Assembly: GCF_003072485.1 (NCBI RefSeq)
Contig: NZ_CP025989.1
Location: 630,001-662,000, forward strand
DNA length: 32,000 nt
Origin: Candidatus Fokinia solitaria
GTDB taxonomy: Bacteria; Pseudomonadota; Alphaproteobacteria; Rickettsiales; Midichloriaceae
Reading direction: 5' to 3'
A program made the translations under genes and the position numbers. Positions 1 to 32,000 of the stretch are shown here, in pieces. Position 1 is the first letter of the stretch; each line of letters begins with the position of its first letter. The notes under the pieces were generated by a model. That model had not been told where the DNA came from, made no database searches, and worked only from the letters and a program-made list of their open reading frames with translations.

Positions 1-118
1 AGGCAAAGGTAAATAGTTCATTTTAAATATCCATCTTCAAAATACACGTGCAATATCATACGTGTAACCGTAGAATATAATGAATTATTGCTTTTATCAG
101 TGAATCTCTTTAGTTACT

Positions 119-319
119 TTAATGTCTCTGAGATTGTTTTACTTTCTTAATACTAGATGCTCTGCTTTTCAAAGAAGTTCTTCTTTTACTGAACTGCTTT
201 TTGTCTATGTATGACAACAATTTTCTCGCAGTATCTTCTATACATGACATGGACTTCTGCCCCATTGAGTACCAAAAAGAGCGAGATAACATTTTGTGAA
301 AGGACATGGTGATTGACAA
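119..319 (-). CDS. hypothetical small basic protein (weak call)
   Basis: 66-codon ORF with a TTG start (first ATG at codon 5) and a K/R/S-rich C-terminus. A hairpin ACACGT-N10-ACGTGT at 44..65 lies just downstream on the minus strand. No family recognised. Confidence 0.2.
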   Translation of the reverse strand: MSITMSFHKMLSRSFWYSMGQKSMSCIEDTARKLLSYIDKKQFSKRRTSLKSRASSIKKVKQSQRH

Positions 320-393
320 AAAATATTAAATAGAACTTTATTATAAGTGATTTCAAATTTAATTATAAAATTATATAATTTAAATATCAATGC

Positions 394-1341
394 ATGATCA
401 ATAATTTAGATCCGATAGCGTTTCACGTACTAGGTTTTGATATATATTGGTACGGTATTTTTTACGGCTTCAGTTTCTTAATATGCTCCTTGATGATGGG
501 ATATTTTCTCAATCTTGAAGTAATTGAAGCAGAACAAACATCGTTCAACAATAAACACTCTATATCAATACTAAACGGTAAATACGGCGATAGATTACTA
601 ATATTTCTCGTACTCTCCGTAATACTCGGTAGTAGACTTGGTTATACTGTTTTCTATGCGCCTCACTGGTTTCAAAAAGACATCTTACACATCTTTAACA
701 CAAGAAATGGTGGACTATCGCTACATGGAGGATTAATAGGCGGATTTATCGGGATATTACTTTTCTCTCTTTATGTCTTATCAAATTCAAAGTACCGCTA
801 CTACAAGGTAATACTAAGACATAGAAATAATAAATTCATCTCAGATATCTGTTGTAGCAAATCACTTTTAGCAAGCTTACTATTAACCTTCAGTATATCA
901 GATGCAATTGCGATATTCTGCCCAATCGGATTGCTGCTAGGACGCATCAGTAACTTCATCAACGGAGAGTTATACGGTACGGTAACAGAATTACCTATAG
1001 GTATTATCTTTGCAAAAGTTGACAGTTTCCCTAGACATCCAAGTCAGATATATGAAGCAATTCTAGAAGGCATCGTCCTCTTATTCATCACAACTAATCT
1101 CGCAAAAAATACAAAAATTTTGTCATTTCATGGCATGATCTCGGGCATAACATTGGTATTCTACTCGATATTTCGATATCTGTGCGAATTTTTACGCGCT
1201 CCTCTAGATGGACATGTAGAGTTTATGAACAGATTTATCACAAAAGGACAATCTTTGAGTGTCTACTCGTTATGCGTTGGAGGAGGTGTAATTTTATTCA
1301 GCATGCTTTTGAAGTTTTTAACTAGATATAGTAAAAAATGA
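394..1341 (+). CDS. lgt: prolipoprotein diacylglyceryl transferase
   Basis: 315-aa polytopic membrane ORF carrying the Lgt hallmarks GRISNFINGELYG and HPSQIYEA. Somewhat longer than E. coli Lgt (291 aa), with apparent loop insertions. Confidence 0.85.
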   Translation: MINNLDPIAFHVLGFDIYWYGIFYGFSFLICSLMMGYFLNLEVIEAEQTSFNNKHSISILNGKYGDRLLIFLVLSVILGSRLGYTVFYAPHWFQKDILHIFNTRNGGLSLHGGLIGGFIGILLFSLYVLSNSKYRYYKVILRHRNNKFISDICCSKSLLASLLLTFSISDAIAIFCPIGLLLGRISNFINGELYGTVTELPIGIIFAKVDSFPRHPSQIYEAILEGIVLLFITTNLAKNTKILSFHGMISGITLVFYSIFRYLCEFLRAPLDGHVEFMNRFITKGQSLSVYSLCVGGGVILFSMLLKFLTRYSKK

Positions 1342-1394
1342 CAGTTGCATGTTGCGCGTCATAAACATGCATAGATACGAGTACATGTTATTTC

Positions 1395-2480
1395 ATGAAT
1401 ATTGCAACTGAAGAATTTTACTTCCATTTACCGCAAGAACTCATAGCTCGATACCCTGTGACACCAAGGGATAGCTCGAAGCTACTATACATGAATAAAA
1501 CAGGAGTATTGCAAGATTTATCTTTTAAAGATGTAGTAAAATTACTCAAAAAAAATGATGTATTGGTACTGAATGATACAAAGGTAATTCCTAGCATGCT
1601 TAAGTGCAGTACTAAGGATAGCAACACACGAGTAAGAATCGACATACTAAAACATTATCACGATCACGATATATTATATTGCAACGCACTTGTAACACCG
1701 AGAAAACATTGTCGACCAAATACAATACTGCAATGCATAAGTAATAAAAATACTACTCTTGAACTCTCCGTAGAAGATATTCAACAAAATATAGTCACTC
1801 TCAAAGTACATAGTAGTAAAAGCTTCCATGACATCATGAGAGAATACGGCAACGTTCCTCTGCCGCCATACATACTCAAAGCTCGTTCCGCACATAATAT
1901 AATCGAAAAACAAGAAACAGATAAAGATAACTACCAAACAGTATATGCAAAATACGACGGCTCCATCGCTGCGCCTACCGCAGGCTTACACTTCACTGAC
2001 ACACTACTTGCAGAAATATCCAAAATAGGAGTAAAAATATGCTATATCACATTACACGTAGGATTAGGCACTTTCTTACCGATTAATACATCGCTACTAA
2101 ACGAGCATAAAATGCACGAAGAAACATTCGAAGTCACTCAAGAGACAATCGATATACTACGAAATGCAAAGGAAAATCACTCAAGAATCGTAGCAGTTGG
2201 AACAACAAGTATAAGAGTTCTAGAGCACATCGCATTGCGCAATATATCAACTGCAAGTATCGGTACAACAGATATTTTCATTTCCCCTGGATATAAGTTC
2301 AAAACAGTAAACTCCATCATAACCAATTTTCATATGAGTAAGAGTACTCCTCTTGTGCTGGTGTGCGCTGCAGCAGGAAAAGAACAAATCTTCAACATGT
2401 ATAAACATGCTATTGATGGTAAATACAGAATGCTGAGTTATGGAGACGCATGCATGATAGATGTTGTGACGAATGAATAA
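1395..2480 (+). CDS. queA: S-adenosylmethionine:tRNA ribosyltransferase-isomerase
   Basis: 361 aa. N-terminal FYFHLPQELIARYPVTPRDSSKLL, plus TAGLHFT and VGTTSIRVLE motifs typical of QueA. Confidence 0.9.
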   Translation: MNIATEEFYFHLPQELIARYPVTPRDSSKLLYMNKTGVLQDLSFKDVVKLLKKNDVLVLNDTKVIPSMLKCSTKDSNTRVRIDILKHYHDHDILYCNALVTPRKHCRPNTILQCISNKNTTLELSVEDIQQNIVTLKVHSSKSFHDIMREYGNVPLPPYILKARSAHNIIEKQETDKDNYQTVYAKYDGSIAAPTAGLHFTDTLLAEISKIGVKICYITLHVGLGTFLPINTSLLNEHKMHEETFEVTQETIDILRNAKENHSRIVAVGTTSIRVLEHIALRNISTASIGTTDIFISPGYKFKTVNSIITNFHMSKSTPLVLVCAAAGKEQIFNMYKHAIDGKYRMLSYGDACMIDVVTNE

Positions 2481-2605
2481 CACATTTTTCTTCCATTGAA
2501 TAAACAAAGCGCAATCTCAGCAAGCATCGTACGTACAACACCAATAAACGCATTGCAAAATCTGCTTTTATAGGACATAGTAATCATAAATCATGTTACT
2601 TTTAG

Positions 2606-3682
2606 ATGCAGATGCAGCAGTCATCACAAAATCAGGACTTGATAAGCAAGTACCACAAGGAAATAAAATTCTGCCAACAACAAGCAATTTTTCAGCAAAA
2701 ACAGGTAGAATTTTGTCAACAGCAGATACAATTTTATCAGGAGCAGATTAGCCTTCAACAGCGAGTAGTAAAAGATTATAAGCTACAAATAGATAGTGCA
2801 GAGCAACAAATGCAAGATCTTCATTCGCACATGCAGATGCTGCAAGAGCAAACATTACAACAGCAGCTTACTACATATTCTGATGTTTACCTTAGAGTAG
2901 TGCAGTTCTATATGTTCTTTATACGCGATGCAGAGTATCAGAATGCATATGCTATCAACTCGTACTTTGAAAGTGCCTGTAATGTGATATCTCCTGCTCT
3001 TTATCAACCTTATATGTTACAGGAATTACCTGATTATGTAGACCGTATTCGTGCCTCTTACGATCTAGACGATAACGAAGAGTTAGTTCTTTTTAATGAA
3101 TACACTGTTCTATTACATCAGATACAAGATACCGTATCTTCTTATGAAGATGAATCTGCAGTACGTCAGTATGCCGTTGCAATGTATGTCTTCTTTAGAG
3201 CTGCATGCGATTTCACTGATGAAGAACAACGACTTCCAGAAGAGATGTTGGAGACGATACGTGGATTTCGCAGTGAGCAAAATATGACTCAGATACTACA
3301 ACAGCAAATACAGCAAAATGATGTACAATTACTTCCTATAGAACCTCAGCAGCAGTTGATAATGCTTCAACAGTTAGAGCCTTCTTATCAGCAGGAAGTT
3401 TCTAGCAAACAGCAAAAGTTATCTGAGGATCAGCAGCAGCTATCTGAATATCAGCAGCGGTTATCCGAATATCAACAAGAATTGTCCGAACGTCGGGAGA
3501 GAGTATCTCAATTTCAACAACGACTATCCGAATATCAGCAAGAACAGGAGATAATACTTCAGCAACAAGCGCTTCAACAACAGGAAGGTGACGCTAATCA
3601 AGACGAAATTCCGGTACAATGTGGATTCGCAGCAGATATCGAGAATATATCCGATCACAACAGCATCCATGATGAGATCTAG
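2606..3682 (+). CDS. glutamine-rich heptad-repeat protein, paralog 1 (no recognised family)
   Basis: 358-aa ORF with no signal peptide or TM segment. N-terminal heptads (IKFCQQQ/AIFQQKQ/VEFCQQQ...), a conserved core shared with ORF 3789..5030, C-terminal heptads (QQxLSEY) and a shared acidic tail. The reading frame is maintained through all repeats. Confidence 0.75.
   Translation: MQMQQSSQNQDLISKYHKEIKFCQQQAIFQQKQVEFCQQQIQFYQEQISLQQRVVKDYKLQIDSAEQQMQDLHSHMQMLQEQTLQQQLTTYSDVYLRVVQFYMFFIRDAEYQNAYAINSYFESACNVISPALYQPYMLQELPDYVDRIRASYDLDDNEELVLFNEYTVLLHQIQDTVSSYEDESAVRQYAVAMYVFFRAACDFTDEEQRLPEEMLETIRGFRSEQNMTQILQQQIQQNDVQLLPIEPQQQLIMLQQLEPSYQQEVSSKQQKLSEDQQQLSEYQQRLSEYQQELSERRERVSQFQQRLSEYQQEQEIILQQQALQQQEGDANQDEIPVQCGFAADIENISDHNSIHDEI
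2663..2767 (+). repeat. in-frame 21-nt (heptad) repeats, about 5 units, N-terminal arm of paralog 1
   Basis: Protein units IKFCQQQ AIFQQKQ VEFCQQQ IQFYQEQ ISLQQRV read directly from the translation (aa 20-54). Confidence 0.7.
3410..3535 (+). repeat. in-frame 21-bp tandem repeat, 6 units, C-terminal arm of paralog 1
   Basis: Units start at 3410, 3431, 3452, 3473, 3494 and 3515. They encode QQKLSED QQQLSEY QQRLSEY QQELSER RERVSQF QQRLSEY. Confidence 0.85.
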
Positions 3683-3788
3683 TAATTGATATACAAGCAC
3701 CTTTTCTACAGCTTACGTTCGAAGTCGCATATTGCAAGAGGTGTTTTCGTGAGATATTGTTATAGTATATCAACTATATATCGCATAA

Positions 3789-5030
3789 ATGAAGGAATCG
3801 TCGCAGAACACTCAACAACATGAAATGACTGAGCTAAAAGTAGCAGAGCCATGGCGAAAGACTCTTCAATCTCAAGAAATTGTCTCACAGTTAGCATCTT
3901 TTTCTGAGGACGATATAGCTTTTTCTCAAAGCCGAGTACACTATTATCAAGAGCAAGTAGTTTTTTTGCAACAGCAAATAAGTTACTACCAACAGCAAGT
4001 AGAATTTACTGAAAAGCAAATAAGTCACCACCAACAGCAAGTAGAATTCACTGAAAGACAAATAAGTTACTACCAGCAACAAGTAAGCAACTTACAGCAG
4101 CAGGCGCAAGACTTTCACTCACACATGCAGATGCTACAAGAGCAAACATTGCAACAGACACTTGCTATATATTCCGATGTTTACCTTAGAATAGTGAAGC
4201 CCTATATGTCCTTTATGTGTCATAGAACAGAATTTCATCATCCACACGTTATCAGTGCGCACTTTAAAAGTGCTTGTAACATGATATCTCCTACTCTCTA
4301 TCAACCTTATATGTTACAGGAATTACCTAATTACATAGACCATATTCGTGCTTCTTACGATCTAGATGATAGCGAAGAGTTAGCTTTTTTTAATGAATAC
4401 ACTGCTCTATTACATCAGATACAAGATACTGTATCTTCTCATGAGGATGAATCTGCAGTACGTCAGTATGCTGTTGCAATGTACGTCTTCTTTAGAGCTA
4501 TATGCAATTTCACTGATGAAGAACAACGACCTTCAGAAGAGATGTTAGAGGCGATACATGAGTTTCGTAGCAAGCAAAGTATGACTCAGATGCTGCAACA
4601 GCAAGTGCACCAAAGTGATACACAATTGCTTCCTGTAGAACCTCAGCAGCAGTTGACAATGCTTCAACAGTTAGAGCCTTCTTATCAGCGGGAGATTTCT
4701 GAAAATCAGCAAACATTATCTGGATATCAGCAAGAGCTACTTTCACATCTGCAAGATGTATCTGAATATCAACGTGAATCATTCGAATGTCAACAGATGG
4801 TATCTCAATATCAACAACAACTGCCCGAATGTCAGCAAGAGTTATTTAGATATCAACAAACATTAGCTGAGTGTCAACGAGAATTGTCATATCGGCAAGA
4901 ACAAGTGCCTCAGCAACGAGTGCTTCAGCAGGAAGGTGACGCTAATCAAGATGAAATCCCGGTACAATGTGGATTCGCAGCAGATATCGAGAATATATCC
5001 GATCACAACAGCATCCACGATGAGATCTAG
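3789..5030 (+). CDS. glutamine-rich heptad-repeat protein, paralog 2 (no recognised family)
   Basis: 413-aa ORF 106 nt downstream of paralog 1 on the same strand, with the same architecture. The core is highly similar (for example 75 of 87 residues identical from SACN to DEEQR). The last 33 residues are identical to those of paralog 1. Confidence 0.75.
   Translation: MKESSQNTQQHEMTELKVAEPWRKTLQSQEIVSQLASFSEDDIAFSQSRVHYYQEQVVFLQQQISYYQQQVEFTEKQISHHQQQVEFTERQISYYQQQVSNLQQQAQDFHSHMQMLQEQTLQQTLAIYSDVYLRIVKPYMSFMCHRTEFHHPHVISAHFKSACNMISPTLYQPYMLQELPNYIDHIRASYDLDDSEELAFFNEYTALLHQIQDTVSSHEDESAVRQYAVAMYVFFRAICNFTDEEQRPSEEMLEAIHEFRSKQSMTQMLQQQVHQSDTQLLPVEPQQQLTMLQQLEPSYQREISENQQTLSGYQQELLSHLQDVSEYQRESFECQQMVSQYQQQLPECQQELFRYQQTLAECQRELSYRQEQVPQQRVLQQEGDANQDEIPVQCGFAADIENISDHNSIHDEI
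3936..4103 (+). repeat. in-frame heptad repeats (8 units), including a 42-bp tandem repeat x3 at 3975..4100
   Basis: Protein units VHYYQEQ VVFLQQQ ISYYQQQ VEFTEKQ ISHHQQQ VEFTERQ ISYYQQQ VSNLQQQ. The 42-bp DNA units start at 3975, 4017 and 4059 (caaataagt[tc]ac[tc]accaacagcaagtagaatt...). Confidence 0.85.
4707..4916 (+). repeat. in-frame 21-bp tandem repeat, 10 units, C-terminal arm of paralog 2
   Basis: Units every 21 nt from 4707. They encode QQTLSGY QQELLSH LQDVSEY QRESFEC QQMVSQY QQQLPEC QQELFRY QQTLAEC QRELSYR QEQVPQQ. The hydrophobic spacing L/F(4)-Y/C(7) is the 3-4 spacing of a coiled coil. Confidence 0.85.
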
Positions 5031-5302
5031 TAATTGATACGCTAATCGATACTCTATATTCATTACTAAAAATTTCATAATCTTCACTGTTTCTTGTGAT
5101 CATTTTATTACTGACAAATTAACAGTGTAACCTTGCTCTTCCATATCTTGTATACTTCTCAAGAATATGAAGGTAAGCGTGTATTTGCATCTCATAGCAA
5201 TACACTGCTACTCATCATACGACTCAGACATCTAAATATTTTAGCTGAAATCTCTATATCGCCATACTTTCACAAAAAGATGAATATATCTATTTTGTAG
5301 AA

Positions 5303-8300
5303 TTAATTCTTTTTAAAGAAATATTGACATAGTTTTGCTTCATCATCATACCTAATATATACTATCTCTTCATTTTTTAACTCTTCTAAGTTCTCATTAT
5401 TCAGATCATACTTTGACTTCGATTTCCATACTATGATGACGTTATTTTCGTTATCATGCGTAGCAATTCTTACATATGCGCCATCGTGTTTTCGGTTACT
5501 ATCTAAAAAAGATGATAACCTTTTCATGCTTTGAAAATCAGTGATAGGAAAAATATAGTCCTTCACTTTATCATAAGCATCTATTCTTTCTACAGATTCT
5601 ACTGTAATCCTTACTCCAAAATTATCTTTTCTTATTTCCACATTACAAACAATAATCTGCCCTTCGGCTAACAGATCTTTCTGCGCTATTAAAATTGCTT
5701 CATTAAAAATCGATACATCAAGAAAGCCAGTTTCGTCACATAACTGCATAAATGCGAACTTCCCTCCTTTGCCACTGCTAGACGAACGTACTTTCAACGA
5801 TGTAATGATACCTGCGACTTTTTTTGTGATATCTTTTTGCTCTTCATTTTCTATCTTAAATACTAGTTCTTCTATTTCCGATATCTGACTTACAAAAGAT
5901 CGTTGCAAATCCAATCTCCATATCTGAAGCGGATTGTGTAGTAAATAAAATCCAAGCGCTTGATATTCGAACATTGCACGTTCATTATCGTTAAGAGAAG
6001 ATGTTTTGATAAAATTTTCTAGCTCATCAATTGAATTTTTCTTTGGTAAGCTTTTTTTAAATAGACTATTCTGCTTCAAGTTAGCAATTGCCATTTCTGA
6101 GTGATACTCACTCTCCTTTATGAGATTTTCCACATTCTCCAATAGTTCTTTAATATTCGGATATAATTCAGCAAATGCGCATGCTTTGATCATTTGCTCC
6201 ATATTTCTCTTATTCAGTTCTTTATTTTTGATTCTATATATAAAATCTAATATCGATTTAAAGGTGCCATTTTTTTCCCTCTCTGCACATATTTCTTTTA
6301 CCAACTGACTGCTAACACCTTTTATCGCTTCTAATCCATACCTTATTTCATTACCTTCTATCATAAATTCCGAATAAGAAAAATTAATGGAAGGAGGTTT
6401 GATTTGAATTTGCAACAATCTTGCTTCATTACAATAAATAGCTAACTTATTGGTTTGCATGATATCGAGATTCATCAGTATACACAGAAACTCGATTGGA
6501 TAATGCGCTTTAAGATAAGCAGTTTGATAAGAGATGATAGAATACGCAGCAGCATGAGATTTATTAAAGCCGTAACTCGCGAACTTATTGACAGTATCGA
6601 AAATTTCTATTGCACTTTTTTCTTCGATACCATTTTTAACAGCATTTTCTATAAAAGTACTTTGATGTTTCGCCATTTCATTTTTATCCTTTTTTCCCAT
6701 CGCTCTTCTCAGCAAATCTGCTTCTCCTAGAGAATAGTTTGCGATCACTCGTGCTATTTCTATTACCTGCTCCTGATATATTATGATACCGTACGTATCC
6801 TTCAACACGTCAGCAATCCTAGGATGTATATACTCCACTGCTTCTAATCCATGCTTTCTTCTATTATACGATGGAATATTTGACATCGGCCCTGGTCTAT
6901 ATAATGAACTCAAAGCAATCAAATCATCTATACTATCTGGCTTCAGTCCCTTTATCGCTTCTTTCATACCAACGCCTTCAAACTGAAACACACCTACTGT
7001 CAGACCTTTTGTCAGCATTTCAAATGTCTTTACATCTGTAAGAGGTAAATTACTGATATCTATTTGAATACCTCTGTGCTGCTTTATGATATTGCATGTT
7101 TGCGCAATCACTGTTAGCGTTTTCAAGCCTAAAAAGTCGAACTTTACCAAACCAGCTAATTCTGTATATTTCATACTATATTGCACTAGTATCAAATCAG
7201 AATCCTGCGTTTTACATAACGGTACATCACCGAGTAGAGTAGTATCAGATATCACAACGCCTGCACTATGCATCGATATATGTCTATGCAATCCCTCAAG
7301 TTTTAATCCAATCTCTATTAATCTTCTTACGTCATCATCAGTTTTACTCATCTCTTGTAGACTTTTATCTATTGCTACAGCAGTAGCGAGATCTATAGGG
7401 TGCGCAGGATTGTTAGGTATCATTTTACATATTCTGTCCACAACACGATAAGGTATCTGCAAAACACGCCCTACATCTCGCAGTACAGCTCTTGGCTGTA
7501 ACTTACCAAACGTGATAATATGCGCAACTCTATCAGAGCCGTACTTTTTTTTTACGTATTCTATTACTCGATCACGTCCTAATTGACAAAAATCTACATC
7601 AATATCCGGCATACTTATACGAGCTGGATTAAGAAATCTTTCAAAAAGAAGATTAAATTTTATAGGATCTAATGCTGTAATATTCAAAACCCAAGCGACG
7701 ATTGAGCCTACCGCTGAACCACGTCCAGGACCTACCGCAATATCATTATCTCTACTCCAACGAATAAAGTCTGATACCACAAGAAAATACCCCGAAAATC
7801 CCATACTGCATATTACATCCAATTCACGCTGCAACCTTTCAAAGTATAACATCTTTGTCTCTTCCGTCATTTTTTCGACTTTTTCCTCTAAGCCTTTTAA
7901 AGTTCTCTGACGCAGTATCAGATCTTCTTGCGCACGCGAAGCAAAAGTAGGCAATCTTGGAGAAGATGACTGCGGCATAAACGAGCACTTTCGCGCAAGT
8001 GCTATTGTATTTTCTACTGCTTTCGGTAAGTCTGCAAAAAGACTCTGAAATTCATCATATGTTCTGAGAAATTCACCTTTTTGCACTGCTTTTCTATCTT
8101 TTGTAGCAATATAAGTACCATTACTTATGCACATCATCACATCACATGCCTCCGCATCAGATACACTCATATGAGTTGCAATACAACTTGCAACTATCGG
8201 TATGTGATTCAGAGAACAAAACGCAATAAAAGCGCTTTCCGCTGTATAAAATATGTTATCTTCAACTCTTGAAATCTCTATATAAAGTTCTGCACTACTT

Positions 8301-8863
8301 AATGAAGCTTTTAATTGAGTAATGATATTACCGATTGTTGCTTGCAACTCTTCATTTGTGCTGTTTAAACGGCATAAAAAATCTTTATCAGCTGTCCCCC
8401 AAAGTACTATTAAACCCTCACAGTATTCACTAATTTGACGTAAACATAAATTACATGGCACTTTATCTTCTATCGCCATTAAAGCAAATTCAGTTTCATC
8501 ATTCGCCTTTTCTACTCTCATATATAAGAGACTTGATAGAATCGTGAGATTTTTTACTCCTCTTTCATTAGTAGCGATGAGAACAATTTCTATTTCTGCG
8601 GCATCAGATACCACTTCATCAAGACGCACTTTCAATGTTAGTCCAGGAATATACTGAATACCATTTTTCTTCGCTAACAATGAGCATTCAAGCATTCCAA
8701 ATAAATCATTTCTATCTGTAATACAGAACGCCGGTATCTTATGTGTTTTACAAAATTTCACTACATCTTCTATTCTTATATTGCTTTCACCAATTGAGTA
8801 AGATGAGAATATTCGAAGAGGGATATAAAAATCTTTAAACATATATTGATCACACGTATTCAA
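5303..8863 (-). CDS. dnaE: DNA polymerase III alpha subunit
   Basis: 1186 aa with a PHP-type N-terminus. Contains GPGRGSAVGS, MPDIDVDFC and FNKSHAAAYSIISYQTAYLKAHYP motifs. Plus-strand ORFs inside it are antisense artefacts. Confidence 0.95.
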   Translation of the reverse strand: MNTCDQYMFKDFYIPLRIFSSYSIGESNIRIEDVVKFCKTHKIPAFCITDRNDLFGMLECSLLAKKNGIQYIPGLTLKVRLDEVVSDAAEIEIVLIATNERGVKNLTILSSLLYMRVEKANDETEFALMAIEDKVPCNLCLRQISEYCEGLIVLWGTADKDFLCRLNSTNEELQATIGNIITQLKASLSSAELYIEISRVEDNIFYTAESAFIAFCSLNHIPIVASCIATHMSVSDAEACDVMMCISNGTYIATKDRKAVQKGEFLRTYDEFQSLFADLPKAVENTIALARKCSFMPQSSSPRLPTFASRAQEDLILRQRTLKGLEEKVEKMTEETKMLYFERLQRELDVICSMGFSGYFLVVSDFIRWSRDNDIAVGPGRGSAVGSIVAWVLNITALDPIKFNLLFERFLNPARISMPDIDVDFCQLGRDRVIEYVKKKYGSDRVAHIITFGKLQPRAVLRDVGRVLQIPYRVVDRICKMIPNNPAHPIDLATAVAIDKSLQEMSKTDDDVRRLIEIGLKLEGLHRHISMHSAGVVISDTTLLGDVPLCKTQDSDLILVQYSMKYTELAGLVKFDFLGLKTLTVIAQTCNIIKQHRGIQIDISNLPLTDVKTFEMLTKGLTVGVFQFEGVGMKEAIKGLKPDSIDDLIALSSLYRPGPMSNIPSYNRRKHGLEAVEYIHPRIADVLKDTYGIIIYQEQVIEIARVIANYSLGEADLLRRAMGKKDKNEMAKHQSTFIENAVKNGIEEKSAIEIFDTVNKFASYGFNKSHAAAYSIISYQTAYLKAHYPIEFLCILMNLDIMQTNKLAIYCNEARLLQIQIKPPSINFSYSEFMIEGNEIRYGLEAIKGVSSQLVKEICAEREKNGTFKSILDFIYRIKNKELNKRNMEQMIKACAFAELYPNIKELLENVENLIKESEYHSEMAIANLKQNSLFKKSLPKKNSIDELENFIKTSSLNDNERAMFEYQALGFYLLHNPLQIWRLDLQRSFVSQISEIEELVFKIENEEQKDITKKVAGIITSLKVRSSSSGKGGKFAFMQLCDETGFLDVSIFNEAILIAQKDLLAEGQIIVCNVEIRKDNFGVRITVESVERIDAYDKVKDYIFPITDFQSMKRLSSFLDSNRKHDGAYVRIATHDNENNVIIVWKSKSKYDLNNENLEELKNEEIVYIRYDDEAKLCQYFFKKN

Positions 8864-8921
8864 AGTGGTATTGATATTTCAGTTATGAAATGTTCAACAA
8901 TATACATTGTGTACAATAGTT

Positions 8922-9209
8922 ATGAAAAAATTTCTTTCAAATAAAATTTCCCTGTTGTTTTTAGTTTCAGCTCTTGTGCCGTTTGCACTGATTGGATGCT
9001 CTGAAAATAAGAAAGAAGAAAAAACAGCGCAATCCGAATCCTCTACCGAGTCCTCTACCGAACAATCTCACAGCACAGAAGGACACGACTCTACAGAACA
9101 TCAGTCTTCTGCATCAGAAACTGCACCTTCTGATAGCGAACAAGCATCTTCTACTACTAATGAGAGCAACACTGCTGCACCTGCTACCTCTGCACAGTCT
9201 TCTGACTAA
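8922..9209 (+). CDS. small Ser/Thr/Glu-rich lipoprotein
   Basis: ATG at 8922 gives MKKFLSNKISLLFLVSALVPFALIGC, a signal peptide with lipobox L-I-G-C. The mature part is low-complexity S/T/E-rich. A strong terminator lies 40 nt downstream. The tracked ORF start at 8907 is an upstream TTG. Confidence 0.6.
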   Translation: MKKFLSNKISLLFLVSALVPFALIGCSENKKEEKTAQSESSTESSTEQSHSTEGHDSTEHQSSASETAPSDSEQASSTTNESNTAAPATSAQSSD

Positions 9210-9248
9210 TTTGCAGATCAGTACTAGTTTAAAAAGTTAGTACGGTTG

Positions 9249-9294
9249 ATCGAAGTAGAATTTGCTTTATGGCGTTCTACTTCGGTGCTTTTTT
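9249..9294 (+). terminator. rho-independent terminator
   Basis: Perfect 10-bp stem cgaagtagaa (9251..9260) / ttctacttcg (9275..9284), extendable to 12 bp, with a 14-nt loop. It is followed by gc and a run of 6 T (9289..9294). Confidence 0.65.
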
Positions 9295-9631
9295 CAAGTC
9301 ATTTATATCTTAGTGTCAAACTTCTTCTAAGGTCCTGTTTCTGTCTGCCTCAGATATTCTTCTCCGTTCTTGATATTTCTGAACATCTTTTGCTGCACTC
9401 GCTTCTCTCATTTCCACATTCTCTTAGCACTCTAAAGCACGGTTAGTGGTTTGTCTTTGTTCGTAGAAACAATTGCTTGAGTGCAATTCGTTTTTGTTAT
9501 GTCAGTACTAAAGACTTTGATGATATAAGTATAATCCCTTTCTCCTCGCAAAGGTTTTTTGAAAATTTTACAATTTCCAAATATCACGTTGCACTACCTA
9601 CTGTCCGCATATAGATATCTTCACCTGCGCA

Positions 9632-10351
9632 CTAAGCGCACTTCACAACAGAATACTCTTTTGATAGGCCAAATACAATTTCACTTAATATCTTAGGTTT
9701 GTGAATATTACATACTAATAGAGGTAATCCTCCATCTCTAGCCATAGTCATAGCAGTAGAATCTGCAATACCTAATTTTTCTTCAATAGCTTGATCATAA
9801 TTTAACTCTTTATACAACACTGCATTAGGATTTTTCCGAGGATCAGAACAGTATATTCCATCTACACCTGTACCCTTTATCATCACATCACATTTCATTT
9901 CCAAAGCTCTTAACACTGCACCTGTGTCCGTAGTAAAGAATGGATTTCCTGTACCTCCTGAAAAAATTAATACTCTCTTTTTTTCAAGATGTCGTAATCC
10001 TCTTTTAATTACATACTGCTCCGCACACTGCGAAATTGATAATGCAGATTGCAATCTACTCTCAACATTTAACGAATCAAAAACAGACTGTATCGCTATC
10101 GAATTCATCACAGTAGCAAGCATTCCCATCTGATCACTTCTTACCCTCTCTATACCTATTTTAGAAAGAGTTGTTCCTCTACATATATTACCACCTCCTA
10201 CAACGATACAAATACCAATACCTTCGGCATATATTCTCTGCAAATCTTGGCAAATTCTCAAAATAGATGCAAAATCCCAAATAGTACTTGCATCTTCTTG
10301 TCCTCTCAGTGCTTCTCCGGATAGCTTTAACATGATCCTTTTATACTGCAC
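9632..10351 (-). CDS. pyrH: UMP kinase
   Basis: 239 aa with LKLSGEAL, VVGGGNICRG and SGGTGNPFFTTDTGAVLRALEM motifs. Confidence 0.9.
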   Translation of the reverse strand: MQYKRIMLKLSGEALRGQEDASTIWDFASILRICQDLQRIYAEGIGICIVVGGGNICRGTTLSKIGIERVRSDQMGMLATVMNSIAIQSVFDSLNVESRLQSALSISQCAEQYVIKRGLRHLEKKRVLIFSGGTGNPFFTTDTGAVLRALEMKCDVMIKGTGVDGIYCSDPRKNPNAVLYKELNYDQAIEEKLGIADSTAMTMARDGGLPLLVCNIHKPKILSEIVFGLSKEYSVVKCA

Positions 10352-10587
10352 GATACTATTTTAATAGAGAAGAAAAATACCGTCATAAGATGGCACATTT
10401 TACTAGTAGTGTAAATACTTACGTTAAAGCAGTACTTTATTATGAAATATCATATTACAGTTCTACCCCATACCAATTCAGCAAATTATAGCTATAAATC
10501 ATATGTATGTGAGTTCTTGCGAAATGTTCGCTATAGTATTTCACGTCTTTTCTCCTTATAAACAGAGAAAACATTTTACTTTATGCA

Positions 10588-11214
10588 ATGAAGGAAAAAT
10601 ATAACACCATACCTGTGAAAATTACTGACCTTTCTAAAATATTCAACGGCATAAAAGTACTCACAGATATCAATCTAGAGGTACACGCTGATGAAATTTT
10701 AGGATTATCTGGACCATCTGGCAGTGGAAAATCAACTCTATTACGATGCATTCAAGGATTAGAGAAATGGGATAGCGGCACAATTGATAAAAATGGCACA
10801 AGCGGATTTGTTTTTCAGGATTTTCAGCTGTTTCCTCATAAAACAGTACTGGAGAATCTTACATATGCGCCAATAGTAAACGGAAAAACTGAAGAAAGCT
10901 GTATTACAAAAGCTAATACATTACTAAAAGCGCTTGGTATCGCGGAAAAAGCAGATAGCTTGCCACAGACTCTCTCAGGAGGACAAAAACAGAGAGTCGC
11001 GCTTGCACGTAGTTTAATGCTTGATCCTAATATTTTGCTGTGCGACGAACCTACCTCAGGATTGGATATGGATAGCACTGCTGACGTTGTAACCGTACTA
11101 AAACAAGTACGAGATACCATAGGTATATGTATGATACTTGCTTCTCACGATCAGCATTTTTTATCGCAAATTACAACTAGAATGATAGTACTAAAGCATG
11201 GCATAATACAATAA
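10588..11214 (+). CDS. ABC transporter ATP-binding protein (polar amino-acid uptake type), no adjacent permease
   Basis: 208 aa. Walker A GPSGSGKST, Q-loop region FQDFQLFPHKTVLENL, signature LSGGQKQRVALARSL, Walker B ILLCDEPTSGLD, H-loop SHD. Confidence 0.85.
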   Translation: MKEKYNTIPVKITDLSKIFNGIKVLTDINLEVHADEILGLSGPSGSGKSTLLRCIQGLEKWDSGTIDKNGTSGFVFQDFQLFPHKTVLENLTYAPIVNGKTEESCITKANTLLKALGIAEKADSLPQTLSGGQKQRVALARSLMLDPNILLCDEPTSGLDMDSTADVVTVLKQVRDTIGICMILASHDQHFLSQITTRMIVLKHGIIQ

Positions 11215-11241
11215 AACTTTACATACGGTATCTAGAAGAAC

Positions 11242-12300
11242 ATGCACTGTTATACGCATACGCCAGTACTACTTGAAGAAGTGCTAACTTATATGATACG
11301 TACCAACGGTAGCATTAGTAATACGGAAGAAGAGTGTGTACTCTGCGACGCAACCTTTGGCGCAGGAGGACATACAGCAGCTTTGATCAAAGAATTGTCA
11401 CATCATAACAAAAAAGCATTATTTTTATGCTCTGACAGAGATGAGAATTCAATCGAATACTTCGAAAAATTACATGAAGACGTTAAACATGAAATGAAAT
11501 TTTCTAATGTAAGATTTAGCGATTTAAATAAAATACTTAACGATACCAATCTTTGTATTAATGGCATGATGGTAGATCTAGGATTTTCATCTATGCAAAT
11601 CGATAACTATAAACGCGGATTTTCGATTCAAAATAATGGACCATTACTTATGACAATGGGATTAAATGATGAAAACGCTAGCACTGCATTAAACACTCTA
11701 TCAATAGATGAACTAGAAAAAATACTACGCATTTATGGCGAAGAACCACGAGCAAAGGCACTTGCACAAGCTATATTTCGGTACAGAAGAAAACTCTCTA
11801 CAACACATGATTTAAAAAATATTGTACACGAAGTTTACGGTTATAAAGGAAAGTACTGCAAAATCGATCCAGCAACTTTAACTTTTCAAGCACTCCGAAT
11901 ACATATCAATCAAGAGTTGTATCAGTTGATGCATGTAATACTTGCAGCAGCTTCACATATTGCTGTCAATGGACGCTTCATAGTAATTACTTTTCATGGA
12001 CTGGAGGATATAGTGGTAAAAGCAATCTTTAGAAGCATCGTTCGAGATCAAAATCTTTCTCTAGAAGAAAGAATAATCAGTAATCTGAATCAAAATATTT
12101 TTTTACTAAATGCAATTGGCAGTCAAAAAGAAGTAGAAGATGAAATAATGCATTCTGTACAACAATACCGTGATAGTATCACTCATAAATCTTTTGCTGT
12201 ATTAAATCGCGGCAGTGTAATTAAAGCTACTTACAAAGAAATTAAGATAAACAGGAGAGCAAGATCCGCTAAAATGCGCATTTTGGAGAGATTATCATAA
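11242..12300 (+). CDS. rsmH: 16S rRNA (cytosine1402-N4)-methyltransferase
   Basis: 352 aa with HTPVLLEEVL, DATFGAGGHT and VDLGFSSMQID motifs of MraW/RsmH. Longer than E. coli RsmH (313 aa). Confidence 0.85.
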   Translation: MHCYTHTPVLLEEVLTYMIRTNGSISNTEEECVLCDATFGAGGHTAALIKELSHHNKKALFLCSDRDENSIEYFEKLHEDVKHEMKFSNVRFSDLNKILNDTNLCINGMMVDLGFSSMQIDNYKRGFSIQNNGPLLMTMGLNDENASTALNTLSIDELEKILRIYGEEPRAKALAQAIFRYRRKLSTTHDLKNIVHEVYGYKGKYCKIDPATLTFQALRIHINQELYQLMHVILAAASHIAVNGRFIVITFHGLEDIVVKAIFRSIVRDQNLSLEERIISNLNQNIFLLNAIGSQKEVEDEIMHSVQQYRDSITHKSFAVLNRGSVIKATYKEIKINRRARSAKMRILERLS

Positions 12301-12371
12301 CATTTGGCGTAAAAAAATAACGCTCTTTCTAATTTACTTTACTATTTTTTTATGATATTTGGTTAGAACAT

Positions 12372-12443
12372 TGGGGTGTAGCCAAGTGGCAAGGCACCGG
12401 TTTTTGATACCGGCACTCGGTGGTTCGAATCCATCCACCCCAG
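12372..12443 (+). tRNA. tRNA-Gln (anticodon UUG)
   Basis: 72 nt folded by hand. Acceptor TGGGGTG/CACCCCA, anticodon arm CCGGT-TTTTGAT-ACCGG, T arm GGTGG-TTCGAAT-CCATC, discriminator G. Closely parallels E. coli tRNA-Gln. CCA is not encoded. Confidence 0.9.
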
Positions 12444-12464
12444 CGAAGTTTTTGTGGCACACCG

Positions 12465-12764
12465 CTATCTTCCTCTATCTACGGAGTTGATGAAGTCCTT
12501 CCATGCGACAATATTATCAGTGTTGTACCGTAACGTACTAAAATTCTTTTCCTTCATCGCAATAAGCTTTCCTGGACTTTTGAGATATTCAACTTGTAGA
12601 GTAAGTATCTCTACTATCTCTTTTTCATCCTGCACTAACTGCATAAGCTCGTGCACTTCATCTTTTCCTTCTTTTATCATATGCTTGAACAGCACGGTAA
12701 ATATCATACATATAATAGTCAAAAGTATTAGAATTATATGATATTTTATATTTTCGTACTGCAC
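12465..12764 (-). CDS. FtsL-like small bitopic membrane protein
   Basis: 99 aa with a GTG start. A single N-terminal TM (HIILILLTIICMIFTVLF) is followed by a charged helical segment, then LQVEYLKSPGKL. This resembles the alphaproteobacterial FtsL pattern (coiled coil, then E..YL..P.RL). The overlapping plus-strand ORF 12454..12741 is S/I/C-rich and looks like an antisense artefact. Confidence 0.45.
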   Translation of the reverse strand: MQYENIKYHIILILLTIICMIFTVLFKHMIKEGKDEVHELMQLVQDEKEIVEILTLQVEYLKSPGKLIAMKEKNFSTLRYNTDNIVAWKDFINSVDRGR

Positions 12765-12820
12765 TCGCTTCAGACTTGATTATAATGCACGAAAGTAGTA
12801 CAAATTCTTATAGAACGCAA

Positions 12821-12893
12821 GGCGAAGTAGCTCAGTTGGTAGAGCAGCGGGATCATAATCCGCGTGTCGGGGGTTCGAATCCCTCCTCCGCCA
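12821..12893 (+). tRNA. tRNA with CAU anticodon (elongator Met, or Ile2 if lysidine-modified)
   Basis: 73 nt. Acceptor GGCGAAG/CTCCGCC (one A-C mismatch at 5:68), D arm GCTC-AGTTGGTA-GAGC, anticodon arm GCGGG-ATCATAA-TCCGC, T arm GGGGG-TTCGAAT-CCCTC, discriminator A. The G1-C72 pair and the lack of three G-C pairs at the bottom of the anticodon stem argue against an initiator tRNA. CCA is not encoded. Confidence 0.85.
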
Positions 12894-12937
12894 CCGTATC
12901 ATTGCCACATCAATAAGTAAATCGACATAAATGTGTG

Positions 12938-14200
12938 ATGTTGAGTAAAGTGAAACTTCACAACTTCCGCAATCACAAATTACGCGAAATTATCGGTAAT
13001 TCACCATGTAATATCATACTTGGTAGAAACGGTTCTGGCAAAACATCTATCTTAGAATCAATATCCTTACTGTGCGCAGGACGCAATCTACGCGGCGCTA
13101 CATACAGCGAAATGCTACTTAATCCTATGATAAATTTCGGTCATTCACAAATCGAAGATGAGATAAAAGCAGACACCTGGCAAGTAAAGTATTTCTTCGA
13201 ATCTCAGAACAAGAACACGCTTTCTAATGAGATAGAGATGGAATATACAAAAGAACAAATAAATAAAATTATCACACTAAATGGTAAGAGGATTAAAAAC
13301 ATATCCGAATTAAAAGGACTATGCTCTTTTATTTACTTAACTCCTAAAAACGAAATGATATTTGCTTGCGCGACTTCCGAACGCAGATCATTTTTCGATC
13401 GGATGATACATGGTATTTTCCCTTCGCATGCATCGCTGTTATCGCAATATAACCACCATATAAAATCAAGATTACAGACTCTAAAAACATCACATGATCC
13501 ACTATGGCTTGACGCAATAGAAAATTCATTAGCGAGATTAGCAGCAGAAATAACCCTAAATAGAGGGCGTTTTATCAGACTAATGCAATACTCGTATAAC
13601 ATGATATTGAGTGGCAGCACCGAGGTCGATTATATTAAGAAGCTCTTCTCTGAAATTCCATTTATTCATCTCGAATTAAAAAGCCAAATATTCAATGAAT
13701 GTGAAAGCTTTTCAGAATATTATCGCGATCTAAAACACATGCATGATGCTACTTTTTCGATCTCTGATGATATAATGAAATTTCTTGATGATACACTCAT
13801 ATCCCGCATACAGGAAAAATATAAATCTGCAAGAAAAGAAGATGTATTATTGAAAAAAAGCACTTTCGGTTCTCATAAAGAGGACTTTATAGTATTCTTA
13901 AGCGATGAGAGATTCGACATTAAGTATTGCTCTGTCGGAGAGCAAAAATTATGCACAATGGTTGTACTACTAACGTATGCAAATTTAATCCATAACTTAA
14001 ATATGGAAGATTCTCAATTTTTCAGTAATGTGATACTGTTACTAGACGATGTAATATCGAGGTTAGATCAAAGATATCAGACAATCCTTTTGGATGCCTT
14101 ATACAGATTAGGCGTGCAAAGCTGGATTACCGCGCCGCAGTTGGAAATCCTTAATCACGCTAGTACAATCACTTCGCTACTGAATATCATTACGTTATAG
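12938..14200 (+). CDS. recF: DNA replication and repair protein RecF
   Basis: About 420 aa with LHNFRNH, Walker A GRNGSGKTSILESI and Walker B-like ILLLDDVISRLD. ATG at 12938 is preferred to the tracked GTG at 12935. Longer than E. coli RecF (357 aa). Confidence 0.85.
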   Translation: MLSKVKLHNFRNHKLREIIGNSPCNIILGRNGSGKTSILESISLLCAGRNLRGATYSEMLLNPMINFGHSQIEDEIKADTWQVKYFFESQNKNTLSNEIEMEYTKEQINKIITLNGKRIKNISELKGLCSFIYLTPKNEMIFACATSERRSFFDRMIHGIFPSHASLLSQYNHHIKSRLQTLKTSHDPLWLDAIENSLARLAAEITLNRGRFIRLMQYSYNMILSGSTEVDYIKKLFSEIPFIHLELKSQIFNECESFSEYYRDLKHMHDATFSISDDIMKFLDDTLISRIQEKYKSARKEDVLLKKSTFGSHKEDFIVFLSDERFDIKYCSVGEQKLCTMVVLLTYANLIHNLNMEDSQFFSNVILLLDDVISRLDQRYQTILLDALYRLGVQSWITAPQLEILNHASTITSLLNIITL

Positions 14201-14203
14201 AGT

Positions 14204-14695
14204 ATGAGATATTTGCTAATAATCGCTTTACTGGCCATATTTCGCCAAGGTAGTGCATTAGAAGAACAGCAGTACGATGACATTACTCCTAAGCTTGTAG
14301 AAAATACTGAAGCAGTAAACTCCGATACAGTAAGTGAAATCGTAAATAAAATACCAAAAGTACAAAGTGTGCAAGAAAAAAAGACTATCACGCACAATAC
14401 CGCACAATTCACAATACTTGATGTAAATTATGGCTCTCATGTCACCAAATCACTACATATTGATGAAGTAATCACAGTAGATAAGCTACGCTTTACCTTA
14501 CTCAATCCGTGCTTGCAAGTGTGCAATAACTGCGCAACAAATATACCAAGTATTTTTAATACTTATTTCGTATTACTGAAGGTTGAAGATGAAACAGAAA
14601 CACAGTACACGGAATATCTTGATTCAATGCATTTAAAAATACTATTCATCCCTAAGTATGGAATTTCCATTATGCTTGATAAATGTCTCTCGTAA
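14204..14695 (+). CDS. secreted hypothetical protein (possibly DUF2155-like)
   Basis: 163 aa with N-terminal signal peptide MRYLLIIALLAIFRQGSALEE. Starts 3 nt after the recF stop. The C-terminal half (FTILDVNYGSHVTKSLHIDEVITVDKLRFTLLNPC) recalls small DUF2155-type alphaproteobacterial proteins from memory. That assignment is unverified. Confidence 0.55.
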   Translation: MRYLLIIALLAIFRQGSALEEQQYDDITPKLVENTEAVNSDTVSEIVNKIPKVQSVQEKKTITHNTAQFTILDVNYGSHVTKSLHIDEVITVDKLRFTLLNPCLQVCNNCATNIPSIFNTYFVLLKVEDETETQYTEYLDSMHLKILFIPKYGISIMLDKCLS

Positions 14696-14700
14696 AGTAT

Positions 14701-16782
14701 TTACTTCACTTGCAAGCTATTAGAATGCGCTATCATAGCTAAAGAGTTATTTGATATTTGATCTCCTGCATAAAAATTGCTTACTGGATACGTGAGATCT
14801 CTTTTTTTTAAGCTGGCAACACGAGGAATAGTAACATCTTTCCTCTCTAACACACGATGCATATTCTCTTGCTTCAAGAAATCGCTTTTCATAGCTATTT
14901 TAGCTCGCACATCTTCCAATGAGTGGAAATTTAACTCAATTTTTAATCTTTCAGCAATTTCAGTTACTATCATCCATTCTTGTTTAGACACTCCAAGCGG
15001 AGGTACAGCTTGGTAAGTAGATTGCAAACGTCCCTCAAGATTGACATACATCGCTTTTTTTTCCGAATATGCAGGAGAAGGTAGTACTAAATCTGCTCTA
15101 CGAATAGCTTTATCTGCATGATGTCCGATATATACTACAAATACGTCGTCTGCAATTGCTTCAATATTCACATCATCAGCGCCAAACAGCAACAGTACAT
15201 TAGATTTTCGTAACATTACGTCTACAGTACTTTCTATTTCACCAATATCTGAAAAGCTTTCTCCGAAATTTGTCGTAAAGTCTAAATCTAACGCTCCAAC
15301 TCTCGAAGGCTTCGTATTCAATACATTAAAGCCATTCCAATCGTCTTTTATAAGACCGTATTTTTGAGCAATTTTATAAGAGTAGTATAAGACTGCATGG
15401 CCATCATATTGATGCTTTAATATGTTTGTACCAAGTACTAGCATAGGATTTTTAGCGTGCAACAATCGCCTTGCATACTCATGCTTACCTTCGTATATCG
15501 CCTTCAACAAGGCACTTTCACATCCTAAATATGTATACGGATAATTTGCTGCAAATCTGTTACCTAAAACTGATATTTTAAGTTTTCCATGAATTACTGC
15601 TTTTCTAAGTCTTGCATTTAAAATCGCTGCCTCAAGTCTTGGATTTGTACCAATTAATAAACACTCATCGCTGCTTTCTATACTTTGAATCGTCGTATTA
15701 AAGACGTAACTTCCGCGTCCAAATGATGATTCAATGATACTTCCTTCCTCTCTACAATCAAAAAACCAATTTTTTTTATGACTACATAACTCCTTTATAG
15801 CAAAAATACTCTCTATATCAGAATAATGACCTACTAAAGCTGAAACTACAGCTGCATGACTCAGTACTGTACATAATTTATCATATGCTTCATCCCATGA
15901 AATAGATTCATGACGCTTCATAACTTTATTAAACCATACTGGCTCTACCAATCTTTGATATTTCAAACCATCATAATTAAATCTTGCTTTATCTGAGATC
16001 CACTCTTCGTTAATATACTCGCACTCGCGCGGTAATACTCGCATTACTTGATGTCCTCTGACATGAAGCATGGTGTTTGAACATACCGCATCAGACAGAT
16101 CAATAGAAGGTATCTTAGTAAGTTCCCATGCTCTTGCAGTATATGCATAAAGTGCAGAATTTAAAGCGCCTACAGGACATAAGTCTATAATATTACCAGA
16201 AAGCTCTGACGTAATACCTTTACATACGGCATCAGAAATTTTGTATGTATCAATATGCATGTCTTCTCCCTTACCAAGTGCTACAAGCTCACTCGTACCA
16301 GCTACTTCATCTAAAAATCTCACACATCTCATACAATGTATACATCTTGTCATGTGAGTCTCTATAAAAGAGCCGAAATCTTTATGCTGTATCGTTCTTT
16401 TTTCCTCTTTATACCTTGAATGACATTTACCATACTTAAATGCCTGATCTTGCAAATCACATTCTCCACCCTTGTCGCATATTGGACAATCTAACGGATG
16501 GTTAATCAAGAGAAATTCTAAAATACCTGATCTTGCCTGATTCACAAGTGCTGTATTAGTGTATATATGCATACCATCGCTTATAACTTGCACGCAACTT
16601 GCTACAAGCTTTGGATTTTCTCCGATTTGAACAAGGCACATTCTGCAATTTCCAGCAATACTAAGTCGTTTATGGTAGCAAAATCTAGGTATTGTCATAC
16701 CAATCATCTCGCATGCCTGCATAATAGTAACGCATTCCTCGAATTCATATAATTGGTCATTTATATACACTTTTATTGACAC
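14701..16782 (-). CDS. nuoG: NADH-quinone oxidoreductase subunit G
   Basis: 693 aa. The N-terminal 2Fe-2S and 4Fe-4S cysteine clusters are present (CYHKRLSIAGNCRMC, HPLDCPICDKGGECDLQ, CIHCMRCVRF, CPVGAL). Confidence 0.95.
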   Translation of the reverse strand: MSIKVYINDQLYEFEECVTIMQACEMIGMTIPRFCYHKRLSIAGNCRMCLVQIGENPKLVASCVQVISDGMHIYTNTALVNQARSGILEFLLINHPLDCPICDKGGECDLQDQAFKYGKCHSRYKEEKRTIQHKDFGSFIETHMTRCIHCMRCVRFLDEVAGTSELVALGKGEDMHIDTYKISDAVCKGITSELSGNIIDLCPVGALNSALYAYTARAWELTKIPSIDLSDAVCSNTMLHVRGHQVMRVLPRECEYINEEWISDKARFNYDGLKYQRLVEPVWFNKVMKRHESISWDEAYDKLCTVLSHAAVVSALVGHYSDIESIFAIKELCSHKKNWFFDCREEGSIIESSFGRGSYVFNTTIQSIESSDECLLIGTNPRLEAAILNARLRKAVIHGKLKISVLGNRFAANYPYTYLGCESALLKAIYEGKHEYARRLLHAKNPMLVLGTNILKHQYDGHAVLYYSYKIAQKYGLIKDDWNGFNVLNTKPSRVGALDLDFTTNFGESFSDIGEIESTVDVMLRKSNVLLLFGADDVNIEAIADDVFVVYIGHHADKAIRRADLVLPSPAYSEKKAMYVNLEGRLQSTYQAVPPLGVSKQEWMIVTEIAERLKIELNFHSLEDVRAKIAMKSDFLKQENMHRVLERKDVTIPRVASLKKRDLTYPVSNFYAGDQISNNSLAMIAHSNSLQVK

Positions 16783-16823
16783 CGGAGTATGAAATTTACG
16801 TTATATATAAGAGCATACAAAAC

Positions 16824-17858
16824 CTATTTTTTTGTATCAATAATACTACTTACAAGCTTTACCAATCTTTCTTGTATCGGCAGTGCTGTATCGTTCTTCG
16901 CATTTTCGCGATACATTTCTTCAAGCAATACAAATCCTGTAGGAGAAGTGACATTAATCTCCGTAATATAATCTCCTATCAGATCAATCCCCGCGATAAA
17001 AATGCCATCTTCTTTTAACTTCCGCGCGATCTTATCACACATCGCAATTTCGCTATCAGTCAGCTTCACGGCAGCAATACTTGCACCTTGATATATATTC
17101 GCAAGAAAATTACCACTAGAAGGTATTCTGCTAAATGCGCCAACTATTTCTCCATCTATTACGAACACGCGTTTGTCTCCGCTTAAAATAGCACTGATAA
17201 ACGCTTGAACTACAACATGCTCTGCAAATCCATCAATATATTTACGTATGCCATTTGCTGCCTCTTCGTCATCTTTATATACTACTTGATTTGTAGTATG
17301 TGATTCGCTTTTTCCATATGACATTCGTATCGCACCATGCCCTGAATATTCATATAATGGTTTTAGCACTACATCTAAGTGCTTTTTCAGAAAACTCAAT
17401 ATCTCTCCTACTTCTCGTGTAATAATGGTATTTGGTAAATACCCCACTGCTATACTGAATGGAAAGATCTTCTCTGAATTATTCCTCACACCTCTTGGAG
17501 AATTTATTATCGGCACATCAACATGTTCCAATAAAAATGTAGAGGTAATGTATAACATATTAAAAGGAGGATCTTGCCTTAACAATATGCACTTTACTTC
17601 ATCAAGATGAAGTTCTTGTAAATCACTCACTCTACTCCACTGAGTTCCGCTGTATAAAACATATTCTAACTTTATAAAATACCCTCTTGCGCACAAACTT
17701 TTTTTGCCATTCAAACTTGATAGACGCATAGTATCTACTGTGTACCAAAAGATCTCATACCCGTTCTTGTATAGACCATCTGCTAAGAATAGACTTGTAT
17801 CTGTTCTAATCTTCAATGTTTCTAAAGGATCTCCTTGGATAGCTATAATTTTTCTCAT
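16824..17858 (-). CDS. gshB: glutathione synthetase (ATP-grasp)
   Basis: 344 aa. Contains LLRQDPPFNMLYITSTFLLE, GDKRVFVIDGE and EINVTSPTG, which parallel E. coli GshB motifs. Confidence 0.85.
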   Translation of the reverse strand: MRKIIAIQGDPLETLKIRTDTSLFLADGLYKNGYEIFWYTVDTMRLSSLNGKKSLCARGYFIKLEYVLYSGTQWSRVSDLQELHLDEVKCILLRQDPPFNMLYITSTFLLEHVDVPIINSPRGVRNNSEKIFPFSIAVGYLPNTIITREVGEILSFLKKHLDVVLKPLYEYSGHGAIRMSYGKSESHTTNQVVYKDDEEAANGIRKYIDGFAEHVVVQAFISAILSGDKRVFVIDGEIVGAFSRIPSSGNFLANIYQGASIAAVKLTDSEIAMCDKIARKLKEDGIFIAGIDLIGDYITEINVTSPTGFVLLEEMYRENAKNDTALPIQERLVKLVSSIIDTKK

Positions 17859-18430
17859 CTTCTTCTATGTCGAAATTCATGAGGTAATAATGAAAGCATT
17901 TTAATATCCGGAAATCCACCTCTTATAAGTCGATAGCCGCGCATCACTCCTTCTTCTTGAAAACCAACATCATGCAATAGATTCAATGACGGTTGATTAT
18001 CATGTAGCGTCTTTGCTGATATTCTATATAAATCCATTACATTAAAACCAAAATTCAGCACTTCTATAATGGCGCGTTTCATAATACCACGCCTCCAATA
18101 ATTTGGATCAAGATCATAGCAAATTTCAGCTTTTCTACTATAAACATTGTAATCAAAAAAGCCTATCGTGCCTATTAAAAAATCCGTCTCCTTTATAGTA
18201 ATCCCCCAAAAAACAGAAAGCGATCTATGAAATAGATCTCGCCAATATATCACACTAAGCATTGCATCTCTCTCACTTTTGGGCATATCTTCATCAGAAA
18301 GTTTCATCGCTACTCTCGGATCTGTATATATTTCGTAGTAGCGTTTATAATCGGATGTGGACAATTCACGTAATACAATCTCTCCTATTTCTATAGTAGG
18401 AAATTCTGCAAAGATATTTTGTTTCTTCAC
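17855..18430 (-). CDS. GNAT family N-acetyltransferase (RimJ/RimL-like)
   Basis: 191 aa with GNAT motif A region YWRRGIMKRAIIEVLNFGF. A 4-nt overlap (ATGA) with the gshB start suggests co-transcription. Confidence 0.75.
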   Translation of the reverse strand: MKKQNIFAEFPTIEIGEIVLRELSTSDYKRYYEIYTDPRVAMKLSDEDMPKSERDAMLSVIYWRDLFHRSLSVFWGITIKETDFLIGTIGFFDYNVYSRKAEICYDLDPNYWRRGIMKRAIIEVLNFGFNVMDLYRISAKTLHDNQPSLNLLHDVGFQEEGVMRGYRLIRGGFPDIKMLSLLPHEFRHRRR

Positions 18431-18474
18431 TAACAGTGTGATAGAAATACTGATAATATCGATGATATACGATT

Positions 18475-19989
18475 ATGTCTTTTGAGTACAATAGCAAATT
18501 CTACGTAACCACTCCTATATATTATGCCAATGGTGAGCCACACCTCGGACATTTGTATACTACGGTAATAGCTGACGTAATCGCGAAATATAATAGATTA
18601 CAGAAACGAGATGTGTGCTTTGCAACTGGTATGGATGAGCACGGACAAAAAGTAGAATTAACGGCAAGAAAACTCAAAGTACATCCGCAAAGTAGAGTAG
18701 ATGAGATAGCAGATAAATTTTCCGCTTTATATAAAGCTGCTGACATTACTTACGATGCTTTTATCAGAACAACAGAAATGAGACATAAGGATTTCGTAGT
18801 ATCCGTATGGAATATCTTATATGAAAGAGGATGGATATACAAAGGAGAGTACTCAGGCTGGTATGCAGAACGAGATGAGGCTTTTTACTCTGAAGAAGAG
18901 ATAGTAAATGGTAAAGCGCCAACTGGTGCAGATGTAGTATTTTGCTCTGAAGAATGCTATTTCTTCAAGCTATCAGCATTACAAGAAGAACTATTAAAAA
19001 TCTATCGCGATGAGAGAATCGTCATACAGCCAAAACTAAAGCTTAATGAAGTCGTAAGCTTCATCGAAAGAGGATTGAAAGATTTGTGTATATCTCGAAA
19101 TAATACTAAGTGGGGAATACCTGTACCAAATGCTACAGAACAAACTATATATGTATGGATTGATGCTCTTATGAACTATGCTTCCACTCTTTCACAGAAT
19201 TTTGAGTCTAAATACTGGCCATGTGATGTACAGGTTATTGGTAAAGATATACTTATATTTCATACTGTATATTGGCCGGCACTACTCATAGCGCTGAATA
19301 TTCAAGACTTACCTCTCAAAATATTAGTACATGGATGGTGGCTCAACGATGGACAGAAAATGTCAAAATCCTTAAACAACGTAATAGCGCCACAGAACTT
19401 AATAGATAAATATACATCGGACTACGTTAGATACTTCCTCATAAGAGAAACTAGAATCGGACATGACGCAAGTTATAGTGATGCTAACTTACAAAAACTG
19501 GTTAATGCTGAATTAGTCAATAACATTGGTAACTTAGCACAAAGAAGCGTGATGTTTGTACAAAAGTATATGGATAATACTTGTCAGAGACCTTCAGATT
19601 ACGACGACAATATGCTGCAACAAACGTATGGTTTAGTCTCATCATATGTAAAATACATGGAAGCACTCAAATTTCACGAGGCAATTGATATCATCATGAA
19701 AATATCAGAAATAGCCAATAAATATTTTAATGAAAAACAGCCATGGCATAAAAAAGACAAACAAGCAGAACTACATTTCATTTTATTTCACACTCTAGAA
19801 CTAGTAAGAGTGATTGGCATTCTACTGCAGCCGTTTATACCGCACGGCGCGGCAAGACTGCTATCTATTTTTTACCTTCAAAAGATATCAAATATAACGT
19901 TTGATATGGCATCTGCCGCATTTATGTTTGATCAACTACGTATTGATAAACAGTTTTATCAAGTTTTTCCAAGAATAGTTAATGAGTAA
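18475..19989 (+). CDS. metG: methionyl-tRNA synthetase
   Basis: 504 aa with HIGH-class motif PHLGHLYT and KMSKS motif GQKMSKSL. Confidence 0.95.
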   Translation: MSFEYNSKFYVTTPIYYANGEPHLGHLYTTVIADVIAKYNRLQKRDVCFATGMDEHGQKVELTARKLKVHPQSRVDEIADKFSALYKAADITYDAFIRTTEMRHKDFVVSVWNILYERGWIYKGEYSGWYAERDEAFYSEEEIVNGKAPTGADVVFCSEECYFFKLSALQEELLKIYRDERIVIQPKLKLNEVVSFIERGLKDLCISRNNTKWGIPVPNATEQTIYVWIDALMNYASTLSQNFESKYWPCDVQVIGKDILIFHTVYWPALLIALNIQDLPLKILVHGWWLNDGQKMSKSLNNVIAPQNLIDKYTSDYVRYFLIRETRIGHDASYSDANLQKLVNAELVNNIGNLAQRSVMFVQKYMDNTCQRPSDYDDNMLQQTYGLVSSYVKYMEALKFHEAIDIIMKISEIANKYFNEKQPWHKKDKQAELHFILFHTLELVRVIGILLQPFIPHGAARLLSIFYLQKISNITFDMASAAFMFDQLRIDKQFYQVFPRIVNE

Positions 19990-20920
19990 GCATCTCATAA
20001 TCGTGGATTGTTATGCAATCTTCTTTAAATCGCTCTTCGCTCATCATAAAGATCCAGCTATAAACGGTATACATATAGGAGGAGTTATAGGCTTCATTAA
20101 CACCATGTTCAGGTTATTAGAATGTAATGGTGAACTTCTTGCAATGCATAAAAACAGCGAAATATACGTATGTATTGCACTGGATTATCAAACAAAAGGT
20201 GAGACATTCAGACACCACATATATCAAGAATATAAAGCAAATAGAAAACCATTACCGCAAGAATTCATTTCACAATTTCCGATACTTGAGGAAGTACTAG
20301 AATGCATGCAAATTCCAGTCATAAAGCATCCAAAAGTCGAAGCAGATGATATCATTGCCTCCGTAGTAACGAAATTTTATGACAAAGATAGCAGTACTCC
20401 AATTAACATCTCAATCATCTCTCAAGATAAGGATTTAATGCAACTCATAGCAGTACAAAATAATAGAAATACTATCATGTGGGATCCTTATAAACGGCAA
20501 ATAATCGATGAACAAGAAGTAATTGCAAAACTAGGAGTAAAACCTCATCAAGTGCCGTGCTTCTTAGCACTGCTTGGAGATAGTGCAGATAACATTCGAG
20601 GAGTACCAGGTATTGGAAAGAAACACGCTACTACACTATTAAGTAAGTTCGATTCGGTAAACGATATATGTCAAAATACTCATATGCTTTCTAACAGCAA
20701 AATCGCTTCGCAGATCAATGGCAATAAAGAGCAGATTGCGTTATTCAAAAAACTTACGACATTAAGCAGCGATATAGAAATCGTTATGCCATATGAAGAA
20801 ATGAAATGGAACGGATGGACGGATAGAAATGATAAGATGAATGAGTTGCTACTAAAGTATCAAATACAAAATGCTATCGGTACTAGGAAAAACTACACTC
20901 ATAATGCATTTAACATGTAA
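19982..20920 (+). CDS. stand-alone 5'-3' exonuclease (Pol I N-terminal/FEN-like domain only)
   Basis: 312 aa with VEADDIIAS, SQDKDLMQL and H3TH motif LLGDSADNIRGVPGIGKKHA. No polymerase domain follows. Overlaps the metG stop by 8 nt. Confidence 0.85.
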   Translation: MSKHLIIVDCYAIFFKSLFAHHKDPAINGIHIGGVIGFINTMFRLLECNGELLAMHKNSEIYVCIALDYQTKGETFRHHIYQEYKANRKPLPQEFISQFPILEEVLECMQIPVIKHPKVEADDIIASVVTKFYDKDSSTPINISIISQDKDLMQLIAVQNNRNTIMWDPYKRQIIDEQEVIAKLGVKPHQVPCFLALLGDSADNIRGVPGIGKKHATTLLSKFDSVNDICQNTHMLSNSKIASQINGNKEQIALFKKLTTLSSDIEIVMPYEEMKWNGWTDRNDKMNELLLKYQIQNAIGTRKNYTHNAFNM

Positions 20921-21076
20921 AAACAAAAAAAAATGCATCGTTACGGAGGGTATATTGCAACTTAACATATATCACTTTAGAGAACATTTGACGTAATTGC
21001 ATATTTAAAAAAAATACTATAACGATAGATATTGTAATCATTTTTAATGATTCAAATTTTTCAATAAAAAATATAT

Positions 21077-21961
21077 ATGTTAAATAAAACAGCAATTTCT
21101 AATAGTGTAATAGACAAGCATTACGCGCATCATACATGTAACAGCATAGAATCTGCAATAGCAAGACCATTGATAAATTCTATGATGAATTGTGCACCAT
21201 CATTCGAATATTTGCGTAATGTTCTAAGAGATAATGCAATCCACGTATCACCAACAACATATCGTTATATTATGCCTACGCGCGTGGGCGATTATTCTGA
21301 TATTATATATTTGCACGGCCTAGATGGGCCAAATAATATCGCCCAATCACTGTATCAATTAGCTCTAGACGTAATAACACTTCCTGTGACCGTTGGAGGT
21401 GCGAACACAGCTGAACAAATTGCAATAAATCGTTCTTATATCTGCTGTGCTTATGTCTTCTTCCGAACATTCGCTGAGGACTTAGACAAGAAAAATACAA
21501 ACATGGAGGAAAGGTTAATATGGGATGTACAGCCATTTCGAAGGGCTCTGTACGATGGAGAGAGAGATTGTCCATTTGAATATCAGGGCCGTTGGCTTTA
21601 TGCATTGGATGAGCAACATCACACATCATCAAACGCAGTAGTACAACATCAGACACAGCAGCAAATACAACATCAGACACAGCAGCAAATACAACATCAG
21701 ACATCATCAGATGAGGAATTTGACGATATTAATATTAATACACCCTATAACTTCAACGCGCATCAAGATGACAGTCAGGTAGTACAGCAATACGAGGATG
21801 GTGTGGATATTAATAAAATCTGCTACTTCAATACATATCAAAATGACAGTCAGGTAGTACAGCAATACGAGGATAGTGTGGATATTAATAAAATCTGCTA
21901 CTTCAATACATATCAAAATGACAGTCAGATAGTACAGCAATACGAAGATGATAGCTTATAA
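21077..21961 (+). CDS. hypothetical repeat protein, possible distant member of the 2606/3789 family
   Basis: 294-aa ORF kept open through two different in-frame tandem repeats. The N-terminal 150 aa share SP..Y...M.....DY.D.I and YVFFR motifs at matching spacing with the core of the Q-rich paralogs. Confidence 0.65.
   Translation: MLNKTAISNSVIDKHYAHHTCNSIESAIARPLINSMMNCAPSFEYLRNVLRDNAIHVSPTTYRYIMPTRVGDYSDIIYLHGLDGPNNIAQSLYQLALDVITLPVTVGGANTAEQIAINRSYICCAYVFFRTFAEDLDKKNTNMEERLIWDVQPFRRALYDGERDCPFEYQGRWLYALDEQHHTSSNAVVQHQTQQQIQHQTQQQIQHQTSSDEEFDDININTPYNFNAHQDDSQVVQQYEDGVDINKICYFNTYQNDSQVVQQYEDSVDINKICYFNTYQNDSQIVQQYEDDSL
21644..21710 (+). repeat. 24-bp in-frame tandem repeat, about 2.8 copies
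   Basis: Units caacatcagacacagcagcaaata start at 21644, 21668 and 21692. They encode HQTQQQIQ repeats. Confidence 0.85.
21728..21957 (+). repeat. 75-bp in-frame tandem repeat, about 3 copies
   Basis: The motif [ga]atgacagtcag recurs at 21767, 21842 and 21917 (period exactly 75), encoding NDSQVVQQYEDSVDINKICYFNTYQ. A degenerate partial unit lies upstream. Confidence 0.9.
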
Positions 21962-22288
21962 AAATAAGCAAAGAATATTACAGAATCAGTCACAGTAAAC
22001 GGCTGACTCGTATATAGATTAAACGCATGTACTTTGAAGCACTGCACTATATATAATCTGCAATAATAGCATGCGGTACCTACTACATTATTTCTCTTAA
22101 AAGTGCTTTACCACATGGTAAAAAGTCACTCATCACATTTCAGTAGTGAGATAGTTGTTAATATAACAGTAGGTACAGCTAATCGGTACTAGCTATCCGG
22201 ACACTTTAAGCAATCGAAAAAAGTCAGTTACTCGAACAGTATTTCGTATAATGGAAGACACTTAGCTTCAAATCTTACAATATATATC

Positions 22289-22335
22289 ATTTCCTCAGCG
22301 CAGGATTTCCACAAAAGAACAATCGCAAGTACTCA
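22289..22335. repeat. copy A of a roughly 48-nt duplicated segment (abuts the tRNA-His 3' end)
   Basis: atttcctcagcgcaggatttccacaaaagaacaatcgcaagtactca matches 22943..22990 at about 40 of 48 positions. It ends 6 nt from the 3' end of tRNA-His. Confidence 0.7.
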
Positions 22336-22341
22336 AAGTAG

Positions 22342-22419
22342 TGGGGCGAATAACGGAACTCGAATCCGCGACCTTCGGTACCACAAACCGACGCTCTAAC
22401 CAACTGAGCTATATCCGCC
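22342..22419 (-). tRNA. tRNA-His (anticodon GUG) with encoded G-1 and CCA
   Basis: 78 nt on the minus strand: G(-1)-GCGGATA-TA-GCTC-AGTTGGTTA-GAGC-G-TCGGT-TTGTGGT-ACCGA-AGGTC-GCGGA-TTCGAGT-TCCGT-TATTCGC-C-CCA. The extra 5' G pairs with discriminator C73. Confidence 0.9.
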
Positions 22420-22669
22420 AACTTATAAAGGCGCAAGCATGCACCATACTTTGAAGCTTACAAAGCTTATAAAATAAAGTCTAATTCAATTTTCTGTTTT
22501 TCGAGTATATAGCATTCTTTCTATACAAAGACATTATATTGCGCCACTATATAATAATTCTTTTTAAGAAATAGTAATGCCAATATTTAATAATATTTAA
22601 TATAATAAATATATTCTCATGCTAAGATGATCGTATTGTTAATATTAGATAAAGTTGCTATATTTAATA

Positions 22670-23002
22670 ATGATTGAATATTTATTTTCTGATATGCAAC
22701 AAAAAACAAGAAAAACGTGGGGACTTGAAGTAGAAGCAGCTGCTATGTCTTTTAAAGAAGATGTGACGCCACAGTATCACAAGGTGCGCTGCTTAGCTAA
22801 AATGAGCAGAATGATGGATAGCCTCATGGCTACAATTCAAGTACCAAAACTGACCGAAGAGCAGAAGACGATACAATTCAATAAAATTAGAGTAAATTGC
22901 AATATTCCAAAAGTAGACGACTGCCTTGCTACGGTAGAAATTATTTCCTCAGCACAGGATTTTATCAAAGAGGACAATCACAAATACTCATTGCGAGCCT
23001 GA
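22670..23002 (+). CDS. hypothetical protein (weak call)
   Basis: 110 aa from the ATG at 22670 (the tracked ORF begins at TTG 22655). No recognisable family. Its stop codon overlaps the 3' end of the convergent 5S rRNA. Its last 16 codons are the duplicated segment, copy B. Confidence 0.35.
   Translation: MIEYLFSDMQQKTRKTWGLEVEAAAMSFKEDVTPQYHKVRCLAKMSRMMDSLMATIQVPKLTEEQKTIQFNKIRVNCNIPKVDDCLATVEIISSAQDFIKEDNHKYSLRA
22943..22990. repeat. copy B of the roughly 48-nt duplicated segment (abuts the 5S rRNA 3' end)
   Basis: atttcctcagcacaggattttatcaaagaggacaatcacaaatactca. It ends 7 nt from the 3' end of 5S rRNA. Confidence 0.7.
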
Positions 23003-23112
23003 CAACGACCTACTCTCACACGTCTTAAGACGCAATACAATCGGCGAAAAGGCTTTTCACTTCTGAGTTCGGAATGGGATCAGGTGTTTCATCCTCTCTA
23101 TAATCATCAGGC
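22998..23112 (-). rRNA. rrf: 5S ribosomal RNA
   Basis: The minus-strand sequence gcctgatgattatagagaggatgaaacacctgatcccattccgaactcagaagtgaaa...gagagtaggtcgttgtcagg matches the universal bacterial 5S consensus (CCCATTCCGAACTC, GAGAGTAGG). Ends are accurate to within a few nt. Confidence 0.9.
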
Positions 23113-23190
23113 TTGCAATAAGTACCTTAGTCTACAGCATAAGCTTTATTGATATCAAATAACAACAAAAGCTTATACATCAAAGAGATA

Positions 23191-23265
23191 GCAATATAAA
23201 AAAGCAAAATTAATAAGAAGTAATTTTACCACTGCATACGCCATAATAGCAACAGCAACAAAATC
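23191..23265 (-). promoter_or_regulatory. 3' arm of the 23S precursor processing stem (23S-5S spacer)
   Basis: Largely complementary to 25960..26032. Perfect blocks include gcaatataa, aagcaaaatta, gtaatttta and tacgc. Several mismatches become G-U pairs only when read as minus-strand RNA. Confidence 0.7.
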
Positions 23266-25959
<2,694 letters not shown>

Positions 25960-25960
<1 letters not shown>

Positions 25961-26032
25961 ATATTTTTTTGCTGGTATTATGCGTACACAGTAATAAAAT
26001 TACTCAACGATAATTTTGCTTGGTTATATTGC
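25960..26032 (-). promoter_or_regulatory. 5' arm of the 23S precursor processing stem (leader)
   Basis: The reverse complement, gcaatataaccaagcaaaattatcgttgagtaattttattactgtgtacgcataataccagc, aligns with 23191..23250 and continues toward the mature ends. This is the classic RNase III-type stem enclosing 23S. Confidence 0.7.
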
Positions 26033-26068
26033 TAAACTACTTTGAAACGCACTCAGTGCAGTGGTAAC

Positions 26069-26096
26069 TCTATAGAAACAACCATATGAATGTCAA
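26069..26096 (-). promoter_or_regulatory. candidate sigma-70-type promoter of the 23S-5S unit
   Basis: The minus strand reads TTGACA (26096..26091), a 16-nt spacer, then TATAGA (26074..26069). It lies about 35 nt upstream of the processing-stem arm. There is no 16S gene or tRNA spacer upstream. Confidence 0.45.
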
Positions 26097-26190
26097 ACAT
26101 GATTTTACATTTTTTATTTCTACACTGGTAACTTGTAGAATATCAGTAAATTCTTTAGTATCTGCAATGCTAAATAATGGTTGAAATGGA

Positions 26191-27027
26191 ATGAAGATAC
26201 GTTTCTTTGACAGTGGATTAGGAGGATTGTCAGTACTCTCCTCATTCATAAAACAAGTGTATGAGTGCTATATAATGAGATATTGCGATATCTCGTACAT
26301 TGCAGATCTTGAATTTTTTCCGTACGGCACAAAGCACTGCACTGCTATAGCTGATCGTGTAAATGATATCATATATTCTGCTGAGCGACAATTTACGCAA
26401 TTATTCGTAATAGCATGCTATACGGCTTCCTTCTCTAAAATGACAGATAATACTATCACGAAAATGCAGATAGTAGATACATTATCAACTACAAAAAGAA
26501 TCTTAAAAAAGTATCAAGAACATAAAAAGCTCTTTATATGCACACAATTATCACATTCTATTAATCAGAATTTTTTAGAAGAGTTCGACAAAATATGCTC
26601 AATACCGATTACAAAGGAAGTAGTAGAATATATACATCAAAACGAATTGAAAAAAGCTGCACAAGAGATTTTTCAGCACTTACGTCAAGAATGTACTAAA
26701 TCAGAAAAAAATATTATTTTTCTAGGATGCACGCATTATGCAATCCTCATCAAGCAGCTGTACGAAATTTTCTCTAACAATGGCTATAATATCGCAATAA
26801 TCGATCCTTCTAGCGCAATAGCTGAAGACGTGGCAAGTTATGTGACTCCGTTTCACAATACTTCCATAACACGACATCCAATAAAAATCTCTTTCATCAC
26901 TCATGAAACATCTAAAGAGTATCAAGATGAGATAGTAGCAACATGTAGAAATATACTGCAAAATCATATACCGTTTTATGATGATATTTGTTCTACTTTC
27001 AAATTCACTTTTAATCCTAAGTTATGA
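26191..27027 (+). CDS. murI: glutamate racemase
   Basis: 278 aa with [12 protein letters not shown]. The first catalytic Cys sits in IACYTAS (usual context CNTAS) and the second in LGCTHYA (usual context GCTHYP). Confidence 0.8.
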
Positions 27028-28193
27028 GCGATAAAGAGACCGTCATTAATTTCGGCCCTCAACATCCTGGTGCACATGGTGTGTTGAATCTCGTAATCAA
27101 ATTAAGCGGTGAAACAGTAAAAGAAATAGAGCCGCAAATAGGCTTTCTTCATCGCGGTACAGAAAAGCTACTAGAGAACAAAACATATATGCAGGGCTTA
27201 CCGTATATGGATAGATTGGACTACGTCTCACCTCTTGCACAAGAACATTGTTTTTCAATGGCTATTGAAAAAATGCTTCAAATCTCAATACCGGAAAGAG
27301 CGAAATATATAAGAGTGCTATTACTGGAATTACAACGCATTGGCAATCATCTTCTCAGCATCACATCATTAGCACTAGATACTGGCGCTACGACTCCACT
27401 ACTATGGGCTTTCGAAGCAAGAGAAGAGTTAATGGAAATCTACGAAAAAATCTCAGGCAGTAGAATGCATTGTGCGTATATCAGAACAGGTGGAGTAAAT
27501 GGTGATTTAAGCAATGAGATGATGGATAAAATATCGTCATTTCTGCAAAGAATTCCTAAAGTACTCTCCGATATAGAATCACTACTGAATGATAATAGAA
27601 TCTTTAAGCAGAGATTAGTGAATATAGGTACTATATCGAAAAGTGATGCTTTGAATTTTGCTATCACCGGCCCTATGTTACGTGCTTCAGGCATACCCTG
27701 GGATCTGAGAAAATCACAACCATATGAAGTATATGATAAACTCGAATTCAGCATTCCTGTCGGAGAAAATGGCGACTGCTACGATAGATATATTGTAAGA
27801 GTATTGGAAATTAGAGAATCCATAAAAATAGCAACTCAGTGCGTGGAAAAAATGCCAAATGGTGCATACATCATCAATGATCATAAAATAACACCTCCTC
27901 CGAAAGCAGAACTTACTACATCAATGGAAGCTATCATTCATCATTTCAAACTTTTCAGCGAAGGATATACAGTACCTAAAGGAGAGACTTACACTGCTGT
28001 AGAAACACCAAAAGGAGAATTCGGACTATACATAGTATCAGACGGTTCAAATAAACCTTATAGGATACACATTAGAGCACCGGGATTTGCACATTTGCAG
28101 ATATTGAATAAAATGTCCGTCGGGCACATGCTTTCCGATGTGTCAAGTAATCTTGGCACGATAGATGCTGTATTTGGAGAGATAGATAGATAA
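27024..28193 (+). CDS. nuoD: NADH-quinone oxidoreductase subunit D
   Basis: 389 aa with [22 protein letters not shown] and C-terminal DAVFGEIDR. The start overlaps the murI stop by 4 nt (ATGA). Confidence 0.95.
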
Positions 28194-28194
28194 A

Positions 28195-30159
28195 ATGACT
28201 TCTCATCATTCAGAATTCGCCGCTACGCAATCTGCACATAAACAAAATTCGCTTATTCTGCATGAAGAGCAAATTACAGTCTCTACTACTACGGAAAGAC
28301 ACGTAATGGTGTTAGCGGGGCCAGGAACAGGAAAAACATCTGTAATAATAGCGCGTATACAATTTTTGGTACAATCGTACAATCCTCATGAGATCATGGT
28401 CTTGACGTTTAGCACGAGAGCAATGAGTGAACTAAAGCACAGATTGTATACCGCTGAACGCAAGCTTATGGAAAAAGTATGGATTGGTACTTTTCATGCA
28501 ATAGGCGTAAGAATACTCAAGAAACACGCTTCTACAATTGGATTATCTCATGAATTTAGAGTTATATCAGAAAAAGAAAGCATACATTACATAGAAGAAC
28601 TCTTAAGAAGAACTAAAAATAATGTAGGTATGGCATATAAAATATATGAGGATATACAACGTATAAAAGACAAATTATACAGCACCGAAGAGTTAGAATC
28701 TCAAGATACAAATGCAGAATTTCTTTTTATATATCAAGAATATCAGAACGTTCTGAAACTGAAAAATCTTGTAGATTTCGGAGATATCTTACTCTACGTG
28801 AAGCAGTTATTCATAGAAAATAAAGAGATCTTACAATTGCTACAAAAGCAATTTTCTCATGTCATAGTAGATGAGTATCAAGATATCAACTTCGCACAGT
28901 ACTATTTCATAATGACCTTGTTGCAAAAAGGTACGAATTCATTATTTTGCGTAGGAGATGACGATCAAACGATATATACTTGGAGAGGCGCAAACACTGA
29001 ACGTATCACAACATTCAAAGATAACTTTCCGCTATCTCAGACGTTATATCTATCGAATAATTATCGCTCCAACAACGATATAATTTATCATGCCTTCAAA
29101 CTGATATCTCATAATTCTGACAGATGCTGGAAAGAGATGCAGAAATCATCTATTGATGAAAGTGATGTCAAATTCTCTACCGGTACTACAATAAAATGCT
29201 ATGAATCTGATATCATAGAAGTATCGCATATTACTACTCAGATTACAGAATTATTACCATATGGTGGTAGCATTGCAATTCTTGTAAGAAATAACGAGCA
29301 CATCATACCTTTTGAATATTCGATGAGGTATAATGATATTCAGTACGTTATTGGAAATACGAGATCTTTTATAGAGAGAGAAGAAGTGCAACTCGCATTA
29401 AATATACTAAAATTGAGTATTGATCCTCACGCTGATCATAATTTAAAAGAGTTGCTATTATTAACTCATACTCTAAATATTACGCAGATAAACGCGCTTC
29501 TTAAAATTGCAGCGCAATCTAGTTGCTCACTGTATGAATTAGCATGTAACAAGTTACACTCAAGGACATCTTCTAAATTACAAGCAGTAAAGGAGATAAT
29601 AGACAACATCTCCAAGAATGCATCTCTTATAGAAGATGGAAAGATAAGTGATGCAATAAGCGATTCCATCAACAATATCGGATACGTAAAGACTATTACA
29701 AAGGGAAAATTTGAAAAATTGGAAGATCTTTACTCAGACTCTTTTACAGTGCTATCAGAACACGAAAATGAGAAAGCGCGAAATCTCATAAGTATTATAG
29801 AAATTGCAGCACAATATAAAAAAGCAACACCACTTATAGAAAGATTTTCACGAAATAACCACACCGACGCACAGAAGTCGCATGAAAAACACACTGTCTA
29901 CCTTAGTACGATACATAGTTCCAAAGGCATGGAGTTTGACATAGTATTTATTCCGTTTGTAGAAGAAGGTAACTTACCATACTGTAAAAATTACCAATCT
30001 GAAAATATAGAAGATGAGAGAAGGCTCTTATATGTAGGCATGACGCGAGCACGACATAAGTTATGTATGTCGCACTCGAAATGCAAGTTACGCAGTGGAA
30101 AACAAATTCACAACACTCCGTCAAGATTTATAGCAGAAGCCGAGTTAACAACTGAATGA
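28195..30159 (+). CDS. UvrD/Rep/PcrA-family (SF1) DNA helicase
   Basis: 654 aa. Walker A AGPGTGKTS, motif II VDEYQDIN, motif III GDDDQTIYTWRGA, motif V/VI TIHSSKGMEFD and RRLLYVGMTRAR. Starts 1 nt after the nuoD stop. Confidence 0.9.
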   Translation: MTSHHSEFAATQSAHKQNSLILHEEQITVSTTTERHVMVLAGPGTGKTSVIIARIQFLVQSYNPHEIMVLTFSTRAMSELKHRLYTAERKLMEKVWIGTFHAIGVRILKKHASTIGLSHEFRVISEKESIHYIEELLRRTKNNVGMAYKIYEDIQRIKDKLYSTEELESQDTNAEFLFIYQEYQNVLKLKNLVDFGDILLYVKQLFIENKEILQLLQKQFSHVIVDEYQDINFAQYYFIMTLLQKGTNSLFCVGDDDQTIYTWRGANTERITTFKDNFPLSQTLYLSNNYRSNNDIIYHAFKLISHNSDRCWKEMQKSSIDESDVKFSTGTTIKCYESDIIEVSHITTQITELLPYGGSIAILVRNNEHIIPFEYSMRYNDIQYVIGNTRSFIEREEVQLALNILKLSIDPHADHNLKELLLLTHTLNITQINALLKIAAQSSCSLYELACNKLHSRTSSKLQAVKEIIDNISKNASLIEDGKISDAISDSINNIGYVKTITKGKFEKLEDLYSDSFTVLSEHENEKARNLISIIEIAAQYKKATPLIERFSRNNHTDAQKSHEKHTVYLSTIHSSKGMEFDIVFIPFVEEGNLPYCKNYQSENIEDERRLLYVGMTRARHKLCMSHSKCKLRSGKQIHNTPSRFIAEAELTTE

Positions 30160-32000: not shown

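Follow-up and report, generated by a model that had tools for sequence, protein, structure and literature searches.

What do two neighbouring genes for glutamine-rich proteins, both annotated solely as hypothetical, contribute to the life of Candidatus Fokinia solitaria (Midichloriaceae), an obligate intracellular alphaproteobacterium and endosymbiont of Paramecium? At the time of the 2018 genome paper, no smaller genome than that of Fokinia had been reported in the order; F. solitaria has lost flagella, together with the Krebs cycle and LPS synthesis, and has no pili. The bacterium lives naked in the host cytoplasm and multiple secretion systems are reported to be encoded (PMC4701390; PMC5905368), with a T4SS being near-universal among Rickettsiales (PMC10847448). 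Next to nothing is known about how protist-dwelling Rickettsiales communicate with their hosts. In the window, that is, the whole stretch of 32,000 nucleotides analysed here, Fsol_00583 and Fsol_00584 (paralogs 1 and 2; Table 1) are intact paralogous genes flanked by the housekeeping genes queA and dnaE. The ORF list agreed with the earlier note in giving two ORFs on the same strand (2606-3682, 358 aa, and 3789-5030, 413 aa) with 106 nt between them, and the proteins are 62% identical (BLASTP, E = 4e-139). Paralog 1 probably starts at its second ATG (2612), a position on which the annotated 356-aa product, the N-terminus typical of the family and the alignment of start codons agree; its stop codon is directly followed by a second one (TAG TAA; 3683-3685). 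The 358-aa ORF product has a predicted pI of 4.3 and 21% Gln.

Table 1 Features of the locus and of a possible distant relative in the window
Feature	Positions	Strand	Remarks
Promoter-like element, paralog 1	2553..2581	+	TTGCAA, 17-nt spacer, CATAGT; -10 end 30 nt before ATG 2612
Paralog 1, Fsol_00583	2612..3682	+	ORF opens at 2606 (358 aa); likely start 2612 (356 aa)
N-arm, paralog 1	2606..2827	+	M-Q-Q-S-S-Q N-terminus, then I/V-x-F/Y-x-Q-Q-Q heptads
Core, paralog 1	2828..3376	+	HMQMLQEQ ... MLQQL; all-helical, non-repetitive
C-arm, paralog 1	3377..3577	+	Six QQxLSEY heptads, a/d spacing
Acidic tail, paralog 1	3578..3682	+	34 aa, QQEGDANQDEIPVQCGFAADIENISDHNSIHDEI; stop codon included
Promoter-like element, paralog 2	3732..3760	+	TTGCAA, 17-nt spacer, TATTGT; -10 end 28 nt before ATG 3789
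Paralog 2, Fsol_00584	3789..5030	+	413 aa, pI 4.7, 18% Gln
N-arm, paralog 2	3789..4121	+	~40-aa non-repetitive leader, then 9 heptads
Core, paralog 2	4122..4673	+	75% identical to the core of paralog 1
C-arm, paralog 2	4674..4925	+	Ten heptads
Acidic tail, paralog 2	4926..5030	+	Same 34 aa as paralog 1; stop codon included
Fsol_00600 (294 aa), possible third, very divergent relative	21077..21961	+	Tentative

The reading that we favour, with a probability of roughly 45%, is that these genes are members of a family restricted to the genus and expanding in tandem, whose products are exported proteins of host interaction, soluble, very acidic and built of Gln-rich coiled coils; that they are exported to act on the host is what we infer. 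Each gene would be transcribed from its own sigma-70-like promoter. In the protein, the heptad helices of the N-arm and C-arm would run antiparallel and pack together as a stalk some 10-12 nm long, holding the helical core of about 190 aa as a putative binding module at its far tip and bringing both termini together at its base. The disordered acidic tail (...VQC[GS]F...S..N..HDE[IF]-COOH) would then be a C-terminal signal for export or targeting that stays uncleaved, with the T1SS as the best stylistic fit, by analogy, among the export routes; the exported proteins would reach the Paramecium cytoplasm and act on presumed host components there.

The core, with the motif limits HMQMLQEQ ... MLQQLEPSYQ, is non-repetitive and conserved, as had been claimed, being 75% identical between the paralogs; the core of paralog 1 is about 62% identical to the cores of Fokinia crypta. 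Its assignment to no recognised family also held, since no Pfam or NCBIfam family was found at the cut-off, and the searches of PHROG and PADLOC gave only sub-threshold coiled-coil noise. No match to a housekeeping family, the kind of relative that the earlier note had set against its own proposal, was obtained. The AF2 model built from three core sequences consists of seven helices and is of moderate confidence (pLDDT 64, pTM 0.56). The fold search proposed for it was run with Foldseek and gave no fold match in the PDB, with the best hit no better than E = 1.7; nothing below E = 0.1 was found with the core profile among PDB sequences, and nothing below E 3e-3 with the full-length model, for which query-normalised TM-scores were <0.4. 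An exhaustive HMMER search with the core profile against 1.84 billion representatives found only F. crypta, and a full-length search against 5.8 billion clusters found only Fokinia proteins. No relative was detected in metagenome contigs, or in genome contigs searched with core peptides and a degenerate tail DNA pattern, from which Fokinia genomes are apparently absent or masked.

On either side of the core, strong hydrophobic residues stand at fixed positions modulo 7 in all eight arms of the four core-bearing proteins (chi-square p 1e-8 to 0.014), and no significant clustering of this kind was found in the cores (chi-square p = 0.38 and 0.68). The six and ten QQxLSEY units counted earlier in the C-arms were recovered with their canonical 3-4 (a/d) spacing. 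The h-x-F/Y-x-Q-Q-Q heptads of the N-arms are likewise present, with five clean units in paralog 1; paralog 2 has nine of them, not eight, and the N-arm spacing is a/c/d, not plain 3-4. In the AF2 model of paralog 1, the N-arm is a helix with pLDDT 88-97 across roughly residues 10-60, and the C-arm is a helix at 247-327 with pLDDT >90 at roughly 270-310. With this heptad periodicity and these long predicted helices, the arms belong to the alpha-helical coiled coils as a structural class. Pro, an unusual residue within a coiled coil, occurs in several heptads of the C-arms (IPEY, LPEC).

The expectation of arms that outpace the core in their evolution and differ in copy number was confirmed, and the variation was found to arise through tandem repeats in the DNA. 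With TRF, 21-bp repeats were located in both arms of paralog 1 (2702-2748 in the N-arm and 3410-3474 in the C-arm) and a 42-bp unit, repeated 2.7 times with 87% matches, in the N-arm of paralog 2 (3973-4085). The units are of 21 and 42 bp in F. solitaria and of 21, 33 and 111 bp in F. crypta, and some of the repeats through which the arms turn over are 98% identical; the F. crypta family proteins also have 11-aa acidic repeats.

That the two arms form a paired antiparallel stalk is inferred from several observations: the confidently predicted arm helices, the lengths of the arms, a natural core deletion and non-significant structural matches. A longer N-arm goes with a longer C-arm (63/73, 70/90, 49/62 and 95/100 aa; r = 0.95 in four related proteins). 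In the F. crypta protein Fc506, the core-entry motif runs straight into the core-exit motif, which fits a core inserted at the tip of a hairpin. The best full-length Foldseek matches, none significant (E >=3e-3), are all antiparallel coiled-coil hairpins, namely the MukB elbow, the Smc arm, the dynein stalk and a chemoreceptor. The likeness to such stalks with a tip domain lies in a small helical domain set between two long helices that match in length; unlike dynein, SMC, MukB and chemoreceptors, the Fokinia proteins lack an ATPase head, a hinge, a HAMP domain and a signalling tip, and the resemblance is one of shape, not of family membership. Membership in SMC, MukB or JetC was rejected, there being no Walker A motif and HMM scores of 12-18 bits against cut-offs of 567-729, obtained over the coiled-coil region only.

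The same gap between queA and dnaE holds two family genes in F. solitaria and five in F. crypta. These five comprise two core-bearing paralogs, two core-less carriers of the tail and one tail-less protein, so that the same tail occurs on four proteins of F. crypta whose bodies are of three kinds: core-bearing, core-deleted (Fc506) and unrelated (Fc624). This extends the earlier picture of the core as a constant module: since the tail and an N-terminal hexapeptide occur on core-less proteins too, the constant elements of the family are its termini and not only the core. This close relative, in which absent or frameshifted copies would have counted against the earlier proposal, keeps the family and expands it under purifying selection. 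Between the species, the cores gave pN 0.18-0.22 against saturated pS 0.64-0.74, with dN/dS 0.11-0.16, so that the genes are real and subject to selection. Because a much-reduced genome keeps this private family of large Gln-rich proteins under purifying selection, and the sister species has enlarged it, these genes are prime candidates for symbiosis factors. Moreover, the putative stalk-plus-tip design, with its natural core-deleted and core-swapped variants, would offer a simple system for studying how effector families diversify.

Alignment of the upstream regions of the family, followed by a pattern scan, led to a promoter-like element, TTGMAM-17/18-YATWRT, located 28-37 nt before the start codon in five of the seven family genes, compared with occurrence in 1.6% of random 120-nt windows. 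A generic promoter and terminator scan of the region returned sites no more numerous than in shuffled sequence; the element of paralog 1 was missed by the generic consensus scan because it scores 8 of 12. A CtrA box was rejected as an upstream element, TTAA-N7-TTAA being clear only upstream of Fc709.

The tail had been described as identical in the two paralogs and 33 aa long; its identity stands, and its length is 34 aa. The tail coding sequences of Fsol_00583 and Fsol_00584 differ by three synonymous and no non-synonymous changes, and non-synonymous changes between paralogs are absent in each species. The motif VQC[GS]F...S..N..HDE[IF] is kept in the four F. crypta proteins, and the tail is predicted to be disordered (pLDDT <50). 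At the other end, the N-terminus M-[KQ]-x-S-[SP]-x is common to all seven family genes of the two Fokinia species; both shared termini could be due in part to duplication history and gene conversion rather than to function. The proteins lack a signal peptide and a TM segment, as previously noted (maximum Kyte-Doolittle 19-residue mean <=1.06, N-terminus not hydrophobic), so any export must be Sec-independent.

Acidic C-terminal regions poor in KHPMWC, together with a low pI, are general traits reported for Rickettsiales T1SS substrates (PMC3417381; PMC10225607). The net charge of the last 30 aa is -5 to -8 across the tail-bearing proteins and -8 in both window proteins, and that of the last 50 aa is -8 to -16, whereas 17 housekeeping controls range from -3 to +9. 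KHPMWC residues make up 6-10% of the last 50 positions against 19% in the same controls. The share of LDAVTSIF (44-60% against a control mean of 52%; range reported for TRPs, 38-56%) does not discriminate, and the conserved positions of the tail include a Cys and a His, two residues that are said to occur rarely in T1SS signals. A profile search with the tail alone in the 5.8-billion-cluster database yielded 19 candidates, none with E <=10, the profile being too short for a database of that size. The tail common to these proteins makes a concrete candidate signal for export or targeting and could be used to list further substrates in Fokinia genomes. Three other motif readings were rejected: an ER-retrieval signal of the HDEL/KDEL type ([KRHQSA]-[DENQ]-E-L), as the tails end in HDEI or HDEF with the wrong last residue and the symbiont is cytosolic; a CAP-Gly-binding EEY/F mimic, as the F. 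solitaria tail ends in Ile; and a LIR motif, as the candidate sites fall within predicted helices.

The closest likeness in style is to Ehrlichia TRP32, TRP47, TRP75 and TRP120 and to the Orientia Ank proteins, which also are lineage-specific, strongly acidic proteins of obligate intracellular Rickettsiales with no signal peptide, with internal tandem repeats varying in number and sequence between paralogs and species, and with an export signal presumed to lie in a C-terminal region that is not cleaved off (a candidate signal only in Fokinia). The Fokinia pair combines the acidic pI (4.3-4.7) and the tandem repeats expected of Rickettsiales T1SS substrates. No homology to known TRP or Ank substrates was found, as the full-length and exhaustive core-profile searches returned only Fokinia proteins. 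Unlike the Ser/Glu-rich disordered repeats of the Ehrlichia TRPs, those of Fokinia are Gln-rich coiled-coil heptads; the Fokinia tail is a sharply conserved motif common across the family, and the host is a ciliate in whose cytosol the bacterium lies free. The E-block substrates of the Legionella and Coxiella Dot/Icm systems share the coiled coils, a disordered Glu/Asp-rich extreme C-terminus and lineage-specific family expansion but have no homology to the Fokinia proteins; Dot/Icm is a type IVB system that is not known in Rickettsiales, which use the type IVA system rvh. Substrates of VirB/D4-type (rvh) T4SS typically have positively charged or hydrophobic C-termini, a loose criterion from which the acidic tails of the window proteins depart by their opposite charge. 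RTX exoproteins are similarly acidic and repeat-containing with a C-terminal signal (in Fokinia, a candidate one), but RTX membership was rejected, because a regular-expression search found no GGxGxDxUx nonapeptide repeats in any of the seven proteins, and there are only 3 Gly per protein.

The acidic tail and the coiled coils could also serve inside the bacterium, where the proteins would be structural or scaffolding elements (a polar organiser, division factor or nucleoid-associated filament) whose tail recruits a bacterial partner. Acidic C-terminal peptides with a hydrophobic last residue, such as the SSB tail, are a common bacterial device for docking partners, and this reading also agrees with the missing signal peptide, the housekeeping neighbours and the weak, sub-threshold matches of the coiled coils to SMC, MukB and JetC arms. 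We consider it rather unlikely: housekeeping scaffolds are usually single-copy and conserved family- or order-wide, whereas this family is confined to one genus, differs between sister species in copy number (two against five) and body architecture, and turns over by repeat expansion. The proteins contain neither an ATPase head nor a Walker motif nor any other known domain, and at 18-21% Gln, where neighbouring proteins average 3.8%, they are foreign in a bacterial proteome. If intrabacterial after all, they would be an orphan structural family of local interest.

Still less probable, in our estimate, is that the proteins are exported but remain attached to the bacterium, with the Gln-rich coiled coils self-assembling into a fibrillar, ribosome-free rim and trailing tail, a coat for positioning at the cortex or for shielding from autophagy. 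TEM of F. solitaria has revealed a narrow rim that is free of host ribosomes and holds fine fibrils, and also a fibrillar tail, around bacteria that lie naked in the cytoplasm and are often taken up into autolysosomes (PMC4701390). Such a coat would accord with the multi-copy family, the lack of flagella and pili, and the long coiled coils, in which the broad a/c/d hydrophobic surface of the N-arm suggests contact with two or more helices. However, this support is purely correlative, the authors of the TEM study ascribed the fibrils to host actin, and no anchoring module is evident in the proteins. An extension of this idea, in which promoter, hexapeptide and the new acidic signal (VQC[GS]F...HDE[I/F]) flank interchangeable bodies as a cassette-like effector system whose Gln-rich coiled-coil members, exported by that signal, form the fibrillar ribosome-excluding coat and tail, is improbable; if true, it would amount to a cytoskeleton-like shell built by the symbiont, serving to position it among trichocysts or to shield it from host autophagy.

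That the ORFs are non-functional, as decaying pseudogenes, repeat-generated frames or remnants of a phage or mobile element, is largely refuted by the selection analysis and very improbable. The purely hypothetical annotation, the long open frames that the Gln-codon repeats create on the opposite strand as well, and weak PHROG hits (E ~1e-3) might suggest it, but the frames are intact in both species, the core has a low dN/dS with its synonymous sites saturated, the tail is free of non-synonymous changes and the promoter-like elements have been retained. The surroundings of the locus contain no integrase, transposase or phage genes, and what PHROG, PADLOC and Pfam returned is coiled-coil noise that falls far short of the cut-offs. 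Capture from the ciliate host by horizontal transfer, or mimicry of a host protein, is suggested by the eukaryote-like Gln-rich coiled-coil composition of a symbiont living inside a ciliate but is scarcely credible, given that neither search returned a eukaryotic or other relative, the gene pair, with a GC content of 0.37-0.39, exceeds most neighbouring windows (0.32-0.39) by only a little, and the genes have bacterial-type promoters and no introns.

Additionally, Fsol_00600, a singleton ORFan without a Pfam match, may tentatively be regarded, on sequence comparison, as a distant member of the core family. By hhalign, it gave E = 0.0095, yet a probability of only 4%. Its residues 56-155 are collinear with the mid-core (BLASTP E = 0.001), and Smith-Waterman comparison with all four cores gave z = 5.0-7.6 (1000 shuffles). 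Its C-terminus carries three acidic tandem repeats, ending SQIVQQYEDDSL.

All the elements that the earlier note had described in the two ORFs, i.e. heptad-repeat arms around a shared core and an acidic tail, were found to be present. The ORF of paralog 2 (413 aa) is identical to the hypothetical protein Fsol_00584 of Candidatus Fokinia solitaria (Midichloriaceae, Rickettsiales), and that of paralog 1 (358 aa), when read from the second of its two in-frame ATGs (2606 and 2612), to Fsol_00583; their mutual identity is 62%. ATG 2612, the annotated start, is probably the true one, giving a 356-aa product: it lines up with the positions where the other family genes begin and with their M-[KQ]-x-S-S-Q N-termini. 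The N-arm is built of I/V-x-F/Y-x-Q-Q-Q heptads (5 clean units in paralog 1, 9 in paralog 2) and the C-arm of QQxLSEY heptads (6 and 10, respectively), with tandem repeats of 21 and 42 bp in the arm DNA. Hydrophobic residues are fixed modulo 7 in 8/8 arms of the four core-bearing proteins of F. solitaria and its sister species F. crypta (chi-square p 1e-8 to 0.014), and this periodicity was not seen in the cores (p = 0.38 and 0.68); the a/c/d pattern of the N-arm forms a wide hydrophobic face, while that of the C-arm is canonical a/d. The two cores are 75% identical, and the last 34 aa are the same in both paralogs, whose coding sequences differ there by three synonymous changes and no non-synonymous one. 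Both proteins have a pI of 4.3–4.7 and contain 18–21% Gln, whereas 18 neighbouring ORFs average 3.8%; neither has a TM segment or a signal-peptide-like N-terminus. In both species the Gln-rich genes contain antisense ORFs of up to 228 aa. The most plausible account of these is that they are not genes but a side effect of the CAA/CAG-rich repeats, which leave the opposite strand without stop codons.

The pair is flanked by queA and dnaE, and its neighbours in the window are housekeeping genes (lgt, a pyrH-like kinase, nuoG, nuoD, metG, uvrD and a 23S-5S rRNA pair). As the whole 32-kb window has no 16S gene, the rRNA genes are arranged in the split fashion that is usual in Rickettsiales.

Features of the F. 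solitaria window and of L001, the F. crypta region CP110343.1 705896-726981
Feature	Position	Strand	Remark
queA	1395-2480		one flank of the pair
Paralog 1 (Fsol_00583)	2606/2612-3682	+
In-frame ATGs of paralog 1	2606-2614
Paralog 2 (Fsol_00584)	3789-5030	+
Identity beyond the stops	3683-3694, 5031-5042		TAGTAATTGATA
Antisense ORFs	3891-4082, 4510-4782	-	inside Gln-rich genes
dnaE	5303-8863	-	other flank
Fsol_00600	21077-21961	+	294 aa, singleton ORFan, 10% Gln
rRNA cluster	22342-25970	-	tRNA-His adjoins 23S and 5S rRNA
5S rRNA	22997-23111	-	within cluster
23S rRNA	23255-25970	-	within cluster
Response regulator	30287-31048		CtrA/OmpR type
TTAA-N7-TTAA	L001 6130-6178		TTAATTTTTAATTAA, directly upstream of Fc709
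Five-gene queA-dnaE interval	L001 6179-15099		no Pfam domain in any gene
149-bp direct repeat	L001 8133-8426		2.0 copies, 89% matches
Antisense ORFs	L001 12533-13003, 14423-15109	-	inside Gln-rich genes

Searches of Pfam, NCBIfam, PHROGs and PADLOC returned only coiled-coil noise far under the cut-offs. Apart from the two F. solitaria proteins themselves, the full-length search in 5.8 billion clusters yielded a single protein, from F. crypta; exhaustive HMMER of the core profile against 1.84 billion representatives gave a single F. crypta cluster, and a metagenome scan found nothing. The core matched nothing in the PDB by profile search, nor by Foldseek of its model, where "no known fold" is only as good as a moderate-confidence model. 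In these searches the family is restricted to the genus Fokinia, and its core is uncharacterised.

In F. crypta, the queA-dnaE interval carries five genes against two in F. solitaria. Two of the products, Fc441 and Fc361, bear the core (69% identical mutually). Fc709 is tail-less and combines Gln-rich and Lys/Glu-rich coiled coil with a different N-terminal domain of 400 aa, for which neither the PDB nor Pfam gave a match. The core is missing from Fc506 and Fc624, which retain the family tail and carry 11-aa acidic (DEDEQLAVQRD) or 37-aa repeats in young arrays (acidic, 33 bp x 8; 111 bp x 3.4 at 98% identity); a 12-copy 21-bp array is also present in this species. Fc506 looks like a derivative that lost the core, because the core-entry motif SQQxIQEIQLxxQxLQEQNLQ is joined directly to the core-exit motif LEPQxQLQxLQQ, and the score of each exceeds all 1000 shuffles. 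A direct repeat extending over the 3'-terminal part of Fc709 and the Fc441 upstream region may be the scar of an array-building tandem duplication.

Comparison of the sister species thus shows that what stays constant in the family is its promoter, N-terminus, Gln-rich arms and tail, the core being one among several bodies. The N-terminus M-[KQ]-x-S-[SP]-x occurs in 7/7 proteins and the C-terminal ...VQC[GS]F-x6-[IV]S-x(2-3)-N-x(1-2)-HDE[IF] in 6/7; ending in HDEI or HDEF, the latter does not constitute an HDEL signal. TTGMAM, a 17/18-nt spacer and YATWRT, ending 28–37 nt before the start codon, precede five of the seven genes (background, 1.6% of random 120-nt windows). Double stops mostly follow the tail: TAG TAA in both F. 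solitaria genes, TAG TAG in 3/4 tail-bearing F. crypta genes (TAG TGG in Fc624). The F. solitaria paralogs stay identical for ~12 nt beyond the double stop, so the duplicated unit spans from the promoter to just after the stop.

Synonymous sites have reached saturation between the species (pS 0.64–0.74), while core pN is 0.18–0.22; the resulting core dN/dS of 0.11–0.16 shows that the family genes are functional. Within species, pS is ~0.25 in the core and ~0.15 in the tail (tail pN 0) against 0.44–0.91 in the N-arm. The likeness of core and tail is compatible with lineage-specific duplication as well as with gene conversion of both, the arms turning over alongside through repeat gain and loss.

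In the full-length AF2 model, long confident helices (2-107 and 247-327, pLDDT up to 97) enclose a poorly defined core and are followed by a disordered tail (pLDDT <50); the core modelled alone gives about seven helices with moderate confidence only (pLDDT 64, pTM 0.56). The best Foldseek matches, all non-significant, were antiparallel coiled-coil hairpins: the MukB elbow, an Smc arm fragment, the dynein stalk including its microtubule-binding domain, and a chemoreceptor. Moreover, longer N-arms pair with longer C-arms among the paralogs of both species (63/73, 70/90, 49/62 and 95/100 aa; r = 0.95, n = 4, proteins not independent). Together with core-deleted Fc506, these data point to a putative stalk in which N-arm and C-arm would form a hairpin that has the core at its tip and both termini at its base. 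The caveat is a Pro at a fixed position in several C-arm heptads (QQIPEYQ, QQLPECQ; e.g. Fs584 aa 340-350, Fc441 aa 300-370), which is unusual in a continuous coiled coil and of which the model gives no account.

F. solitaria is an obligate Paramecium symbiont with an 837-kb genome, the smallest reported in Rickettsiales as of January 2018, without Krebs cycle, LPS synthesis, flagella or pili and reportedly with multiple secretion systems retained (PMC5905368). Positioned among the trichocysts, it sits naked in the cytoplasm of the cortex, encircled by a ribosome-free rim of fine fibrils, and is often found in autolysosomes (PMC4701390). We favour, with a probability of roughly 0.45, the reading of the family as exported proteins that would interact with the host, because it is restricted to one genus, expanded in tandem and architecturally shuffled in a shrinking genome; because the disordered, highly acidic motif at the C-terminus is under strong purifying selection across different bodies; because no Sec signal is present, so that any export would have to be Sec-independent; and because a free-cytosolic lifestyle is combined with retained secretion systems. 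The comparative data lend weight to the secreted-effector interpretation, which the earlier note had offered by analogy, without proving it. In style the proteins come closest to Rickettsiales T1SS substrates (PMC3417381, PMC10225607), which are acidic and repeat-bearing and whose C-terminal signal is not cleaved off. Repeat effectors such as the Ehrlichia TRPs would be most similar in working, and stalk-and-tip coiled-coil proteins are similar in shape, but the family is a member of none of these groups: its proteins have no Walker or SMC head, neither the full-length search nor the core-profile search showed homology to the TRPs, and its proteins contain no RTX nonapeptides. The tail is a sharply defined candidate signal and a poor fit to the classical VirB/D4 type; the published LDAVTSIF rule did not separate tails from housekeeping controls, and only low KHPMWC content and acidity set them apart.

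Among the rival readings, a scaffold inside the bacterium is unlikely. Slightly less probable still is an exported, self-assembling coat making up the fibrillar rim that EM shows around the bacterium. That the genes are junk or the remnant of a mobile element is contradicted by dN/dS and highly improbable, and host-derived mimicry, for which no homolog was found, even more so.

Fsol_00600 is a tentative third, very divergent F. solitaria member. Its residues 56-155 (~100 aa) are collinear with the mid-core (ISPxxY...DYxDxI...LD...RxY...YVFFR...FR; BLASTP E = 0.001; Smith-Waterman z 5.0–7.6 against shuffles for all four cores), and three acidic tandem repeats form its C-terminus, ending SQIVQQYEDDSL; the link is only tentative because hhalign probability is low. 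Additionally, the TTAA-N7-TTAA upstream of Fc709 has the CtrA-box form, of which the other family genes have half-matches only, and a CtrA/OmpR-type response regulator is encoded in the F. solitaria window.
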